Positions 1 to 64,000 of a stretch of DNA of 64,000 nucleotides are shown here, piece after piece. Position 1 is the stretch's first letter. Each line of letters opens with the position of its first letter. The DNA comes from Thermoleophilia bacterium (GTDB lineage: Bacteria; Actinomycetota; Thermoleophilia; Miltoncostaeales; Miltoncostaeaceae), in the NCBI GenBank assembly GCA_017853415.1, contig JAFMJQ010000001.1:12924-76923 (forward strand), given 5' to 3'. A program made the translations under genes and the position numbers. Under the pieces are notes generated by a model. The model did not search any database. It saw nothing but the letters and a program-made list of their open reading frames with translations, and had not been told where the DNA came from.

Positions 1-935
1 GGGTTGGCGGCCACCTCTGCCGTGACGGCCTTCACGGCCTTGGGCGTGACCATGCGGCCCTCGGGCGACTGCCCGCACCCGCACACGGGCATGTCGGGCG
101 GGCAGATGCAGCCGCGGGTGCGGTCGCGCATGAAGCGCTTCACCATGCGGTCTTCCAGCGACTGGAACGAGATCACGGCCAGGCGTCCGCCGGGCCGCAG
201 CATCGTGAAGGCCACCGGGAGGGCGCGCTCGAGTATTCCCAGCTCGTCGTTCACCTCGATGCGCAGCGCCTGGAACACCCGCTTGGCGGGGTGGCCGCCG
301 GCGAACAGCGCTGGGGTGGGCACGGCGCCGCGGATGACCTCCACGAGGTCGCCCGTGGTGGTGATGGGCCGCTCGTCGCGACGGCGCCCGATGGCGCGCG
401 CGATCTGCTTGGCGTAGCGCTCCTCGCCGTACTCGCGGAACCACCGCGTGAGGTCCTGCTCGGACGCACCGTTCACCAGGTCGGCGGCGGTCAGGTGGAG
501 CGAGGGGTCCATCCTCATGTCGAGTGGGGCCTGCCGCGAATACGAGAAGCCCCGTTCCGCGGTGTCCACCTGCATCGACGAGAGGCCGAGATCCATGAGG
601 ATGACGTCCACTTTCGCCCCGTCCGAGGCCAGATCCTGCAGTCCCGAGGCGAAGTCGGCGCGAATCAGCCGGGCCGGGCACGGCATGGCCGGCATGAGGG
701 CCTCGAAGTGCCGTGCGGCCTCGGGGTCGCGATCGATGCCCGTGAGCTCACCGGTGGGCCCCACGCGCGCGGCCAGGGCGACGGCGTGCCCGCCGGCGCC
801 GAAGGTGCAGTCGACCACCTGCTCGCCGGGCTCGGGCGCCGTGAGCGCCAGCACCTGGTCGAGGAGGACGGGTACGTGGGGGGCGCCGCCCGCAGCCGCC
901 GGGACGGCCTCGATGCGCGGCGCGGCGGCGGTCAT
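1..935 (-). CDS. rsmH: 16S rRNA (cytosine1402-N4)-methyltransferase RsmH/MraW; extreme C-terminus lies beyond the left edge
   Basis: Not in the ORF track because it runs off the edge. My minus-strand translation from the ATG at 935 reads MTAAAPRIEAVPAAAGGAPHVPVLLDQVLALTAPEPGEQVVDCTFGAGGHAVALAARVGPTGELTGIDRDPEA...ILMDLGLSSMQVDTAERGFSY. HVPVL, DxTxGxGGH and DLGxSSxQxD..RGFS are RsmH hallmarks. The frame stays open to nt 1 (...TAEVAAN). ATGA overlap with the mraZ stop. Confidence 0.85.
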   Translation of the reverse strand, partial: MTAAAPRIEAVPAAAGGAPHVPVLLDQVLALTAPEPGEQVVDCTFGAGGHAVALAARVGPTGELTGIDRDPEAARHFEALMPAMPCPARLIRADFASGLQDLASDGAKVDVILMDLGLSSMQVDTAERGFSYSRQAPLDMRMDPSLHLTAADLVNGASEQDLTRWFREYGEERYAKQIARAIGRRRDERPITTTGDLVEVIRGAVPTPALFAGGHPAKRVFQALRIEVNDELGILERALPVAFTMLRPGGRLAVISFQSLEDRMVKRFMRDRTRGCICPPDMPVCGCGQSPEGRMVTPKAVKAVTAEVAAN

Positions 936-1396
936 CCCCTGCCCCCGTCCATGCGCTGGGCCAGGCGGGCGGCCCGCTGGGCCACGCCGTCCTTGCGCAG
1001 GCGCGCGAACCGCTGCTCCAGCCGCCCGGGCTCCCACAGCTCGAGGTACGAGCCCGCGCCCACCACCTTCACCTTGCCGTCGAGCCCGGCGTGGTCGCGC
1101 AACTCGGCGGGCACCAGCAGGCGCCCCTGCTTGTCGAGGGCCTCCTGCTCGAACGCCCCTGCCAGCAGGAACCGGCTGAGCTCGCGCTGGTCGTCGTCGA
1201 GCACGCTCATGCGCCCGAAGGTGCCCTCGATGAACGACGGCCACTCGAAGCGGGGAACCACCACCAGGCAGTCGTCGAGCCACCACGCGGTGACGGTTCC
1301 GTCGGCGAATGGCTCGCGCAGGCGGGACGGAATGGCCAGCCGCGACCGGTCGTCGAGGCTGCATTCGTACGTGCCGCTGAGGAGACGGGGTGCCAC
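932..1396 (-). CDS. mraZ: Transcriptional regulator MraZ (dcw cluster)
   Basis: Within ORF 932..1432. The GTG at 1396 gives VAPRLLSGTYECSLDDRSRLAIPSRLREPF..., with a second AbrB/SpoVT-like repeat DKQGRLLVPAELRDHAGL. This is the typical duplicated MraZ fold pattern. It sits directly upstream of rsmH. Confidence 0.9.
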   Translation of the reverse strand: MAPRLLSGTYECSLDDRSRLAIPSRLREPFADGTVTAWWLDDCLVVVPRFEWPSFIEGTFGRMSVLDDDQRELSRFLLAGAFEQEALDKQGRLLVPAELRDHAGLDGKVKVVGAGSYLELWEPGRLEQRFARLRKDGVAQRAARLAQRMDGGRG

Positions 1397-1419
1397 GTGG
1401 GGGAACCTACCCCCGGCAT

Positions 1420-1477
1420 CCCCACAATGCAACCCATTTTCCCCAATTTGTTCTCACATCACCCCACATGCCCACCC
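1420..1477 (-). promoter_or_regulatory. Cluster of TGGG(N)-type repeats upstream of mraZ; candidate MraZ operator
   Basis: Minus-strand reading: GGGTGGGcatGTGGGGtgatGTGAGaacaaatTGGGGaaaaTGGGTtgcatTGTGGGG, 24-80 nt upstream of the mraZ GTG. It resembles the phased TGGGN repeats bound by E. coli MraZ. Spacing is only roughly helical and there are no binding data. Confidence 0.3.
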
Positions 1478-1580
1478 AGGAGCACCTCGCAACGCGTCGT
1501 TCACCCCCGGCCGCACGCGCGCAACGCATCGTGCGGTGAGAACACATGTTCCGTCCGAGGGGGGTCGTACATTTGTTCGC

Positions 1581-2009
1581 ATGAACACGCGAACACACCT
1601 CACGCTCGTCCCCGCCACCGGCGGCGGACACACCTCATACGCCCGCCGGGTGCGCCGCCCGGGCGCCACCCCTCCCGGGGGTCGCGCCGCCGGGGTGGCC
1701 GCACTGGCCGCCGGCCTCACGGTGGGGCTCGCCCTGGGCGCGGCCGCCACGCTGGCCACCCACCCGGGAGACATCGCCATGGTGCTGCTGCCGGTGGCCG
1801 GTGCCGCCGGCATCACCATCGCGGCCGCCCTGCGCAGCCGCGCGGTGGCCCTCAAGCGCCGCCGCGCCGCCCTGGTGCGCCGCGAGCGCGCCGAGGCGCG
1901 GCGCCGGGCCGCCATGCCCAAGCCCGTCCTCGTTCACTCGCGCGATGAGTTCCGCCCGGTGCTCATCGCCAACGGGTCCGTCGCGACGCCGACCAGGCGC
2001 GCGGCGTAG
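1581..2009 (+). CDS. Hypothetical membrane protein (two predicted TM segments, Arg-rich cytoplasmic tail)
   Basis: In-frame ATG at 1581 inside artefactual ORF 291..2009. The product is MNTRTHLTLVP...AAGVAALAAGLTVGLALGAAATLA..MVLLPVAGAAGITIAAAL followed by RSRAVALKRRRAALVRRERAEARRR. No recognisable family. Confidence 0.45.
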   Translation: MNTRTHLTLVPATGGGHTSYARRVRRPGATPPGGRAAGVAALAAGLTVGLALGAAATLATHPGDIAMVLLPVAGAAGITIAAALRSRAVALKRRRAALVRRERAEARRRAAMPKPVLVHSRDEFRPVLIANGSVATPTRRAA

Positions 2010-2117
2010 GGCCCCTGCGCCCGGGGGTGCTGCTCCCACCCCCGGGCGCTCGGGTCGGTACCTGGTGCAGCGCAACGACCTGCGCACGGGCTCGCGCGAC
2101 CCGGTAACGTCGGCCGC

Positions 2118-2795
2118 GTGAGCAACGTCGACCGGCTGGCCGTCTTCGGCGATATCCACGCCAACCTCAAGGCCCTCGACGCGGTGCTCGCCGCGATCGC
2201 CGACGCGGGCATCACGCAGGCCATCGTCACCGGCGACATCGTGCTGCGCGGCCTCGAGCCCGAGAAGTGCGTGTCGCGGGTGCGCAAGACCGGTTGGCCG
2301 TGCGTGGAGGGCAACACCGACCGGCGCGTGGTGGGCAAGAAGGTCAAGCCCAAGACCAACATCCGCGACATGCGGCCGGGCACCCGCACCTGGACCAAGA
2401 CGATGCTCAGCCAGAAGTCGCTCGACTGGCTCGATGCCCTGCCTGCGGTGGCCGAGGCCACCCTCGGGCCCCACCGCGTGGTGGCCGTGCATGGCGACCA
2501 GACCGTGCCCCCGGGGCTGGTCGACCACCACGCCACCGACGACCAGATCGTCGCCGTCATGGACGCCCTCGGCGCCGACGTGCTCATCACGGCCCACACC
2601 CACTCCCCCATGATCAGGTGGGTCGAGGGCCGCCTGGTGCTCAACCCGGGCAGCGTGGGCGAGGGCACCGCCGACGATCCCCGGCCCTCATGGGCATGGC
2701 TCGAGGTCGGCAAGAAGGGCATCCGCGCCGCCATCGAGCACGTCGATGCCCCGCTCGCGCCCCCGCGCGACTCCTCTCACCGCAAGGGCGAGTAA
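2118..2795 (+). CDS. Metallophosphoesterase (calcineurin-like, YfcE/MJ0936-type)
   Basis: ORF 2118..2795. Motifs LAVFGDIHAN, IVTGDIV, GNTD, VAVHGD, ITAHTHSP and NPGSVG match the phosphoesterase signature order. Confidence 0.8.
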   Translation: MSNVDRLAVFGDIHANLKALDAVLAAIADAGITQAIVTGDIVLRGLEPEKCVSRVRKTGWPCVEGNTDRRVVGKKVKPKTNIRDMRPGTRTWTKTMLSQKSLDWLDALPAVAEATLGPHRVVAVHGDQTVPPGLVDHHATDDQIVAVMDALGADVLITAHTHSPMIRWVEGRLVLNPGSVGEGTADDPRPSWAWLEVGKKGIRAAIEHVDAPLAPPRDSSHRKGE

Positions 2796-3700
2796 CCCGA
2801 CGACCACCTGGCCAGCGCCACCAGCTGGCCACCGTGGCCCAGGGCGCGCGCCGTGGCGGCCACCGGAATCATCGCCGCGGCCAGCGCCCTGCCCACCACC
2901 CCCCGTTTCGGGTTCACCTGCGGGTCGGCCCCCGGCGCCAGCGAGTAGGCGATGCCCGCGGGATACCCCCACCCCCCGCGCGTGCCGATGTCGCGCACGG
3001 CGAACCCCGAGGCGCCCAGCACCATGCGCAGCGAATCGCCGTCCAGGTGCCAGCGGTGCCGTGATGGCTCCCACCCATGCCAGCGGCGCCCGAAGGCGAG
3101 CGCCTCGGCCGACCGGCGGTTGGGCACCGCCACGCTCAGCAGCCCGCCCACCCGCAGCGCGCCGCCCACCGTGCGCAGCGCGCCGTCCATGTCGGGCACG
3201 TGCTCCAGCACGTGCCACATCACGGCCGCATCGGCCACGCGCCCGGCCATCACATCGGGCAGGTCGTCCACCCCGGCGCGCACCAGCTCCATTCGCCGCT
3301 GCGCCTCGGGCGACAACGACGACATCATCGCGTGGGCGCGCATCTCCTCCACGGCGTCGGGCTCAATGGCGATCACCTGCATGCCGGCCTCGGCCAGCAC
3401 GCGCGCGCGCAGGCCCGACCCCGCCCCCACGTCCACCACCAGGGCGCCCGGCGCCAGATCGCCCACCAGGTGCCCCATGCCGCTGGCCACCATGCGCGCG
3501 GCGAGGCGATCCTCCACCTCGCCGCCCGGGGCCAGCGCCGGCGCCGCCGCGGTGTCGTCCGGGGGCGGCTCGGTGAACCCCACCCCGCACACCCGCGAGA
3601 GGCACAGGCGAATGCTGGGTGGCGCACCGCCTGCGCGATCAAAGGGTGACAGCAGGTAGTTCGATGCGGCACCGCAGCGCGGGCAGGTGGGGTCGGGCAT
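2777..3700 (-). CDS. Class I SAM-dependent methyltransferase with N-terminal Cys motif (CPRCG..C..C)
   Basis: ORF 2777..3700. VVDVGAGSGL (motif I), VIAIEPD, VMWHVLEHVPD, GGLLSVAVPN. N-terminal MPDPTCPRCGAAS...LCLSRVCG. Lies 37 nt downstream of the flp-like gene on the same strand. Confidence 0.8.
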   Translation of the reverse strand: MPDPTCPRCGAASNYLLSPFDRAGGAPPSIRLCLSRVCGVGFTEPPPDDTAAAPALAPGGEVEDRLAARMVASGMGHLVGDLAPGALVVDVGAGSGLRARVLAEAGMQVIAIEPDAVEEMRAHAMMSSLSPEAQRRMELVRAGVDDLPDVMAGRVADAAVMWHVLEHVPDMDGALRTVGGALRVGGLLSVAVPNRRSAEALAFGRRWHGWEPSRHRWHLDGDSLRMVLGASGFAVRDIGTRGGWGYPAGIAYSLAPGADPQVNPKRGVVGRALAAAMIPVAATARALGHGGQLVALARWSSGYSPLR

Positions 3701-3737
3701 CGCCGTGACCCTATCCGCTCGCGGTGCGCGCGTGCGG

Positions 3738-4016
3738 TCACGGCGTGCCGATCCACGACGGCAGCATGACGTCCGGCGGGCCAGGACGCGGCGGTCGCGG
3801 TCGCCGGGGAGGGCGCGGCCGCTGCGGCCGTGCAGGCGCCTGCCGTATCACGGGCTTCAGCGGGGCCTCGATGAGTCGGATGATCGCCGGCAGGGGACGC
3901 ACCGGTGCCCGCCGTCCGAGGCTCGTCGATCGCAGTGCGAGCAAGCCGATGAAGAGCAGCGCGAGCACGATCACGATTCCCAGGTACTCGGCAGTGGTGG
4001 ATCCGCGCTGGTTCAT
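3738..4016 (-). CDS. flp: Flp-family type IVb pilin-like protein with long Pro/Arg-rich C-terminal tail
   Basis: ORF 3738..4016. MNQRG|STTAEYLGIVIVLALLFIGLLAL matches the Flp prepilin motif (Gly cleavage site, then Glu5-Tyr6 and a hydrophobic helix). The tail RQAPARPQRPRPPRRPRPPRPGPP is atypical. 4-nt overlap with tadC. Confidence 0.6.
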   Translation of the reverse strand: MNQRGSTTAEYLGIVIVLALLFIGLLALRSTSLGRRAPVRPLPAIIRLIEAPLKPVIRQAPARPQRPRPPRRPRPPRPGPPDVMLPSWIGTP

Positions 4017-4870
4017 GGGCCGCCGATCGCGATTCCAACCTGCGCCGCCATCTCCACGACCATCACGCCCAGCACCAGCAGCATCGCCCCGGGCACCATC
4101 ACGAGGGCCACCACCAGCTGGATACGCGGCGCCGCGCGCGCCGCCCGGTCGCGGGCGCGCTGCCGGCGACCGGCACGCAGGGCCTCCGCCTGGCCTGCCA
4201 GCGCGGTGGCCAGCGGCGTGCCGAGTTCCTCGGCCTGCAGGAGCGAGGCCACGAGGCGACCCATGTCCTCCGACCCCGTGCGCGCCGCCAGCGACCGGTA
4301 GGCCATGCGTCGCGGCGTCCCGAGGGCCTGATCCTCGAGGGTCGCGCGCACCTCGGCGCCCAGGGGGCCGCCGAGCCGGTCGGCTGCGAGGGACAGCGCG
4401 GGATCGAGGGCCATGCCGGCCTCCACGCAGATCACCATGAGGTCGAGCAGGTCGGGCAGCGCCTCGACGATGGCCGCCCGGCGCGCACGGGCACGGCGGG
4501 CCACCACACGGTCGGGCAGCACGCGCCCGGCCACTGCCCAGCAGGGTATGAGCACCGCCAACGGCAGCATGAGCATCGCCAGCGCCGAGCCGACGATCAC
4601 GCCGGTCACCAGCCCGCCGGCACGTGCGCGGCGCATCACCGGGGCCACCGCATCGGGCGCAAGACCGGCCACCACCAGCACGGCCTCATCGGGCTGTCCG
4701 CCCAGGGCCAGGCCCATGCGCGCGGGCAACGGGATTCGCGAGAGGGCGAAGACCACGGGCGGCAGGCCATGGGATGACCCCCGGGGCCGAACCCTGCGCA
4801 GAATCGCCCATCCCATGACGGCGCTCACCAGCGACGCCCCTGCCAGCAGCAGCGTGGGCGACGGCATCAT
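4013..4870 (-). CDS. tadC: Tad pilus inner-membrane platform protein TadC (T2SS F family)
   Basis: C-terminal 285 aa of ORF 4013..5956, starting at the ATG at 4870 (MMPSPTLLLAGASLV..). Contains LPDLLDLMVICVEAGMALDPAL...LLQAEELGTPLATAL...RAEALRAGRRQRA, the T2SSF/GspF-like pattern. ATGA overlap with tadB. Confidence 0.8.
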   Translation of the reverse strand: MMPSPTLLLAGASLVSAVMGWAILRRVRPRGSSHGLPPVVFALSRIPLPARMGLALGGQPDEAVLVVAGLAPDAVAPVMRRARAGGLVTGVIVGSALAMLMLPLAVLIPCWAVAGRVLPDRVVARRARARRAAIVEALPDLLDLMVICVEAGMALDPALSLAADRLGGPLGAEVRATLEDQALGTPRRMAYRSLAARTGSEDMGRLVASLLQAEELGTPLATALAGQAEALRAGRRQRARDRAARAAPRIQLVVALVMVPGAMLLVLGVMVVEMAAQVGIAIGGP

Positions 4871-5748
4871 GGGGTCACCGCCGCGAGGCGTCGGATCAAC
4901 AGGATGCCGGCCACCTGCAGCAGCACCGACACGCCGAGCACGACTGAGCCGATCGGGGTGGATGCCGTGCGGGCGATGAGCCCCGGCGCAGCGGCCTCGG
5001 CAAGCGCCGCACCGACCACCGGCAGGGCGGCCACCATCCACGCCGTGGCCCGGGCCTGCGCGGTGGCACCGCGCAGCTCGCGGGCGAGGCGACCTCTCTC
5101 CTCCAGGCGAGTGGCCATGTCGCGCAGGGCCCGGGCCAGGTCGCCGCCGGTGCGGCGCTGCACGAGGATCGCCGTCACGAGCAGGCCCAGGTCGGGATCG
5201 GGCAGCCGCTGCGCGAGCCCCGCGAGCGCGTCGTCCACGCGAGCGCCGAGATCCATCTCGCCGGATGCCCTGCGAAGCTCGGCCCCCAGTGGATCGGGGG
5301 TGTCGCGCGCGGCCCGCATGATCGCCTGCCTGAGCGACAGGCCCGCCGCCACCGCGCTTGCCAGCAGCTGCGCCACCGATGGCATGGCCTCGCCCACACG
5401 GCGCAGGTGCCGCCGGTCCGCGGCGCCCAACAGCACCCGGAGCCCCACCACCCCCACCAGCAGCCCCGGCAACGCCAGCAGGGGTCGCCGCAGCACCACG
5501 AGCAGCACGAGCGCCGAGATGAGGCTCGCCCCGAATGCGCCGAGCAGCAGCACCGCGGGATCCACCCGCAGGCCCGCGCGCTGCACCCGTGCCGCCAGCG
5601 CACGCCCACCCGGAAGCCACGTGATCGCCACGCGCGTGTCCCGCCGGCGCGGGGCGAACGCGCCGGCGGCGACGGCAGATCGCACGCCCGCCATCAGTGC
5701 AACCCCCGATGCGGCCGCGAGGGCCGGGCCGGCGAGCACGTCGATCAT
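4867..5748 (-). CDS. tadB: Tad pilus inner-membrane platform protein TadB (T2SS F family)
   Basis: ORF 4867..5748. MPSVAQLLASAVAAGLSLRQAI...ILVQRRTGGDLARAL..LEERGRLARELRGATAQARATAWMVAALPV, the T2SSF domain pattern. Confidence 0.8.
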   Translation of the reverse strand: MIDVLAGPALAAASGVALMAGVRSAVAAGAFAPRRRDTRVAITWLPGGRALAARVQRAGLRVDPAVLLLGAFGASLISALVLLVVLRRPLLALPGLLVGVVGLRVLLGAADRRHLRRVGEAMPSVAQLLASAVAAGLSLRQAIMRAARDTPDPLGAELRRASGEMDLGARVDDALAGLAQRLPDPDLGLLVTAILVQRRTGGDLARALRDMATRLEERGRLARELRGATAQARATAWMVAALPVVGAALAEAAAPGLIARTASTPIGSVVLGVSVLLQVAGILLIRRLAAVTP

Positions 5749-6962
5749 CGACCGGCACGTCCGGCGTCACGTTCCACGTGCTCGCGCCACCGGGCGGCGG
5801 CGGCGCTCCACACGAACCCGCCTCCGCCCTCGGGCCGCCACCGGCAGAGGCGCCGCGCCTCGGGCCCCTCGTCCCCCCGCACCACCTCCGCGATCTCCAC
5901 GGTGCGTCGGGCGCCCGAGGCATCACGTGCCTGGTGCACCACCAGGTCAACCGCACTGGCCACCTGGTCGGCCACGGCCCGCCAGGGAAGCTCCAGATCG
6001 CCCATGAGGGCGAGCGTGACCAGGCGACGAAGGGCCTCCCGGGGTGACGACGCGTGCAGGGTCGACAGCGACCCCTCGTGCCCGGTGGTGAGGGCGCTGA
6101 TCATGTCGAGCGCCTCACCGCCGCGCACCTCCCCGACGATGATGCGGTCGGGCCTCATGCGCAGCGCGTTGCGCACGAGGGCCCGGATCGGCACGGCGCC
6201 GCGCCCCTCCACGCCCGCGGGTCGCGACTCCAGGCGCACCACGTGCTCGAGGGGCAGGCGCAGCTCCGCGGCATCCTCGATGGTGATCACCCGCTCGTCC
6301 CCGCCGATCGCGGCGCAGAGGGCCGCGAGGGTGGTGGTCTTGCCGCTGCCGGTGCCACCGGTGACGAGGATGTTGCGGCGGGCCGCCACCGCCGATCGCA
6401 GCGCGCTGAGCATCTCCGGAGACATCGCCCCGAGGCGCACGAGGTCGTCGCCCTGCAGCCGCTCGCCCGGAAACCGCCTGACGGTGAGGACGGGCCCGTC
6501 GATGCTCAGGGGCGGCACCACCGCATTCACGCGCGATCCGTCGGGGAGCCGCGCATCCACCATCGGGCTCGCCTCGTCGAGGCGTCGACCGAGGGGCGCC
6601 AGGATGCGATCGATCACGTGCAGCAGGTGATCGGAATCCGCGAAGCGGGTGTCCACCGCCTCGATGCGCCCTGCACGCTCCACCCACACCCTGTCCGGTC
6701 CGTTCACCATCACCTCGGTCACGGCGGGGTCGCGCAGCAGGGGCTCGAGCGGGCCCAGGCCGAGCATGGCGTCCACCACGGCGGTCACCACCGCAACCCG
6801 CCCCTCGGACGACAGGATGTGCCGGCCCTCGTCGAGCACGTCCTCCGCGAGGGCGGCGACCACCTGGCGCGTCACGGATGCCGGTTCCACCAGCCCGCCG
6901 CGCACGATGGTCGCGCGGATCTCCTCCACCAGGCCGGCATCGACGGGCGCTGTGGTGCTCAC
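5745..6962 (-). CDS. tadA: Tad pilus secretion ATPase TadA/CpaF
   Basis: C-terminal 405 aa of ORF 5745..7694 from the GTG at 6962 (VSTTAPVDAGLVEEIR..). VTEVMVNGPDRVWVERAG, Walker A LVTGGTGSGKTTTL, ITIEDAAEL, RMRPDRIIVGEVRGGEA and TGHEGSLSTLHA match the VirB11/CpaF family. Confidence 0.9.
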   Translation of the reverse strand: MSTTAPVDAGLVEEIRATIVRGGLVEPASVTRQVVAALAEDVLDEGRHILSSEGRVAVVTAVVDAMLGLGPLEPLLRDPAVTEVMVNGPDRVWVERAGRIEAVDTRFADSDHLLHVIDRILAPLGRRLDEASPMVDARLPDGSRVNAVVPPLSIDGPVLTVRRFPGERLQGDDLVRLGAMSPEMLSALRSAVAARRNILVTGGTGSGKTTTLAALCAAIGGDERVITIEDAAELRLPLEHVVRLESRPAGVEGRGAVPIRALVRNALRMRPDRIIVGEVRGGEALDMISALTTGHEGSLSTLHASSPREALRRLVTLALMGDLELPWRAVADQVASAVDLVVHQARDASGARRTVEIAEVVRGDEGPEARRLCRWRPEGGGGFVWSAAAARWREHVERDAGRAGR

Positions 6963-7639
6963 GCGGCCTCCACTACGGCCGCCACCGCCCGGGCGATGCC
7001 CTTGCCGCGCGCGGCCTGGCCCGCCGCCACCCGCGCGGCGTTCCGGTCGTCGCGTGGGACCGACCCGATGACCTCCGTGCCGATGGCCCGGCCGAGGGCC
7101 CGATCGGAGATGCGCTCGCCCACCGGCAGGTCGGTCGCCACCGCCAGCACGTTCCGCCCCGCGGTGCGGGCCAGCAGGCCGGCGGCCCGCTGGGCGCTGT
7201 GAACGCTGCGGGGCACCAGCGCCACCACCAGCGATGCCACCGCCACCAGCGCCGCGGCAAGCCGGGTGTCCGCGCGGCCGGCGTCGGCCACCCAGGGCGT
7301 GCGCGACGAGACGTACGCCGCGTATCGCTCGGGGCCCGGAGGTGCCCATGCAACGGCCGCGGCCGGTGACCGGCACCCCGCCATCACGTCCACGCCACCG
7401 GAGTGACGATGCACGAGATGCTCCAGGTGCTCCGGGCGCAGTTCGTCCCCGAGCCCCAGCAGGTCGTCCAGCGCCCGGGTCGCGGGGACGCACCAGAGGT
7501 CGGATGGCCCGCCGCAGTGCGGATCGACGTCCGCGATCAGGGGAACCTGCCCGTGCGCCGCGTGCGCGAGCGCCACGGCGCAGGCGAGTGTCGTGGTACC
7601 GCACCCCCCGACCGCACCCATCACCACGATGCCGCTCAC
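6959..7639 (-). CDS. CpaE/TadZ/Ssd-like ParA-fold protein with degenerate Walker A
   Basis: ORF 6959..7639. MSGIVVMGAVGGCGTTTLACAVALA resembles a MinD/ParA P-loop but lacks the Lys residues (GGCGTTT instead of KGGxGKT). Its position between cpaB-like and tadA is typical of actinobacterial Tad loci. Confidence 0.6.
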   Translation of the reverse strand: MSGIVVMGAVGGCGTTTLACAVALAHAAHGQVPLIADVDPHCGGPSDLWCVPATRALDDLLGLGDELRPEHLEHLVHRHSGGVDVMAGCRSPAAAVAWAPPGPERYAAYVSSRTPWVADAGRADTRLAAALVAVASLVVALVPRSVHSAQRAAGLLARTAGRNVLAVATDLPVGERISDRALGRAIGTEVIGSVPRDDRNAARVAAGQAARGKGIARAVAAVVEAA

Positions 7640-8280
7640 GGCTCTGACGCCGGGCGCGCAACCACGCGCACCTCGCGGGCGAAGTCGAGGGCACGCGTCA
7701 CCTCGAGCGCCTGGCTCACCGACACCCGCAGCAGCAGCGCATCGCCCGCGGCGTCGCCCCGCGCGGCGTCGTCGCGCATGACCGCCAGCACCTCGGCGCC
7801 AGACACCACCACGCGCGTGCGGCCCGCAAGGCCCTCGCCATCGGACGCCAGCACGTCAACCCGTGCGCCGGCCGCGGGAGCCGCCGCCACCGCCCCCGCC
7901 GCACGCAGCGGCACGGCCACCGCGCGCTCTCCGGTGGCAAGCGGCTCGGGCCCGAGGCCGGGCGCGCCGCCGAGGGCCGCCTGCGTGAGCGGCTCGCCGG
8001 CCGCCAGGGGCGCCACGGTGCGCCTGCCGTCTGCGTCCGAGGGGTCGAGGATGAGCCCCGGCAGCACGGCGTCGGCCGGGATGCCGGCGAAGGCGAGCAG
8101 CCCATCGGCCTGCGCCGAGCCGATCACCTCGCCGGCCGGGATCGCCCGTGCGGCAACGAGCACCCGTGCTGCCGGCTGCTCGCCACCACCCATGCCGCTG
8201 GCCAGCATGAAGGCACCGGCCGCGAGCAGCGCGGCCAGCACGAACCACCACGCGGGCCTGCGAATGCGGAAGTTCCTCAT
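7636..8280 (-). CDS. Flp pilus assembly protein CpaB/RcpC-like (SAF domain)
   Basis: ORF 7636..8280. N-terminal TM (WWFVLAALLAAGAFML), SAF-like VLVAARAIPAGEVI..., C-terminal RAVAVPL...GARVDVL...LLLRVSVSQALEVTRA pattern. Confidence 0.65.
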   Translation of the reverse strand: MRNFRIRRPAWWFVLAALLAAGAFMLASGMGGGEQPAARVLVAARAIPAGEVIGSAQADGLLAFAGIPADAVLPGLILDPSDADGRRTVAPLAAGEPLTQAALGGAPGLGPEPLATGERAVAVPLRAAGAVAAAPAAGARVDVLASDGEGLAGRTRVVVSGAEVLAVMRDDAARGDAAGDALLLRVSVSQALEVTRALDFAREVRVVARPASEP

Positions 8281-8834
8281 GCGGCGGTCCCGCGATCACC
8301 GCACGCCGGACACGGACCCTGCGCGGCGCCACCGGCGTCGCACCACCGACACGGGCGCCAGGCACAGTCGCACCATCGCGCGAGGGCATCGGCGCCCACC
8401 GCCGGCACCATCAACTCATCCTCCCCCCATGGACGAAGCGGAAGGTTTTCCGGGGACATCCCGGCCAGCCCCACCGCCACCTGGGCCCTGCGCAGCAGGT
8501 CGTCGGGGTGGGCCTCGCGAGCCCATGCCGCGATGAGCGCCACGGCCCACCCCGCCGCGGAGACGCCCGGCGGCAGCCACAGGAGGTCGCGCCCGAGCAC
8601 GATGCCGATGGCCGCGAGCGGGGCCATCGGGGGATCCGCCCACGGGGGCCGCACGAGCACCAGTGCCCCGGGGCCCGCCTGCTCGAGCACGTCGATGACG
8701 TCCTCTGCATCGATGCGCGCGTCGCGTCGCCCCACCGGCGGCGTGCATCGCACGCCATCGGCACCCAGCAGGCCGGCGGCCTCGGCCACGTCATGCGAGG
8801 TCACCAGCACCACCTGCCGCGTCTCAGGCGTCAT
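8277..8834 (-). CDS. Hypothetical protein with C-terminal six-Cys cluster, Tad-operon associated
   Basis: ORF 8277..8834, overlapping both neighbours (4 nt and 11 nt). No family recognised. C-terminus is WCDCAWRPCRWCDAGGAAQGPCPACG (CxC-x4-CxxC-x9-CxxC). Confidence 0.5.
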   Translation of the reverse strand: MTPETRQVVLVTSHDVAEAAGLLGADGVRCTPPVGRRDARIDAEDVIDVLEQAGPGALVLVRPPWADPPMAPLAAIGIVLGRDLLWLPPGVSAAGWAVALIAAWAREAHPDDLLRRAQVAVGLAGMSPENLPLRPWGEDELMVPAVGADALARWCDCAWRPCRWCDAGGAAQGPCPACGDRGTAA

Positions 8835-9546
8835 CCGCCACGAGCCGGTAACCGAGCCCCCAGACGTTCACCACGTAGCGGCGACCACCGGATGCCACCG
8901 CAAGCTTGCGACGCAGGCGCGATGCATGGCTGTCGACGGTGCGGGTGCGGCCCATCGACTTGTAGCCCCACACGTCGCGCAGCAACTCGTGCTTGCTGAC
9001 CACCCGACGGGGGTCCCTGGCGAGCGCCGTGAGCAGGCCGAGTTCCTTGGCCGAGAGCACCACGGGCTCATCGGAGATCGTCACCCTGCGGGCACGGCGA
9101 TCGATCACGATGTCGTCCACCCGCAGCATCCCCGCGGACCACTCGCCGTCGGCCCTGCGCATGAGCGCCCGCAGGCGTGCGAGGATCTCGACGTAGGCGA
9201 AAGGGGTGCCCACCACCTCGTCGGCCCCACGCTCGAGCGCCCGCACCACGCGGTGCGGCTCGCATGCACCGGACACCCCGAGCACGGGGATGGCGGCGTC
9301 CCAAGGGTCCTCCGGACCACCCTCGCGCACCAGGCCCACGGCCTCGAGTCCGCCGGATGCCGGCATGTCGAGGTCCACGATCACGGCCGATGGGCATGCG
9401 GTGGCCAGCACCCCCTTCACCTCGTTGGGGTCCGCAGCCAGCATCACCTCGAATCGGTCGGCCTCGAGGTCGGCAGCCAGGCTGCCCGACGCCGGGCGGG
9501 GGCCGACCAGGAGCACCGAGCGATGGAGTGCCTCCGTGGTCATCAC
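8824..9546 (-). CDS. OmpR/PhoB-family response regulator with atypical (pseudo-)receiver domain
   Basis: ORF 8824..9546. The C-terminal winged helix (LSAKELGLLTALARDPRRVVSKHELLRDVWGY...RTVDSHASRLRRKL...VWGLGYRL) is canonical. The receiver has VLLVGPRP in place of the acidic DD pair and GTPF in place of KPF, and retains VIVDLDMP. Confidence 0.8.
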   Translation of the reverse strand: MMTTEALHRSVLLVGPRPASGSLAADLEADRFEVMLAADPNEVKGVLATACPSAVIVDLDMPASGGLEAVGLVREGGPEDPWDAAIPVLGVSGACEPHRVVRALERGADEVVGTPFAYVEILARLRALMRRADGEWSAGMLRVDDIVIDRRARRVTISDEPVVLSAKELGLLTALARDPRRVVSKHELLRDVWGYKSMGRTRTVDSHASRLRRKLAVASGGRRYVVNVWGLGYRLVADDA

Positions 9547-10025
9547 ATCCTCCGATCATCCGGGGGAGCCGTGTGCTCCCTGTGAGCGGATAACGCGACA
9601 GCACCGCGCGTGCTCCCCCTCTCCGATGGCGGAAAGTCACCACCGAGCGGGAAAACCGAGAGCGCGCTGAGATGCACCCTGTCACCGGGCGCCAACGCCA
9701 GCACGCCGGCGGCGGCCTCCACCACGGCATGCGCGCCGCGACACGTCGCCCCCCTGGGCGGAAGGGGGTCCACCACCCGCAGCACCACGCCGAGACGGTC
9801 CACGAACGCGGCGCCGATGGGCGTGCGAAGCCCCACCCCATGCACGGCGGCGCACGGCACGAGCACCAGGGCCTCGTCGGCGCGTGGGTCGGGCGTGCCG
9901 AGCATGCCGACCATGCGCGAGATGACCCCGTTCGCCACGTAGGCCCGGCCGACGATCACCCCGCCGTCGTCGGCGAGCAGGGCCCCACCCGGGCGGCCAA
10001 GCCGATCGATGCGCCATCGCCCCAT
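9543..10025 (-). CDS. DUF192-like protein (first gene of the Tad string)
   Basis: ORF 9543..10025. RMVGMLGTPDP..EALVLVPCAAVHGVGLRTPIGAAFVD..GVVLRV resembles the DUF192 (COG1430) core (GLMxR..L.F....iHtfgM..plDv.flD). Confidence 0.55.
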   Translation of the reverse strand: MGRWRIDRLGRPGGALLADDGGVIVGRAYVANGVISRMVGMLGTPDPRADEALVLVPCAAVHGVGLRTPIGAAFVDRLGVVLRVVDPLPPRGATCRGAHAVVEAAAGVLALAPGDRVHLSALSVFPLGGDFPPSERGSTRGAVALSAHREHTAPPDDRRM

Positions 10026-10106
10026 GCGCGCATCGTGCGCCCCGGCGGCGCACGCGTGGCATGCGGTCTGCGCCCGTCAGGTGACGGGAGCGTCACGACC
10101 GCGGCC

Positions 10107-10412
10107 CTACTGCGGCTGGCTGATGCTCCCCTGCAGCGCGGCCATCGCCCGGGCGAACAGCAGGCCCATGGCGTCGGCGGCCTCGTCCGGCGTCTGCCGG
10201 GGGCTCAGCGACGCCATGCCGGCGGATGCCATCTGCACCGCCAGCTGGATGACCTGGAAGCGGTCGACCGGCTGGATGTGCCCGCCGCCCTCGGCCTGGA
10301 TCTCCTCCATGGCCTCGCGCTGGGCGCGCATCATCTCCTTGAGGCGCTCCTTGAACTCCTCCGAGGCGCCCTCGCCGAAGGCGAAGCCGAACGGGAACTC
10401 CTCGTCACTCAC
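10107..10412 (-). CDS. Hypothetical acidic protein
   Basis: C-terminal 101 aa of ORF 10107..11138 from the GTG at 10412 (VSDEEFPFGFAFGEGASEEFKERLKEMMRAQREAMEE...). GTGA overlap with the glpX stop suggests coupling. No family recognised. Confidence 0.4.
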   Translation of the reverse strand: MSDEEFPFGFAFGEGASEEFKERLKEMMRAQREAMEEIQAEGGGHIQPVDRFQVIQLAVQMASAGMASLSPRQTPDEAADAMGLLFARAMAALQGSISQPQ

Positions 10413-11419
10413 AGCCTGATCTCCCTCAGCGGTGTGCGGCTGAACATGTGGATGGTGTCCACGAACCTCACGGTACGCGACTGCAGGTCCATGAGGATCG
10501 AATGGGTTCTGGCGCCATCGCTGAAGTAGCGCACGCCCTTGAGCAGGTAGCCGTCGGTGACCCCGGTGGCCAGCACGTACATCGGCTGCGGGGCGAGGTC
10601 GCGGGCGGTGAGCACGCGGTCGGTGTCCTGCAGGCCGAAGGCCTCGAGGCGCTCGCGCTGGGCGTCGTCCTTTGGCCACATGCGCGCCTGGATCTCGCCG
10701 CCAAGGCACTCGAGGGCGGCGGCGGTGATGACGCCCTCGGTGGATCCACCGATGCCCATGTACACGTGGTCGCCGGTGCCGCGCACCGCGGCCGACATCG
10801 ATGCCGTGATGTCGCCGTCGGGGATGAGCTTGATGCGCGCGCCGAGGCTGCGGATCTCCTCGATGAGCTCCTCGTGGCGCGGACGGTCGAGCACCACCAC
10901 CGAGAGGTCGCGGATGCGGCGGTCGTAGCAGCGCGCGATGGTGTCGAGCGTGTCGGAGATGGGCGCCGTGATGTCCACGCGGCCCTTGGCGTTGGCGCCC
11001 ACGCAGAGCTTCTGCATGTACATGTCCGGGGCGGCCATGACGCCGCCCGGGGCGCCGATCACGCACACGGCGATGGCGCCGGCGTCGCCGCGGGCCACCA
11101 GGTCGGTGCCCTCCAGCGGGTCGACGGCGATCTCGCACGGCATGCCGCCGGTGCCCAGCACCTCGCCCACGTAGAGCTCGGGGGCCTCGTCCTTCTCGCC
11201 CTCGCCGATGATCACCTCGCCCGTGATGGGCATGGCGCTGAACTCCTTGCGCATGGCGTCCACGGCCGCGCCGTCGGCGGCGTGGCGGTCGCCCTGCCCC
11301 ACCCAGCGTGCCGACGCCAGGGCGGCCTGCTCGGTGACCCGCAGGAAGTCGGTGGCGGGCACGATCTCGTGCCCCTCGAGCCCGGCGGGCACGACAGAGG
11401 GAACGTCGTTGGTGCTCAT
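10409..11419 (-). CDS. glpX: Fructose-1,6-bisphosphatase class II
   Basis: C-terminal 336 aa of ORF 10409..11749 from the ATG at 11419. RVTEQAALASARWVGQGD, IIGEGEKDEAPELYVGE, IAVDPLEGT, VLDRPRH, IPDGDI and GIGGSTEGV match the GlpX signature. Confidence 0.9.
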   Translation of the reverse strand: MSTNDVPSVVPAGLEGHEIVPATDFLRVTEQAALASARWVGQGDRHAADGAAVDAMRKEFSAMPITGEVIIGEGEKDEAPELYVGEVLGTGGMPCEIAVDPLEGTDLVARGDAGAIAVCVIGAPGGVMAAPDMYMQKLCVGANAKGRVDITAPISDTLDTIARCYDRRIRDLSVVVLDRPRHEELIEEIRSLGARIKLIPDGDITASMSAAVRGTGDHVYMGIGGSTEGVITAAALECLGGEIQARMWPKDDAQRERLEAFGLQDTDRVLTARDLAPQPMYVLATGVTDGYLLKGVRYFSDGARTHSILMDLQSRTVRFVDTIHMFSRTPLREIRL

Positions 11420-12072
11420 GCGTCCTTCCGGGCCAGGCGGGCCGCGTGGTCCTCGTTGAACTTCTCGATGCCCGCCGCCGTGAGCGGGTGGTGGAGCATC
11501 TGGTGGAACACCTTGGGCGGGATGGTGGCGATGTCGGCGCCCATGCGCGCGGCCTCCATCACGTGCACGGGGGTGCGCACGCTGGCGGCCAGGACCTCGG
11601 TGTCGTACTCCGACGCCCCCAGGGCCTCGACGATCTCGAGCAGGTGGCCCAGGCCGTCCTCGTTGATGTCGTCGTAGCGGCCGATGAACGGCGACACGAA
11701 CGCCGCGCCCGCCGCCGCGGCCAGCAGCGCCTGGTTGGCCGTGAAGCACAGGGTCATGTTCACGCGGATTCCATCGCGCGCCAGCGCGGCGGTGGCGCTG
11801 AGGCCCTCGCGGCTGGTGGGCAGCTTCACCACGATGTGCGGGTCGATCGCCGCCAGGCGACGGCCCTCGCTGATCATGGTGGGAACGTCATCGGCCACCA
11901 CCTCGGCCGACACCGGCCCGCCCACGATCTCGCAGATGCGGCGGTAGATGTCGTCCTCATCCCCCTCCACCTGCGAGAGCAGGGTGGGGTTGGTGGTGGC
12001 GCCGCTCAGCACCCCCCATGATGCGATCTCCTCGATGTCGGCGAGGTTCGCGGTGTCGATGTACAGCTTCAC
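11416..12072 (-). CDS. Transaldolase / fructose-6-phosphate aldolase (short TalC/Fsa subfamily)
   Basis: Within ORF 11416..12156. The GTG at 12072 is preceded by GGAGG. VKLYIDTANLADIEE..GVLSGATTNPTL...VVKLP...NMTLCFT..QALLAA.AGA.FVSPFIGR. About 218 aa, typical of this subfamily. Confidence 0.85.
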   Translation of the reverse strand: MKLYIDTANLADIEEIASWGVLSGATTNPTLLSQVEGDEDDIYRRICEIVGGPVSAEVVADDVPTMISEGRRLAAIDPHIVVKLPTSREGLSATAALARDGIRVNMTLCFTANQALLAAAAGAAFVSPFIGRYDDINEDGLGHLLEIVEALGASEYDTEVLAASVRTPVHVMEAARMGADIATIPPKVFHQMLHHPLTAAGIEKFNEDHAARLARKDA

Positions 12073-12121
12073 GGTGGGCCTCCGGAGGCGTGAACGCGTT
12101 GCGGCGAGGCTACCAGCCGGG

Positions 12122-12706
12122 TTATGCGGCCCTTTGCCGACGAATGACCCCGGCAAGCCAGAAACCGGACGCGACCGTGACGATGCCCCCCGCCACCACG
12201 AGGAAGATCGCGATGGTCATGCTGTCGGCGCCGCCGGGCTCCGCGCCCGGCGGGTATGCCCCCTGCGCCCCCGGCGCCCAGCGCACGCGCATGCCGCTGT
12301 TCCACGATGGCGTGAGGTATTCGGGATCGGGGCAGTCGGCGCGGCCGGACGACACGCACGCCAGGTAGCGCGCGCGGCTTCGCCCATTGGCGGCCTCCAC
12401 CTCGTCGGGGGCCACCGTCCAGCGGAAGGCCTGGCCGTCGGCCATCAGCGGCACGCTGCGCGCCACCACCCTGCCCTTGTCGTTGATGTTGCCCGTGGGC
12501 GTGGCCGAGCACGTCTGCACCCGTCCGATGCGCGCGCACGCGCCGAAGGCGCCCGTGGGATAGAAGAGGGCCCAGCGGGCCCCGGGCCCCTGCAGGGCGT
12601 CCCCCACCTGCCCGCGGTTCACGAACCCCGCCACGCCCCCCGCGACCAGCAGCAGGCCCAGCAGCACCCCGGCCGCGGGCCAGATGACCTTCCTGATGCC
12701 GCGCAT
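12122..12706 (-). CDS. Hypothetical membrane protein (N- and C-terminal TM segments)
   Basis: C-terminal 194 aa of artefactual ORF 12122..14263 from the ATG at 12706 (MRGIRKVIWPAAGVLLGLLLVAGG...IAIFLVVAGGIVTVASGFWLAGV). An alternative ATG lies at 12724. No family recognised. Confidence 0.4.
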   Translation of the reverse strand: MRGIRKVIWPAAGVLLGLLLVAGGVAGFVNRGQVGDALQGPGARWALFYPTGAFGACARIGRVQTCSATPTGNINDKGRVVARSVPLMADGQAFRWTVAPDEVEAANGRSRARYLACVSSGRADCPDPEYLTPSWNSGMRVRWAPGAQGAYPPGAEPGGADSMTIAIFLVVAGGIVTVASGFWLAGVIRRQRAA

Positions 12707-12724
12707 GGGGCGCCACTCTGGCAT

Positions 12725-14239
12725 ATGCTCGCCGCCGTGCCGCTGCGCTTCTCCCTGCCGATCCTCGTCTTCGTGGCCGGGGCATCCACCCTGGCCGCCG
12801 AGCTCACCGGCGCCCGGCTGCTCGCACCGTGGTTCGGGGCCAGCAACCTGGTGTGGGCCAACGTCATCGGGCTCACGCTCATCTACCTGTCGCTGGGCTA
12901 CTGGCTGGGCGGGAAGATGGCCGACCGCTACCCCAACCCGCGGGTGCTGGGGGGCGTGGTGATCGTGGCGGCCATCACGGTGGCGATCCTGCCGCTGGCG
13001 CTCAGCCCCATCTTCCGGGCGGCGCAGGGCGCCTTCGCCGATCTCTCGGCCGGGGCGTTCGTGGCCTCGTTCGTGGGCACCATGCTGATGTTCCTCGTGC
13101 CCATCACGCTGCTCGGCACCGTGTCGCCGTGGGCGATCCGCCTCACGGTGAAGGACGTCGAGACCGCCGGGTCGGTGGCCGGGCGGCTGTATGCCATCTC
13201 CACCGTCGGGAGCATCCTCGGCACGTTCCTGCCGGTGCTGGTGCTCATCCCCGCCATCGGCACGCGGGCCACGCTCATCCTCATCGCCGCCGTGCTGGCG
13301 CTGGCCGCCGTGCCGCTGCTGGGAGCCAGGGCCATCGCGGCGCCCGTGCTGCTGGCGGCGCTGCTGGCCCTGCCCGCGGGCACGATCAAGGAGGAGCCCG
13401 GCGAGACCGTGCTGTTCGAGGCGGAATCGCCGTACCAGTACGTGCAGGTGACCGAGGCCGCCGACGGCGAGCGCATCCTGCGCCTCAACGAGGGCTGGGC
13501 GCTGCACTCGGTGGTGCCGGCCGGCGGCGGGGCGCTCACCGGCGGGTACTGGGACGCCTTCCTCACCCTGCCGCTGCTCACGGGCAACCCCAACGCCCGC
13601 ATCGCGATACTCGGCAACGCCGGCGGCACCACGGCGCGGTCGTTCCGCCTCACCTGGCCCGGCGTGCACGTGGACGGCGTGGAGATCGACCCGGTGGTCA
13701 CCGAGGCGGGCAACCGCTACCTCGACATGGCGGGGCCCAACCTCACCACCCACGAGGCCGACGCCCGCTTCTGGCTGGCCGGCGACCGCGGACCGTTCGA
13801 TGCCGTGATCGTCGATGCCTACCGCCAGCCGTACATCCCGTTCCACCTCTCCACGGTGGAGTTCTTCGACGAGGTGCGCGCGCGCCTGGCGCCGCACGGC
13901 GTGGCGGCGATCAACGTGGGCACCCCGCCCGACGAGACCGCGGTGGTCGACCGCATCGCCGCCACCATGCGCAGCGTGTTCCCGGCCGTGCTGACCGCGC
14001 GCTACGGGGAGTTCAACAGCGTGATCCTGGGCTTCATGGACGCCGCGGATGCCGCCGATGCCCGGGCGCGGCTCGCCACGGCACGGGGCGACACCGCGGT
14101 GGCCGCGCGGGTGCTGTCCCCCCTCCTCACCCAGGTGCCCGCGGGAGGCGAGGTGTTCACCGACGACCTCGCGCCCGTGGAGCAGATGACCGACGGGGCG
14201 ATTCTGGACTACCTCAACAAGGGGGCCCCGGGAGCGTAG
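12725..14239 (+). CDS. Fused membrane / spermidine-synthase-like (PABS-fold) protein
   Basis: In-frame ATG at 12725 of ORF 11948..14239. About 7 TM segments are followed by ESPYQYVQV..RLN.G, ILGNAGGTTARS, VEIDP and VIVDAYRQPYIPFHLSTVEFF, the spermidine synthase family pattern. Confidence 0.75.
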   Translation: MLAAVPLRFSLPILVFVAGASTLAAELTGARLLAPWFGASNLVWANVIGLTLIYLSLGYWLGGKMADRYPNPRVLGGVVIVAAITVAILPLALSPIFRAAQGAFADLSAGAFVASFVGTMLMFLVPITLLGTVSPWAIRLTVKDVETAGSVAGRLYAISTVGSILGTFLPVLVLIPAIGTRATLILIAAVLALAAVPLLGARAIAAPVLLAALLALPAGTIKEEPGETVLFEAESPYQYVQVTEAADGERILRLNEGWALHSVVPAGGGALTGGYWDAFLTLPLLTGNPNARIAILGNAGGTTARSFRLTWPGVHVDGVEIDPVVTEAGNRYLDMAGPNLTTHEADARFWLAGDRGPFDAVIVDAYRQPYIPFHLSTVEFFDEVRARLAPHGVAAINVGTPPDETAVVDRIAATMRSVFPAVLTARYGEFNSVILGFMDAADAADARARLATARGDTAVAARVLSPLLTQVPAGGEVFTDDLAPVEQMTDGAILDYLNKGAPGA

Positions 14240-14277
14240 GGTCGGGGGTGCCACACCACCCACCGAGAGGTTTCCCC

Positions 14278-14754
14278 ATGGCCCCGTCGCGCATCACCCT
14301 GGCATCACTCGCAGTGGCGGGTGTCTCATCGGCCCTGCTGGTGGCAGGGTGCGGAGGAGGCACCACGCTCGACCTCACCGTGCGCAACGACAAGCGCACG
14401 GTGGTGGACCTCACGGTGGCCGGGGCCAGCCAGGGCGACCTGCTCGGCGTGAACGGCGACCTCATCGATTCCAGCGGCGCGACGATCGGGGCCTTCCACC
14501 TGGCCGCCGCGGTCGTGAGGACCACCCGCGCGCGCGAGGTGCGCGGCACCAACGCCTACATCTCGTGGACCGGCACCCCCGACTCCCTGGTGTTCGCGGG
14601 CGCGCCGGAATACCCGGCGGGCGGCGGGCTGCCCACCGAGCCCGTCCGGTTCGCGGTGGTGGGTGGCACGGGCCAGTACTCCGGCGCGAGCGGCCAGGCC
14701 ACGGTCACCTTCACCAAGCCCAACCTCTTCGACTGGAAGGTCGAGCTGAAGTAG
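14278..14754 (+). CDS. Lipoprotein, hypothetical (beta-barrel, dirigent-like C-terminal pattern)
   Basis: In-frame ATG at 14278 of ORF 12829..14754. Signal plus lipobox LLVAGCGG. VVGGTGQYSGASGQATV is reminiscent of dirigent/AOC-like barrels; the fold assignment is tentative. Confidence 0.5.
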   Translation: MAPSRITLASLAVAGVSSALLVAGCGGGTTLDLTVRNDKRTVVDLTVAGASQGDLLGVNGDLIDSSGATIGAFHLAAAVVRTTRAREVRGTNAYISWTGTPDSLVFAGAPEYPAGGGLPTEPVRFAVVGGTGQYSGASGQATVTFTKPNLFDWKVELK

Positions 14755-14855
14755 CCCGGTAGCCCCCGCGGCATCACCCGGGCACTGGGCCCGCATGTTG
14801 CGGACATGCGACACCTTCGGGCCGCGGCTGCACCCGCCGCGCGCGGGATCCTAGG

Positions 14856-15260
14856 GTGCCGGGCATGAAGGTCGTTCAGGCCTCACCGGTCAGGGTTCCG
14901 GTATCCGATCTCGATCGGGCCCTCGAGACCTACCGCGACTCCCTGGGGTTCACCGTCACCCACGATGCCGGGGGTGGCGCATCACGAAACGTCACCCTGG
15001 TATCCCGGGGGCAGGTGATGTCCATCGTGCTGCAGCTCGGAACGCCGGACATGCCCACGGGATCCCTGCGGGAGGCCGTGCTGCCGGTGAGCGATCTGGG
15101 CGCCACGCTCGGATGCCTGCGGTGGGCCGGGCTCGCCGAGCACTGGTTCGATCGCGATGCACCCGGGGGCCCGGCCGCGCTGTTCGCCGATCACGACGGC
15201 AACGTGTGGACGCTCTGGCAGCCCCAGGCGGCCGACGCCCAGGCACACGCCGCGGCCTGA
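14856..15260 (+). CDS. VOC (glyoxalase/bleomycin-resistance) family protein
   Basis: ORF 14856..15260 (alternative ATG at 14865). VRVPVSDLDRALETYRDSLGFTV...FADHDGNVWTLWQ, the typical VOC beta-alpha-beta-beta-beta pattern. Confidence 0.6.
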   Translation: MPGMKVVQASPVRVPVSDLDRALETYRDSLGFTVTHDAGGGASRNVTLVSRGQVMSIVLQLGTPDMPTGSLREAVLPVSDLGATLGCLRWAGLAEHWFDRDAPGGPAALFADHDGNVWTLWQPQAADAQAHAAA

Positions 15261-15288
15261 CGGCGGGGCGGCCCGGCGCCTGGGGGGC

Positions 15289-16185
15289 CTAGGCCCAGCG
15301 GGCGCGCAGGCCCGTGGGGGCGATGCGCTCCACGCGCACCTCGGCCGGCACCTCTGAATCGCTGAGCGCGGCACGGGCGAGGTCGGCCACCTGCGACACG
15401 GCGTCGGCCATCACCCAGGCCACCGTACTGGGGCCCGACCCCGACACGGTCACGCCCAGCAGGCCGGGGTGGTCGATGCCCCGCAGGGCATCGAGGCCGG
15501 GGCACAGCGGCCCGCGGTGCGGCTCGTGCAGGCGGTCGACCAGGAAGTCGGCGATCTCGTCGATGTGACCGCGCTCCAGCGCCAGCAGCAGGCCGGCGGT
15601 GGCGGATATCGAATGCGCGGCGTCTGCCAGCGGAACCTCGGTGGGCATCGCCGTGCGGGCCTCATCGGTGCTCACGCGCGATCCGGGGATCACCACCACC
15701 AGCGCCAGCCCCTCGGGCGGCTCCACCCGCAGGGCGCGCGGGCCGGGCACCAGCGCCGTGATGCCGCCGTCCAGGCACGCGGCGGCGTTGTCGCCGTGCC
15801 CCTCGATCTCGATGGCATGGGCGAGGATGTCCGACGGGCTCCAGCGAAGGTCGCCCAGCGCATTGGCCGCCACCAGGCCGGCGCACGCCGCAGCGGCCGA
15901 TGAGCCCAGGCCGCGACCGAACGGAATGCGGTTGCGGCAGGTGATCTCCAGGCCGTCCAGGTCGGGGAGGCCCCTGAGCATCGCGCGGCAGAGCAGGTTG
16001 CGCTCATCGGCGGGCACCTCCCCCGCGCCCTCGCCCTCCACGGTGAGCGCGAGCGGGCCGGGGCGGCGGCGGATCACCACCTCATTGGCCAGGTCGAGCG
16101 CCAGGCCCAGCACGTCGAAGCCCGGGCCCAGGTTGGCCGAGGTGGCGGGGGCGGTGATGGTGAGCGCGGTGGCGTCAGTCGCCAT
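15289..16185 (-). CDS. thrB: Homoserine kinase
   Basis: Within ORF 15289..16236, ATG at 16185. [16 protein letters not shown] and [17 protein letters not shown] (GHMP kinase motifs). Overlaps the thrC end by 11 nt. Confidence 0.85.
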
Positions 16186-17242
16186 ACAGCGCCTTCTCGG
16201 CGGCCGCGTAGTCGGCCGGGATCTCGATGACCCCACCGCTCTGGGCGATGGCGGTGTCGGGATCCTTCAGGCCGTTGCCCGTGAGCACGCACACCACGCG
16301 CTCGCCCGTGGTGAAGCGGCCCGCGGCCTGCGCCTTGATGAGCCCCGCCACGCTCGACGCCGACGACGGCTCGCAGAACACGCCCTCGCTCGAGGCCAGC
16401 ATGCGGTAGGCCGCGAGGATCTCCTCGTCGGTGACGCTGTCCACGCCACCGCCGGAGTCGCTCATGGCCGCCATGGCCTGCTCGCCGCGCACGGGGTTGC
16501 CGATGCGGATGGCCGTGGCGATGGTCTCGGGGGAGGTCACCACCTCACCGCGCACCAGCGGGGCCGATCCCTCGGCCTGGAACCCCATCATGCGCGGCAG
16601 GCGGGTCGACCGGCCGGCGTCGCGGTACTCGCCGAAGCCCATCCAGTAGGCCGAGATGTTGCCCGCGTTGCCCACGGGAATGCACAGCACGTCGGGGGCG
16701 TCGCCCAGGGCGTCGCACACCTCGAAGGCGGCGGTCTTCTGGCCCTCGAGCCGGAAGGGGTTGAGCGAGTTGACCAGCGCGATGGGGTGGTTCTCGGACA
16801 GCTCGCGCACGATGCGCAGGGCGTCGTCGAAGTTGCCGTCCACCGCCAGCACCTTGGCGCCGTAGATGAGCGCCTGGGCCAGCTTGCCCAGGGCGATCTT
16901 GCCGCCGGGGATGATGACGGCGCAGGTGAGCCCGGCGCGCGCGGCGTATGCCGCGGCGGCCGCCGAGGTGTTGCCCGTGCTGGCGCAGATCACGGCGGTG
17001 GCGCCCTGCTCCACGGCCTTGCTCATGGCGAAGCACATGCCGCGGTCCTTGAACGACCCCGTGGGGTTGAGCCCCTCGAGCTTCACGTGCACGTCGAGCT
17101 CGAGGCACTCCGACAGCTTGTCGAGGCGCACCAGCGGGGTGGCGCCCTCCCCCATGCTGATCACCGGGGTGGCGTCGGTCATCGGGAGGAACTCGCGGTA
17201 GCGCTCGATGAGCGGCGTGCCGCGCAGCGCCGAGGATGTCAT
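16175..17242 (-). CDS. thrC: Threonine synthase
   Basis: ORF 16175..17242. [22 protein letters not shown] (PLP-Lys motif), [15 protein letters not shown]. Confidence 0.9.
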
Positions 17243-18531
17243 CGCGGCGCCTCGCCGCTCCCGACCACCGCGATGAGCACCGGCGGCGCGGTGACCTCGG
17301 GCATCTCGGCCAGGCGCCCGATGGCCTCGGCCACCTGCCCCTCGGGGCTGCGGTGCAGGATCATCACCAGGCGGGCGCTGTCGCCCTCGCCGCGCTGCAG
17401 CACCGTGAGGATCGACACCCCGCTCTCGCCCAGCACCGACGACACCCGGGCCAGCACGCCGGGCTCGTCGGCCACCTCGAGGCGCAGGTAGAACGCGCTC
17501 TCGAGGGCGTCGTCACCCGCCATGGGGCGACCGGCGTCGGCCAGCGCGCCGCCCAGGAACGACCCGGGCCTGCTGCCGAGTATCGACAGCACGTCGCTCA
17601 CCACGGCCGAGGCGGTCTCGGTGCCGCCGGCGCCCGGGCCCACCAGCATGATCTGCCGCACCATGCTGCTCTCGAGCAGCACCGCGTTGTCGGCGCCATC
17701 GATGGCCGCCAGGGGGTGGTCGCCGGGCACGAGCGCCGGGTGCACGCGCACCGACACCGCGCCGTCCACCAGGCGGGCCACGCCCAGAAGCTTCATCACG
17801 AAGCCCAGCTCGGCGGCGATGTCGACATCCTCCGACTGCAGGTCGTCGATGCCCGAGTAGGGCACATCATCGATGAGCACCCGCGTGTGGAAGGCGATCG
17901 AGCAGAGGATCGCCATCTTGGCCGCGGCGTCGGCCCCGCCGACGTCCTCGGTGGGGTCGGCCTCGGCGTATCCCAGCGCCTGCGCCTGCGCGAGGGCGTC
18001 GGAGTAGGACATCCCGCTCTTGCGCATCTCGCTGAGGATGTAGTTGGTGGTGCCGTTGACGATGCCCATGACCGAGTCGATCTCGGCGGCCAGCAGGCTC
18101 TCGCGCAGAACCTTGATCACGGGGATTGCCGCGCACACCGAGGCCTCGAACCGCAGCTCGCTGCCGCCCTCCTCGGCGGCGGCCAGCAGATCGGGGCCAT
18201 GGCGGGCGAGCAGCTGCTTGTTGGCGGTCACCACCGACGTGCCGTGGCCGAGCGCGCGCAGCAGCCAGTCGTGCGTGGGCTCCACCCCGCCCATCACCTC
18301 GATGATGATGTCGATGGCGTCGTCGCCGAGGATGTCCTCGGGGTCGGTGGTGAGCACCGAGGGGTCCACGCCCGGGCGATCGGCCTGCAGGTCGCGCACC
18401 AGCACCTTCACCACCTCGATGCGGTGGCCGGTGGCGCGCTCGATCGTGCCGGCGGTCTCGTGGAGGATGCGCAGCACCCCCTGCCCCACCGTGCCGCAGC
18501 CCAGCATGCCGATGCGGATGACGTCGCTCAC
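17239..18531 (-). CDS. hom: Homoserine dehydrogenase
   Basis: Within ORF 17239..18678, GTG at 18531 (GTGA overlap with lysA). [30 protein letters not shown], and a C-terminal ACT-like segment. Confidence 0.9.
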
Positions 18532-19829
18532 AGGTCCCTCGCCACCAGTTCGGCGTAGGTCTCCCGACGCACCGCCAGGGTGGCCTCGCCGGCATCGACG
18601 AACACCACGGCCGGGCGCGTGACGCCGTTGTAGTTGCTGGCCATGGCCACACCGTAGGCGCCCGTGGCGGGAAGGCACACCAGGTCGCCCGGGCCGACGG
18701 GCGGAAGATCGGCCTCCTGGATGAGCACGTCACCGCTCTCGCAGTGCTTGCCCACCAGGCGCATCACCTCGGTGGCCTCGGCCTCGGGGCGCTCGGGGAG
18801 CAGGGCCTCGTAGACGGCGCCGTAGAGCATGGGGCGCATGAGGTCGCTCATGCCGCCGTCCACGGCCGCGTAGCGGCGCACGCCCGGGATGTCCTTGGTG
18901 CCGGTCACCCGGTACACCGTGACGCCCGCGCGGCCCACGATGCTGCGGCCGGGCTCCACCATCACGCGCGGGCGCTGCAGGCCGGCGGCGTCCCACTCCT
19001 CGGCCACCGAGTCCATCACCATGTCGGCGAAGGCCTCCACCGAGGGCGGCTCGTCCCCGCGGGTGTAGGCGATGCCCAGCCCCCCGCCCATGTCCATGAT
19101 CCCCAGGTCGTCCGCGCCCTGCTCCTTCACGAATGCCGCAAGCAGCTGGGCGGCCAGGCGGTAGGCGCCGATCTCGAAGATCTGCGATCCGATGTGGCAG
19201 TGAAGGCCCATCAGGTTCACGTTGTCGGCCGCGCGGCAGGCGGCCACGGCGGCGGCGGCCAGGCCGCCCTCCAGCGAGAACCCGAACTTGCTGTCGATCT
19301 GCCCGGTGGAGATGTACTGGTGCGTCGAGGGCTTGACGCCCGGGGTCACGCGCACGAGGACGTCCTGCACGCGCCCGCGCTCGCCGGCCAGGCGGTCGAG
19401 CAGGGCGATCTCGTCGAGGCCGTCCACCACCACGATCCCCACCATGGCGTCGAGCGCCTCGCCCAGCTCGCGGGCGTCCTTGGCGTTGCCGTGCATCACG
19501 ATCTTCTCGGCCGGGAAACCCGCGTGCAGCGCCATGAACAGCTCGCCGCCCGAGGCCACGTCCACGCGAAGGTCCTCCTCGTGCGCCATGCGCAGCAGGG
19601 CCTGGGCCCAGAACGCCTTGCTGGCGTAGATCACCTCGGCGCGCGCGTCATGCGCACGGAAGGCCTGCACGTATCGGCGCATGGTGTCGCGCAGGAGCCC
19701 TCCGTCGTAGATGACGAGCGGGGTCCCGTACTCCTCGGCGAGCGCGACCACATCGCACCCGCCGATCGAGAGATGGCCCTCCGGCGTCGTGCTGGCCGAC
19801 GGCGGAAGCACCTGTGAAAGCGGCTGCAT
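18528..19829 (-). CDS. lysA: Diaminopimelate decarboxylase
   Basis: ORF 18528..19829. YASKAF (PLP-Lys), HCHIGSQ, MDMGGGLGI, EPGRSIV and CESGD, the group IV decarboxylase pattern. Confidence 0.9.
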   Translation of the reverse strand: MQPLSQVLPPSASTTPEGHLSIGGCDVVALAEEYGTPLVIYDGGLLRDTMRRYVQAFRAHDARAEVIYASKAFWAQALLRMAHEEDLRVDVASGGELFMALHAGFPAEKIVMHGNAKDARELGEALDAMVGIVVVDGLDEIALLDRLAGERGRVQDVLVRVTPGVKPSTHQYISTGQIDSKFGFSLEGGLAAAAVAACRAADNVNLMGLHCHIGSQIFEIGAYRLAAQLLAAFVKEQGADDLGIMDMGGGLGIAYTRGDEPPSVEAFADMVMDSVAEEWDAAGLQRPRVMVEPGRSIVGRAGVTVYRVTGTKDIPGVRRYAAVDGGMSDLMRPMLYGAVYEALLPERPEAEATEVMRLVGKHCESGDVLIQEADLPPVGPGDLVCLPATGAYGVAMASNYNGVTRPAVVFVDAGEATLAVRRETYAELVARDL

Positions 19830-19870
19830 AAGCCGGGGGACAGTAGCAACGCGGGGTAGGCTCGCGCGCC

Positions 19871-20563
19871 ATGGCCACGGCCCCCGAGCACGTGATGATC
19901 ACCTCCCGCGACGGGCTGCCCCTGAGCGCCCTGCTGCTCGCCCCGCACCCGGGCGACGACCGGGCCCCGGCCCCGGGGGTGGTGGTGCTGCACGGGTACG
20001 GATCGCGCAAGGAGAACCACCTCGACTTCGCCGAGCGCATCGCGGGTGCCGGCATGTGGGCCGTGGTCCCCGACCTGCGCGGCCATGGGGAGACCGGCGG
20101 TGACATGGACGAGGGGATGATCGGCGACGTCCTCGCGTGCCTCGACCACCTGCAGGCGCGGGGTGCAGGTGCGCTCGGGCTTCGCGGGTCGTCGATGGGC
20201 GGGTTCCTCTCGCTGGTGGCGGCCCCCATGCACCCGCAGGTGCGGGCGCTGGTGGCCGTCTGCCCCGCGCGCCCGGCACCGCTGGCCACGAGGGTGGGGC
20301 ACCAATGGCCGCGTGGGCACTCGCTCGAGCACGCGGCCTGGCGGGGTGACGGCGTGGCCCGCGGCTTCTGGCACGCGCGCGGCGATGAGGTGGTGCCGTG
20401 GGGCAGCACGTTCATGCTCCACACCCGTGCACCGCAGCCCAAGCACCTGCGCATCACGATGGGCGGCCACCACCGATCGCTGCAGCACGACCCGCTGGTG
20501 CAGGCCGACAGCGTGGCCTTCCTGGCATGCCACCTGGGCGCGGGGGCCCGCAGCCCGCGATGA
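19871..20563 (+). CDS. Alpha/beta hydrolase (dienelactone-hydrolase-like)
   Basis: ORF 19871..20563. VVVLHGYGSRKENH and nucleophile elbow GSSMGG; probable His near GGHHRS. Confidence 0.7.
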   Translation: MATAPEHVMITSRDGLPLSALLLAPHPGDDRAPAPGVVVLHGYGSRKENHLDFAERIAGAGMWAVVPDLRGHGETGGDMDEGMIGDVLACLDHLQARGAGALGLRGSSMGGFLSLVAAPMHPQVRALVAVCPARPAPLATRVGHQWPRGHSLEHAAWRGDGVARGFWHARGDEVVPWGSTFMLHTRAPQPKHLRITMGGHHRSLQHDPLVQADSVAFLACHLGAGARSPR

Positions 20564-20630
20564 CACCCAGCACTGCCACAGGCGCCTGCGGGTTCGCCGT
20601 GCGGGCACTGCGTTCCACCTGCGGGGCGCC

Positions 20631-21320
20631 GTGACCGGGTCACGCGCTCTACGGGCGCTCGACCGTGAGGTGGCCGACTGCACCGCCTGCCCGCGGCTGG
20701 TGGCGTGGCGCACCGCCGTGGGCGAGGATCCTCCCGCGCGCTACCGGGGGCAGCACTACTGGTCGCGCGGTGTACCCGGCTTCGGCGACGACGACCCATG
20801 GCTCTTCATCGTGGGGCTCGCGCCCGCCGCCCACGGGGCAAACCGGACCGGGCGGATGTTCACGGGAGATCGCAGCGCCGACTTCCTGGTGGCCGCGCTG
20901 CACCGGGCGGGCCTGGCCAACCAGGCCGAGTCGGTGTCACGCGACGACGGCCTGCAGCTGATCGGCTGCCGCATGAGCGCCGTGGTGCGCTGCGCGCCGC
21001 CCGACAACAAGCCCAGCACGTCCGAGCGCGACACCTGCATGCCGTTCCTCGCGAGGGAGCTCGACCTCTGCCCGAGGTCGAGGGTGGTGCTGTGCCTCGG
21101 GGGCTTCGCGTGGGACGGCGTGCTGCGGGTGCTCGCCGCGCGCGGCGAGGCGATCCCCCGCCCCAAGCCACGCTTCGCCCACGGCGCCGAGTCGGTGGTG
21201 GGCCACCTCACGCTGCTCGGCACCTACCACCCGAGCCAGCAGAACACCTTCACGGGGCGGCTCACGCCCGACATGCTCGACGCCGTGCTCGCCCGGGCTC
21301 GCCAGATCGCCGCCCCCTGA
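20631..21320 (+). CDS. Uracil-DNA glycosylase, family 5 (UdgB-like), Fe-S type
   Basis: In-frame GTG at 20631 of ORF 20163..21320. CTACPRL, FIVGLAPAAHGANRTGRMFTGD (GLAPA motif A of family 5), GTYHPSQQN (motif B). The start is uncertain. Confidence 0.75.
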   Translation: MTGSRALRALDREVADCTACPRLVAWRTAVGEDPPARYRGQHYWSRGVPGFGDDDPWLFIVGLAPAAHGANRTGRMFTGDRSADFLVAALHRAGLANQAESVSRDDGLQLIGCRMSAVVRCAPPDNKPSTSERDTCMPFLARELDLCPRSRVVLCLGGFAWDGVLRVLAARGEAIPRPKPRFAHGAESVVGHLTLLGTYHPSQQNTFTGRLTPDMLDAVLARARQIAAP

Positions 21321-21327
21321 ACGCGCC

Positions 21328-21361
21328 GAGGGCCCGGGCGGAATGGTCCGACCGGGCCCTC
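21328..21361 (+). terminator. Hairpin after the UDG gene (intrinsic-terminator-like, no U tract)
   Basis: GAGGGCCCGG (21328-21337) pairs perfectly with CCGGGCCCTC (21352-21361). The inner CGGA/TCCG pairs extend the stem. Starts 8 nt after the stop. Confidence 0.4.
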
Positions 21362-21566
21362 GAGGACGGTGAGCGGCAGTGGAGTCGCCAGGGAGCGGGT
21401 TGCTCGTTCCCCCGGCTGCAGCTGCTCATCAGGGGAGTCGCCCCCTAGCTGCCGCCACCTACGCACATATGGTCTGAAGGAATTTGGACCACCTCCTTTC
21501 CGCGATGGGCCGATGATAGGTCGGCGGCCCGGACGGACAGGCGCCCATCGGTGCACGAACGGTTAA

Positions 21567-21589
21567 GTGCCCGGCACCCGGGCGGGCAC
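21567..21589 (-). terminator. Hairpin downstream of argD (minus strand)
   Basis: GTGCCCG (21567-21573) pairs with CGGGCAC (21583-21589), just past the argD stop at 21595-21597. No U tract. Confidence 0.35.
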
Positions 21590-21594
21590 GGCGG

Positions 21595-22770
21595 TCAGGC
21601 GGCCAGCACGTCCCTCAGCGCTGCCAGCACCGTGGAGAGCTCGTCACCCGTCACCACGAGTGGCGGCAGGAACCTCACGGTGCGCGCGCTGGTGTTGTTC
21701 ACCAGGAAGCCCCGCTCGAGCATGTCGCCCACCACCTGCGCCCCGCGGTCGTCGGGCAGGTCGATGGCGCACATGAGGCCGCGCCCGCGGGCCTCGGTGG
21801 CCAGGCCGTCGTCCACGAGCCCCTGCAGGCCGGCGAGGAAGCACGCGCCCTCCTTGCGCACGTGGTCCTGCAGGGAGGGGTCCTGCAGCACATGCGCGGC
21901 GGCCAGCGCCGACGCGCACGCCAGCGGGCTGCCGGCGAAGGTGCTGCCGTGGTCGCCCGGCTGGAAGGTGTCGTCCACTCCCGGGCGGGCGGTCACCGCG
22001 CCGATCGGGAACCCGCCCCCGAGGCTCTTGGCCAGGCACATGACGTCGGGCGTGATGCCGACATCCTGATAGGCGTAGAGCGGCCCCGTTCGGCTCATGC
22101 CGGTCTGGATCTCGTCGACGATCAGCAGGGCGCCCGACTCGTCGGCCAGCCGGCGGGCCAGCCGCACGAAGTCGTCGTCGAGCGGGTACACGCCGCACTC
22201 GCCCTGCACGATCTCGATGGCGATCGCGCACGTGCGCTCGCTCACCGCGGCCCGCAGGGCGTCCTGGTCGTTGCGCGGCACGTACCGCGCTCCCGGCATG
22301 AGCGGCCGGAAGGCCTCCTGCTTGCCCGGCTGGCCGGTGAGCGCCAGCGCGCCCATGGTGCGGCCGTGGAAGCCGTCCTCCAGCGACACGAACTCCGTGC
22401 GCTCGGGGCCGCCGTGCTTCCTCGCCAGCTTGATCGCGGCCTCCGACGCCTCGGCGCCCGAGTTGCAGAAGAACACCCGCCCGCCCATCGAGGTGTCGCG
22501 AATCCACTCCGCGAGCTCGATCATCGGGTCGGTGTAATAGAGGTTCGAGGTGTTGATGAGCACGCCGGCCTGGTCGCGGATGGCCGCCACCACATGCGGG
22601 TGGCAGTGCCCGGCATTGATCATCGAGATGCCCGACATGCAGTCGAGGTAGCCGCGCCCCTCGGGGTCGAACAGCCACGCCCCCTCGCCGCGCACGAACT
22701 CCACCGGGTAGCGGCCGTAGTTGCGCATGAGCGCCGCCTGCTCGCGCGCGATGGTCTCCTCGCGAATCAC
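21595..22770 (-). CDS. argD: Acetylornithine aminotransferase
   Basis: ORF 21595..22770. Class III aminotransferase pattern: FCNSGAEA, DEIQTG, LAKSLGGGFPIGA (PLP-Lys), HGSTFAGSPLA. Confidence 0.9.
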   Translation of the reverse strand: MIREETIAREQAALMRNYGRYPVEFVRGEGAWLFDPEGRGYLDCMSGISMINAGHCHPHVVAAIRDQAGVLINTSNLYYTDPMIELAEWIRDTSMGGRVFFCNSGAEASEAAIKLARKHGGPERTEFVSLEDGFHGRTMGALALTGQPGKQEAFRPLMPGARYVPRNDQDALRAAVSERTCAIAIEIVQGECGVYPLDDDFVRLARRLADESGALLIVDEIQTGMSRTGPLYAYQDVGITPDVMCLAKSLGGGFPIGAVTARPGVDDTFQPGDHGSTFAGSPLACASALAAAHVLQDPSLQDHVRKEGACFLAGLQGLVDDGLATEARGRGLMCAIDLPDDRGAQVVGDMLERGFLVNNTSARTVRFLPPLVVTGDELSTVLAALRDVLAA

Positions 22771-22774
22771 CGCG

Positions 22775-23665
22775 CTACTCCGCGGTGACCATCGTCCCGA
22801 GGCCCTGCTCGGTGAACAGCTCCATGATCACCGAGTGGGGCACGCGGCCGTCCACCACCTGCGCGGCCTCCACCCCGCCGCGTATCGCCGTGCGCACGGC
22901 CTGCAGCTTGGGAATCATCCCCGCGTCCACGGTGCCGGTGGCCATGAGCGCCTCGATGTCCGGCAGCGAGCACTTGGCGATGAGCGAGTCCTTGTCGTCG
23001 AAGTCGTGGTACACGCCCTCGACGTCGGTGAGGAAGATCACCCGCCGGGCACGCAGCGCCGCGGCAAGGGCCCCGGCCACCGTGTCGGCGTTGATGTTGT
23101 AGCTCTGGCCGGCATCGTCCACGCCCACCGACGCCACCACCGGCACGAAGTCCTCGAGGGTCTCGAGGATCTCCGGGTGGATGCGCTCCACCTCGCCCAC
23201 GAACCCCAGGTCGCCGCTCTCGGACGTCGCCTTCATCGCGCGGATGAGCGCGCCGTCGTCACCCGAGAGCCCCACGGCCTTGGCCCCGGCCACGTGCAGC
23301 TGGGCCACGATCTCCTTGTTGATCTTCCCGATGAGCACCATCTTCACCAGCTCCATGGTGGCCTCGTCGGTCACGCGCAGGCCGTCCACGAAGTTGACGT
23401 CGAGGCCGAGGCGATCGGAGTAGGCCGAGATGTCCGGGCCGCCACCGTGCACCACCACCGGGTTCATCCCCACGAACTTCAGCAGCGCGATGTCACGCGC
23501 GAACGACGCCTTGAGCTCGGGGTTGGTCATCGCCGCCCCGCCGTACTTCACCACCACGGTGGATCCGGCGAACTGCCGGATGTACGGCAGCGCCTCGAGC
23601 AGCACGGCAGCGCGTGCCTGCACGTCGGCCCGGTCGGGCAGGTTTCTGCGACTCGTCTCGCCCAT
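22775..23665 (-). CDS. argB: Acetylglutamate kinase
   Basis: ORF 22775..23665. VVVKYGGAAM, VVVHGGGP, INADTVAG, LTDVEGV. Confidence 0.9.
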   Translation of the reverse strand: MGETSRRNLPDRADVQARAAVLLEALPYIRQFAGSTVVVKYGGAAMTNPELKASFARDIALLKFVGMNPVVVHGGGPDISAYSDRLGLDVNFVDGLRVTDEATMELVKMVLIGKINKEIVAQLHVAGAKAVGLSGDDGALIRAMKATSESGDLGFVGEVERIHPEILETLEDFVPVVASVGVDDAGQSYNINADTVAGALAAALRARRVIFLTDVEGVYHDFDDKDSLIAKCSLPDIEALMATGTVDAGMIPKLQAVRTAIRGGVEAAQVVDGRVPHSVIMELFTEQGLGTMVTAE

Positions 23666-23749
23666 GGGAGCGGCACCGTATCAGCCACCCCGCGCCGATC
23701 CCCTGCTCGCAGCGGCATTTCGCAACGCGCCACACACGGCCGGCGCGCC

Positions 23750-25045
23750 TCAGCCCTGCCCCAGCACCTCGGCGAGGGTGAGCGACTGGCTGAACACCGG
23801 CCTGGCCTTCGGGTTCACCGCCGGCCACGATGGCGCGCGGTACACCGCGATGCGCGCCGACTGGGCGCAGTCCCCGGTGGACGTGCATGTGAGGGTGCCG
23901 GACAGGCCCCGATAGCCCTGCACGTCGAGCAGCGCCCGGCGCACCTGGGCGCGGTCGATGAGCAGCGCGCCACCGGGCAGGCGCACCGAGGCCCGGCGGA
24001 TTGCCCCGAACAGCAGGTTCACGGCATCGAACGCCGGTGCGTGGAACACGCTCGGCGGTACCTCGCCGTACGCACGGCGGTACGCGGGCAGGTAGGCATC
24101 GCGGTAGAAGGCGTCCTGGCGCAGGTCAGATGCATCGGGACCCGAGGTGTACACGCCGTTGGCGGCCCGCCCGAGCGTGCGCGGGAGGATCGGCGACTGG
24201 CAGGCCTCCGACACGATGATCCTCGTGCGAGCCAGGGCGGGCGTCGCCTTGATGGCCGACACCGCGCGCGAGCACGCGGGCTCGAACAACGGCAGGAACG
24301 CCACCTGCGGGGGGTTGGCGGCGAGGGCCGCAACGGCCGCGGCCGGCGAGCCCTCCAGGGTCATCGACGCCCGCGTGGTCACACGGCCCTGTGCGCCCCA
24401 GAAGGCCTTGGCGAACGCGTCGCCCAGCACCTTCGAGTAGGCATCGGGCACCGAGATGACACCCGCGGTGCGTGCGCCGAGCTCATTTCGGGCGAATCGC
24501 GCCACCACCGCGCCCTGGATGAGGTCGTTGAACGTGGTGCGGAAGTAGAAGCGCTCGTGCAGGGCCGGATCCGTGAGCTTGGGCGAGGTGTTGCTCGGGG
24601 AGATCATCAGCACCGATCGGCGGCTGAGCTCGGTGGCCGCGGCATCCGCGGCCGCCGCCGAGCACGTGGTGCCGATCACGGCCACCAGGTCCGGCTCGAG
24701 CAGAAGTCGCTTGGCCCCGGCGATGCCCCCCTTGGGGGTGCAGTCCTCGGCCTCCGCGAGCACTGCGACCGGATGCCCCAGCAACTCGCCATCGATGCCG
24801 TCGAAGGCGCCGTCGAGGTAGTCCACCGCCATGGCGACGCTGCGCTTGGCGTCGATTCCCGAGGGGTCGGTCTCGAGCAACAGCGTGCCGAAGTAGATCG
24901 GGCGGCCCACCCCCACGAGCACGCAGGCGTCCTTCGATCGCGCGCACTCCTGCTGCGCGGCCCGCTCGGCCGAGGGCGTGCCGCATCCCGCAAGCGCGAT
25001 GGCGGCCACAGCGGCGGCAAGCGCCGTGCCGATGCGCCCGATCAC
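23750..25045 (-). CDS. LivK/LivJ-like (Peripla_BP_6) solute-binding lipoprotein, orphan
   Basis: ORF 23750..25045. Lipobox IALAGCG. VIGTTCSAAA, ISPSNTSPKLT and FRTTFND match the branched-chain amino-acid/amide-binding SBP pattern. No permease or ATPase nearby. Confidence 0.7.
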   Translation of the reverse strand: MIGRIGTALAAAVAAIALAGCGTPSAERAAQQECARSKDACVLVGVGRPIYFGTLLLETDPSGIDAKRSVAMAVDYLDGAFDGIDGELLGHPVAVLAEAEDCTPKGGIAGAKRLLLEPDLVAVIGTTCSAAAADAAATELSRRSVLMISPSNTSPKLTDPALHERFYFRTTFNDLIQGAVVARFARNELGARTAGVISVPDAYSKVLGDAFAKAFWGAQGRVTTRASMTLEGSPAAAVAALAANPPQVAFLPLFEPACSRAVSAIKATPALARTRIIVSEACQSPILPRTLGRAANGVYTSGPDASDLRQDAFYRDAYLPAYRRAYGEVPPSVFHAPAFDAVNLLFGAIRRASVRLPGGALLIDRAQVRRALLDVQGYRGLSGTLTCTSTGDCAQSARIAVYRAPSWPAVNPKARPVFSQSLTLAEVLGQG

Positions 25046-25854
25046 CTGATCGTCACCCAGTCGAGGTACTGGCCGGATGTCAGTTCATCCACCAGCTGGC
25101 TTATTGGCTCCACGTCCACCACGAACGGCCCGCGGAATGGCGCGCTGATCGCGAGGATCGCCGCCAGGTCGAGGGCCACCACGAGGATGATGCCGAGCGC
25201 CACCAGGCTGTAGCGCGGTCCGGCGCGTGCCGCCACCAGCAGGGCGTTGGCCACCAGGGCCACGCCGGCGATGATCGACAGTGCGAAGAGGGCGATGGGG
25301 AGCTCCTGCGCGGCGATCACCACGCGCTGCCGTCGTGCCGCCGTCACCCCCTCGATCGCGCCCGCGATGGACGACGCCTCGGAATCCTTGAGGTACGCAC
25401 GGGTGGCGAGGGTGGACACCGTGCGCTCGAGCGCGCGCAGGCTGTCGGTGGCCGGCGACTTGGTGGCGGAGTCCTGCGCGAGGGCCTGCCACTCGCCCAC
25501 CTGCACGTCGCGCAGGTACGCCGCGAGGGCGTCCTGCAGCACCTCGGCATCGGCCGACGGCAGGCTGGCGCTCGCATAGGCAAGACGGCTGGCGCTCGAG
25601 ACCTCCTGCCCCACGATGCGCTGCGTGTCGCGCAGCGTGCCGTACTCGGAGTTGATGAGGAACCCGGTGAGGATCGCGAACAGGCTGCCGAGCGCCGTCA
25701 TGTAGGCGGCGGCGGTCATTCCCGCCTTGTCGCGCTCCCTGTCCCCGAGCAGGCGCGAGAACGCCAGCGCCATGGCCCCGCTCACCAACAGCGTGAGCAC
25801 CAGCATGAGCAGCACGAGCGCCCAGGAGTCGAGCGATGTCAAGAGGCCCATCAC
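25042..25854 (-). CDS. DUF4239-like membrane protein
   Basis: ORF 25042..25854. Two N-terminal and two C-terminal TM segments flank a helical region. The C-terminal AISAPFRGPF resembles the DUF4239 'D.D.PF.G' ending. 4-nt overlaps on both sides. Confidence 0.5.
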   Translation of the reverse strand: MMGLLTSLDSWALVLLMLVLTLLVSGAMALAFSRLLGDRERDKAGMTAAAYMTALGSLFAILTGFLINSEYGTLRDTQRIVGQEVSSASRLAYASASLPSADAEVLQDALAAYLRDVQVGEWQALAQDSATKSPATDSLRALERTVSTLATRAYLKDSEASSIAGAIEGVTAARRQRVVIAAQELPIALFALSIIAGVALVANALLVAARAGPRYSLVALGIILVVALDLAAILAISAPFRGPFVVDVEPISQLVDELTSGQYLDWVTIR

Positions 25855-26867
25855 GTGCCCGTGACGTCGCCATCGGATACCGCCGCATCCCAGGCATTCA
25901 CGGTGGCCTGGGCGGCCGCGGGATCGAGGTAGAGCACGTTTCCGCCCTCGCCCGCCTGCGCCCCGCCGCGGAGCATGGCGTCGGTGAAGGCGCGCACCGT
26001 GGCGCTCTCACGCGCCGCCGCCGGATCGACGTAGAGGTACAGCGGCCTCGACAGCGGGTACGAGCCATCGCGGATCGACTCACCCGTGGGCGCCACGCAC
26101 CCGTCATCGCCCGTGATGGAGATCGTCCGCACCGACGCACCCCAGGGCTCGACCGTGGCGAACCCGGCGAAGGCCAGCGCGGCAGGCACCTTGAGCACCT
26201 CGCCGAGCATCACCTGGTCGCTGGGCACGCTGGCGGCATCGGGGCGCAGGCCGGGTTCGGTCGATCGGCGCGTGGCGATGGGCCCGATCACCGACTCCTC
26301 CACCAGCTTGCGCGTGCCCGACCCCTCTCCGGGCGCCACCACCAGCAGCGGCGCCGCCGGCAGCTTCGCGCTGCCGCCCACGGCCGACGCCACCGCGCGG
26401 GCGTCCGACCATCTGCGCAGGCCCGGGGCCTCCGGGCCTGCAAGCGCGTAGATGTCACCGGGCGACAAGCAGGCGGGTGCCGGGCTGCCCTTGCGCGTGA
26501 AGAACACCAGGGCGTCCCGCGCCACCTGCAGTCGCACGGGCGTGATGCCCGATGCGGCGCAGGACTTCTTCTCGCGGTCGGACATCTCGCGGCTCGCGCC
26601 CGCGATCGCCGCGGTGCCGTCGCAGAGCGCGGCGATGCCCTCGCCGGTGCCGGTCATCTCGAGGTTGATGCGCGCAAGCGGGTGGGCCGCGGCGAACGTA
26701 CCGGCCACGGACGACGCCATCGGCAGCAGCGTGGACGACCCGGCCACGTCCACCGATCCGCTCACGTCGTCGCCACCGCACCCGGCCAGCAGGGCAGCCC
26801 CGGCCAGCGCGGCCGCTGCGATCACGGCGCCGCGGGGGCGGAGGGTGCGTCGGGGGCTCGCCAGCAT
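25851..26867 (-). CDS. PstS-family (PBP_like_2) substrate-binding lipoprotein, orphan
   Basis: ORF 25851..26867. Lipobox LLAGCGG. VAGSSTLLPM, TGTGEGI, GASREM, YPLSRPLYLYV. No pstCAB nearby. Confidence 0.7.
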   Translation of the reverse strand: MLASPRRTLRPRGAVIAAAALAGAALLAGCGGDDVSGSVDVAGSSTLLPMASSVAGTFAAAHPLARINLEMTGTGEGIAALCDGTAAIAGASREMSDREKKSCAASGITPVRLQVARDALVFFTRKGSPAPACLSPGDIYALAGPEAPGLRRWSDARAVASAVGGSAKLPAAPLLVVAPGEGSGTRKLVEESVIGPIATRRSTEPGLRPDAASVPSDQVMLGEVLKVPAALAFAGFATVEPWGASVRTISITGDDGCVAPTGESIRDGSYPLSRPLYLYVDPAAARESATVRAFTDAMLRGGAQAGEGGNVLYLDPAAAQATVNAWDAAVSDGDVTGT

Positions 26868-26884
26868 GCCCCGATGTTACGCAG

Positions 26885-28087
26885 TCACGTGCGGTAGTCG
26901 GCGTTGACCGACACGTACCCATGGCCGAGGTCGCTGGCGAAGATCTCCGCCCAGCCATCGCCGCGGCCCAGGCCCACCTGGATCTCGTACTCGGCGCGGG
27001 CCATCACCTCGTCGATTCCCGCGCCATCGGGCAGCACGCCGTCGAATCGCAGGGTGAAGTCCACGTGGCCGCCGGTGGATGCCAGCGCCTGGCCCACCGC
27101 CTGGTGCACGCGGCCCCAGTTGGCGTCGCGGCCATACACGGCGGTGCGCACCAGGGCGCTCTCCCCCACCCCCCGCGCCACGCGCTCGGCCTCGTCGCCG
27201 TCGAGCGCACCGTGCACCACCACGCGCACGGCATGCTCGGCGCCCTCGCCGTCCTTCACCATGAGGATCGCCAGGTAGCGGCAGATGGCGCGCAGGGCGC
27301 GCCCGAACAGCGCGAGGTCATCGCCCTCGAGCGGCGGACCCTCACCGTTGGCGAGCACCAGCAGGGTGTCGCTGGGGCTCATCTGGCCATCGACGCTGAT
27401 GCGATTGAAGCCCCCGGCGGCGGCGGCCCGGGTGATGATCAGCAGGTCGTCGGGCAGCACGCAGGCATCGGTGGTGACGTAGGCCAGCATGGTGGCCATG
27501 TCGGGCCGGATCATCCCCGCGCCCTTGGCCGCGGCCCCGATTGTCACCTCGCCCGTTGCCAGCGCCAGGCGGAAGGTGCCGCCCTTCGCAAAGGCATCGG
27601 TGGTGCGGATGGCCTCGCCGAATTCCGGGCCGCCATCGGCCGACAGCGCCGCGGCCGCCGCGTCGATTCCGGCGGCCACCGCCTTCATGGGCAGGCGCTC
27701 GCCGATGACGCCGGTGGAGCACACGGCGAGGCTTCCCACCGGCACCGCGGCGGCTGCCGCCGCGGCCTCGCCCATGGCCCGGGCATCCGCGATGCCCTGC
27801 TCTCCCGTGGCCGCGTTGGCGCACCCGGAGTTCACCACCACGCCGCGCAGGCTGCCGCCGTGCAGCGTGCGGGTGTACTCCACCGCCGCCGAGGGCATGG
27901 CACTCGGGGTGTCCACCAACGCCGACTGCGTGGCGCGATCGCTCACCAGCAGGCCGAGGTCGGGCAGGCCCTCTCCCTTGAGGCCCGCGGCCACGCCGGC
28001 CGCACGAAAGCCGTCAGGGGCCGTGACCCCGGTGCCCTCGATGCGCGTGAGGCCCTCGGGCGCGTCGATCCAGTCGGCGCGCTCCAC
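26885..28087 (-). CDS. argJ: Bifunctional ornithine acetyltransferase / N-acetylglutamate synthase
   Basis: Within ORF 26885..28240, GTG at 28087. VTAPDGFRAAGVAAGLK, NSGCANA, autoprocessing site PDMATMLAYVTTDA, SVDGQMSPSDT. Confidence 0.85.
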   Translation of the reverse strand: MERADWIDAPEGLTRIEGTGVTAPDGFRAAGVAAGLKGEGLPDLGLLVSDRATQSALVDTPSAMPSAAVEYTRTLHGGSLRGVVVNSGCANAATGEQGIADARAMGEAAAAAAAVPVGSLAVCSTGVIGERLPMKAVAAGIDAAAAALSADGGPEFGEAIRTTDAFAKGGTFRLALATGEVTIGAAAKGAGMIRPDMATMLAYVTTDACVLPDDLLIITRAAAAGGFNRISVDGQMSPSDTLLVLANGEGPPLEGDDLALFGRALRAICRYLAILMVKDGEGAEHAVRVVVHGALDGDEAERVARGVGESALVRTAVYGRDANWGRVHQAVGQALASTGGHVDFTLRFDGVLPDGAGIDEVMARAEYEIQVGLGRGDGWAEIFASDLGHGYVSVNADYRT

Positions 28088-28101
28088 CGGAGACCAGTCG
28101 G

Positions 28102-29082
28102 TCAGCGGAGCCCCTCGTCCTCGGGCCGGCCGGCCATGAGGTTGAGGTTCTGCACGGCCTGCCCGGCCGCCCCCTTCATGATGTTGTCGATCACGCCGAA
28201 GGCGATGAGGCGTCCCGACGCCTGGTCGACCATCGGGCACACCTGCGCGTAGTTGGTGCGCTGCACGGCTCGCATGCCCGGGGGCTGATCCACCACCTCC
28301 ACGAACGGCGCGTCGGCGTAGAAGTCGGCGTACTGCTGCCGCAGGTCGTCCGGGTGGGGAGCATCACCGTCGAACCGCGCGTAGCAGCTGGCCAGCAGGC
28401 CGCGGTCCACCGGCACCAGATGTGGCGTGAACACCACGTCGGTGCCGATCTCCTGCGCGATCTCCGGGGTGTGCCGGTGCCCGAGCACCTTGTAGGCCCG
28501 CACGCTGTCGGCCACCGACGAGTAGTGCACGTCGGGCGTGGGGGTGCGGCCCGCGCCGCTCACGCCGCTCTTGGCGTCGATCACGATGTCGCCCACGCGG
28601 CCCTTCACCGGGAGCAGCGCCAGCAGCGATGCCGTGGGGTAGCAGCCGGGGTTGGCCACCACGCGGGCTGCGGCGATGGCATCGCGGTTGATCTCGGGCA
28701 GGCCGTACACCGCCTCGGCCAGCAGGTCGGGGCGCGGGTGCTCGAACCCGTACCACTCGGGATAGAGCGCGGCGTCGCGCAGCCGGTGATCGGCGGATAC
28801 GTCCACCACCCTGGCGCCACGGTCAACCAGCTCGCCCACCGCCTGCGCGGCCTCGGCATGCGGGTAGCACACGGCGGCGAAGTCGCCGGCGCCCACCGCG
28901 TCGAGGTCGAGCTGCTGCAGCACGGCGTCCACCCGGTATTCGGGCGCCACGTCCACCAGGCGCCGGCCGGCGTCGGCGCGGGCGGTCACCTGGCCCAGCG
29001 AGAAGTGCGGATGGGCGTCCACCAGCGCCGCGAGCTGCGCCCCCGTGAAGCCCGCCGCGCCGATCACGTGGACGGTGCTCAT
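28102..29082 (-). CDS. argC: N-acetyl-gamma-glutamyl-phosphate reductase
   Basis: ORF 28102..29082. VIGAAGFTG, ANPGCYPT (active-site Cys), DAKSGVSGAGR. The start overlaps the pheT stop (ATGA). Confidence 0.9.
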   Translation of the reverse strand: MSTVHVIGAAGFTGAQLAALVDAHPHFSLGQVTARADAGRRLVDVAPEYRVDAVLQQLDLDAVGAGDFAAVCYPHAEAAQAVGELVDRGARVVDVSADHRLRDAALYPEWYGFEHPRPDLLAEAVYGLPEINRDAIAAARVVANPGCYPTASLLALLPVKGRVGDIVIDAKSGVSGAGRTPTPDVHYSSVADSVRAYKVLGHRHTPEIAQEIGTDVVFTPHLVPVDRGLLASCYARFDGDAPHPDDLRQQYADFYADAPFVEVVDQPPGMRAVQRTNYAQVCPMVDQASGRLIAFGVIDNIMKGAAGQAVQNLNLMAGRPEDEGLR

Positions 29083-31505
29083 GACCTCAGTTCCGCTCCC
29101 ACCTGGTCGCGCAGCGCGGCGACAGCCCGCTCCGTGACGCCGTCGATCTCCTCATCGGTGAGGGTACGCCCGGGCTCGGCGATGGTGAGGCGCACGGCCA
29201 GGCTCACCTGGCCCTCGGGCACCTGGTCACCGGCGTAGTGGTCGAACACCTCGGCCCGCTGCAGCAGGTCGCCACCGGCCTCGCGCGCCACGTCGAGCAC
29301 GTGCGCCGCCGTGACCGTCTCGGGCACGAGCACGGCCAGGTCGCGCGTGGACACCGGCACCGAGATGAGGTCGACATAGCGCCGCGGCTCCTCGGGGCCC
29401 ACCTGCGTGAGGGCCGGGATGCGCAGCGTCACCGCCACCACCGGGCCCTTCACGTCGAAGGCCTTGAGCACGGCGGGGTGCACCTCGCCGGCCACGCCCA
29501 CCACGATGCCGCCCGCGGTGAGGCGCGCCTGGCGCACCGGGTGCAGCCACGGCTCCTTCACCCCGGCCACGGCCTCGGCGTGCACGCCCACCGACGCCGC
29601 GAGCCCGATGCCGAGCCCGGTGGCCGACCAGACGTCCACCTCGGCGGGTGCCTGGCGCCAGCCGCGTGCGCCGGGAGCCCCGAACAGCAGGGCGGTGATC
29701 TCCTCGGGCTCGTCGGCCAGGCCGTCGGCGGCGGGGATGTAGGTGCGCCCCACCTCGAAGATCGCGCCATCGCGCCGCTGGTGCGCCTGGTTGCGCTCCA
29801 CGGCCCGCAGCAGCCCGGGGATGAGCGACCGCCGCATCACGGCCATCTCGTCGCTCAGGGCGTTGCCGATGCGCACCACCCGCCGGCGCTCGTCGTCGGC
29901 CGGCAGGTGCAGGCGGTCGGCGTCGGCCTCGGGCACGAACCGGTAGGTGATGGCCTCGCTCAGGCCCTGATCGCAGGCATACCGGGTGAGGCGCCGCACC
30001 ACCTTCTGCTGGGGGCTCAGCGACGCCCGGGCCTCGAGCCGCGGCAGCACGGCCGGGATGCGGTCGAAGCCGTGGACGCGCCCGACCTCCTCCACCAGGT
30101 CGATCTCGCGCACCAGGTCGGCCGTGCGCCACCACGGCACGGTCACCACGTGGGCGTCGGCGCCCTGCTCCACCGTGCACCCGAGCCGCCCGAGGATCTC
30201 CGCGCTCTCGGCGGGCGCGATGTCCACGCCGAGGATGGCCGCCACCCGCGCGTGGCGCAGGGTGATGGGCCCGGGTGCCTGCTCGGGCGCGCGCTCGTCG
30301 AGCACGCCCGGCACCAGCGACGCGCCCGCGAGCTCGTGCATGAGCCGGCACGCGATGGCCATGGCCACGGGCGGAAGGTCGGTGGGCTGGCCCTTCTCGA
30401 ACCGCGCGCTGCTCTCGGTGCGCAGGCCCAGGCCCAGCGAGGTGCGGATGATGCTCGGGCCGTCGAACGTGGCGGCCTCCAGCAGCACCCGCGTGGTGCC
30501 CTCCCCCACCTCGGCGAACTCGGCGCCGAAGATGCCGGCGATCACCGCGGGCTTCTCGGCGTCGGCGATCACGAGGTGATCTCCCCCGAGCGTGCGCTCC
30601 TGGCCGTCGAGCGTGACGATGCGCTCGCCCTCGCCCGCCCGGCGCACCACGATGGCGGGACCGGCCAGCCGGTCGAGGTCGAAGGCGTGCAGCGGCTGCG
30701 CGGTGAGCAGCATCACGTAGTTGGTGATGTCCACCACGTTGTTGATGCTGCGCATGCCCGCGGCCTCGAGGCGCCGCACCATCCAGTCGGGCGAGGGCCC
30801 CACCGTCACGTCGAGCAGCACCCGCGCCATGTAGCGGGGGCACAGGTCGGGGGCCTCCACCCGCAGCGACACGTAGTCGCCCACCTGCCCGGGGCCGTCC
30901 TCGGGCGGCGGCGCCGTGTCGAGGTCGTGCAGCGCCGCGCCCGTGATGGCGTGCACCTCGCGCGCGATGCCGTAGATGCCCTGGCAGTCGCCGCGGTTGG
31001 GGGTGAGCTCGAGCTCGAGGATCGTGCCGGGCGGGGGCAGCACGTCGATCACCGGGGTGCCGGCCGCGAGGTCGTCCCCCAGCACGAGGATGCCCTCGGA
31101 TTCCTCGGCCATCTCGAGCTCGCTCTCGCTGAGCACCATGCCCAGGCTCTCCACGCCGCGCAGCTTGGCCTTGCCCAGCTTCTGCCCGCCGGGCATCACC
31201 GCGCCCGGCAGCGCCACGGCCACGGTCTGGCCGGCGGCCACGTTTGGCGCCCCGCACACGATCTGCCGCGGGGCGTCGTCACCGGTGTCGACGCTCAGCA
31301 CCCGCAGGCGGTCGGCGTCGGGGTGCTGCTCGGCCGTGAGCACCTTGCCGATGCGGAACGCCTCGCGATTGCCCTGCGTGACCGGAATGCCGCGCGTGAC
31401 CGTGCGCTCCACGGCGGTGCCGGTGGCGGTGAGCCGGTCGGCGAGCGCGGCGTCGTCGAGGTCCACGGCCACGTGCTCGCGCAGCCATTCGAGCGGCAGC
31501 TTCAC
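29079..31505 (-). CDS. pheT: Phenylalanine--tRNA ligase beta subunit
   Basis: Within ORF 29079..31718, GTG at 31505 (GTGA overlap with pheS). VKLPLEWLREHV, tRNA-binding domain (KLRGVESLGM), B3/4, B5 and FDX-ACB pattern. About 808 aa. Confidence 0.9.
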   Translation of the reverse strand: MKLPLEWLREHVAVDLDDAALADRLTATGTAVERTVTRGIPVTQGNREAFRIGKVLTAEQHPDADRLRVLSVDTGDDAPRQIVCGAPNVAAGQTVAVALPGAVMPGGQKLGKAKLRGVESLGMVLSESELEMAEESEGILVLGDDLAAGTPVIDVLPPPGTILELELTPNRGDCQGIYGIAREVHAITGAALHDLDTAPPPEDGPGQVGDYVSLRVEAPDLCPRYMARVLLDVTVGPSPDWMVRRLEAAGMRSINNVVDITNYVMLLTAQPLHAFDLDRLAGPAIVVRRAGEGERIVTLDGQERTLGGDHLVIADAEKPAVIAGIFGAEFAEVGEGTTRVLLEAATFDGPSIIRTSLGLGLRTESSARFEKGQPTDLPPVAMAIACRLMHELAGASLVPGVLDERAPEQAPGPITLRHARVAAILGVDIAPAESAEILGRLGCTVEQGADAHVVTVPWWRTADLVREIDLVEEVGRVHGFDRIPAVLPRLEARASLSPQQKVVRRLTRYACDQGLSEAITYRFVPEADADRLHLPADDERRRVVRIGNALSDEMAVMRRSLIPGLLRAVERNQAHQRRDGAIFEVGRTYIPAADGLADEPEEITALLFGAPGARGWRQAPAEVDVWSATGLGIGLAASVGVHAEAVAGVKEPWLHPVRQARLTAGGIVVGVAGEVHPAVLKAFDVKGPVVAVTLRIPALTQVGPEEPRRYVDLISVPVSTRDLAVLVPETVTAAHVLDVAREAGGDLLQRAEVFDHYAGDQVPEGQVSLAVRLTIAEPGRTLTDEEIDGVTERAVAALRDQVGAELRS

Positions 31506-32512
31506 GAGAACTGCTCCAGGAACCGCAGGTCGCCCTCGTAGAGCAGGCGGATGTCGCTGATCTGGTGGCGGATCATCGCGATGCGGTCGAGCCCGAAGCC
31601 GAACGCGAAGCCGGTCCAGCGCTCGGGGTCGTAGCCCACGTTGGCGAACACGTTGGGGTCGACCATGCCCGCGCCCGCGACCTCGAGCCAGTCGGTGCGC
31701 CCGTTCCTGTCGGTCCACGACACGCTCACGTCCACCGACGGCTCGGTGAACGGGAAGAAGTGCGGGATCACCCGCACGTCGCGGTCGCCCAGCAGCCGCG
31801 TGAGGAAGTACTCGATGGTGCCCTTCAGATGCGCGAAGGTGAGCCCCTCGTCCACCGCGAGCCCCTCCACCTGGTGGAACATCGGGCTGTGCGTGGCGTC
31901 GACGTCGTCGCGGCGGTACACCGTGCCGGGGGCGATCACGTACACCGGCGGCGGGCCCGACTGCATGGTGCGGATCTGCACCGGCGAGGTCTGCGTGCGC
32001 AGCAGCACCTCGTCGCCGCCCTCGATGAAGAAGGTGTCGCTCTCTGATCGCGCCGGATGCCCCTCCGGGGTGTTGAGCGCCGTGAAGTTGTTGAAGCCGG
32101 TCTCCACCTCGGGGCCGTCGGCCACGGAGTAGCCCATCCCCAGGAAGATCTCCTCCACCTCGAGCGCCACCTGCGTGATGGGGTGCAGCGCACCCAGCGG
32201 GAAGGCGTTGCCGGGCAGGGTCACATCGGCCGTGTCGGCCTCGAGGGCCGCGCCCATGGCGTCGGCCTCCAGCGCATCGCGACGGGCGGCGAGGGCGTCC
32301 TCGATCGCCCTGCGGGCGGCGTTGCCCTCCTTGCCCACGCGGCCGCGCTCCTCGGGCGGAAGCGTGCCGATCGACCCCAGCAGCTCGGTGAGCGGCGCCT
32401 TGCGCCCGAGGAACCTCACGCGCGCCGACTCGAGCGCCTCGAGGTCGGGCGCGTCGGAGATCGCGGCGGTGGCTTCCTGGGCCAGCGCGGTGAGGTCGGG
32501 GATCCCGCTCAT
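31502..32512 (-). CDS. pheS: Phenylalanine--tRNA ligase alpha subunit
   Basis: ORF 31502..32512. HPIT, class II motifs (TQTSPVQIRTM, PGTVYRRD..DATHSPMFHQVEG, FGFGLDRIAM). Confidence 0.95.
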   Translation of the reverse strand: MSGIPDLTALAQEATAAISDAPDLEALESARVRFLGRKAPLTELLGSIGTLPPEERGRVGKEGNAARRAIEDALAARRDALEADAMGAALEADTADVTLPGNAFPLGALHPITQVALEVEEIFLGMGYSVADGPEVETGFNNFTALNTPEGHPARSESDTFFIEGGDEVLLRTQTSPVQIRTMQSGPPPVYVIAPGTVYRRDDVDATHSPMFHQVEGLAVDEGLTFAHLKGTIEYFLTRLLGDRDVRVIPHFFPFTEPSVDVSVSWTDRNGRTDWLEVAGAGMVDPNVFANVGYDPERWTGFAFGFGLDRIAMIRHQISDIRLLYEGDLRFLEQFS

Positions 32513-33306
32513 GACCGCGGCATCCTAGAGCACTGCCGCACCCGCTCGGCCAGCAGCGCCGCGCCCGCCGCCGAGACGTTGAGCGACTCCGCGCCCTCGC
32601 CCTGCGGGATCGTCACCTCCACCACCTCGAACGACGCGCGCAGGGCATCGATCACCGGGTCGAGCCCGGCGCGCTCGGCGCCGAGGGCCAGCACCGTCGG
32701 CACGGTGAGGTCGACATCCCAGGGGGCCGCCCCGCCATGGGCCACGGCCGCCACCACGCGGAACCCCTCGCGCGTGGCCAGGTCGTCGGGCGTGACCCCT
32801 TCCAGCACCGGCAGGGCGAAGGTGGCGCCCATGGCCGCGCGCACCGCGCGTGGATGCGCGGCATCGGCCGACCCGGGCCCCAGCGCCAGCCAGTCGGCGC
32901 CGAGCGCCGCCGAGGTGCGGATGAGCGTGCCCACGTTGCCGGGGTCGGCCACTCCGGCCAGGAACACGCCGAGCGCCGGGGGCATGGCCACGGTGCGGAA
33001 GTGATGCGGGCCCGACTGCGGGAACACGCCGATGATGCGCGGCGGCTGGGCAAGGGTGCTCACCCCGCCCATGAGCCGCGTGGATATCGCGTAGCGCTCG
33101 GCGAGCCCCGCCGTGGCCACCACGCGCGGGTCGTCGGCGGGCACGCGCTCCTCGTCCACCAGCAGCATCACGGGCGCCACCCCGCGATCGAGGGCCGCCT
33201 GCACGACATCCTCGCCCTCGGCCACGAGCAGGCGCTCCTCGCGGCGCGTGCGCTTCTGCTGCAGCCTGCGCACCTGCTGCAGCGCAGGATTGCGATGAGA
33301 GGTCAC
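32509..33306 (-). CDS. TrmH/SpoU-family RNA 2'-O-methyltransferase
   Basis: Within ORF 32509..33555, GTG at 33306. NPALQQVRRL..LVAEGEDVV, DPGNVGTLIRTSAALG, LGAERAGL, IPQGEGAESLNVSAAGA. Same position as tsnR between rplT and pheS in mycobacteria. Confidence 0.8.
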   Translation of the reverse strand: MTSHRNPALQQVRRLQQKRTRREERLLVAEGEDVVQAALDRGVAPVMLLVDEERVPADDPRVVATAGLAERYAISTRLMGGVSTLAQPPRIIGVFPQSGPHHFRTVAMPPALGVFLAGVADPGNVGTLIRTSAALGADWLALGPGSADAAHPRAVRAAMGATFALPVLEGVTPDDLATREGFRVVAAVAHGGAAPWDVDLTVPTVLALGAERAGLDPVIDALRASFEVVEVTIPQGEGAESLNVSAAGAALLAERVRQCSRMPRS

Positions 33307-33371
33307 CCGGCGGAGGGGCCCCGGGCCGCCCCCGCCGCGTGAGTCTCGTGTCGCGGGCCCGGTGCCTTCGG

Positions 33372-33734
33372 TCAGGCGGCCGCGCGGGCGTCGGCGGCCC
33401 GCGCGCACAGGGCGGCGAAGTGCTCCGGCTCGTTCACGGCGAGGTCGGCGAGGATCTTGCGATCCATCTCCACGCCGGCCAGCGAGAGGCCGTGGATGAA
33501 CTCCGCGTAGTTGAGGCCGTTGAGGCGGGCCGCCGCGTTGATGCGGGCGATCCACAGGCGACGGAAGTCGCGCTTGCGCGCACGGCGGTCACGGTAGGCG
33601 TAGTTGCCCGACCGCTGCACCTGCTCCTTCGCGCGGCGGTACGACGAGTGCTTGGTGCCCCAGTAGCCCTTGGCCTGGCCGAGGACCTTGCGCCGCTTCT
33701 TGCGGGCGTTGACGGAACGCTTGACGCGGGCCAT
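33372..33734 (-). CDS. rplT: 50S ribosomal protein L20
   Basis: ORF 33372..33734. [26 protein letters not shown]... Confidence 0.95.
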
Positions 33735-33737
33735 GGA

Positions 33738-33935
33738 CTATCGCCTCCCCAGAAGACGAAGGATTGCCGGACGGTCGACCTCGGCGATGGAGGCGGGCTT
33801 CGCGATGGCGCGCTTCTGCTTGCCGCTCTTGTGCTCGAGGTTGTGGCGCAGCCCCGAGTGCACGTACATGATCTTGCCCTTCCGCGTGGGGCGGAAGCGC
33901 TTCGAGGCCGACTTGTTGGTCTTCATCTTGGGCAT
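33738..33935 (-). CDS. rpmI: 50S ribosomal protein L35
   Basis: ORF 33738..33935. MPKMKTNKSASKRFRPTRKGKI... Confidence 0.95.
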   Translation of the reverse strand: MPKMKTNKSASKRFRPTRKGKIMYVHSGLRHNLEHKSGKQKRAIAKPASIAEVDRPAILRLLGRR

Positions 33936-33954
33936 GTCTGGGGAACCGTGCTTC

Positions 33955-34599
33955 CTATGAGGTCTCTGCCGGGGCCTCCGCCGGAGCGGCGTCGACCTGG
34001 GCGGGCTCGGCCGCGGCGGGCTCTGCCGGGGCCTTTTCCTTCTTCTGCGGGACGTCCTTGACGGGCGCGAGCATCATGATCATGTTGCGGCCATCGAGGT
34101 TGGGCCGGCTCTCGATCGTCGCGAGGTCCTGCACCTCCTCGGCGAGCTGGAGGAGGATGGCCTCCCCGCGCTCCGGGTGCATCAGCTCGCGCCCCCTGAA
34201 CATGATCGTGACCTTGACCTTGTCCTTGTTCTTGAGGAACCGGAGGACGTGGCCCTTCTTGGTCTCGTAGTCATGCGGGTCGATCTTGGGCCGGAACTTG
34301 ATCTCCTTGATGGTGATCGTGCTCTGGTGCTTTCGCGCCTGCTTTGCCTTCTGCTCCTGCTCGTAGCGCCACTTGCCGTAATCCATGATGCGGCAGACGG
34401 GCGGCCGACCCTCCGGGGCAACCTCGACCAGGTCGAGGTTGAGACCGATGGCGATGTCCAGCGCCTCGTCGGTGCGCATCTCACCCCGGTTCTCGCCGTT
34501 CTCGTCGATGAGGCGAATTCGCTCGACGCGGATGGCGTCGTTTATCCGGGTTGACGGCCCTGCGGGCGGTCGCGTATCTGGGCCGCGCCTAGGTGGCAC
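33955..34599 (-). CDS. infC: Translation initiation factor IF-3
   Basis: ORF 33955..34599. RINDAIRVERIRLIDENGE, LDLVEVAP, PVCRIMDYGKWRYE, KEIKFRP. The GTG at 34599 lies 17 codons before RIN. The start codon is uncertain because infC often uses non-canonical starts. Ala/Pro/Glu-rich C-terminal tail. Confidence 0.9.
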   Translation of the reverse strand: MPPRRGPDTRPPAGPSTRINDAIRVERIRLIDENGENRGEMRTDEALDIAIGLNLDLVEVAPEGRPPVCRIMDYGKWRYEQEQKAKQARKHQSTITIKEIKFRPKIDPHDYETKKGHVLRFLKNKDKVKVTIMFRGRELMHPERGEAILLQLAEEVQDLATIESRPNLDGRNMIMMLAPVKDVPQKKEKAPAEPAAAEPAQVDAAPAEAPAETS

Positions 34600-34749
34600 G
34601 GGCTACGGGCGTCGTCAGGCGAGCCCCTCCTGCAGATCGGGGCGCGGCGCGCCCGGTGGACTGGTACTTCGTGAAGCCGGGGCACAATAGCAGGACGCGC
34701 GCGAGCCGCATGCCCCCCTTCCGTCCGGTCGGTACGCCACCATCCGGCC

Positions 34750-35484
34750 ATGCCCGAGGTCGTGCTGGGCGGTCGCGCGGTGCCCTACCTGCTCGTCCGC
34801 AATCCGAGGTCGCGCCACGTGCGCATGTCGCTCACGCCCGAGGGGCTGCGCGTGTCGGCGCCCACGCGGCTGCCGCAGTCCGAGGTCGACCGCGCCGTGG
34901 CGTCGAAGGAGCGCTGGCTGCTGCGCCATTCCGACCTCCTGCTCCCCCACGCACCGGCCCCACTGCTGGACGGCATGGCGCTGCCCTTCCTCGACGGGGA
35001 GGTGGAGCTCGGCGTGCGCGTCGCCCACCGCGGGGCGGTGTCGTTCCGGCCCGATGAGGGGCGCGTCGCCGTCGCCACCACCGGTGGGCCGGATTCCCCG
35101 GCCCGGGTGCGTGACCTCGTGGAGCGTGGCTACCGCGGCGTGGCCCGCGACTGGTTCGCATGGGCATGCGGGCACTTCGGCCCGATGGTGGGTGCCACGC
35201 CGTCGTCGATATCGGTGCGCGACCCGCGCACCCGCTGGGGCAGTTGCTCGGCCCGCGGCTCGGTGTCGCTCAGCTGGCGCCTGATGATGGCCCCCGCCCG
35301 GGTGGCCGAGTACGTGGTGGTGCATGAACTCGCCCACCTCGTGCACCTCGACCACTCACCGGCGTTCTGGGACCTCGTCGCGCGGGTGCGTCCAGCCCAC
35401 CGCGCGGAGTCGGCATGGCTGCGCGAGCACGGCGGCTGGTTGTGGCGCTCACCGGGCGCGGGAGAGCGACCGCCCGGGCCGTAG
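34750..35484 (+). CDS. YgjP-like M48-family metal-dependent hydrolase (DUF45)
   Basis: ORF 34750..35484. RTRWGSCS..G.vsLSWRLMMAP....YVVVHELAHLVHLDHSPAFW (HExxH), the characteristic DUF45 pattern. Confidence 0.75.
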   Translation: MPEVVLGGRAVPYLLVRNPRSRHVRMSLTPEGLRVSAPTRLPQSEVDRAVASKERWLLRHSDLLLPHAPAPLLDGMALPFLDGEVELGVRVAHRGAVSFRPDEGRVAVATTGGPDSPARVRDLVERGYRGVARDWFAWACGHFGPMVGATPSSISVRDPRTRWGSCSARGSVSLSWRLMMAPARVAEYVVVHELAHLVHLDHSPAFWDLVARVRPAHRAESAWLREHGGWLWRSPGAGERPPGP

Positions 35485-35520
35485 GGCGTTCGGGGCCGTG
35501 GGGCGGCCGGAGCCGGGGCC

Positions 35521-36912
35521 CTAGGGCCGGGACTGCACGAAGGCATCCACCACGCCGGGGATGCCGTCACGGATTGCCCGGCGCACACGCCCGCCGGTGT
35601 CGTGCGCATCGGCCAGCGTGGCCGACCCGAGCGCGAGCGTGACGTAGGCCACCACGCCGTCCCCCGTGCTCACCAGGCGCACGTCATGCGGTGCGCGCCC
35701 GCACTCGGCCGTGATCAGCGCCCGGACAGCATCGGCCGTGGCGGCATCGTCGGCGAGCTCGCTGCCCGCATATGCCCCGCCGAGCGGCTCCACGTGCGAG
35801 TGCACGCGGGTGACCTCGGGCACCGCGCCCACCACCGCCGCCTCCACCGCGCGGGCCACGGCGTCGGCCTCGGGCAGCGGGGTGTCGGCCGGGAGCTTGA
35901 GGTGCATCGACGCCTCGGTGCCGGAGTCGAGGTGCAGGATTCGCACGTTGTGGATCTCGCGCACCCGCGGAACCTCATGCGCCACGGCCAGCACGCGCTC
36001 GGCGAGGTCCTCGTCCTCCCCCTCGCGGCGCTCCACGTGCACCACCACGTCGGCACCGGGAACGGCCACCTCGATGGCGTCCTCCACCTCGTCGGCGATC
36101 GCGTGGGCGCGCCCCACCGACTCGCCCGGCGGCACGCCGATGACCACATCGGCGAATGCGCGGCCCGCTGCCGAGCGCATGCGCAGGCGGCGCAACTCGA
36201 CCCCGGGGCCCATGCCCTCGACCGCCGCGCGCACGGCGGCCTCGTCGGCATCGGGCACGCGGTCCATGAGCACCTCGACGTTCTCGTGCATGAGGCGGCC
36301 GGCCGCCACGAGCACGAGCACCGACACGAAGAGCGCCGCCGCGGAGTCGGCCCACTCCACGCCGCCGCGCACGAGGAGCAGGCCCACCAGCACCGCGGCG
36401 GTGCCGGCGAGGTCGCTGGCGAAGTGCAGGGCACTGCCCTTGAGCGCCGCGCTGTTGAAGCGGCGGGCGGCGCGGGTGAGGGTGATCGTGCGGCCGAGGT
36501 CGATGGCCATCACCAGCACCGCGACCCCGATGGCCCACCAAGTGGCGTCGACGTCGTGACCACCCTGCACCAGGCGCTGGATGGCCACGACGGCGATCCA
36601 GATGCTCACGGCCACCAGCACGGCGCCCTCGGCGAGCGCGGAGAGGTGCTCCGCCTTGCCGTGGCCGTAGGGATGCGTGCGGTCGGCGGGGCGGGCGGCC
36701 ACGCCCACGGCGAACAGCGCGAGCAGCGCCGCCACGAGGTCGGTGCCCGAGTGGATGGCCTCCGAGATGAAGGCCAGGCTGCCCGTGGCGATGCCGGTGG
36801 CGAGCTTGATGGCGATGAGCAGCAGGGCCGCGCCCACCGACACCAGGGCCACCCGACGCGGTGATGCGCCCGACGCGCCGTGCGCGTGGGCGTGCGAGTG
36901 GCCCATTCCCAT
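35521..36912 (-). CDS. Cation diffusion facilitator (CDF) transporter with three tandem C-terminal cytoplasmic domains
   Basis: ORF 35521..36912. His-rich start MGMGHSHAHAHG. TM2 EAIHSGTDL and TM5 LHFASDL are metal-site motifs. These are followed by three ZT_dimer-like modules ending VVVHVERRE, RVHSHVEPL and VVDAFVQSRP. Confidence 0.85.
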   Translation of the reverse strand: MGMGHSHAHAHGASGASPRRVALVSVGAALLLIAIKLATGIATGSLAFISEAIHSGTDLVAALLALFAVGVAARPADRTHPYGHGKAEHLSALAEGAVLVAVSIWIAVVAIQRLVQGGHDVDATWWAIGVAVLVMAIDLGRTITLTRAARRFNSAALKGSALHFASDLAGTAAVLVGLLLVRGGVEWADSAAALFVSVLVLVAAGRLMHENVEVLMDRVPDADEAAVRAAVEGMGPGVELRRLRMRSAAGRAFADVVIGVPPGESVGRAHAIADEVEDAIEVAVPGADVVVHVERREGEDEDLAERVLAVAHEVPRVREIHNVRILHLDSGTEASMHLKLPADTPLPEADAVARAVEAAVVGAVPEVTRVHSHVEPLGGAYAGSELADDAATADAVRALITAECGRAPHDVRLVSTGDGVVAYVTLALGSATLADAHDTGGRVRRAIRDGIPGVVDAFVQSRP

Positions 36913-37045
36913 GGGGGACCATGTTAAGCGCCGGGAAACCTGTCGCCGAAGAACATCGAGCCGAAAACGTAAAATGGCTTATCCATGCGGTTTCCGGTCG
37001 ATTCGTGGTTCCGGGGCGTCCGAGGCCATCGCTAGCCTTACGAAC

Positions 37046-37363
37046 ATGCGTTCTCCACATCACACCAAGCCAGCAAGCGGGGCAGCACAGCTCACCCTCG
37101 TTAGCACTCCCGAGGTGGTCCCGGAGAAGATCGCTCCCGCCGCGACGCGCCGCCGTCCGCGCACCCGCATGGGTCGCAACGAGCGGATGGCACAGCGGCT
37201 CGACCGCATCGCAATCCAGGCCGAGCGCGACGCCGCCGCCGCCGTCATGGCGCACGACGACGTCACGGCCAGGGAGATGCTCGAGCGGGCACAGGCAGCC
37301 CGTAAGGCGGCATCGCTCCTTCGCGCGGGGCCCGACGGCGTGCGCGAACTGCTGGCGTCCTAG
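37046..37363 (+). CDS. Hypothetical protein
   Basis: In-frame ATG at 37046 of ORF 36677..37363, after a lower-GC gap. MRSPHHTKPASG...RMAQRLDRIAIQAERDAAAAVMAHDDVTAREMLERAQAARKAA. No family recognised and the start is uncertain. Confidence 0.35.
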   Translation: MRSPHHTKPASGAAQLTLVSTPEVVPEKIAPAATRRRPRTRMGRNERMAQRLDRIAIQAERDAAAAVMAHDDVTAREMLERAQAARKAASLLRAGPDGVRELLAS

Positions 37364-37497
37364 TCCTCGCCCCCGCCCTCCGGGGCGATGGGGATCCATA
37401 CGTAGGTGCAGTTCCGGCAGCGCCGGACATCCTGGCCGATGTCCTCTGAGTCACGCTCGCCGCAGGTAGGGCACCGGGGCTGTTCGTCGGCCGTCAC
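37360..37497 (-). CDS. Small zinc-ribbon protein (45 aa), hypothetical
   Basis: C-terminal part of ORF 37360..37800 from the GTG at 37497: VTADEQPRCPTCGERDSEDIGQDVRRCRNCTYVWIPIAPEGGGED (CxxC-x15-CxxC). Its stop shares a CTAG with the convergent gene. Small size keeps confidence low. Confidence 0.3.
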   Translation of the reverse strand: MTADEQPRCPTCGERDSEDIGQDVRRCRNCTYVWIPIAPEGGGED

Positions 37498-37579
37498 CCG
37501 GCGAGCGTACCCGGGGGCCAGCCCACTGACGAACCCGGGGTGACCCCCCGACGCCTGCCCGACCGGGTACTTTTCCCGC

Positions 37580-40552
37580 ATGCGCACCCTCCGGTATCTC
37601 GTCACCATCGCCGCGGCGCTCATCGGCATCGCCGCCGTGGCCGCAACCGCTGGCGCCGCCGAGCGTGACTTCTCGCTGCGGTTCTCGGACACCACGAACG
37701 GCAACATCGCCTTCGCGGGCAACTCCCTCATGACGTGCACGCCGTCCAACGCCGGGTGCACCGACGCACGCAACGGCGTGGGCACCAAGCTCAACAACAA
37801 CGACTACGACATGCTGCGCGTCAACACCCTCTCGGGCGATGGCGCGGCAACTGCGGCGTCGTCGTCCACCCTGTCGCTGCCGGCCGATGCCACGGTGCTG
37901 TTCGCCGGGCTCTACTGGTCGGCGCGCTCGAGCAGCGCCGCCAGGGGGCGCGTGGCGCTGATCGACCCCAAGGGCAAGCGCACCGACATCACCGCCGTGC
38001 AGCTGGATGAAATCGGCGGGACCAAGGCCTACTTCGCATTCGCCGACGTCACCCCGCTCGTCGATTCGGCGGGTGTGGGGTCGTACACCGTGGCGGACGT
38101 CCAGGCCGACACCGGCAAGGACAAGTACGCGGGCTGGTCGCTCGTGGTGGCCTACGCGTCGCGCTCCGAGGAGGCGCGCAACCTCACCGTGTTCGATGGC
38201 GCACGCGAGGTGTCGGCAGGGGCCAAGAGCACCATCACCATCCCGATCAGCGGGTTCCTGGCGCCGCCCAGCGGTCAGGTGAACACCACCGTGGGCTTCG
38301 TGGCGGGCGAGGGCGATCGCAGCAGCGTGGGCGACTTCGTGCGCCTGAACGGCGTGAACATGCAGAACGCCCTCAACCCGGCGAACAACGTCGCCAATGC
38401 CACGGCGTCGCGGCTGGGCAGCGAGGCGCTTGACCGCGCGCCGTCGTGGACCAACCTCCTGGGCTGGGATGTGGACACCTTCAACGCCGACGGCATCATC
38501 GCGAACGGCGCCACCTCGGCCACCCTCACGGCCACCACCAGCGGCGAGACCTACTACCCGCAGGTGCTCTCGCTTGCCACCGAGGTGTACGCGCCCGACA
38601 TCCAGCTGCAGAAGTCGGTCACCGACATCAACGGCGGCGCGGTGGAGCGGGGCGACGTGCTCGAGTACACGGTCACTGCCACCAACGTGGGATCCGACGC
38701 CGCGGCCTCGGCGATCCTGCGCGACCCGGTGCCCGGCAGCACGGACTTCGTGCCCGGGAGCATCCGCGTCAATGGCACGCCGGTCACCGATGCGACGGCC
38801 GATGACGCCGGTGCGTACTACCCGGGCTCCTCCGAGGTCATCGCCGCGCTCGGCACCGGCACGGTGCCCGCAGGCGGCACGATGGCCGTGGGGGCCGTGA
38901 CCACCGTGACCTTCCGCACCACGGTTCGCGACACCCTCGCCAACGGCAGCAGCATCACCAACCGCGCGCGCGCCGACTACAAGGCGGCCACCGGCGGCCT
39001 GCCCCTGGGCTCGGAGTCGAACCTGGTGCCGGCGGCCATCACGGCACCCGACCTCACAATCAGCAAGTCGGCCAACGACTTCGCGCAGGGCGGCACCGCC
39101 ACCTGGACCATGACCGTGCGGAACGTCGGCGGCACCAGGCTCACCAGCAAGGTGACGGTGGCCGATGAGATCCCCGCGGGCGTCACCGGGGTGCGTGCCA
39201 GCGGCAGCGGCTGGACCTGCGAGGTGATCCCCGCCCGCGTCATCTGCCAGCGCCCGGGGCCCGTGGAGGCCGGGGGCAGCACGCCTCCCATCACCCTCAC
39301 CGGCCGCGTGGGCAACGGCGCCCGCGTGGTGAACGTGGCGCGCGTCACGTCGGACCAGGACCAGAATCCCGAGAACGACTACGCGCTCACCGAGAACGTC
39401 TTCAACGTGCCGAAGATCAACGTCGACTTCGGCACCACCGTCGCGGTGAGCGACCGGCGTCCCATCGCGGGTGACCGCATCACCGTCACGGCGGGCTACC
39501 GCCACTACGACGGCGTGCCGGCGACGTCGCGCATCTCGGTGTCGCTGCCGTCCACGATCGTGCCCACGGGCGCCAGCCTGCGCGGCGACGCCGAGGGTGA
39601 CTGCACGATCGCGGGCACCACGGTCACGTGCACGGTGGGAGTGCTGCGCGAGGGCGAGGGCGTCACGCTCACCATCACCGCCCGCGTGAGCGGGTCGGTG
39701 TCCGGGGGAACCACGATCGTCTCCACGATCCAGCCGACCGGCGGGGACGTCGATCCGGCGCAGGGCAACAACCAGGCGGCGGTGATCGTGGGCGTGCTCC
39801 CACCGCAGCCCGCCGTGTCGGCACCCACGTCGATCGAGATCACCAAGAGCGCGGTGGGCCCGGCGCCCGCCTATGGCGCGATCGCCACCTGGCGCGTGAC
39901 GGTGCGCAACACCGGCACGGCGACGGCCGGGGCCGCCTACTTCCAGGACCAGCTTCCCGCCACCGCCACGCTGGTCAGCGCCACGGTGACCGGAGGCGCG
40001 GCATGCACCAACCGCGGCGGCGTGGTGCGGTGCGACCTCGGCGACCTCGCCCCCGGCGCGGAGCGCTCGGCCACGATCCGGGCCCGCTACTACGTGATCG
40101 GCGAGGTCACCAACGGGGCCACGGCCTACGCCAACGACGGCGTGCGCGACCGCGGATCGGCCACCGTGGACGTCTACCCCGCCCGCCTGCGCGTGGCAAT
40201 CACCACGCCGCGGCGCTGGGGTGCCGGCCAGGTGATGCCGGCGACGGCGACCATCAGGGGCATCGGGCCGCTCACCGCCCGTGGCACGAAGCTGTCGGTC
40301 ACCATCCCCGCCGGAGTCGGCGTGGTGGCGGCACCGGGCTTCACGATCACCCGCAACTCGGGCGGCGCCACGGTGCTCACGCGATCCACCGGCAACCTGA
40401 GGCAGGGGGCCCGCACGGCGTTCGCGCTGCAATTGCGGGCGCCGACCTCGGCGCGCCGCCTCGTGCTCACCGACGCCGGCACGGCATCGAACACCGCGAA
40501 GGACACCGCACGCACGCCGGCCTACGTGACGCGCACGCCGGTGACCGGATGA
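37580..40552 (+). CDS. Large secreted DUF11-repeat (conserved repeat domain) surface/adhesin-like protein
   Basis: ORF 37580..40552. Signal peptide MRTLRYLVTIAAALIGIAAVAATAGA. N-terminal domain with LFAGLYWSA / YAGWSLVVAY. There are at least 4 repeats of the DUF11 type (GDVLEYTVTATNVGSDAA..DPVPGSTDFV; TWTMTVRNVGGT..VADEIPAGV; ATWRVTVRNTGTA..FQDQLPATATLV). No LPXTG plus TM anchor. Confidence 0.75.
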   Translation: MRTLRYLVTIAAALIGIAAVAATAGAAERDFSLRFSDTTNGNIAFAGNSLMTCTPSNAGCTDARNGVGTKLNNNDYDMLRVNTLSGDGAATAASSSTLSLPADATVLFAGLYWSARSSSAARGRVALIDPKGKRTDITAVQLDEIGGTKAYFAFADVTPLVDSAGVGSYTVADVQADTGKDKYAGWSLVVAYASRSEEARNLTVFDGAREVSAGAKSTITIPISGFLAPPSGQVNTTVGFVAGEGDRSSVGDFVRLNGVNMQNALNPANNVANATASRLGSEALDRAPSWTNLLGWDVDTFNADGIIANGATSATLTATTSGETYYPQVLSLATEVYAPDIQLQKSVTDINGGAVERGDVLEYTVTATNVGSDAAASAILRDPVPGSTDFVPGSIRVNGTPVTDATADDAGAYYPGSSEVIAALGTGTVPAGGTMAVGAVTTVTFRTTVRDTLANGSSITNRARADYKAATGGLPLGSESNLVPAAITAPDLTISKSANDFAQGGTATWTMTVRNVGGTRLTSKVTVADEIPAGVTGVRASGSGWTCEVIPARVICQRPGPVEAGGSTPPITLTGRVGNGARVVNVARVTSDQDQNPENDYALTENVFNVPKINVDFGTTVAVSDRRPIAGDRITVTAGYRHYDGVPATSRISVSLPSTIVPTGASLRGDAEGDCTIAGTTVTCTVGVLREGEGVTLTITARVSGSVSGGTTIVSTIQPTGGDVDPAQGNNQAAVIVGVLPPQPAVSAPTSIEITKSAVGPAPAYGAIATWRVTVRNTGTATAGAAYFQDQLPATATLVSATVTGGAACTNRGGVVRCDLGDLAPGAERSATIRARYYVIGEVTNGATAYANDGVRDRGSATVDVYPARLRVAITTPRRWGAGQVMPATATIRGIGPLTARGTKLSVTIPAGVGVVAAPGFTITRNSGGATVLTRSTGNLRQGARTAFALQLRAPTSARRLVLTDAGTASNTAKDTARTPAYVTRTPVTG

Positions 40553-40559
40553 TCACGCG

Positions 40560-41561
40560 ATGACCCGCCGCACGGACACCGGCCTCTGGGGCGATCTTGT
40601 GCTCACCCCGGGGACGGTGTCCGCGACGGCCGCCGCGGCCGATGGCTTCGACGACGTCGCGGGGCTCCTCACCGCCCCCGGCGTGCGCCGCGTGGTGGTC
40701 ACCGGTAACGGCGCGCAGTGGCACGTGGCCCTGGCGCTGTGGCTGGCCTGGCTGCACGTGCCCGACCCCCCGGTGGAGCTGCTGGCCGTGCCCGGGGGCC
40801 TGGTGGCCCGGGGTCGATTCCCATGGCGTGATGGCGATCGCCTGCTGGCGTTGTCGAGTTCCGGTGAATTCCGTGACGTCATCGAGGCGATCGACGCCGG
40901 TGCCCCGCGCCCCATCGCCGCCATCACGGCCAACGCGGGGTCGACCATCGGCAGGGCCGCCGAGGCGCGCGCGCTGGTGGCGGTCGAGACGCTGCGTGCC
41001 CGCACCCACACGCAGGGGTATGCCGGGGCGCTCATCGCCGGCCTGGGCGTGCTGGCGCGCATGTCGGGCGATTCCGGCCTGCGCGCTGCCACCGAGGGAG
41101 CCGGCGACCGCATGGCCCCGCTCATCGCGCGGGCGGACGCCCGCGAAGCGATCACCGGCCGGCCGCACGCGGGCGTGTGCGTGGGCACCGGCCCCGCCTG
41201 GCCCGCCGCGCTGCACACGGCGCTGTGCCTGCGCGAGGTGGCGATCCTGCCCATCGACGGATACGAGACCCGTGAGGGAGCCACCACCGGGCGGTTCTCC
41301 ACGGTGCCGGGCGACCTCGCGGTCACCGTGGCGGGCCCGCGCCCCGATCCCCTGCTCGACGAGGCGGGGGGAATCCTCGCCGAGGGCGGTGCCGAGGTCG
41401 TGGCGATCGCCGGCGACCCGGATGCCGATGCACGGCTGGCACCGGCCATGGCGCTGCCCGAGGCCATCGCGATGTCCATCGACCTCGCGCTGCTCGCGGG
41501 GCTCGACCCCGACGCGCCGGCGTGGGCCGGCGCCTACGACCGCACCTCGCGAGGCACCTGA
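40560..41561 (+). CDS. SIS-domain sugar-phosphate isomerase/aminotransferase-like protein
   Basis: ORF 40560..41561. VVVTGNGAQWHVA..., LLALSSSGEFRDVIEAI and a second SIS-like half (GVCVGTGPAWPAALHTALCLREVA), GlmS-C/AgaS-like. Confidence 0.65.
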   Translation: MTRRTDTGLWGDLVLTPGTVSATAAAADGFDDVAGLLTAPGVRRVVVTGNGAQWHVALALWLAWLHVPDPPVELLAVPGGLVARGRFPWRDGDRLLALSSSGEFRDVIEAIDAGAPRPIAAITANAGSTIGRAAEARALVAVETLRARTHTQGYAGALIAGLGVLARMSGDSGLRAATEGAGDRMAPLIARADAREAITGRPHAGVCVGTGPAWPAALHTALCLREVAILPIDGYETREGATTGRFSTVPGDLAVTVAGPRPDPLLDEAGGILAEGGAEVVAIAGDPDADARLAPAMALPEAIAMSIDLALLAGLDPDAPAWAGAYDRTSRGT

Positions 41562-41627
41562 GCCCCACCCGGCCGCGCCCCGCCCCGCACGCGGGCGCCC
41601 ACGCAGGCGGCGTGCCAACCTCGCCCA

Positions 41628-42410
41628 ATGAGGGTTCTTCACGTATCGCCGCATCCCGATGATGAGCTGGTCGGGGCCCCCGCCACCCTCATGGCCCTGC
41701 GCGATGCGGGGCACGAGGTTGTGAACCTCGCCCTGAGCCTCGGGCGGCCCGATGACCACGAGCGACGGCGCGCCGAGGTGGTGGAGGCCTGCGCGCGTGC
41801 CCGCTTCGGCCTGGTCATCGCCGAGCCGCCCATCGCCATGTCGGCCACCGATGACCGCGACGATGCCGAGGAGCGGGTGCGCTGGCAGCTGGGCATGGCG
41901 CTGGACGGTGCCGACCCCCCGGACATCGTCGTGGGCCCATCACCGCACGACGTGCACCATGCGCACGAGCTCGCGGGGCGGGCGATCCGCGACGTCCTGG
42001 CCTCGCGTGACGCACCCCCCGCCTGGTGGATGTGGGCGATCTGGGGCGACCTGCCCTTTCCCACGCTGGTCACCACGTTCAACGGCGACCGGGCCGAGGA
42101 GATCAACCACGCGCTCTCGGCGCACGAGGGCGAGATGGCCCGGGCCGACCACCGCGTGCACGTGGACGCCCGCGGGCGGCTCACGGCCATCACGGCCGCC
42201 GAGAAGGTGTTCGGCTTCGGCGCCCCCGCCCTCGGCGCCGACCGCGCCGAGGTGGTGACCGAGGTGGTGCGGAAGGACGGCGCATGGCTGCTGGGCGCTC
42301 CGCGTGCGCTCGATGCCGCCACCCCGCTCGCCCGGCCATCGTCCCGCCCCGTGGACGACTGGCTCGATTCACCCAGCCCGCGCGACCTCGGTGGCGGCCC
42401 CTACGACTGA
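41628..42410 (+). CDS. PIG-L (LmbE-like) family deacetylase
   Basis: ORF 41628..42410. VLHVSPHPDDELVG, plus later HDVHHAHE, the PIG-L zinc-deacetylase motifs. Confidence 0.8.
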   Translation: MRVLHVSPHPDDELVGAPATLMALRDAGHEVVNLALSLGRPDDHERRRAEVVEACARARFGLVIAEPPIAMSATDDRDDAEERVRWQLGMALDGADPPDIVVGPSPHDVHHAHELAGRAIRDVLASRDAPPAWWMWAIWGDLPFPTLVTTFNGDRAEEINHALSAHEGEMARADHRVHVDARGRLTAITAAEKVFGFGAPALGADRAEVVTEVVRKDGAWLLGAPRALDAATPLARPSSRPVDDWLDSPSPRDLGGGPYD

Positions 42411-42416
42411 GGCGGC

Positions 42417-43043
42417 CTAGGGCGCCATCTCCCCCGCCCTCACGGGCATCGGCAGCACGGCATCGGACGGGGCGAGCGGGCATGTCCACCGCGGGTCGTG
42501 GGCGCACGACGGGTGGTAGGCGAAGTTGAAGTCGAGCACCAGCGATCCGTCGGGCGCCGTGCCGAGGTCGGCCCCCTTCGCCTGGTCGAGCAGGTAGCGG
42601 CCGCCGCCGTAGGTGCCGTCACCGTTGGTGGCATCGCGGAAGGGCAGGAACAGGCCGCCGCCGTAGGCGTCGAGCCACAGCAGGGGCAGGCGGATCTCCT
42701 GTCCCTCGCGCGCCGCCACCACCTCGGCCACCTGCGTGAACGACCCGTCGGGTGAGGACGTGGCGCTCGCGGGCGCGGCGAGACCTGCGGGGCCAGCCGA
42801 TGAGCCGATGGCATGGACGGTCGCCGTGAGCCGCCACGATGGGTCGTACGGGAAGAACTCCATGCCGCGGAATCCCGCGCGGCGGTCATCGGGCACCGGG
42901 CTCTGCGGATGGGTGGCGAAGATCTCGTCGCGCTCGGCGCGCCAGGAATCCCAGGCATCCGGCCCGGCGCCGCGACAGCGCACCCGGGCGTAGTTGTCGG
43001 CCACCCGGCGGCGGAAGTCCGAGAGTTCGAGGTGCGCATCCAC
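42417..43043 (-). CDS. DUF1684 domain protein
   Basis: C-terminal 208 aa of ORF 42417..43784 from the GTG at 43043. LSDFRRRVADNYARVR, FFPYDPSWR, LFLPFRDATNGDGTYGGGRYL, DFNFAYHPSCAHDPRWTCPLAP. Confidence 0.75.
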   Translation of the reverse strand: MDAHLELSDFRRRVADNYARVRCRGAGPDAWDSWRAERDEIFATHPQSPVPDDRRAGFRGMEFFPYDPSWRLTATVHAIGSSAGPAGLAAPASATSSPDGSFTQVAEVVAAREGQEIRLPLLWLDAYGGGLFLPFRDATNGDGTYGGGRYLLDQAKGADLGTAPDGSLVLDFNFAYHPSCAHDPRWTCPLAPSDAVLPMPVRAGEMAP

Positions 43044-43124
43044 GACCGGCAGTCTCGCACCGGCATCGCATGGGCGCAGGTGGCGGCCCACCTGCCGTGG
43101 CCACCACCCGGGTAGCCTGCCCCC

Positions 43125-43775
43125 ATGGGCTCTGGTGATCTGGACGCCGGCGCGGTGTTCTCGTGGATGCAGGCGAACCCGGCGCGGCTTCGCGAACTGC
43201 TGCGCGAGGAGGACCCCCTCGACGCCGAGGAGTCGCCCGCCGCCGATGCCGCCGTGCGCGCGCACCTGCGGTTCGCCGCCGAGGGACTGATGGCGGGGAT
43301 CGCCCCGGGGCTCGCCGACCGCGTGGACGGCATGGCCGATGCCCTCGACCTGTGGTTCGAGGACGACCGCGAGGTGTTCGAACGGCAGATCGAGCTCGGT
43401 CGCGGGGCCATCGCCCTCGAGGAGCACCTGCTCTACGGCGCCGACGGCGAGACCGAGCCGGCCATCCATGCCGCGCTGGAACGTCGCGTGCGACTCGGTG
43501 CATGGAACCGCCTGTTCCTCAGGTGCCTCGAGGCCCGCCTCGGACCCGAATATGACGGCCTCACCGAGGCGGCGCTCGAGTGGTCGAAGGACCACGAGCG
43601 CGACCTCGCCGCGAGCATCCTGCAGATGCACCATCGGCAGATCACCGCTATCGAGAAGGCGACAGGGCATGCCGCGACGCCCGATGAGCGCGACCAGAGC
43701 AGCCAGCTCGCGGCGGTCACCGGCTACGTGCGCCGGGCCATCGAGTCGGCGGCCCACGCGCTCGACGCCATGTGA
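43125..43775 (+). CDS. Hypothetical acidic, helical protein
   Basis: ORF 43125..43775. No recognisable motifs. Coding-like composition. Divergent from the DUF1684 gene. Confidence 0.45.
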   Translation: MGSGDLDAGAVFSWMQANPARLRELLREEDPLDAEESPAADAAVRAHLRFAAEGLMAGIAPGLADRVDGMADALDLWFEDDREVFERQIELGRGAIALEEHLLYGADGETEPAIHAALERRVRLGAWNRLFLRCLEARLGPEYDGLTEAALEWSKDHERDLAASILQMHHRQITAIEKATGHAATPDERDQSSQLAAVTGYVRRAIESAAHALDAM

Positions 43776-43840
43776 AAGATCCATGTCATGAGCGACCCGA
43801 CCCCCTCCCGCGCGTCGGGGGCTCGGGCTTGAATGCCCCC

Positions 43841-45604
43841 GTGCCCATTCAACGCGCCCTCATCCCCGCGGCGATCGCCGCCGCATGCCTCGTGCCCGCG
43901 CTCGCCGCGGGTGCCGTGACGCCGGTTCCCACCAGCGGGGCGGCCGCCGGGAAGGCGACGTCGATCGTGCCCGGCATCTCGTACAAGGTCGTCAAGCGGT
44001 CGGGGCCGCAGGTGCTGCACATCGTCACCTTCCGCGCAAACGCGCTCACCCGGCTCGCGCCGGCCCAGGCGTCGGGATCGCTCACCAAGCGCGCCACGCT
44101 CACCGACGGCATGAGCGCGCGCCTGGCCCAGGGCGCGACGGCCGGCATCAACGCCGACTACTTCGACCTCGCCACGGGCACGCCAAGCGGCATCCTGTCG
44201 GTGGGCACGCGCCTGCTCGCCAGCCCGGAGCCCGCGCGATCGGCGCTCACCATCGGTGCCGGCGGCGTGCTGGGCGTGGGGCGCCTCGCGCTCGCCGGGC
44301 GCTACCAGCGCCTCGACGACACCGCGGCCACCCCGTTCCCCATCCGCACGTTCCGGGCGGTCAACCGTCCGCTGCCCTCCACCTCGAGTACCGGGGTGGT
44401 GGCGTACACGCCGGAGCGCGGCAGCGCCACGCCCACGGGCTCGGTGTACGAGGTGGTCGTCGCGCTCGACGGCGCGGGCGGCCTCGCGGTGAACGGAAAG
44501 GTCGCCGGCACGGTGATCGCACAGGTTCCCGGCGGCGGCGCCACCATCGCAACCGGCCAGGTGGTGCTCTCGGGGAAGAACGGCTCGGGGACGTCGATAC
44601 AGAACGAGCTTCCCAACGGGGCGCGCGTGGAGATCGAGGCCGCGATCCCGGGCATCGGTGCCGATGCCTGGGGCGCCGTGGGCGGTGGACCCATGATCGT
44701 GCAGGGCGGGGTGCCGGTGGCCGATCCCGGTGAGGGATTCACCTCGTCGCAGATGAACGGCCGCACCACGCGCACCGCCGTGGGCCAGACCGCCGACGGC
44801 GCGGTGATCATGGTGGTGTCCGAGGGGCCCCAGCAGGGCGTGCGCGGGTACACGGCCACCGAGCAGGGGCAGATGATGGCGTCGCTCGGTGCCGTGGAGG
44901 CCATCGGGTTCGACTCCGGCGGGTCGTCGCTCATGGCCGTGGGTGCCAACCAGCTCATCCCCTGGAGCGGCGAGCGCGCGATTGCCGACATGCTCGTGGC
45001 GTACTACATGGGGGCGCAGCTCTCGATTCCCGCCGACAACCGCGTGACCCCCAACGGCGACGGCGTGGCCGACTCCATCACCCTCGGCGCCCAGTCGCCG
45101 GTGGCCGGCAAGACCACGGTCACCATCGCGCGACGCGGTGGCGGGTACAGCTCGACGCCCATCGACCGCACCGGCGACCCGGCCTACACGCCCGTCACCA
45201 TCGACCCGAAGGCCCTCGGCATGAAGGAGGGCCCGTACACGGTGACCGCCACCCTCACGCCATCCGATGGCTCGGCGGCCACCAGCCAGAAGCGAATCCT
45301 CGTGGTGGACCGAACCCTGGGCGCGCTGCGCGTGAGCAGCACCGGCGCGAGGAAGAACCGCAAGGTCGTGGCGTCGTTCACCCTCGCGCGCGGCGCCCGC
45401 GTGACCGTGCGGGTGACGTCGTCGACGGGGCGTCTGGTCGCCACGCTCGCCAACGGCAAGCGCATGGCCAAGGGCCGGCGCTCGGTCACCTGGAATGGCA
45501 CGGCGGGCAAGGCCCTCGCCCCGGCCGGGAACTACACGGTGACCGTGCTGGCCACCGGCCCCTACGGGCAGTCGGGCCTGCGCGACACCGTGCGCGTGCG
45601 CTAG
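43841..45604 (+). CDS. Secreted phosphodiester glycosidase (NAGPA/DUF2233) family protein with C-terminal FlgD-Ig-like domains
   Basis: ORF 43772..45604. I prefer the GTG at 43841, which gives the signal peptide VPIQRALIPAAIAAACLVPALAAGA. AGINADYFD, RTAVGQTADGAVIMVVSEG, GFDSGGSSLM. C-terminal TPNGDGVADS ... GNYTVTV. Confidence 0.7.
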   Translation: MPIQRALIPAAIAAACLVPALAAGAVTPVPTSGAAAGKATSIVPGISYKVVKRSGPQVLHIVTFRANALTRLAPAQASGSLTKRATLTDGMSARLAQGATAGINADYFDLATGTPSGILSVGTRLLASPEPARSALTIGAGGVLGVGRLALAGRYQRLDDTAATPFPIRTFRAVNRPLPSTSSTGVVAYTPERGSATPTGSVYEVVVALDGAGGLAVNGKVAGTVIAQVPGGGATIATGQVVLSGKNGSGTSIQNELPNGARVEIEAAIPGIGADAWGAVGGGPMIVQGGVPVADPGEGFTSSQMNGRTTRTAVGQTADGAVIMVVSEGPQQGVRGYTATEQGQMMASLGAVEAIGFDSGGSSLMAVGANQLIPWSGERAIADMLVAYYMGAQLSIPADNRVTPNGDGVADSITLGAQSPVAGKTTVTIARRGGGYSSTPIDRTGDPAYTPVTIDPKALGMKEGPYTVTATLTPSDGSAATSQKRILVVDRTLGALRVSSTGARKNRKVVASFTLARGARVTVRVTSSTGRLVATLANGKRMAKGRRSVTWNGTAGKALAPAGNYTVTVLATGPYGQSGLRDTVRVR

Positions 45605-45608
45605 GGCG

Positions 45609-46649
45609 TCAGCCGGCCGCCGAGGCGGCCTTCACCGATGCGGCGAACTGCGCGAGCGATCCGCCGCCGCTCACGCGCACGCGCGGCAGCTGGGTGAGCG
45701 AGTCGGCGCGCAGAACCGACCCGCCCTCGGTGGTGTAGCCCAGCAGGTAGCCCGCCTTCGCCACCGACGCCGCGGAGGCCGCGTCGTTGCGCCCCGCCGG
45801 ATAGCAGAACCACCGCACCGGATGGCCCACGAGCTTCTCGAGCTCCTTGCGCGACTGGCTGAGCTGCTGCATGCGCGATGCCTCGCTGAGCGACGGCAGC
45901 TCGAGGTGATCGACCGTGTGCGACCCGATGTCCATGCCGGCGGCACTGAGGCGCTTTACCTGCGCGGCGTCGAGGAACGCGCGCTCGCCGATGCGGCTGG
46001 AGATGATGAAGAACGTGGCCGGCCACTTGAGCGGCTCGAGCACCGGCAGGACGTCCTTCACCATGTCGATGTAGCCGTCGTCGAACGTGAGCACCACCGG
46101 CTTCTTCGGCAGGGCCGCGCCATCCTCGATGGCGCGGAAGAGCTCGGCCTGGCTGATCGCCGTGTATCCATTGCGCTTGAGCCACGCCACCTGCTCGCGG
46201 AACTCCTTCGGCGTGATCGTGAGGCCGTACGACGTGGCGTTCGTGGCCGTCGACATCGGCGCCACCCGGTGGTACATGAGCACGGGAACCGTCACCTTGG
46301 CGCGCGCGGGGCTCCCCGAGGCCTTCAGCCCGTAGTCACGTTCGTGGGCGTCCCGCGGGGCATCCTGCGTCGCGGCGGTCGTGGTGGCGGGCCGCGCGGT
46401 GGAGCGCGACGATGGCGCGGTGGACGTGCCGGTGGCCGCGGTGCCGGGAGGCGGCTCGGCCTGGGCCGTCGCGCCGTCGGATCCCCCGCGCAGGCTCCAG
46501 CTCGGATTCACCGCCCAGGCAACGGCCAGCACGGCCGCCAGCACGAGCACCGACCAGAAGGCCACGTCGCGACGTCGCTTCGCCGTGCGCGCCCGGGCCT
46601 GCTCACGCCGGCGGGCGGATCGGTCGTCCTGGGGAGGGCCGTCCATCAC
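45609..46649 (-). CDS. Polysaccharide deacetylase (NodB homology domain), membrane-anchored
   Basis: ORF 45609..46649. TM anchor, VPVLMYHRV, LTFDDGY, GSHTVDH, FCYPAG. Confidence 0.8.
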   Translation of the reverse strand: MMDGPPQDDRSARRREQARARTAKRRRDVAFWSVLVLAAVLAVAWAVNPSWSLRGGSDGATAQAEPPPGTAATGTSTAPSSRSTARPATTTAATQDAPRDAHERDYGLKASGSPARAKVTVPVLMYHRVAPMSTATNATSYGLTITPKEFREQVAWLKRNGYTAISQAELFRAIEDGAALPKKPVVLTFDDGYIDMVKDVLPVLEPLKWPATFFIISSRIGERAFLDAAQVKRLSAAGMDIGSHTVDHLELPSLSEASRMQQLSQSRKELEKLVGHPVRWFCYPAGRNDAASAASVAKAGYLLGYTTEGGSVLRADSLTQLPRVRVSGGGSLAQFAASVKAASAAG

Positions 46650-46669
46650 GGGCGCAGCCTAGTGCGGCG

Positions 46670-47704
46670 TCAGGCGCCCACGATGCTGCGCAGGCGCGCC
46701 ACCACGTCCACGGGCCGCGGCGTGGCCGCGGATACCACGATGGTGGTCACGCCGACGTCGGCGAGCGCATCGAGGCGCTGCCCCACGTGCGCGGCGCTTC
46801 CCACCAGCGCGAGGGCGTCGAGCATCGCGTCAGTCACATGCGCCTCGGCCTCGGCCTTCTGCCCCGCGAGCGCGGCATCGCGAATGCGCTCGCATTCGGC
46901 CGCAAAGCCCATGGCGGCCACGGCGTCGCGGTAGTAGTTGCGATCGCGCGAGCCCATCGAGCCCACGTAGAAGGCGATCTCGCGGCGTGCGGCCGCCCGC
47001 GCCGCCTCTGCCCCCGCACCCTCGCCCACCCAGCACACGGCAGAGGCCATGATGGCCAGCGCACCCAGAGGCGGCTGCCGCCGTGCCGTGCCGGCCGCGA
47101 GGGCGTCGGCCCAGGGGCCGCGGATGGCCTCGGGCGTGGCGAAGAGCGGCCACCAGCCATCGGCATGTTCCGCCGCCAGGCGCACTCCCCCCGGGGCGAG
47201 CGCCGCCACCACGATCGGCACCCGATCGCGCTCGGGCCGGGTGATCATCCGCAGGGCCTTGCCGGACCCCATGCCGCGACCCGGCGGCAGGGGAATCGGA
47301 CGCGGTCCGTCCACCTCGAGCACCTCCCGTCGCCACGCCATGCGGCACGCCGTGATGGCCTCGCGCAGCTCACCGAGGGGACGATCGAAGGGCACGCCGT
47401 GCCAGCCCTCCACCACCTGCGGGCCCGAGGTGCCGAGGCCGGCCACCGCACGGCCGCCCGACAGGGAATCCGCACCCGCGAAGGTCTGCGCGATCAGGGC
47501 CGGGCTGCGCGAGTAGACCGGCAGCACCGCGCCGATGCCCAGGCGCGTGGTGCTCGCGGCGATGGCCCCCATGAGGGTGGGCGCGTCGAACCCCCACGTC
47601 TCGGGAATCCACACCTCGTCGGCGCCGGAATCCTCGGCCCGCACGGCGAGGTCGAGGGACGTTCGCGGGGCCGCCATGTGATCGAGGGCGAGGGCGATGC
47701 GCAC
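46670..47704 (-). CDS. LLM-class (luciferase-like) F420/flavin-dependent oxidoreductase
   Basis: ORF 46670..47704. DSGADEVWIPETWGFDA, RLGIGAVLPVYSRSPA, GLGTSGPQVVEGWHGVPF. Confidence 0.8.
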   Translation of the reverse strand: MRIALALDHMAAPRTSLDLAVRAEDSGADEVWIPETWGFDAPTLMGAIAASTTRLGIGAVLPVYSRSPALIAQTFAGADSLSGGRAVAGLGTSGPQVVEGWHGVPFDRPLGELREAITACRMAWRREVLEVDGPRPIPLPPGRGMGSGKALRMITRPERDRVPIVVAALAPGGVRLAAEHADGWWPLFATPEAIRGPWADALAAGTARRQPPLGALAIMASAVCWVGEGAGAEAARAAARREIAFYVGSMGSRDRNYYRDAVAAMGFAAECERIRDAALAGQKAEAEAHVTDAMLDALALVGSAAHVGQRLDALADVGVTTIVVSAATPRPVDVVARLRSIVGA

Positions 47705-47757
47705 GGGCCGATCGTACGCCGCAATCGCCGGTTCGCGGGTATGGCGTGCAGGGTTTT

Positions 47758-47773
47758 CCGGATTGCAATGCGG
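47758..47773. promoter_or_regulatory. Near-palindrome CCGGATTGCAATGCGG in the divergent promoter region upstream of the E1-lipoyl-KASIII gene; candidate operator
   Basis: The core ATTGCAAT is a perfect 8-bp palindrome and the flanks are 2 mismatches from a 16-bp palindrome. It lies in a visibly lower-GC 230-bp gap. A second inverted repeat, CATGCGTC (47782-47789) / GACGCATG (47814-47821), follows. Confidence 0.2.
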
Positions 47774-47934
47774 ACGCTGGACATGCGTCCGTATGCGCGT
47801 CTATCGTCGCTGTGACGCATGCCCGGGCGGACGTTTCAGATCGCCCTCCTGTCCACGAGACGATCGGCGAGTAACTGAGCACCGCAGGAACGCAGGTCGA
47901 GGCCCGGGCACGCTCGCTCGCGGCCCTCAGGGCC

Positions 47935-50900
47935 ATGATGAGCGCGCGCTGGATCGACGCGGTCGAGGAGGAGCTCGTGCAGCGCGGCGAGGCCTTCTTC
48001 CAGCTGGGAGGCGCCGGGCACGAGGCATCGGCCGTGCTGGCCGACCACCTGGGCCCCCAGGACTGGCTGCAGCCGCACTACCGCTCGCGCGCCCTGCTCG
48101 TGCGCAGGGGAATCGCCCCGCAGAGGTTCTTCGACGGACTGCTCTCCACCGCCGACTCCGACTCGGCCGGGCGTCAGATGCCGGCCTTCCTGCACGACCC
48201 CGAACTGCACGTGCTGCCGATGACCGTGCCCACGGGCAACGGACTGCTGCATGCCGTGGGCGTGGCCCGTGAGGTGGCGGGCAACCCCGGCCGCCCGATC
48301 GTGGTGGCGGGCGTGGGCGACGGCACCACCCAGCAGGGCGAGGTGATGGAGGCCATCGGCGAGGCCGCCCGTGAGGGCCTTCCCGTGCTGTTCTGGATCG
48401 AGGACAACGGGTACGCGATCTCCACGCACACCAGCGGACGCACGATCTACGACACCGTCGGCGGCCCCGCAGCCGAGTTCCTCGGCGTGCCGATCGTGCG
48501 CGCCGACGGCCGCGACCCCGTGGCGCTCGAGGTGGTGGCCGCGCGGGCGGTGCAGGACGTCCGTGAGGCCCGACGCCCGGTGGTGCTCGTGGCCCAGGTG
48601 GAGCGCCTCACCCACCACACCAACGCCGACGACGAGTCGGTGTATCGCGACGCCGCCGAGCGCGCCGCCGCCCGCGCGGGCGACCCCATCGCCGCGCTGC
48701 GCGACAACCTGATCGCCGACGGCGTGCCCGCCGACGAGCTGGTGGCGCTCGACCGCGAGGTGGAGGCCGAGGTGCGCGCCGCCGCCGCGCGCGCGCTGGC
48801 GGCGCCCGATCCCGTGGCGTCGCGCCGGGCGATCCGCCCGGTGTCGACCGATGTCATCGCGCGGGCCAGTGCCCCCGCCGACCCCGCGGACGGCCCGCCG
48901 CGCACGATGCTCGAGGCCATGCGCGACGTGCTCGCGCGGCGCCTTGCCGCCGACGAGCGCGTGTCGCTGATGGGCCAGGACATCGAGGACCCCAAGGGCG
49001 ACGTGTTCGGCCTCACGCGCGGGCTGTCCACCGCGCATCCGGGTCGGGTCACCAACGCACCGCTGAGCGAGTCGACCATCGTCGGAACCGCCATCGGGCG
49101 CGCGCTCGCCGGCGGACGCCCCGTGGCGATGATCCAGTTCGCCGACTTCCTGCCGCTGGCGTTCAACCAGATCGCGTCCGAACTCGCCACCATCTACTGG
49201 CGCACCGCCGGCGCGTGGTCCACCCCCGTGGTCATCCTCGCCCCGTGCGGGGCGTACCGACCGGGCCTCGGGCCGTTCCACGCGCAGACGATGGAGGCCA
49301 CGTTCGCCCACATCCCGGGGCTCGACGTCGCCATGCCCAGCACGGCCGACGATGCCGCGGGCGTGCTCGAGGCCGCGCTGGACGGAGATCGCCCCACGCT
49401 CATCCTCTATCCCAAGACCTGCCTCAACGACCCCGCGCGGGCGACCCGCGTGGCGGGCGAGCATCGCCCGGTCGTTCCCGGGCACGCCGCGGTGCGGCAC
49501 CGGGGCGACGACGTCACCATCGTGGCGTGGGGCTCCACGGCGCCCATCGCGGAGCGTGCGGCGGCCGTGCTCGACGCCGCCGGCGTGGGCGTCGACCTCA
49601 TCGACCTGCGGTCGATCGCCCCGTGGGACATGGAGGCCGTCACCGCCAGCGCCGCGCGCACGCGCCGCCTGGTGGTGGTGCACGAGGACAACCTCACCGG
49701 AGGCTTCGGGGCCGAGGTGGTGGCGCACGTGTCCGATCACCTCGAGGGCGAGCTCACCACGCGCCGCATCGCGCGCCCGGACACCTGGGTGCCCAACAAC
49801 TACGTCAACCAGGTCGAGGTGCTGCCGGGCACACGCGACGTGGTGGAGGCGGTGGCCGCGATGATCGGCGGCCTCGAGGTGCAGGAGGCCGAGGCCGCGC
49901 AGGAAGTGGACGGCGTGCTGGCCGTCGAGGCCACCGGATCGAGCCCGGCCGACCAGCAGGTGATGGTCGTGGAGTGGCTCGTGGCCGACGGCGACACCGT
50001 CACCGAGGGCCAGGTGATCGCCGAGGCCGAGGGCGACAAGGCCACGTTCGAGCTGGCCGCGCCGGCATCGGGCGAGATCTTCGGCCTGCACGACGAGATG
50101 GAATCGGTGCCGGTGGGCACCGTGCTCGCCAGCATCACCCTCGCCCCGGGTGCCGTTGCCGCGCGCCACCGCCTTCCCGCCGAGCCCACGCTGCGCGTGC
50201 GCCGGGTTCCCGGGCACCAGCCGTCGCCGGTGCGCGCCGCCGCGCCCGCCACGCAGGCGTCCGCCCTGCCGGTGGGCCTGTCGGGAATCTCCGTGCGTGC
50301 CGGTGGGCGAATCCTCACCAACGCCGACATCGCGGCGAGGTTCCCCGGACGCACCGAGGCCGACATCGTCCGGCGCACGGGAATCCGCCAGCGCCCCGTG
50401 CTGGCCCCGGGCGAGGACATCGCCGATCTCGCATCGCGCGCGGCGCGCGAGGCGCTGGACGCCGAGGGCCTGGCGCTCGGCGATCTCGAGGCCATCATCG
50501 CGGCCACCGGAACCCCGCCGCGCCTCAGCCCCTCGGTGGCATGCCTGGTGCAGAACGCCCTCGCCGAGCAGGACGGCCCGGCAGACGTTGCCGCCAGCGA
50601 CGTGTCGGCCGCGTGCTCCGGCTACCTCTACGCCATGCAGACGGCGCACGACATGCTGCAGCAGCGCCCCGAGGCATCGGTGCTCGTGCTCACGGCCGAG
50701 GCCATGACCCGCTACGTCGACCCCGACGACTTCGACACCGTCGTGGTGTTCGGGGACGCCGTCACCGCCACCGTGGTGCACGGACCGGCCCGCGCCGGGG
50801 GCTCGCCGGTGCTGCTGCACCGTCCCGTGCTCTCGGCCAGCGGCGACGATGGCTCGGTGATCCGCCACGGCCCCGCCGACGCGGACTTCCTCTTCATGGA

Positions 50901-51234
50901 TGGACCGCGCGTGTACACCCGTGCGGTTCGCGAGATGCTGCGCATGCTCGACCGCGCCGCCGCGCAGACCGGGGCATCCACCGCCGAGTTGATGCACGTC
51001 ATCCCGCATCAGGCCAACGGGCGCATCATCTCGTCGGTGCAGGCCCGCAGCGGACTTCCCGCCGACCGCTTCGTGGTGAACGTCGAGAACTGGGGCAACA
51101 CCTCGTCGTCCACGATCCCCATCGCCATCGCCGAGCACCTCGCGACCTCCCCCACCGGCCTCGGTGGCCTCGTGGCCTTCGGCGCGGGCCTCACGTCGGG
51201 GGCGGCTATCGTGGAGTTCACGGGCAACGACTGA
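47935..51234 (+). CDS. Four-domain fusion: 2-oxoacid dehydrogenase E1-alpha + E1-beta + lipoyl domain + FabH-type 3-oxoacyl synthase III
   Basis: ORF 47935..51234, one frame with no stops.
- aa 1-300, E1-alpha: TPP motif GVGDGTTQQGE..x..WIEDNGYAIS; BCKDH-like RLTHHTNADDESVYRD.
- aa 322-645, E1-beta: LMGQDIEDPKGDVFGLTRGL; ESTIVGTAIGRALAGGRPVAMIQFADFL.
- aa 660-736, lipoyl domain: VVEWLVADGDTVTEGQVIAEAEGDKATFEL, Lys702.
- aa 780-1097, KAS III: TGIRQR; AACSGYLY Cys894; PHQANGRI His1025; WGNTSSST Asn1055. Confidence 0.85.
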   Translation: MMSARWIDAVEEELVQRGEAFFQLGGAGHEASAVLADHLGPQDWLQPHYRSRALLVRRGIAPQRFFDGLLSTADSDSAGRQMPAFLHDPELHVLPMTVPTGNGLLHAVGVAREVAGNPGRPIVVAGVGDGTTQQGEVMEAIGEAAREGLPVLFWIEDNGYAISTHTSGRTIYDTVGGPAAEFLGVPIVRADGRDPVALEVVAARAVQDVREARRPVVLVAQVERLTHHTNADDESVYRDAAERAAARAGDPIAALRDNLIADGVPADELVALDREVEAEVRAAAARALAAPDPVASRRAIRPVSTDVIARASAPADPADGPPRTMLEAMRDVLARRLAADERVSLMGQDIEDPKGDVFGLTRGLSTAHPGRVTNAPLSESTIVGTAIGRALAGGRPVAMIQFADFLPLAFNQIASELATIYWRTAGAWSTPVVILAPCGAYRPGLGPFHAQTMEATFAHIPGLDVAMPSTADDAAGVLEAALDGDRPTLILYPKTCLNDPARATRVAGEHRPVVPGHAAVRHRGDDVTIVAWGSTAPIAERAAAVLDAAGVGVDLIDLRSIAPWDMEAVTASAARTRRLVVVHEDNLTGGFGAEVVAHVSDHLEGELTTRRIARPDTWVPNNYVNQVEVLPGTRDVVEAVAAMIGGLEVQEAEAAQEVDGVLAVEATGSSPADQQVMVVEWLVADGDTVTEGQVIAEAEGDKATFELAAPASGEIFGLHDEMESVPVGTVLASITLAPGAVAARHRLPAEPTLRVRRVPGHQPSPVRAAAPATQASALPVGLSGISVRAGGRILTNADIAARFPGRTEADIVRRTGIRQRPVLAPGEDIADLASRAAREALDAEGLALGDLEAIIAATGTPPRLSPSVACLVQNALAEQDGPADVAASDVSAACSGYLYAMQTAHDMLQQRPEASVLVLTAEAMTRYVDPDDFDTVVVFGDAVTATVVHGPARAGGSPVLLHRPVLSASGDDGSVIRHGPADADFLFMDGPRVYTRAVREMLRMLDRAAAQTGASTAELMHVIPHQANGRIISSVQARSGLPADRFVVNVENWGNTSSSTIPIAIAEHLATSPTGLGGLVAFGAGLTSGAAIVEFTGND

Positions 51235-51247
51235 CCGGGAGCGCGGC

Positions 51248-51649
51248 ATGGCATCTGTCGAGTACTCGCTGGCGATCGAGGTGGACCGCGACTTCGAGGA
51301 CGTGGTGGCCACCACCCGCGAGGCCCTCGCGGCAGAGGGCTTCGGCGTGCTCACCGAGATCGACGTCAAGGCCACGATGAAGGCGAAGCTCGACGTCGAC
51401 CGCGACGAGTACCTGATCCTCGGTGCCTGCAACCCGCCGCTGGCGCACCGGGCGCTGGAGGCCGAGCCGGAGCTCGGCGTGCTGCTGCCCTGCAACGTGG
51501 TGATCTACCGCACCGGCGGGAAGACCCGCGTGAGCGCCGTGGCCGCCGAGCAGATGCTCGGCATGGTGGGCAACGACGACCTCGCGCCGGTGGCCACCGA
51601 GGTGGCCGAGCGCCTCGACCGCGTGCTCGCGGCCGTGGCCTCCGCCTAG
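51248..51649 (+). CDS. DUF302 domain protein
   Basis: In-frame ATG at 51248 of ORF 51164..51649, 13 nt after the fusion-gene stop. EGFGVLTEIDVKATMKAKL...YLILGACNP..A..AL..EPELGVLLPCNVVIY, a typical DUF302 pattern. Confidence 0.75.
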   Translation: MASVEYSLAIEVDRDFEDVVATTREALAAEGFGVLTEIDVKATMKAKLDVDRDEYLILGACNPPLAHRALEAEPELGVLLPCNVVIYRTGGKTRVSAVAAEQMLGMVGNDDLAPVATEVAERLDRVLAAVASA

Positions 51650-51664
51650 CGCCGCCCCGCGGGG

Positions 51665-52459
51665 CTAATCCGGCTGCGCGGCGGCCTCGAGGATGCGCCG
51701 GGCGTCCTCGGGCCCCAACCCCCGCCGGGCCAGCCACCCCAGCGCCCGACGCCGGTCCTTCGGGTCGGTGCCCTGGGCCGGGTAGCGGCGCCGCACCTGC
51801 CGGATGAGCTCATCGGCCTCCGGTGCCACCTCGCCGCGCGACGGCCGCGTGCCCTCGTCGGGTCGCACGGCCTCGCGCACGGCCTGGGGCGGCAGCCCGA
51901 GGCGCACCAGCCGGTCGGCCATGCGCGTGCGGTCTGCGGCGCTCTCGGGGATGCCCCGGCGCGCGACCGCGACCTCCAGCACGTGGGCGTCGTGGCCCTC
52001 GGGCAGCGCCTCGTCGAGCGCCCTCGCCACCACCTCGTTCGCGAACCCCACCCTCAGCATCTCGGACCGGATACGCCGCGACGCCCACCCGCGGGTGGCC
52101 AGGCGCTCCACCCGCGTGCGGGCGTTGTCGTCCTCATCCGACAGGCCCGCAGCCGAAAGCCGTGCGAGCACCGCCGCGATCTGTGGGTCGGTGGCACGGC
52201 GGTCGCGCATGCGCTGCACCACCTCGCGATGCGACCGGCCGCGGGCGACGGTGAACCGCAGGGCCGCCTCCCAGAGCCTCTCGAGGGCCGCGGCCTCCTC
52301 GATCTGCTCCACGCGGGCGGCGTCCATCTGCTCGCCGGTCGACAGGCCGAGGTCGGCGACCAGGTGCACGGGAAGCCGGAGCCAGGGCGACCCATCGCGC
52401 TCCACCCTGATCGCCGCGCCATTCGATGACGCGCGGAGCGCCGTGATGACGGAGATCAC
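51665..52459 (-). CDS. recX: RecX-family regulatory protein (long form)
   Basis: ORF 51665..52459. Repeated three-helix RecX-like modules (ALRFTVARGRSHREVVQRMRDRRA.DPQIAAVLARLSAAGLSDE; RVERLATRGWASRRIRSEMLRVGF; ALGWLARRGLGPEDA). No recA adjacent. Confidence 0.6.
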   Translation of the reverse strand: MISVITALRASSNGAAIRVERDGSPWLRLPVHLVADLGLSTGEQMDAARVEQIEEAAALERLWEAALRFTVARGRSHREVVQRMRDRRATDPQIAAVLARLSAAGLSDEDDNARTRVERLATRGWASRRIRSEMLRVGFANEVVARALDEALPEGHDAHVLEVAVARRGIPESAADRTRMADRLVRLGLPPQAVREAVRPDEGTRPSRGEVAPEADELIRQVRRRYPAQGTDPKDRRRALGWLARRGLGPEDARRILEAAAQPD

Positions 52460-52475
52460 GGCGCGGGTGCCGCTG

Positions 52476-52676
52476 CTAGCCCTCGCGCGGGACCTCGTTC
52501 GCGCACCGCATGCATCGCCACACGGGGTGCATGCGGTCGCGGGCGACGGGGCTGGCCCCGTCGAGGTCGTGCGTGCGCATCTTGCGCTGGGTCGCGAAGG
52601 TGGCCGCGCCGCACTTCGGGCACGGGGGCGCGCCCTCGGTGGCGTTCAGCTCGGTGGTGGTCTCGTTCTCTGCCAT
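52476..52676 (-). CDS. Small zinc-ribbon protein (66 aa), hypothetical
   Basis: ORF 52476..52676. CPKCG ... CMRC pairs. Lies 16 nt upstream of recX on the same strand. Confidence 0.45.
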   Translation of the reverse strand: MAENETTTELNATEGAPPCPKCGAATFATQRKMRTHDLDGASPVARDRMHPVWRCMRCANEVPREG

Positions 52677-52714
52677 GGGTCAACCATACCGCCCGGGGGG
52701 CCCTGCCGTGGACG

Positions 52715-53794
52715 TCAGCGGGCGGTCACGGGTGCGGCGGCGTCGAGCCGGGCGATCTCCTTGCGCACCGCGGGAGCAACCTCGGTGCCGTAGAGCTCGA
52801 TCGCCCGCATCATGTCGGCGTGCGGCGGATTGCCCACGCCCATGTGCAGCAGCACGCGACGGTTCCCGAACATCTCGTACTCGGCCAGGATCTTCTCGGT
52901 CACCTCCGCGGGGCTGCCCACCATGAGGGCTCCGTGGGGCTGGCGCATGCGGTCGAACTGCGCGCGGTCGATCTGGCTGCCCCAGCCGCGCTCGCTGCCG
53001 ATCTGGTTCATGGCCGCCATCAGGCCGGGCGCCGAGATGTCGGCAGCCTTCTGCGAGGTGTCGGCGATGAAGCCGTGCGAACCGATGGACACCGGGACAT
53101 CCGCCGGATCGTGGCCGAATTCCGTGAGGGCCTCGCGGTAGAGGTTGACGAACGGGATGAACGGCTGGGCCGCGGCGCCGATGATGGCCACCGATATCGG
53201 CAGGCCGCGGGCCGCGGCGTTCACCACCGACTGCGGCGTTCCGCCCACGGCGATCCATACCGGAAGCTGCTCCTGCTGGGGGCGCGGGTGCACGGCGCGG
53301 CCCTCGATCGGCGGGCGGCGCGTGCCCTCCCAGGTGACCACCTCCTCGTCGCGCAGCTGCAGCAGCAGGTCGAGCTTCTCGAGGAACAGGCCCTGGTAGT
53401 CGGCGAGGTCGTACCCGAAGAGGGGGAACGACTCGATGAACGACCCGCGCCCGGCCATGATCTCCGCGCGCCCCTGCGAGATGAGGTCGATGGTGGCGAA
53501 GTCCTGGAACACCCGCACCGGGTCGTCGGACGACAGCACCGTCACCGACGAGGTGAGCCGGATTCGCGAGGTGCGCGACGCCGCCGCCGCGAGCACCACG
53601 GCGGGCGACGACACCGGGAAGTCCGGACGGTGGTGCTCGCCCACGCCGAAGACGTCGAGCCCCACCTCGTCGGCAAGCACGATCTCGTCCACCAGATCCC
53701 GAACCCGCTGGCCGACGTCGATGGCGCGCCCCGTGGCCGGGTCGGGCGTGGCGTCGCCGAACGAGTAGATGCCGAGTTCGATGCCCTGGATCAC
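52715..53794 (-). CDS. LLM-class flavin-dependent oxidoreductase
   Basis: ORF 52715..53794. [37 protein letters not shown], the luciferase-like monooxygenase pattern. Confidence 0.8.
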
Positions 53795-54126
53795 GTGCCC
53801 CCCTCCTCCGCCTCACGCTGCCGTCGCGCCTCGTCGAGATCACGCTGGATACGCCCGTCATCGCGCTCGGCCAGTATGACGTAGGCGATGTAGAACACCC
53901 CCAGGCTGATGCCCAGGCCCGAGGCGATCCACAGGAACGGCGACCACCCGAGCGGCGTGCCGATGGCCCATCCGATGATCAGGCTCACGGGCACCATGAT
54001 GGCCCCGAGCACCCATACCCGGCGGCGCGCCGTGCGCGTGTACTCGGGGTTCGGATGCAGCCCGTGCTGCTCCGCCGCCACGCGGGCGACGATCTCATCG
54101 CGCGATTCGCGCTGGCGTCCTGTCAC
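53791..54126 (-). CDS. Hypothetical small membrane protein (2 TM)
   Basis: C-terminal 111 aa of ORF 53791..54546 from the GTG at 54126. [20 protein letters not shown] ... [22 protein letters not shown]. 4-nt overlap with the downstream LLM gene. Confidence 0.45.
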
Positions 54127-54180
54127 GGCCCCAAGGCTAGCGGCGTACGCTGGTGATCCGGACCCGATCAAAGGAACCCC

Positions 54181-54699
54181 ATGAACACCGGACTCATCAC
54201 CGCCCGCCGACGCGGGGCGATCGCCCTCGCCGGGCTCCTGGCCGTAGGCGCCATCGGCTTCGCCGGCTGCGGATCCTCCAGCAGCGACTCGGCCAGCACG
54301 GCAGCCGCCGAGGCGGCCCTCAGCGCCGAACTGCAGACCGCCTACGCCAACGCCGAGGCGGCCGTCACGAAGGCCGAGGACGCCGTCGTGAAGGCCAACG
54401 ACGCGGACGCGGCCATCGCCGCCTGGCCCGCGCTCAAGACCGAGATCGCGTCCTACGAGAAGACGCTGAAGGACATGGAGGCCGGCGCAACCGGCGCCTG
54501 CCTCGAGGCCGTCAAGGGCTATGCCGCCGTCGAGGCCAAGGAGCACGCCGCGCTGACCGCCATCTACACGGCCGCCACCGAGGGCGACCCCGACACCTTC
54601 ACGGCCGCGGTCACCGACTACACCACGCTCGTGGCCAGCACTGAGGTGAAGGACGCCGACGCCGCCCTGGCGTCGTCGTGCGGCGTCACGGTGAGCTAG
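54181..54699 (+). CDS. Lipoprotein, hypothetical (Ala-rich helical)
   Basis: ORF 54181..54699. Signal plus lipobox IGFAGCGSS. No family recognised. Confidence 0.5.
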   Translation: MNTGLITARRRGAIALAGLLAVGAIGFAGCGSSSSDSASTAAAEAALSAELQTAYANAEAAVTKAEDAVVKANDADAAIAAWPALKTEIASYEKTLKDMEAGATGACLEAVKGYAAVEAKEHAALTAIYTAATEGDPDTFTAAVTDYTTLVASTEVKDADAALASSCGVTVS

Positions 54700-54821
54700 G
54701 CACCACCGACACGACGCCCCGTGCGCCGGGCGCGCCGTGCATCACGCCGATGCGCGGCGCGCCCGGCCACCGGGTTCACGGAGCAGGGATGACCTGGCCC
54801 TCCCGCAGTGGCCGCGCGCGA

Positions 54822-55895
54822 TCAGCCCACACGGGGCCACGACGAGACCAGGGGGTAGGGCCTGATGGGGCCGCCTCCCCCGGGGTGGATCTCGAAGTGC
54901 AGGTGCGGCACGGTGCCCTGGGCGTCGCCGGTCATGCCGACGTAGCCCACCACATCGCCGGCGCGCACGCGCGCGCCCTCGCGCGTGCCCGGCGCGAAGC
55001 CCGAGAGGTGGCAGTAGAAGTACTCGTCGCCGTTGTCGCCGCGTATCCACAGGCGGATTCCGCTCACGGGTGTCTCGCCGGGCCGCACGATGGTTCCGCT
55101 CACCACGGCCACGATGGGCGCACCCATGACGGCCATGATGTCGATCCCCTCGTGGTACCGGCTGCCACGCGGAGCCATCCAGTCGTCCGAGAAGGTGGAT
55201 GGCGCCGCCACGGGGAACACAGGCTCGGTGCCCGGCGGCGCCACCGGGATGTCTTCCGCCCCCTTCGCCCGTGCCTGGCGCACGCGGTCCTGCACACGGG
55301 CCGACAGGGCGGCCTTCAGCTCTCCGCGCGCCTGCGACACCACCCTGCGCTGCTCGGCGAGCAGGCCCCGGATGCGATCGCGCTCGCGGGCTGCCGCCGC
55401 CGCCTCGGCACGCGACTCGTCGATGGCCCTGGCCAGCCGCACCTGGGCCGCCCGCAGCGCCACGCGCCGGGCGCGCACCGTGCGCACCAGCCCGGCGTCC
55501 TGCCCCGCCGCCCCCTGGAGGGCCTCGGTGCGGCTCACGAGATCGGTGAGCGAGCCGCTGGACACCACGAGCTCGAGCAGGTCGGGGTCGGGGCGCCGGT
55601 AGAGCGATGCCAGGCGCGACGACAGCGTCTCGCGCGCCACCACGAGCTGGGCCCGCGTGCGCACCAGCTCACGACGCGTGCGCAGGGTCTCGGCCCGCGC
55701 GGCGTCGAGGCGATCCATCGCCGCGTTGTGCCGCACCGCCGCCTGGCCGGCTGCGGCATCGAGCCGCGCCGCGCGTGCCTCCACGGCCTGCACGCGCTGC
55801 GTGATCGAGGTGAGGTCGCGCGCGGCATGCACGGGCGCTGCCAGCGCGCACAGCGCGACGGCTCCCAGCAGTGCGAAGAGGACTCGGCGGGCCAT
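54822..55895 (-). CDS. M23-family metalloendopeptidase with N-terminal coiled-coil
   Basis: Within ORF 54822..55922, ATG at 55895 (signal MARRVLFALLGAVALCALAAPVHA). YHEGIDI, GYVGMTGDAQGTVPHLHFEI. Confidence 0.8.
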   Translation of the reverse strand: MARRVLFALLGAVALCALAAPVHAARDLTSITQRVQAVEARAARLDAAAGQAAVRHNAAMDRLDAARAETLRTRRELVRTRAQLVVARETLSSRLASLYRRPDPDLLELVVSSGSLTDLVSRTEALQGAAGQDAGLVRTVRARRVALRAAQVRLARAIDESRAEAAAAARERDRIRGLLAEQRRVVSQARGELKAALSARVQDRVRQARAKGAEDIPVAPPGTEPVFPVAAPSTFSDDWMAPRGSRYHEGIDIMAVMGAPIVAVVSGTIVRPGETPVSGIRLWIRGDNGDEYFYCHLSGFAPGTREGARVRAGDVVGYVGMTGDAQGTVPHLHFEIHPGGGGPIRPYPLVSSWPRVG

Positions 55896-55950
55896 GGGCG
55901 GGGCATTGTCGTCCCCATCCACGGCCCGCCGTGAAATCCCCGTTGCTACG

Positions 55951-56334
55951 TCAGGCGGCGTCCTCCGAGAGCACTTCGTTGAGCTGCGCCTGCGCGTTGA
56001 TGGCCGCCGGGAACCCTGCGTACGCGGCCAGCTGGATCACCAGTTCACGGAGCTCATCCTCGGTGATGCCCACGCGCAGTCCGGCCCGCATGTGCACCTT
56101 CACCTGCCGGTCCTTGCCGCCCAGCGCCATGAGCATGCTGAGGGTGGCGATCTGCCGCTCCTTCAGCGTGAGCCCCGGGCGCTGGTAGATGTCGCCGTAG
56201 ATGGTCTCGATGATGCGGTCGCCGAGCTCGCCGAGGGTCGCGAGCGAATCCTCGGCCTTCGGCCCCAGCACCTGCTTGACGCTCTCGGCGCCCTTCTCGT
56301 GGCGCTCGGCGCGCCACTCGGACTCGGCGGACAT
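55951..56334 (-). CDS. Carboxymuconolactone decarboxylase (CMD/AhpD-like) family protein
   Basis: ORF 55951..56334. GDIYQRPGLTLKERQIATLSMLMALG...HMRAGLRVGITEDELRELVIQLAAYAGFPAAINA. Confidence 0.8.
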   Translation of the reverse strand: MSAESEWRAERHEKGAESVKQVLGPKAEDSLATLGELGDRIIETIYGDIYQRPGLTLKERQIATLSMLMALGGKDRQVKVHMRAGLRVGITEDELRELVIQLAAYAGFPAAINAQAQLNEVLSEDAA

Positions 56335-56343
56335 CGCCTCTCC

Positions 56344-57504
56344 CTACTTGGTGGTGCGGTCGGTGTAGACCACGTCGAAGTTGCCGCCGGAGTCCACCGT
56401 GAGGATGCTCACCGGAACGTTCGGGCGGTTGCCCTGGCTGTTGATGGTGATCTTGCCCGTGGCACCCGGGAAGTTCTTGGTCTTCTTGAGCCGGGCGATC
56501 ACCTTGCCGTACTTGAAGGCATCCGCCTTCTTCCACGACGCGAACAGGATGTTCGCCGAGTCGTACATGAACGTTCCCCAGGTGCCCGCCGTCTTGCCCG
56601 GGAAGGCCTTGCCGTAGGCCGCCAGGTAGCTCTTGGCGGTGGGCATCTGGCTCGGGTCCGGCACGCCGCTGAAGACGCAGTTCTGGCTGGCCGGGATTCC
56701 GGCGGCGGTGATGAACCCGGGGTCCTGATTGGCCAGGCCCGCGAAGCACTTGGCCGGATTGCCGGTGGCCTTGAGGTCGGCGGCGATCTTCGCGCCCTCG
56801 GGGAAGTAGGTGCTGAGGTAGACGACGGTCGGATTGTTGGTGAGCGCCTGCTGCACCGCGGCCTTGTAGTCGGCCTGGTTCTCCTGCACGAGCACCTGCG
56901 TCACGAGCACGCCCTTGGGCTCGAGCGTGGCCTTGAGCCTGGCGGCCATGCCCTCGGTGTAGGCGCTCTGCGTGACGATCATCGCCACCTTCGCGGGCTT
57001 CATCTGCCCGAGGATGTACGTCGACTCCACCGGCGAGATCTGGCTGTTCTTGGGCTGCACCGTGACGCCGTAGCCCGTGGTGTCATCCGTGGACGTCATC
57101 TGCACCGGCACGATCTTCGCCTTGGTGTAGATGGGCAGGTTCACGAGGCCCACCGACGAGTTGTACGGCCCGATCACCGCGGCCACCTTCGCCTTGATCG
57201 CCTTGTTGGCCGCCGACTTCGCGAGGGCGGGGTTGGCCTGGTCGTCAACCTTCACGATCTGCACCTTGCGGCCGTAGTAGCCGCCCTTGGCGTTGTACTG
57301 CTTCACGGCGAGCTGCACGCCGCGCAGCATGTCCTGGCCATTCGACGCCTGGGCCCCCGTGAGCGGGCCCTCCACGGCGATGCCGATGGTTCCGTAGGTG
57401 GACGGGTCGCCCCCGACCATGGCGCCTCCGACGGCGGTGGAGGCAACCGCCCCTGCGCCGATGGCGAGTGCGGTGGCAGCGAGGATGAACGGACGTCGTG
57501 GCAC
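56344..57504 (-). CDS. LivK-like (Peripla_BP_6) ABC substrate-binding protein, orphan, Lys-rich
   Basis: Within ORF 56344..57567. The GTG at 57504 is preceded by AAGGAG at a 5-nt spacing. IGIAVEGPLTGAQASNGQDMLRGVQLAVKQYNAKGG, VIGPYNSSV. No transporter partners nearby. Confidence 0.8.
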   Translation of the reverse strand: MPRRPFILAATALAIGAGAVASTAVGGAMVGGDPSTYGTIGIAVEGPLTGAQASNGQDMLRGVQLAVKQYNAKGGYYGRKVQIVKVDDQANPALAKSAANKAIKAKVAAVIGPYNSSVGLVNLPIYTKAKIVPVQMTSTDDTTGYGVTVQPKNSQISPVESTYILGQMKPAKVAMIVTQSAYTEGMAARLKATLEPKGVLVTQVLVQENQADYKAAVQQALTNNPTVVYLSTYFPEGAKIAADLKATGNPAKCFAGLANQDPGFITAAGIPASQNCVFSGVPDPSQMPTAKSYLAAYGKAFPGKTAGTWGTFMYDSANILFASWKKADAFKYGKVIARLKKTKNFPGATGKITINSQGNRPNVPVSILTVDSGGNFDVVYTDRTTK

Positions 57505-57600
57505 GGGGACTCCTTGATGCAATCGGGTGAGTAGCCCGGTAACCCTACCCCGGCGCCGGGATGCCACCGCTCACGGTGGTGCCCGCGCTACCGTGTGCCC

Positions 57601-57876
57601 ATGGCCCGCGTCACCGTCTACGCCACGCCGTTCTGCCTCTACTGCGTGGGGGCCAAGGCCCTGCTTCGCCGGCGGGGCATCGACTACGACGAGGTGCGCA
57701 TCAACATGTTCAGCGACGGCGCGCGCGACCGGCTGCAGGCCGAGAGCGGCGGCGGGCGCACCTTCCCGCAGGTGGTGATCGACGGCGACCCGATCGGCGG
57801 GTTCGACTCCCTGCGCGCCATCGATCGCAGCGGCGAGCTCGCCCGCAGGCTCGACGCCTCGCCCGCCGGCGCGTAG
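57601..57876 (+). CDS. Glutaredoxin
   Basis: ORF 57595..57876 (ATG at 57601). VTVYATPFCLYCVGAK (CxxC), TFPQVVIDGDPIGGFDSL. Confidence 0.8.
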   Translation: MARVTVYATPFCLYCVGAKALLRRRGIDYDEVRINMFSDGARDRLQAESGGGRTFPQVVIDGDPIGGFDSLRAIDRSGELARRLDASPAGA

Positions 57877-57970
57877 GGCACACCCCGTCGGCGCACCCGC
57901 CGTGCCGGGCATGCGCATGGGCGGGTCGTATGCTGCTGCGCATCGTCAGTACCGACCTCGGAGGATCCCC

Positions 57971-58384
57971 GTGAAGCGTGCCCTCATCGCCGCCGCCGGC
58001 GTGGCCATCGTGCCGCTGGCCGCAGGCTCCCTGGCCTTCGCCCAGGGCGAGCCCGCCCCAACCCCGCCCAACACCAACAAGATCGTGAACGTGCAGGCCG
58101 GCAGCACCGCCAGGGTGGTGCTGGGCCGCGTCAACTCCGGAACCGGCTATGCCTGGAAGTGGGTCACGAAGCCCAAGGCATCGGTGGCCAAGGGCCTGCC
58201 GGTGCGCCTGACGCCCGCCAAGCCGGGTGCCGCGCCGGGATCGCCGCGCACGGCCGTGGCGCCGGTGCTCGGGCTGGCCGAGGACATGAAGACCACCGGC
58301 ACGGTGGGCCTCTTCGGGCCCGGCCAGACCACGCCCACGCGCACCATCACCCTGAAGATCACGGTGACCGGCGACGGCCGCTAG
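57971..58384 (+). CDS. Secreted chagasin-like (I42 family) cysteine-peptidase inhibitor
   Basis: In-frame GTG at 57971 of ORF 57902..58384, preceded by GGAGGA. Signal VKRALIAAAGVAIVPLAAGSLAFA. NSGTGYAWKW resembles the I42 'NPTTGY.W' motif. Confidence 0.6.
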   Translation: MKRALIAAAGVAIVPLAAGSLAFAQGEPAPTPPNTNKIVNVQAGSTARVVLGRVNSGTGYAWKWVTKPKASVAKGLPVRLTPAKPGAAPGSPRTAVAPVLGLAEDMKTTGTVGLFGPGQTTPTRTITLKITVTGDGR

Positions 58385-58403
58385 CTGCGTGTGAGTCCGC
58401 GGG

Positions 58404-58481
58404 GGGCGGCGGACAGGATGAGATGGACCCCCCGAACCATCTCACCCACCGGGAAACCTCTATCCCCGGTGTCCGCCGCCC
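58404..58481 (+). promoter_or_regulatory. Candidate structured RNA element (closing stem plus two internal hairpins) in the leader of the CBS / P-type ATPase genes
   Basis: GGGCGGCGGACA (58404-58415) is perfectly complementary to TGTCCGCCGCCC (58470-58481). Enclosed are an 11-bp hairpin with one mismatch (58416-58426 / 58437-58447, loop ACCCCCCGAA) and CCGGG/CCCGG (58449-58453 / 58465-58469). No class assignment was possible. Confidence 0.25.
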
Positions 58482-58699
58482 ACACCCGCGAGATGCGGTG
58501 ATGAGCGAAACGACCATCACTGCATGACTGGTTTGTATCTCGTCACCCGCGCCCGGCCACTGCCCGTTCGGGGGGTTTCGCGATCTCCGGTGCGCAATAC
58601 CCCCCATGCGGTGAGCAGGAACCCATACATGCGGGCCCCCTCACGACACGAGGGCGCGGCTATTCATGCCATGACGCATTCGAGACGGGGAGGTGCCCC

Positions 58700-59131
58700 A
58701 TGCATGTGAGCGACGTGATGACCCACGAAGTGGCCGTGGCCGATATCAAGGCAACGGTGCATGACGTGGCCGGGATAATGCGCACTCAGGACTGCGGCTT
58801 CGTGCCGATCCTGGAGGCGGGCAGGCTCGTCGGCGTGGTCACCGATCGTGATCTGGCAGTGCGCTGCCTGGCCGACGACGCCTTCGACGGACCCATCGGC
58901 GACATGCCGATCGCCCACTTCATGACCGCCGACGACCTCGTGACCATCGCCCCGGATGAGACGATCGCGGTGGCGGCGCACACAATGGCCCTGCGCCGGG
59001 TGCGCCGGCTGGCGGTGACCACCGACGGAATCGTGCACGGCGTGCTGAGCCTGGGCGACCTCGAGCAGGCCATGCATGGGCGCGGCGCCGCGGCTCGCGA
59101 GGCCGTGCTGGCCGTCACCCTGCCCGACTGA
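58700..59131 (+). CDS. CBS-domain pair protein
   Basis: ORF 58700..59131. [52 protein letters not shown] and a second CBS repeat (..[23 protein letters not shown]). Confidence 0.8.
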
Positions 59132-59231
59132 TACGGGCCACCCGGGGGCGGCCGCCTACCGGCCTCGTGGCGGGGGCGCTCCCCCCCGTGCGGCGGGGAG
59201 CGCGCGGGCGCGCAGGTGGTACCACGGCAGC

Positions 59232-61877
59232 ATGACGGGGGACGGCCCGGAGCGCGCCACCGAGCCGCTCGACCTGCTGATGCGCCACCTGCGCACCTCA
59301 CCGGCCGGGCTCACCGAGCGCGAGGCCGCCCGCCGCCTGATCACGGCCGGCCCCAACGTGATCCGCCGGCGGGCGGGCGCCACCTGGCCGCGCCTGCTGG
59401 TCGACCAGCTCATCCACCCCCTCGCGCTGCTGCTGTGGGTGGCCGCCGCCCTCGCCGCGGCCACGGGCCAGTGGGCCATCGCCGCGGCCATCGTGGCGGT
59501 GGTGCTGCTCAACGCGGTGTTCGCCTTCATGCAGGAGCGCCAGGCCGAACGCTCGGTGGAGGCCCTCGCGGCCTTCCTGCCACCCACCGCCCGGGTGCTG
59601 CGCGACGGCACCGCGCGGTCGGTGGAGGCATCGGGGCTCGTGCCGGGCGACATCGTGCTGATCGGCGAGGGCGACCGCATATCGGCCGATTCCCGCCTGG
59701 TGTCGGGTGCGCTGGACATCGACATGTCCGCCCTCACGGGCGAGTCGGCCCCCGTGGCCCGTTCGGCCGGCTCGCCCGGTGCCGGCGGCCCGCTGGTGGA
59801 GGTTCCCGACCTCGTCTTCAGCGGAACCCTCTGCACCTCGGGCGACGCCCGCGCCGTGGTGGTGGCCACCGGCATGGGCACCGAGATCGGGCGCATCGCA
59901 GCGCTGTCGGAGGGCGTGGGTCGCGAACCCAGCCCGCTCGAGCGCCAGGTGAGGCGGGTGGCGGTGATCATCGCGCTGGTCGCCCTGGGCCTGGGCCTGC
60001 TGTTCATCCCGCTGGGCATGCTCGCCGGGCTCGACATCCTCGGCGCGGTGTCGTTCGCGATCGGCCTGATCGTGGCCAATGTGCCCGAGGGCCTGCTGCC
60101 CACCATCACCCTTGCACTGGCGATGGGCGTGCGGGCCCTCGCCCGCAAGGGGGCACTGGTCAAGCGCCTCTCGGCAGTCGAGACGCTGGGGTCGACCACC
60201 GTCATCTGCACCGACAAGACGGGCACGCTCACCCAGAACCGCATGCGCCCCGCACGTGCCTGGACCCCCGACGGCGCGATCGACCTGGCCGCGGCGGGGC
60301 ACGCCGGGGCCCCGGACCTCGGTCGGGCCCTCGTCGCCTGCAGCACGGTGCACGCCGGCGGGGCCGACCCCACCGAGATCGCCCTGCTCGATGCCGGCGA
60401 GGCGCTGGGGGCACCGGCGGTTCCCGTGCGGCATGCGATGGTGAATCACTTCGATCCGGTGCTGCGCAGGATGTCCGTGCTCACGGATGGTCCCCACCCG
60501 GCCATCACGGCCAAGGGCGCGCCGGAATCCATCTTCCCCATCTGCGCCGGTCTCGACGCCGGGCACCAGCGGGCCGCGCGTGCGGCGGCCGATGCCATGG
60601 CCGCCGAGGGGCTGCGGGTGCTTGCCGTGGCCGAGCGCGATCTCGATGCACCCCCAGGCAGCGCGCCCCACAGAAACGGCCGAGCCGATGTGGAACGCGA
60701 CCTGCGGCTGCTGGGCCTGGTGGGCCTGCTCGACCCCCCGCGTGAGTCGGTGGCGGCGGCCGTGACCCGCTGCCAGGCGGCCGGGGTGAGGATCATCGTG
60801 GTCACCGGTGACAACGGCCTCACCGCATCGGCGGTGGCACGGCGCGTGGGCATCCCGGTCGACCCCGCGCATGGCGTGGTGACCGGGGCGCAGGTGCAGG
60901 CGCTGTCCGATCCGGCGCTCGATGCGCTGCTGCGCGACCCACGCCTCACGGTGATCGCGCGCAGCGACCCCGAGACCAAGCTGCGCATCGCCGAGTCGCT
61001 TCGCGCCGAGGGCGAGGTGGTGGCCATGACCGGCGATGGAGTGAATGACGCCCCGGCCCTGCGCCGTGCCGATATCGGCGTTGCCATGGGCGCATCGGGC
61101 ACGGATGTGGCGCGCGAGGCCGCCACCATGGTGCTCACCGAGGACGACTTCGGGGGCATCGTCGCGGCGGTGGAGGCCGGACGCCGCGTGTTCGCGAACG
61201 TCCGCAAGTTCATCCTCTACATCTTCGCCCACGCGCCCGCCGAGGTGGTGCCGTTCCTGGCGTTCGCGCTGTCGGGCGGGGCGATCCCGCTGCCCCTCAC
61301 CGTGCTGCAGGTGCTGGCGATCGACCTCGGAACCGAGACGCTGCCCGCCCTGGCGCTGGGCCGTGAGCCCGCGGAGCCCGGGATCATGAAGCGACCGCCA
61401 CGGGCCCGCGGAAGCGGCGTGATCGACCGCGCACTGCTGGTGCGCGCATGGCTGGTGCTGGGGATGACCTCCGCCGTGCTGGTGACGGGTGCGTTCCTCG
61501 TGGTGCTGCTGGCCGCCGGCTGGTCGCCGGGCGATGCCACCGGGCCCGGCACGCCCCTGCACGGCGCCTACGTGAGCGCCACGGCCACCACGTTCGCGGG
61601 AATCGTGGCCTGCCAGTTGGGGACCGCCTGGGCCGCGCGCACCGAGCACGCACGGCTTCGCGACGTGGGGCTCTGGTCGAACCCGCTGCTGCTCTGGGGC
61701 ATCGCCTTCGAACTGGCCTTCCTCGCCCTGCTGCTCTACGTGCCACCCATCGCCGGGGTGTTCGGCACCGCTCCGCTGTCGTGGGAGCTGCTCATCCTGC
61801 TGCCGTTCCCCGTGATCGTCTGGGGGGTTGACGCCCTCGTGCGCGCTGCCCGTACGCGCAGGCAGGCCACCCCCTGA
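59232..61877 (+). CDS. P2-type cation-transporting P-type ATPase (Ca2+/CtpF-like)
   Basis: In-frame ATG at 59232 of ORF 59076..61877. [28 protein letters not shown] (PEGL), [28 protein letters not shown]. Confidence 0.9.
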
Positions 61878-61995
61878 CCGGACGGGGGGTCCGGATGCCG
61901 ACCGGGTGCCCGAACCTGCCAGAACCGCCGACCGCCGCGGCCGGGGCGCGCAGGGCGTCGTACAACCGGGGGGACGGCGGCAACGGGATGGCGTG

Positions 61996-62610
61996 ATGGC
62001 GACAAGCGAGGTGACCGGTTCACGGGGAGCGATCCTCCGGCGCGTCGCGGACTCCCGCGGCCTCCCGGTGATGCACCGCACGTCGCACCGCCTCGCCGCG
62101 ATGGCGGCCCTGCCCCGGGAGGCCCAGGACGATGCCGACGACGAGTGGCTGGCCGTGCAGCGGGCCGTGCAGGCCCTACGTGCGCGCGACTGGCCCGCGG
62201 TGATCGTGCCGGCGTCGGGCGAATCGCTGGCGTCCCCCGGCCTGGCCGCCCGCCTCGCCGACCTGGCCGCCCGCAACGACATCCGGCCGGGCCACTTGTG
62301 GATCGAAGTCGATTCGTCCGACACCGTGCTGTCGCAGCCCGAGGTGGTGGAGCAGCTGGCCCGCGATCACATGATCGGGGTGAGGCTCGACGTGGCGAAC
62401 GGCTTCCGCGAGCGGGCGCTGGTGCCCGAACTGGCCGAGCTGGGCATCGCGTTCGCCTGGCTCGCCCCCACGGCCGGCCGCTGCGTGGCGGACGACCTCT
62501 CGGGCCTGATCGTGGGACGGTCGCTGGTGAGGCGCGCCCAGGCCCACGGCATGGCCGTGATCGCCGCCGCCGAGCTCGAGGCCGATCTGGTTCCCCCCTT
62601 CACGCCATGA
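61996..62610 (+). CDS. Degenerate, N-terminally truncated EAL-like domain protein
   Basis: In-frame ATG at 61996 of ORF 61828..62610. It aligns by eye with the distal two-thirds of EAL domains (LWIEVDSSDTVL ~ L.lEiTE; IGVRLDVANG ~ ialDDFGtG; MAVIAAAELE ~ viAEGVE), but catalytic residues are replaced. Confidence 0.4.
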   Translation: MATSEVTGSRGAILRRVADSRGLPVMHRTSHRLAAMAALPREAQDDADDEWLAVQRAVQALRARDWPAVIVPASGESLASPGLAARLADLAARNDIRPGHLWIEVDSSDTVLSQPEVVEQLARDHMIGVRLDVANGFRERALVPELAELGIAFAWLAPTAGRCVADDLSGLIVGRSLVRRAQAHGMAVIAAAELEADLVPPFTP

Positions 62611-63164
62611 CCGGCGGCGGCCGGGGGGCCGCCACGCTCACGGGCGCGATCTGCGCAATCGCCGTGCTCATGTACGCATCGCACGTGCCGCGCGACCGGG
62701 TCACGCTGCTCGGCACCCCCGAGGCCACCGGGCAGTCCGCCGTGGCCGCGCACGCGCCACGGGGTGCGGCCGCAGCACGCCCCGCCACCCCCGCAGACGA
62801 GGCCGCAACGCAGGTGGACCTCTCGGTGGTGGTGTGGCCGCGCGGCCCCGGCAGGGGCCGGGTTGCGTGGTCTGTCACCTGCCCCCCGATGACGTCGGCC
62901 TGCAGGACGGCCGCCAGGCGGTGGGCGACCCTGGCGAGCGAGGGCGGCGGCCCCTGCCGCCCCATGCGCTCACGCCTGCCCGAGGCCATGGTTACGGGCT
63001 ACGTGAACGGGCGCCACGTGGCCGCCTGGGTGGACCAGCGCGATGGATGCGGCTTCATGCGGTGGACGTCACTCGCGGCCCTCCTGAAGCGCCCGGTGAG
63101 CGCCCAGAGCACCTCGAGGGCCCCCGTGCCGGCACCCGCGGTGCCCGTGCGAAACCCCGCTTAA
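62607..63164 (+). CDS. Membrane-anchored protein with SSI (subtilisin-inhibitor)-like four-Cys pattern, tentative
   Basis: In-frame ATG at 62607 of ORF 62145..63164 (ATGA overlap with the upstream stop). TM LTGAICAIAVLMY. WSVTCPP..SACRTA..GPCRPM..VTGYVNGRHV..DGC parallels SSI's LTCAP..SACADL..MCPMV..VDGVWQGKRV..NEC. Confidence 0.35.
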   Translation: MTGGGRGAATLTGAICAIAVLMYASHVPRDRVTLLGTPEATGQSAVAAHAPRGAAAARPATPADEAATQVDLSVVVWPRGPGRGRVAWSVTCPPMTSACRTAARRWATLASEGGGPCRPMRSRLPEAMVTGYVNGRHVAAWVDQRDGCGFMRWTSLAALLKRPVSAQSTSRAPVPAPAVPVRNPA

Positions 63165-63254
63165 CCTGTCGGAACCTGCCCTTCGCGTGCTCTGGGAGGT
63201 CGTGCGGAACGCTGACCTATCCCTTCGGGGGGGCACTACCCCTACCTTCGGGGC

Positions 63255-63785
63255 ATGGCCTCCTGCACCCCGGCTCCACCACCCCTGGCAGCGATTGTCC
63301 GCGAGGCGACGGCTCTGGTGAGCACCCGCATCGCTCCCATCGCCGCGCCCGATGCCTGCCTGGCACCGGACATTCCCGCAGGCGCGGGCATGGCCACGCC
63401 GGGCGCCGTCTGGTTCTCGACCGACGACGCCGCGCAGTTCGCGCGGCCCCCACGGCAGTGGGCACCCGACCGGCATGTGTCGGTGCTGCACGAGGTGCTT
63501 CACCAGGTGGGCATGGAGCGCGGGCTCGAGGGCGGCGATGACATGGCCACCGAAGAGGGCTCGGTGGAGGCCGTGGCGCACGACCTCAAGACGCCGTGGC
63601 TGAAGAGGGTGATGGGGCGCGACCACCCCGTGCGCGTCGCCTACCCGCAGTGGGTGGCGTCGGTGCGCCAGGCGAGCGCGGCCTCGACGGGAACCCCCTG
63701 GACGTCGGCGGCGGCCCGCGCCTGGCGGGTGCAGCTGCTGGCCACGCCGCCCCCCGAGCGCCAGCTCGGGGCCTCCGCCCCGTAG
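63255..63785 (+). CDS. Hypothetical protein with HExxH motif (HEVLHQ)
   Basis: ORF 63255..63785. VSVLHEVLHQVGMERGLEGGDDMATEEGSVEAVAHD suggests a zincin-like site. No family recognised. Confidence 0.35.
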   Translation: MASCTPAPPPLAAIVREATALVSTRIAPIAAPDACLAPDIPAGAGMATPGAVWFSTDDAAQFARPPRQWAPDRHVSVLHEVLHQVGMERGLEGGDDMATEEGSVEAVAHDLKTPWLKRVMGRDHPVRVAYPQWVASVRQASAASTGTPWTSAAARAWRVQLLATPPPERQLGASAP

Positions 63786-63788
63786 GGA

Positions 63789-63823
63789 GGCCCCGGGGGC
63801 GCGCAGGGTGCGCCCCCGGGGCC
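63789..63823. terminator. Perfect 14-bp GC hairpin between convergent genes (bidirectional terminator-like)
   Basis: GGCCCCGGGGGCGC (63789-63802), loop GCAGGGT, GCGCCCCCGGGGCC (63810-63823). Lies 4 nt after the plus-strand stop and 14 nt after the minus-strand stop. Confidence 0.5.
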
Positions 63824-63837
63824 ATCATCACCGGATC

Positions 63838-64000
63838 TACCCGGTGACCGGGGTGGCAGGCCGCCTGGCCGCCACGATGGTGGTGCAGGCCCGGCTCCGC
63901 ACCTGGCCGAGACCCGTGGCCGTGACCAGCGCGACATTGCACTTGCGTCCGCTGGCCGTGCGACGGGTCATGAACCTGATGACCTTCGAGACCGACTGCC
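63838..64000 (-). CDS. 3' end of a minus-strand gene continuing beyond the right edge (hypothetical; ends ...TPVTG)
   Basis: My translation of the minus strand: ...QSVSKVIRFMTRRTASGRKCNVALVTATGLGQVRSRACTTIVAARRPATPVTG*, stop at 63838-63840. Not in the ORF track because there is no in-window start. The C-terminus resembles that of the DUF11 protein at 40552. Confidence 0.35.

Follow-up and report, generated by a model that had tools for sequence, protein, structure and literature searches.

A single-chain fusion of E1, a lipoyl domain and a FabH-like KAS III as a candidate module for chain initiation from 2-oxoacids

Results

The window, by which we mean the whole 64,000-nucleotide stretch of DNA analysed, carries a single gene of 1099 codons plus a stop codon, with an ATG start and no internal stops, that encodes E1-alpha, E1-beta, a lipoyl domain and a FabH-like KAS III in this order (Table 1). 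Its GC content at the third codon position is 0.93, typical for genes in the window (~73% GC). All Pfam matches score above the gathering threshold, while neither the E2 core (2-oxoacid_dh) nor the peripheral-subunit-binding domain (PSBD; E3_binding) finds a match in the protein at E≤0.01; the KAS III occupies the place of the E2 core. The AF2 model shows a confident fold (pLDDT 82, pTM 0.70). In an alignment of 32 sequences from several phyla, mean column identity is 0.73–0.77 in all four domains alike, versus 0.34–0.43 in the linkers, and the expected catalytic residues of all four parts are invariant. An earlier note, made from the sequence alone, had described one stop-free frame of 1099 codons with these four domains in this order and without PSBD or E2 core, and had placed the key residues at Lys702, Cys894, His1025 and Asn1055; all of this held, including the codon coordinates.

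Table 1. Features of the fusion gene, with positions in the window
Feature	Residues	Position	Strand	Basis
Whole gene, E1-alpha/E1-beta/lipoyl/KAS III fusion		47935..51234	+	ORF, Pfam, full-length homologues
E1-alpha (ThDP-binding)	1-293	47935..48813	+	Pfam E1_dh (1-293, 135 bits)
ThDP/Mg motif	G128-D129-G130 ... E156-D157-N158	48316..48408	+	Aligns with GDG...ENN of 1um9_A
His loop, RLTHHTNADD	His227-His228	48613..48618	+	Matches E1-alpha active-site His loop, YRYGPHSSADD in 1um9_A
Alpha-beta linker	294-323	48814..48903	+	Variable, mean column identity 0.34; coil in AF2
E1-beta (pyrimidine-binding and C-terminal domains)	324-644	48904..49866	+	Pfam Transket_pyr (324-497, 92 bits), Transketolase_C (516-621, 96 bits)
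Glu in PLSES	Glu379	49069..49071	+	Invariant; aligns with PLSE(A/S) Glu of 1um9_B, 1qs0_B, 3duf_B
His in GPFHAQT	His449	49279..49281	+	Invariant; aligns with E1-beta histidine of HHSQS/THSQS
Linker L1	645-660	49867..49914	+	Short, acidic; column identity 0.43
Lipoyl domain	661-736	49915..50142	+	All-beta; Pfam Biotin_lipoyl (676-734, 44.7 bits)
Predicted lipoylation site in E-G-D-K-A	Lys702	50038..50040	+	K702, A703 invariant; D701 ≥90% conserved
Linker L2	737-779	50143..50271	+	Pro/Ala/Arg-rich; column identity 0.42
KAS III (FabH-like)	780-1099	50272..51231	+	Pfam ACP_syn_III (889-950, 62 bits), ACP_syn_III_C (1011-1094, 74 bits)
In place of FabH Thr28, Trp32	Arg806 ... Asp810	50350..50364	+	32/32 sequences
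At FabH Phe87 position (primer-pocket gate)	Ser865	50527..50529	+	Ser in 31/32
Acyl-accepting nucleophile (E. coli FabH Cys112)	Cys894	50614..50616	+	Alignment
In place of FabH Arg151-Gly152 (other face of adenine clamp)	Phe933-Asp934	50731..50736	+	32/32 sequences
E. coli FabH His244	His1025	51007..51009	+	Alignment
Equivalent of FabH Arg249	Arg1030	51022..51024	+	32/32; among 37 long representatives Arg 34, Lys 3
E. coli FabH Asn274	Asn1055	51097..51099	+	Alignment

The E1-alpha part lacks ~44 N-terminal residues found in Thermus thermophilus E1-alpha. Its closest solved relative is the branched-chain 2-oxoacid dehydrogenase of that organism (1um9_A, 110.7 bits over chain residues 45–331), versus 71 bits for the PDH of G. 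stearothermophilus. Within the ThDP/Mg motif G128, D129, E156, D157 and N158 are invariant in the 32 sequences, as are H227, H228, T229, N230, A231, D232 and D233 of the histidine loop, which in the E1-alpha of BCKDH and PDH acts in reductive acylation. The E1-beta part scores 185 bits against 1um9_B and superposes on 1um9_B and 9a5n_A with target-normalised TM-scores (TMt) of 0.89–0.90 in Foldseek. In E1-beta proteins the glutamate at the Glu379 position activates N1' of ThDP, and the histidine at the His449 position is catalytic. The NCBIfam matches of the E1 part are PDH models, with scores far under their cutoffs, and do not settle whether the substrate is pyruvate or a branched-chain 2-oxoacid; the latter, as the earlier note had proposed, is possible and only weakly supported.

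Two linkers flank the lipoyl domain. L1 is 14–16 residues long in all 32 sequences and rich in E, A, G and D, and L2 spans 40–63 residues across the family, with R746 and P748 invariant, a short strand predicted at 752–757, and low pLDDT at 744–748 and 765–775. The lipoyl domain itself is predicted by AF2 as a series of strands resembling a beta-barrel, and the NCBIfam matches to this part are exclusively lipoyl regions of E2 proteins. The motif D-K-A marks lipoyl rather than biotinyl domains.

The C-terminal part is matched by the solved FabHs 4ryb, 2ebd and 1hn9 at E values of 1e-40 to 1e-45 and superposes on FabH structures with TMt 0.90–0.92 (Foldseek); against NCBIfam PRK09352 it scores 236.7 bits, slightly below the cutoff of 249. 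The Cys-His-Asn triad is invariant in the 32 sequences and present in 37/37 long representatives of the family. The tunnel residues Arg36, Met207, Gly209, Phe213, Ala246, Asn247 and Phe304 (FabH numbering) are kept, and Arg1030 corresponds to the ACP-docking residue of E. coli FabH. What has changed is the clamp formed by Thr28, Trp32 and Arg151, which in FabH contact the adenine of CoA (PMC4606726). Five solved FabHs that we compared have 'sdeW' at the Thr28/Trp32 stretch and 'DRxT' at Arg151, with Trp32 and Arg151 kept in all five. None of 52 lipoyl-linked KAS III cluster representatives retains both residues, whereas 44 of 57 proteins of FabH size that lack a lipoyl domain do (Fisher p = 4e-19). 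The p value overstates independence, given that the clusters are phylogenetically related and some of the 'plain FabH' entries are possibly fragments. Not every member of the broader lipoyl-KAS III group has lost the clamp: in P0191 and P0208, the split variants most like FabH, Arg151 is still present and position 32 is Tyr. Since Arg, Asp and Phe replace Thr28, Trp32 and Arg151 in the fusion, use of acyl-CoA by its KAS III is disfavoured. Position 87 is Thr, Ser or Ile in the 37 long representatives and never Phe; Phe87 restricts E. coli FabH to acetyl, and MtFabH has Thr there (PMC12625853).

The fusion architecture occurs in at least 120 protein clusters at 90% identity (query coverage 96–100%; source assemblies from NCBI, ENA, JGI and Logan) and continuously at ~32 independent MAG loci of three phyla, and at 50% identity there are at least 52 clusters of lipoyl-linked KAS III. 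The clades concerned are Thermoleophilia (Miltoncostaeales, the clade of the window), Verrucomicrobiota and Planctomycetota. The same parts also exist as two genes, a fused E1-alpha/beta followed by a lipoyl-KAS III with or without an intervening PSBD. At four loci (L053–L055 and L057) the E1-alpha/beta gene lies directly upstream of the lipoyl-KAS III gene with a 4-bp stop/start overlap; at another (L050) the two genes are 13 bp apart, and a PSBD is kept between lipoyl domain and KAS III. An extended form (P0152) adds to the four parts a KR and a PP-binding/ACP domain with the serine motif GIDSM, and 6 bp downstream of one lipoyl-KAS III gene of the split type (P0199) lies the gene of a carrier protein of 81 aa that contains the motif GATSMDTVDIV. 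This 'Rosetta-stone' pattern of fusion and operon forms supports a coupling of E1, lipoyl domain and KAS III.

The neighbours of the fusion gene in the window are housekeeping genes, and nothing around it points to an NRPS or PKS cluster. Genes for E3, ACP, malonyl-transferase (FabD) or lipoate attachment were not found among the window ORFs scanned, in agreement with the earlier note regarding the first three, nor is any of these conserved beside the fusion gene in any phylum. An E2 gene adjacent to the fusion is likewise absent from the ~32 loci.

Discussion

Taken together, the data lead us to favour, at a probability of about 0.6, the view that the product of this gene is a self-contained initiation module that leads from a 2-oxoacid to 3-oxoacyl-ACP. 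The evidence is computational only; lipoylation and the E1 and KAS activities are inferred. In this model, the fused E1-alpha/beta, probably a homodimer imitating the alpha2-beta2 tetramer, would decarboxylate a 2-oxoacid with ThDP, as its intact motifs suggest, and reductively acylate the lipoyl group on Lys702 of its own chain. Held between linkers of 15 and 40–60 residues, the latter rich in Pro, Ala and Arg, the lipoyl domain would then swing to the KAS III, where, in what would be the new step, the S-acyl-dihydrolipoyl arm takes the place of acyl-CoA in the pantetheine tunnel and passes the acyl group to Cys894. That the arm can reach Cys894 is assumed; a lipoyl-lysine arm is shorter than phosphopantetheine. 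Malonyl-ACP would dock, decarboxylate and condense to 3-oxoacyl-ACP, as inferred from the retained His and Asn and the ACP-docking Arg, and the product may enter type II fatty-acid synthesis or, in the KR-ACP variants, a dedicated reductive pathway. Reoxidation of the dihydrolipoyl arm is assumed to occur in trans, with the cellular dihydrolipoamide dehydrogenase (E3) as the simplest candidate, although the protein has no PSBD through which E3 would be recruited. Such partner proteins (E3, ACP) have to be assumed, because their genes are neither in the window nor conserved nearby. The direct, CoA-independent transfer from lipoyl arm to KAS III cysteine with subsequent malonyl condensation, first suggested in the earlier note, is thus supported by the split and extended forms, the loss of the CoA clamp and the retention of the triad and the Arg249 equivalent. 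An acyl group larger than acetyl is the more likely one, such as a branched-chain group from the 2-oxoacids of valine, leucine or isoleucine, because position 87 is not Phe and E1-alpha matches a branched-chain E1 best; the support is weak, and pyruvate is not excluded.

It could be objected that the single frame is an assembly chimera, or that a sequencing frameshift unites separate genes. The relatives of the window are metagenome-assembled genomes throughout, and stops abound at L043, a related locus with a coverage of 0.08. However, the uninterrupted architecture recurs across the clusters and loci of three phyla, linker lengths are kept across the family, and GC3 is uniform along the gene, so that this objection is all but excluded: the fusion gene is real, not an assembly artefact. 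The E1 and KAS III parts might also be merely co-localised, with E1 and lipoyl domain feeding a separate, conventional E2 whose acyl-CoA product is used by the KAS III as an ordinary FabH. The route from Bkd via branched acyl-CoA to FabH is indeed the textbook one in Bacillus and Staphylococcus (PMC10026030, PMC8524195), and consecutive pathway enzymes are often fused. This reading is nevertheless very unlikely, as the lipoyl domain sits on the E1-KAS chain rather than on an E2, no PSBD is present for docking to an E2 core, no E2 gene adjoins the fusion, the adenine clamp is lost family-wide, and in the split forms it is the KAS III chain, specifically, that carries the lipoyl domain.

A more serious alternative, also raised in the earlier note, is that the KAS III acts as a surrogate E2, a transacylase that moves the acyl group from the lipoyl arm via Cys894 to holo-ACP or CoA without Claisen condensation. 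FabH has an inherent acyl-CoA:ACP transacylase half-reaction, acyl transfer is the sole activity of several KAS III-like proteins, the KAS III lies where QncL-type proteins, which load ACP, have their E2 acyltransferase core (PMC6335953), and P0191 keeps a PSBD, as a true E2 does. However, His1025 and Asn1055, which serve malonyl decarboxylation and condensation rather than transacylation, are retained throughout, whereas in KAS III homologues that act solely as acyltransferases the triad is usually altered; loss of Thr28, Trp32 and Arg151 disfavours CoA as acceptor, and the presence of a KR after the KAS III, as in P0152, implies that the product carries a 3-oxo group. We therefore regard this reading as unlikely, although transfer to ACP without condensation is possible and not excluded. 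Finally, the ThDP part could be transketolase-like, with a ketose phosphate as donor of a C2 glycolaldehyde unit that is loaded on the lipoyl arm, and the product would then be a 4-hydroxy-3-oxobutyryl thioester. There is a precedent in QncN/QncL/QncM, which resemble PDH and transketolase, include a lipoyl domain and bring a glycolicacyl unit to ACP (PMC6335953); in addition, the PDH/BCKDH equivalog scores are far under cutoff, and the whole E1 part superposes on transketolase with TMt 0.67–0.70 (Foldseek). Against this, the part is closest in sequence and fold to genuine 2-oxoacid E1s (1um9 A/B, 1qs0, 1w85), albeit without a direct comparison with the Qnc sequences, the HHTNADD loop closely resembles that of BCKDH/PDH, and the neighbours are housekeeping genes, which together leave this reading very improbable.

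The preferred reading, a self-contained initiation module, has a close parallel in the branched-chain 2-oxoacid dehydrogenase (E1-alpha2-beta2/E2/E3) plus FabH of Bacillus and Staphylococcus, where the same two chemistries, ThDP-dependent oxidative decarboxylation onto a lipoyl-lysine and KAS III condensation with malonyl-ACP, follow in the same order, and whose E1 halves and KAS III are clear homologues of the fusion's parts. The fusion differs in lacking E2 core and PSBD, in joining E1-alpha and E1-beta in one chain with the lipoyl domain covalently between E1 and KAS III, in its KAS III without the CoA adenine clamp and, as inferred for the proposed route, in the absence of a free acyl-CoA intermediate. 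In the QncN/QncL/QncM (quinocarcin) and SclQ1-4 (scleric acid) systems, which combine a PDH/transketolase-like E1, a lipoyl domain, an E2 acyltransferase and an ACP, a ThDP enzyme likewise charges a lipoyl arm whose acyl unit enters a carrier-protein pathway rather than CoA, and in QncL, too, an E1-beta-like part, a lipoyl domain and an acyltransferase are joined in one protein (PMC6335953). However, the Qnc proteins belong to an NRPS cluster, draw on a ketose phosphate as donor and have a genuine E2-type acyltransferase domain, whereas the fusion has a condensing enzyme at the acyltransferase place and an E1 of the 2-oxoacid type, and lies by itself between housekeeping genes. With E. coli FabH (1HN9/1HND) the KAS III shares the fold (TMt 0.90), the triad, tunnel residues and Arg249 at ~31% identity; it differs not only in the clamp and at Phe87 (Ser) but also in a hydrophobic residue for Asn210, its score below the NCBIfam FabH cutoff, and the 780 residues of E1 and lipoyl sequence that precede it. 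A same-phylum precedent for merging 2-oxoacid dehydrogenase components into one polypeptide is the actinobacterial OdhA/Kgd type, in which an E2 succinyltransferase domain is fused to a homodimeric E1o without a lipoyl domain of its own; the fusion does the opposite, keeping the lipoyl domain, dropping the E2 core and adding a condensing enzyme.

No curated name or description of this architecture was found in the open-access literature searched, and database names are generic, which agrees with the earlier suggestion that it is uncharacterised, although absence cannot be proven. Within the same limits, a priming route from 2-oxoacids without acyl-CoA is likely undescribed. If the proposed model is true, fatty-acid or polyketide chains would be started straight from a 2-oxoacid, with no acyl-CoA intermediate.

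Results

Domain organization of the fusion protein

The gene encoding the fusion protein is a single ATG-initiated reading frame of 1099 codons without internal stops, and its third-position GC content is 0.93 within the ~73% GC window, as expected of a real gene. Six Pfam domains were identified in its product, every one of them scoring well over the gathering threshold (see the table of coordinates). This HMM scan confirmed the domain order proposed in an earlier note made without database searches, namely E1-alpha, E1-beta, lipoyl domain and KAS III, and the residue numbers and codon coordinates assigned there to Lys702, Cys894, His1025 and Asn1055 were all correct. The same note had stated that a peripheral-subunit-binding domain (PSBD) and an E2 core are lacking, which held for the window protein: the CAT-like E2 catalytic core (PF00198) gave no Pfam match at E ≤ 0.01, and the PSBD (PF02817) gave no Pfam match. 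The fusion protein is thus not an E2, as both E2 features tested are absent; in place of the E2 core, its C-terminal 320 residues form a KAS III.

An AlphaFold2 model, computed with an alignment of 32 family members from several phyla (A1), has a mean pLDDT of 82 and a pTM of 0.70, with low confidence mostly confined to the linkers. In Foldseek searches, parts of the model match E1-beta (target-normalised TM-score, TMt, 0.89-0.90) and FabH with TMt ~0.9, and no solved chain spans more than ~40% of it.

Upstream of the ATG, after an in-frame TAA, another 20 codons are open in the frame of the fusion. Their translation ends ...SLAALRA and resembles the short N-terminal extension of homologues. 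The segment contains no ATG, GTG or TTG, and its sole candidate start is a CTG, so translation may begin earlier at a non-canonical codon, or this protein may just be a shorter member of its family.

Coordinates of the features discussed (window nucleotides unless a locus of a relative is named; residues of the fusion protein)
Feature	Nucleotides	Residues	Remark
Fusion gene	47935-51234(+)		E1-alpha, E1-beta, lipoyl, KAS III
E1_dh		1-293	Pfam, 135 bits
Transket_pyr (PF02779)		324-497	Pfam
Transketolase_C (PF02780)		516-621	Pfam
Biotin_lipoyl (PF00364)		676-734	Pfam, 44.7 bits
Lipoyl-KAS III linker	50143-50271	737-779	
ACP_syn_III		889-950	Pfam
ACP_syn_III_C		1011-1094	Pfam
In-frame stop upstream	47872-47874		TAA
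Open frame upstream of ATG	47875-47934		CTG at 47875
Luciferase-like monooxygenase	46670-47704(-)		divergent from fusion gene
Luciferase-like monooxygenase	52715-53794(-)		
DUF302 gene	51164-51649(+)		first possible start
ORF, 382 aa	6054-7202(+)		
ORF, 763 aa	11948-14239(+)		
DUF11 repeat protein, 990 aa	37580-40552(+)		
P0191, 511 aa	L050:4405-5940		lipoyl-PSBD-KAS III
P0152, 1942 aa	L052:10001-15829		extended fusion
Homologous region with stops	L043:10001-13215		Planctomycetota MAG

Distribution of the family

Protein and genome searches showed that the fusion forms a family. Among 5.8 billion proteins, the six Pfam domains recur together in at least 120 clusters (90% identity), which are 50-93% identical to the query and align over 96-100% of its length, and a genome scan found 49 loci in GTDB species genomes. 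The nearest loci (90-93% identity) belong to MAGs labelled Miltoncostaeales or Thermoleophilia, within Actinomycetota, and the remoter ones (43-54%) to Verrucomicrobiota and Planctomycetota (Pirellulaceae, Phycisphaera). When 50%-identity cluster representatives were searched exhaustively with HMMER, with only the lipoyl-to-KAS III part as query, 52 were found in which a lipoyl domain precedes KAS III. Identity falls to ~30% among the 37 representatives longer than 1000 aa, which comprise 36 of ~1090-1210 aa and the 1,942-aa P0152. The single frame is therefore not an artefact; the fusion is a family.

All carriers found are MAGs, and an exact look-up in the assembly index gave no identical copy of the window protein. 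The family members carry generic database names ('transketolase', '2-oxoisovalerate dehydrogenase E1 component', 'beta-ketoacyl-ACP synthase 3', 'thiamine pyrophosphate-dependent enzyme'). No account of the architecture was found in the open-access literature searched, where a further probe gave generic FabH/ACP papers only. This agrees with the earlier note, whose author knew of no characterised enzyme of this kind; a description elsewhere is not excluded.

Five MAG records (L003, L004, L007, L022 and L033) are titled 'Bifidobacterium'. Their proteins are 78-87% identical to the window protein and the loci show the same high-GC, Thermoleophilia-like synteny; the titles are almost certainly automated mislabelling. 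At one Planctomycetota locus (L043, coverage 0.08), the homologous region is interrupted by 17 in-frame stops, which look like low-coverage assembly error and not a pseudogene.

The E1 and lipoyl parts

Features of both the alpha and the beta chain of heterotetramer-type 2-oxoacid dehydrogenase E1 (the PDH/BCKDH/acetoin class) are present. The ThDP motif (G128, D129 ... E156, D157, N158), the E1-alpha His loop (H227, H228, T, N, A, D, D), and Glu379 and His449 of E1-beta are invariant in A1; the E1-alpha motif residues align with those of 1um9_A, and Glu379 and His449 with those of 1um9_B, 1qs0_B and 3duf_B. The lipoyl domain, which is all-beta in the AlphaFold2 model, carries the D-K-A motif with Lys702 and Ala703 invariant and D701 at least 90% conserved. 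By every feature testable in sequence or model, the protein belongs to the E1 and lipoyl-domain families; lipoylation itself is inferred.

The four domains are conserved to the same degree, with a mean column identity in A1 of 0.73-0.77, against 0.34-0.43 for the three linkers. The linker before the lipoyl domain has 14-16 acidic residues, and the one after it 40-63 residues rich in Pro, Ala and Arg. Linkers that vary in sequence and stay constant in kind are what a swinging lipoyl domain requires. Inside the otherwise variable lipoyl-KAS III linker, Arg746 and Pro748 are invariant, and AlphaFold2 places a short beta-strand at residues 752-757 with moderate confidence. This region may be a docking motif for E3 or for one of the catalytic domains.

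The CoA site and catalytic site of the KAS III domain

The last 315 residues are FabH-like according to NCBIfam, with 236.7 bits for PRK09352/NF006829, just below the cutoff of 249, and 202 against a cutoff of 292 for TIGR00747, so that the curated FabH cutoffs are not reached. The thiolase-fold duplication and the Cys-His-Asn triad are both present. Residues were compared in the numbering of E. coli FabH, for which we used a sequence 100% identical to 1hn9_A. In FabH, Trp32 and Arg151 sandwich the adenine of CoA, Thr28 forms a hydrogen bond with it, and Arg36, Asn209/210 and Asn246/247 hold the pantetheine (PMC4606726). Trp32 and Arg151 occur in each of the five solved FabHs that were aligned with the window protein.

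Functional positions of E. coli FabH and their counterparts in the 32 aligned fusion proteins
FabH residue	Role	Fusion family
Thr28	adenine hydrogen bond	Arg806, 32/32
Trp32	adenine stacking	Asp810, 32/32
Arg151, Gly152	adenine stacking	Phe933-Asp934, 32/32
Asn210	pantetheine contact	hydrophobic (Leu/Pro/Met/Val)
Arg36, Met207, Gly209, Phe213, Ala246, Asn247, Phe304	tunnel	kept
Arg249	ACP docking	Arg1030, 32/32
Cys112, His244, Asn274	triad	Cys894, His1025, Asn1055, 32/32

From this pattern we infer that the CoA nucleotide site has been lost and the remainder of the site kept. Among 150 representatives, Trp32 and Arg151 are both retained in none of the 52 lipoyl-linked KAS III domains, compared to 44 of the 57 FabH-size proteins without a lipoyl domain (Fisher p = 4e-19); the clusters are related to one another, and some short entries may be fragments. 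Two lipoyl-KAS III proteins, P0191 and P0208, are exceptions in that they keep Arg151, with Tyr at position 32, and P0191 may for this reason still bind a nucleotide-bearing thioester. The ACP-docking position 249 is Arg in 34 and Lys in three of the 37 long representatives. The domain is thus a divergent KAS III that fails both the CoA-site feature and the curated cutoffs. Judged by the residues retained, all four parts of the protein appear catalytically competent.

Primer size in E. coli FabH is limited to acetyl by the Phe87 gate; the M. tuberculosis enzyme, a long-chain FabH, has Thr there (PMC12625853). Position 87 is Ser in 31 of the 32 family members, and Thr, Ser or Ile, never Phe, in the 37 long representatives.

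Split and extended relatives

The four parts also occur divided between two genes. P0208 (442 aa) and P0243 (491 aa) combine a lipoyl domain with KAS III, and P0191 is a lipoyl-PSBD-KAS III protein, literally an E2 with its catalytic core swapped for KAS III. A fused E1-alpha/beta gene (651-661 aa) lies directly upstream of each, with a 4-bp stop/start overlap for P0208 (L053-L055) and P0243 (L057) and a 13 bp gap for P0191 (L050). Such repeated fusion, fission and translational coupling is classic evidence that the parts act together. P0191 presumably keeps its PSBD because its E1 is separate; a covalently attached E1 would make the docking domain dispensable. The P0191 gene also adjoins an amidohydrolase_2 gene.

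In P0152 (GCA_029777335.1), the four parts are followed by a PKS-type KR and a PP-binding/ACP domain (GIDSM). Another lipoyl-KAS III protein, P0199, has an 81-aa carrier protein encoded 6 bp downstream, with the motif YGATSMDTVDIV, comparable to LGADSLDTVELV in E. coli AcpP. The added KR and ACP imply that KAS III releases its product as a carrier-protein-bound 3-oxoacyl thioester. The fused KR-ACP and the adjacent ACP gene thereby lend indirect support to condensation with malonyl-ACP, which itself remains an inference. Pfam assigns nothing to the final ~250 residues of P0152 even at E ≤ 1; an unknown kind of release or off-loading domain is one possibility.

More remote E1-alpha/beta fusions from Chloroflexota and TA06 (L045-L049) were uninformative, being ordinary or unrelated; they are found with a SpoIIE phosphatase downstream or in a classical E1/E2/E3 operon.

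Genomic context

Around the fusion gene, the window carries ordinary chromosomal genes (mraZ, glpX, hom/thrC/thrB, lysA, argB/argC/argD, pheT, infC, transporters, a P-type ATPase). No E3, ACP, FabD or lipoate gene was found among the window ORFs scanned, and for these ORFs the earlier statement that E3, ACP and malonyl-transferase genes are missing held. The fusion gene has a divergent luciferase-like monooxygenase gene upstream and a DUF302 gene downstream. All-against-all BLAST of ORFs at 33 loci, including the window, revealed no neighbour common to different phyla. The four-part fusion therefore appears to be a stand-alone module, and the operon gives no functional clue.

Synteny with the monooxygenase and DUF302 genes was rejected as functional evidence, since it is confined to closely related Actinomycetota loci. 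The fusion gene is flanked by two luciferase-like (flavin or F420-dependent) monooxygenase genes; monooxygenase synteny occurs in 14 Thermoleophilia-type loci and not across phyla, and a functional link is unproven. The DUF302 gene is conserved downstream in Actinomycetota loci only, and not in Verrucomicrobiota or Planctomycetota; counted from its earliest possible start codon, it shares 71 nt with the 3' end of the fusion gene.

Elsewhere in the window, two ORFs of 382 and 763 aa have high GC3 and no Pfam match at E ≤ 1e-4. A protein with four DUF11 repeats and DUF7507 and DUF3344 matches is likely a large surface or cell-wall-associated repeat protein; the PIG-L deacetylase, phosphodiester glycosidase (NAGPA) and polysaccharide deacetylase genes that follow it suggest a cell-envelope glycan locus. 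No Rfam family reached its gathering threshold anywhere in the window, and hence no riboswitch or leader was detected.

Discussion

What is observed in the sequence is that the active-site residues of E1, the lipoyl domain and KAS III are intact, the tethers flexible, the E2 core and PSBD absent, the CoA site remodelled and the ACP site retained. In the mechanism that we propose, E1 would reductively acylate Lys702 of the lipoyl domain. The acyl-dihydrolipoyl arm would then enter the KAS III tunnel, whose mouth lacks the bulky clamp, and acylate Cys894; malonyl-ACP would be condensed to give 3-oxoacyl-ACP, and E3 would reoxidise the dihydrolipoyl arm in trans. E1 (alpha2-beta2) and FabH are both obligate dimers, a requirement that a homodimer of the fusion would meet for each of them. 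The earlier note had likewise inferred transfer of a lipoyl-borne acyl group to the KAS III cysteine and CoA-independent condensation; this has support in the sequence only, and the reaction remains inferred. We put the probability of the proposed priming mechanism at roughly 0.6, on entirely computational grounds.

The identity of the substrate is unresolved. The best NCBIfam matches of the E1 parts are the PDH alpha model (165 bits, cutoff 411) and the PDH beta model (171 bits, cutoff 321), both far short of what is required. Against the PDB, E1-alpha scores highest with the T. thermophilus branched-chain E1 (110.7 bits), followed by human BCKDH (~80) and G. stearothermophilus PDH (71), and E1-beta gives a similar ranking against solved structures. 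PMC2663715 yielded no usable specificity determinants. This ranking, together with the enlarged primer pocket, makes us lean weakly towards primers larger than acetyl, for example from branched-chain 2-oxoacids. A rival possibility is that the donor is a ketose phosphate, as in the quinocarcin Qnc system (PMC6335953), and this cannot be excluded by sequence alone. Larger, 2-oxoacid-derived primers remain the weakly favoured reading.

The fusion would combine the tasks of a BCKDH complex and a subsequent FabH, dispensing with the E2 core and with acyl-CoA. Conceptually, the closest precedent is QncN/L/M, in which an ACP receives a unit carried on a lipoyl arm. There, transfer is performed by an E2-type acyltransferase that shares a chain with E1-beta and lipoyl domains (PMC6335953), whereas the output domain of the fusion is a condensing enzyme. 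On this computational basis, the fusion is best described as a 2-oxoacid dehydrogenase of the swinging-arm type whose output module is new, implying a new acyl-transfer reaction.

Bacterial fatty-acid chains and many polyketide chains are taught to begin with acyl-CoA and malonyl-ACP on FabH, and 2-oxoacid dehydrogenases are taught to end in acyl-CoA. If the proposed mechanism is correct, a lipoyl arm wired to a condensing enzyme would be a new entry point into lipid synthesis, with a new reaction of the lipoyl cofactor and a natural swap of output module in a swinging-arm multienzyme. It would also provide a single-gene part for converting cheap 2-oxoacids into branched or unusual 3-oxoacyl-ACP starters in engineered strains, and would mean that FabH-directed inhibitors and annotation pipelines misjudge proteins now named 'transketolase', 'E1 component' or 'FabH'.

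A bolder reading, which we judge less likely than not, is that fatty-acid synthesis starts independently of CoA in whole lineages, namely in Miltoncostaeales/Thermoleophilia, in many Verrucomicrobiota and in Pirellulales/Planctomycetota, with a protein-bound lipoyl arm in place of acyl-CoA priming the initiating condensing enzyme. Were this true, transfer from an S-acyl-dihydrolipoyl-protein to a ketosynthase cysteine would be a new acyl transfer, and the KAS III domain a third output module of 2-oxoacid dehydrogenases, beside the CoA-loading E2 and the ACP-loading QncL. The fusion may then be the main or only FabH of these organisms and may set the branched-to-straight ratio of their membrane lipids. 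The proposed mechanism, if true, would help to explain the lipid profiles of abundant uncultured freshwater and soil lineages.
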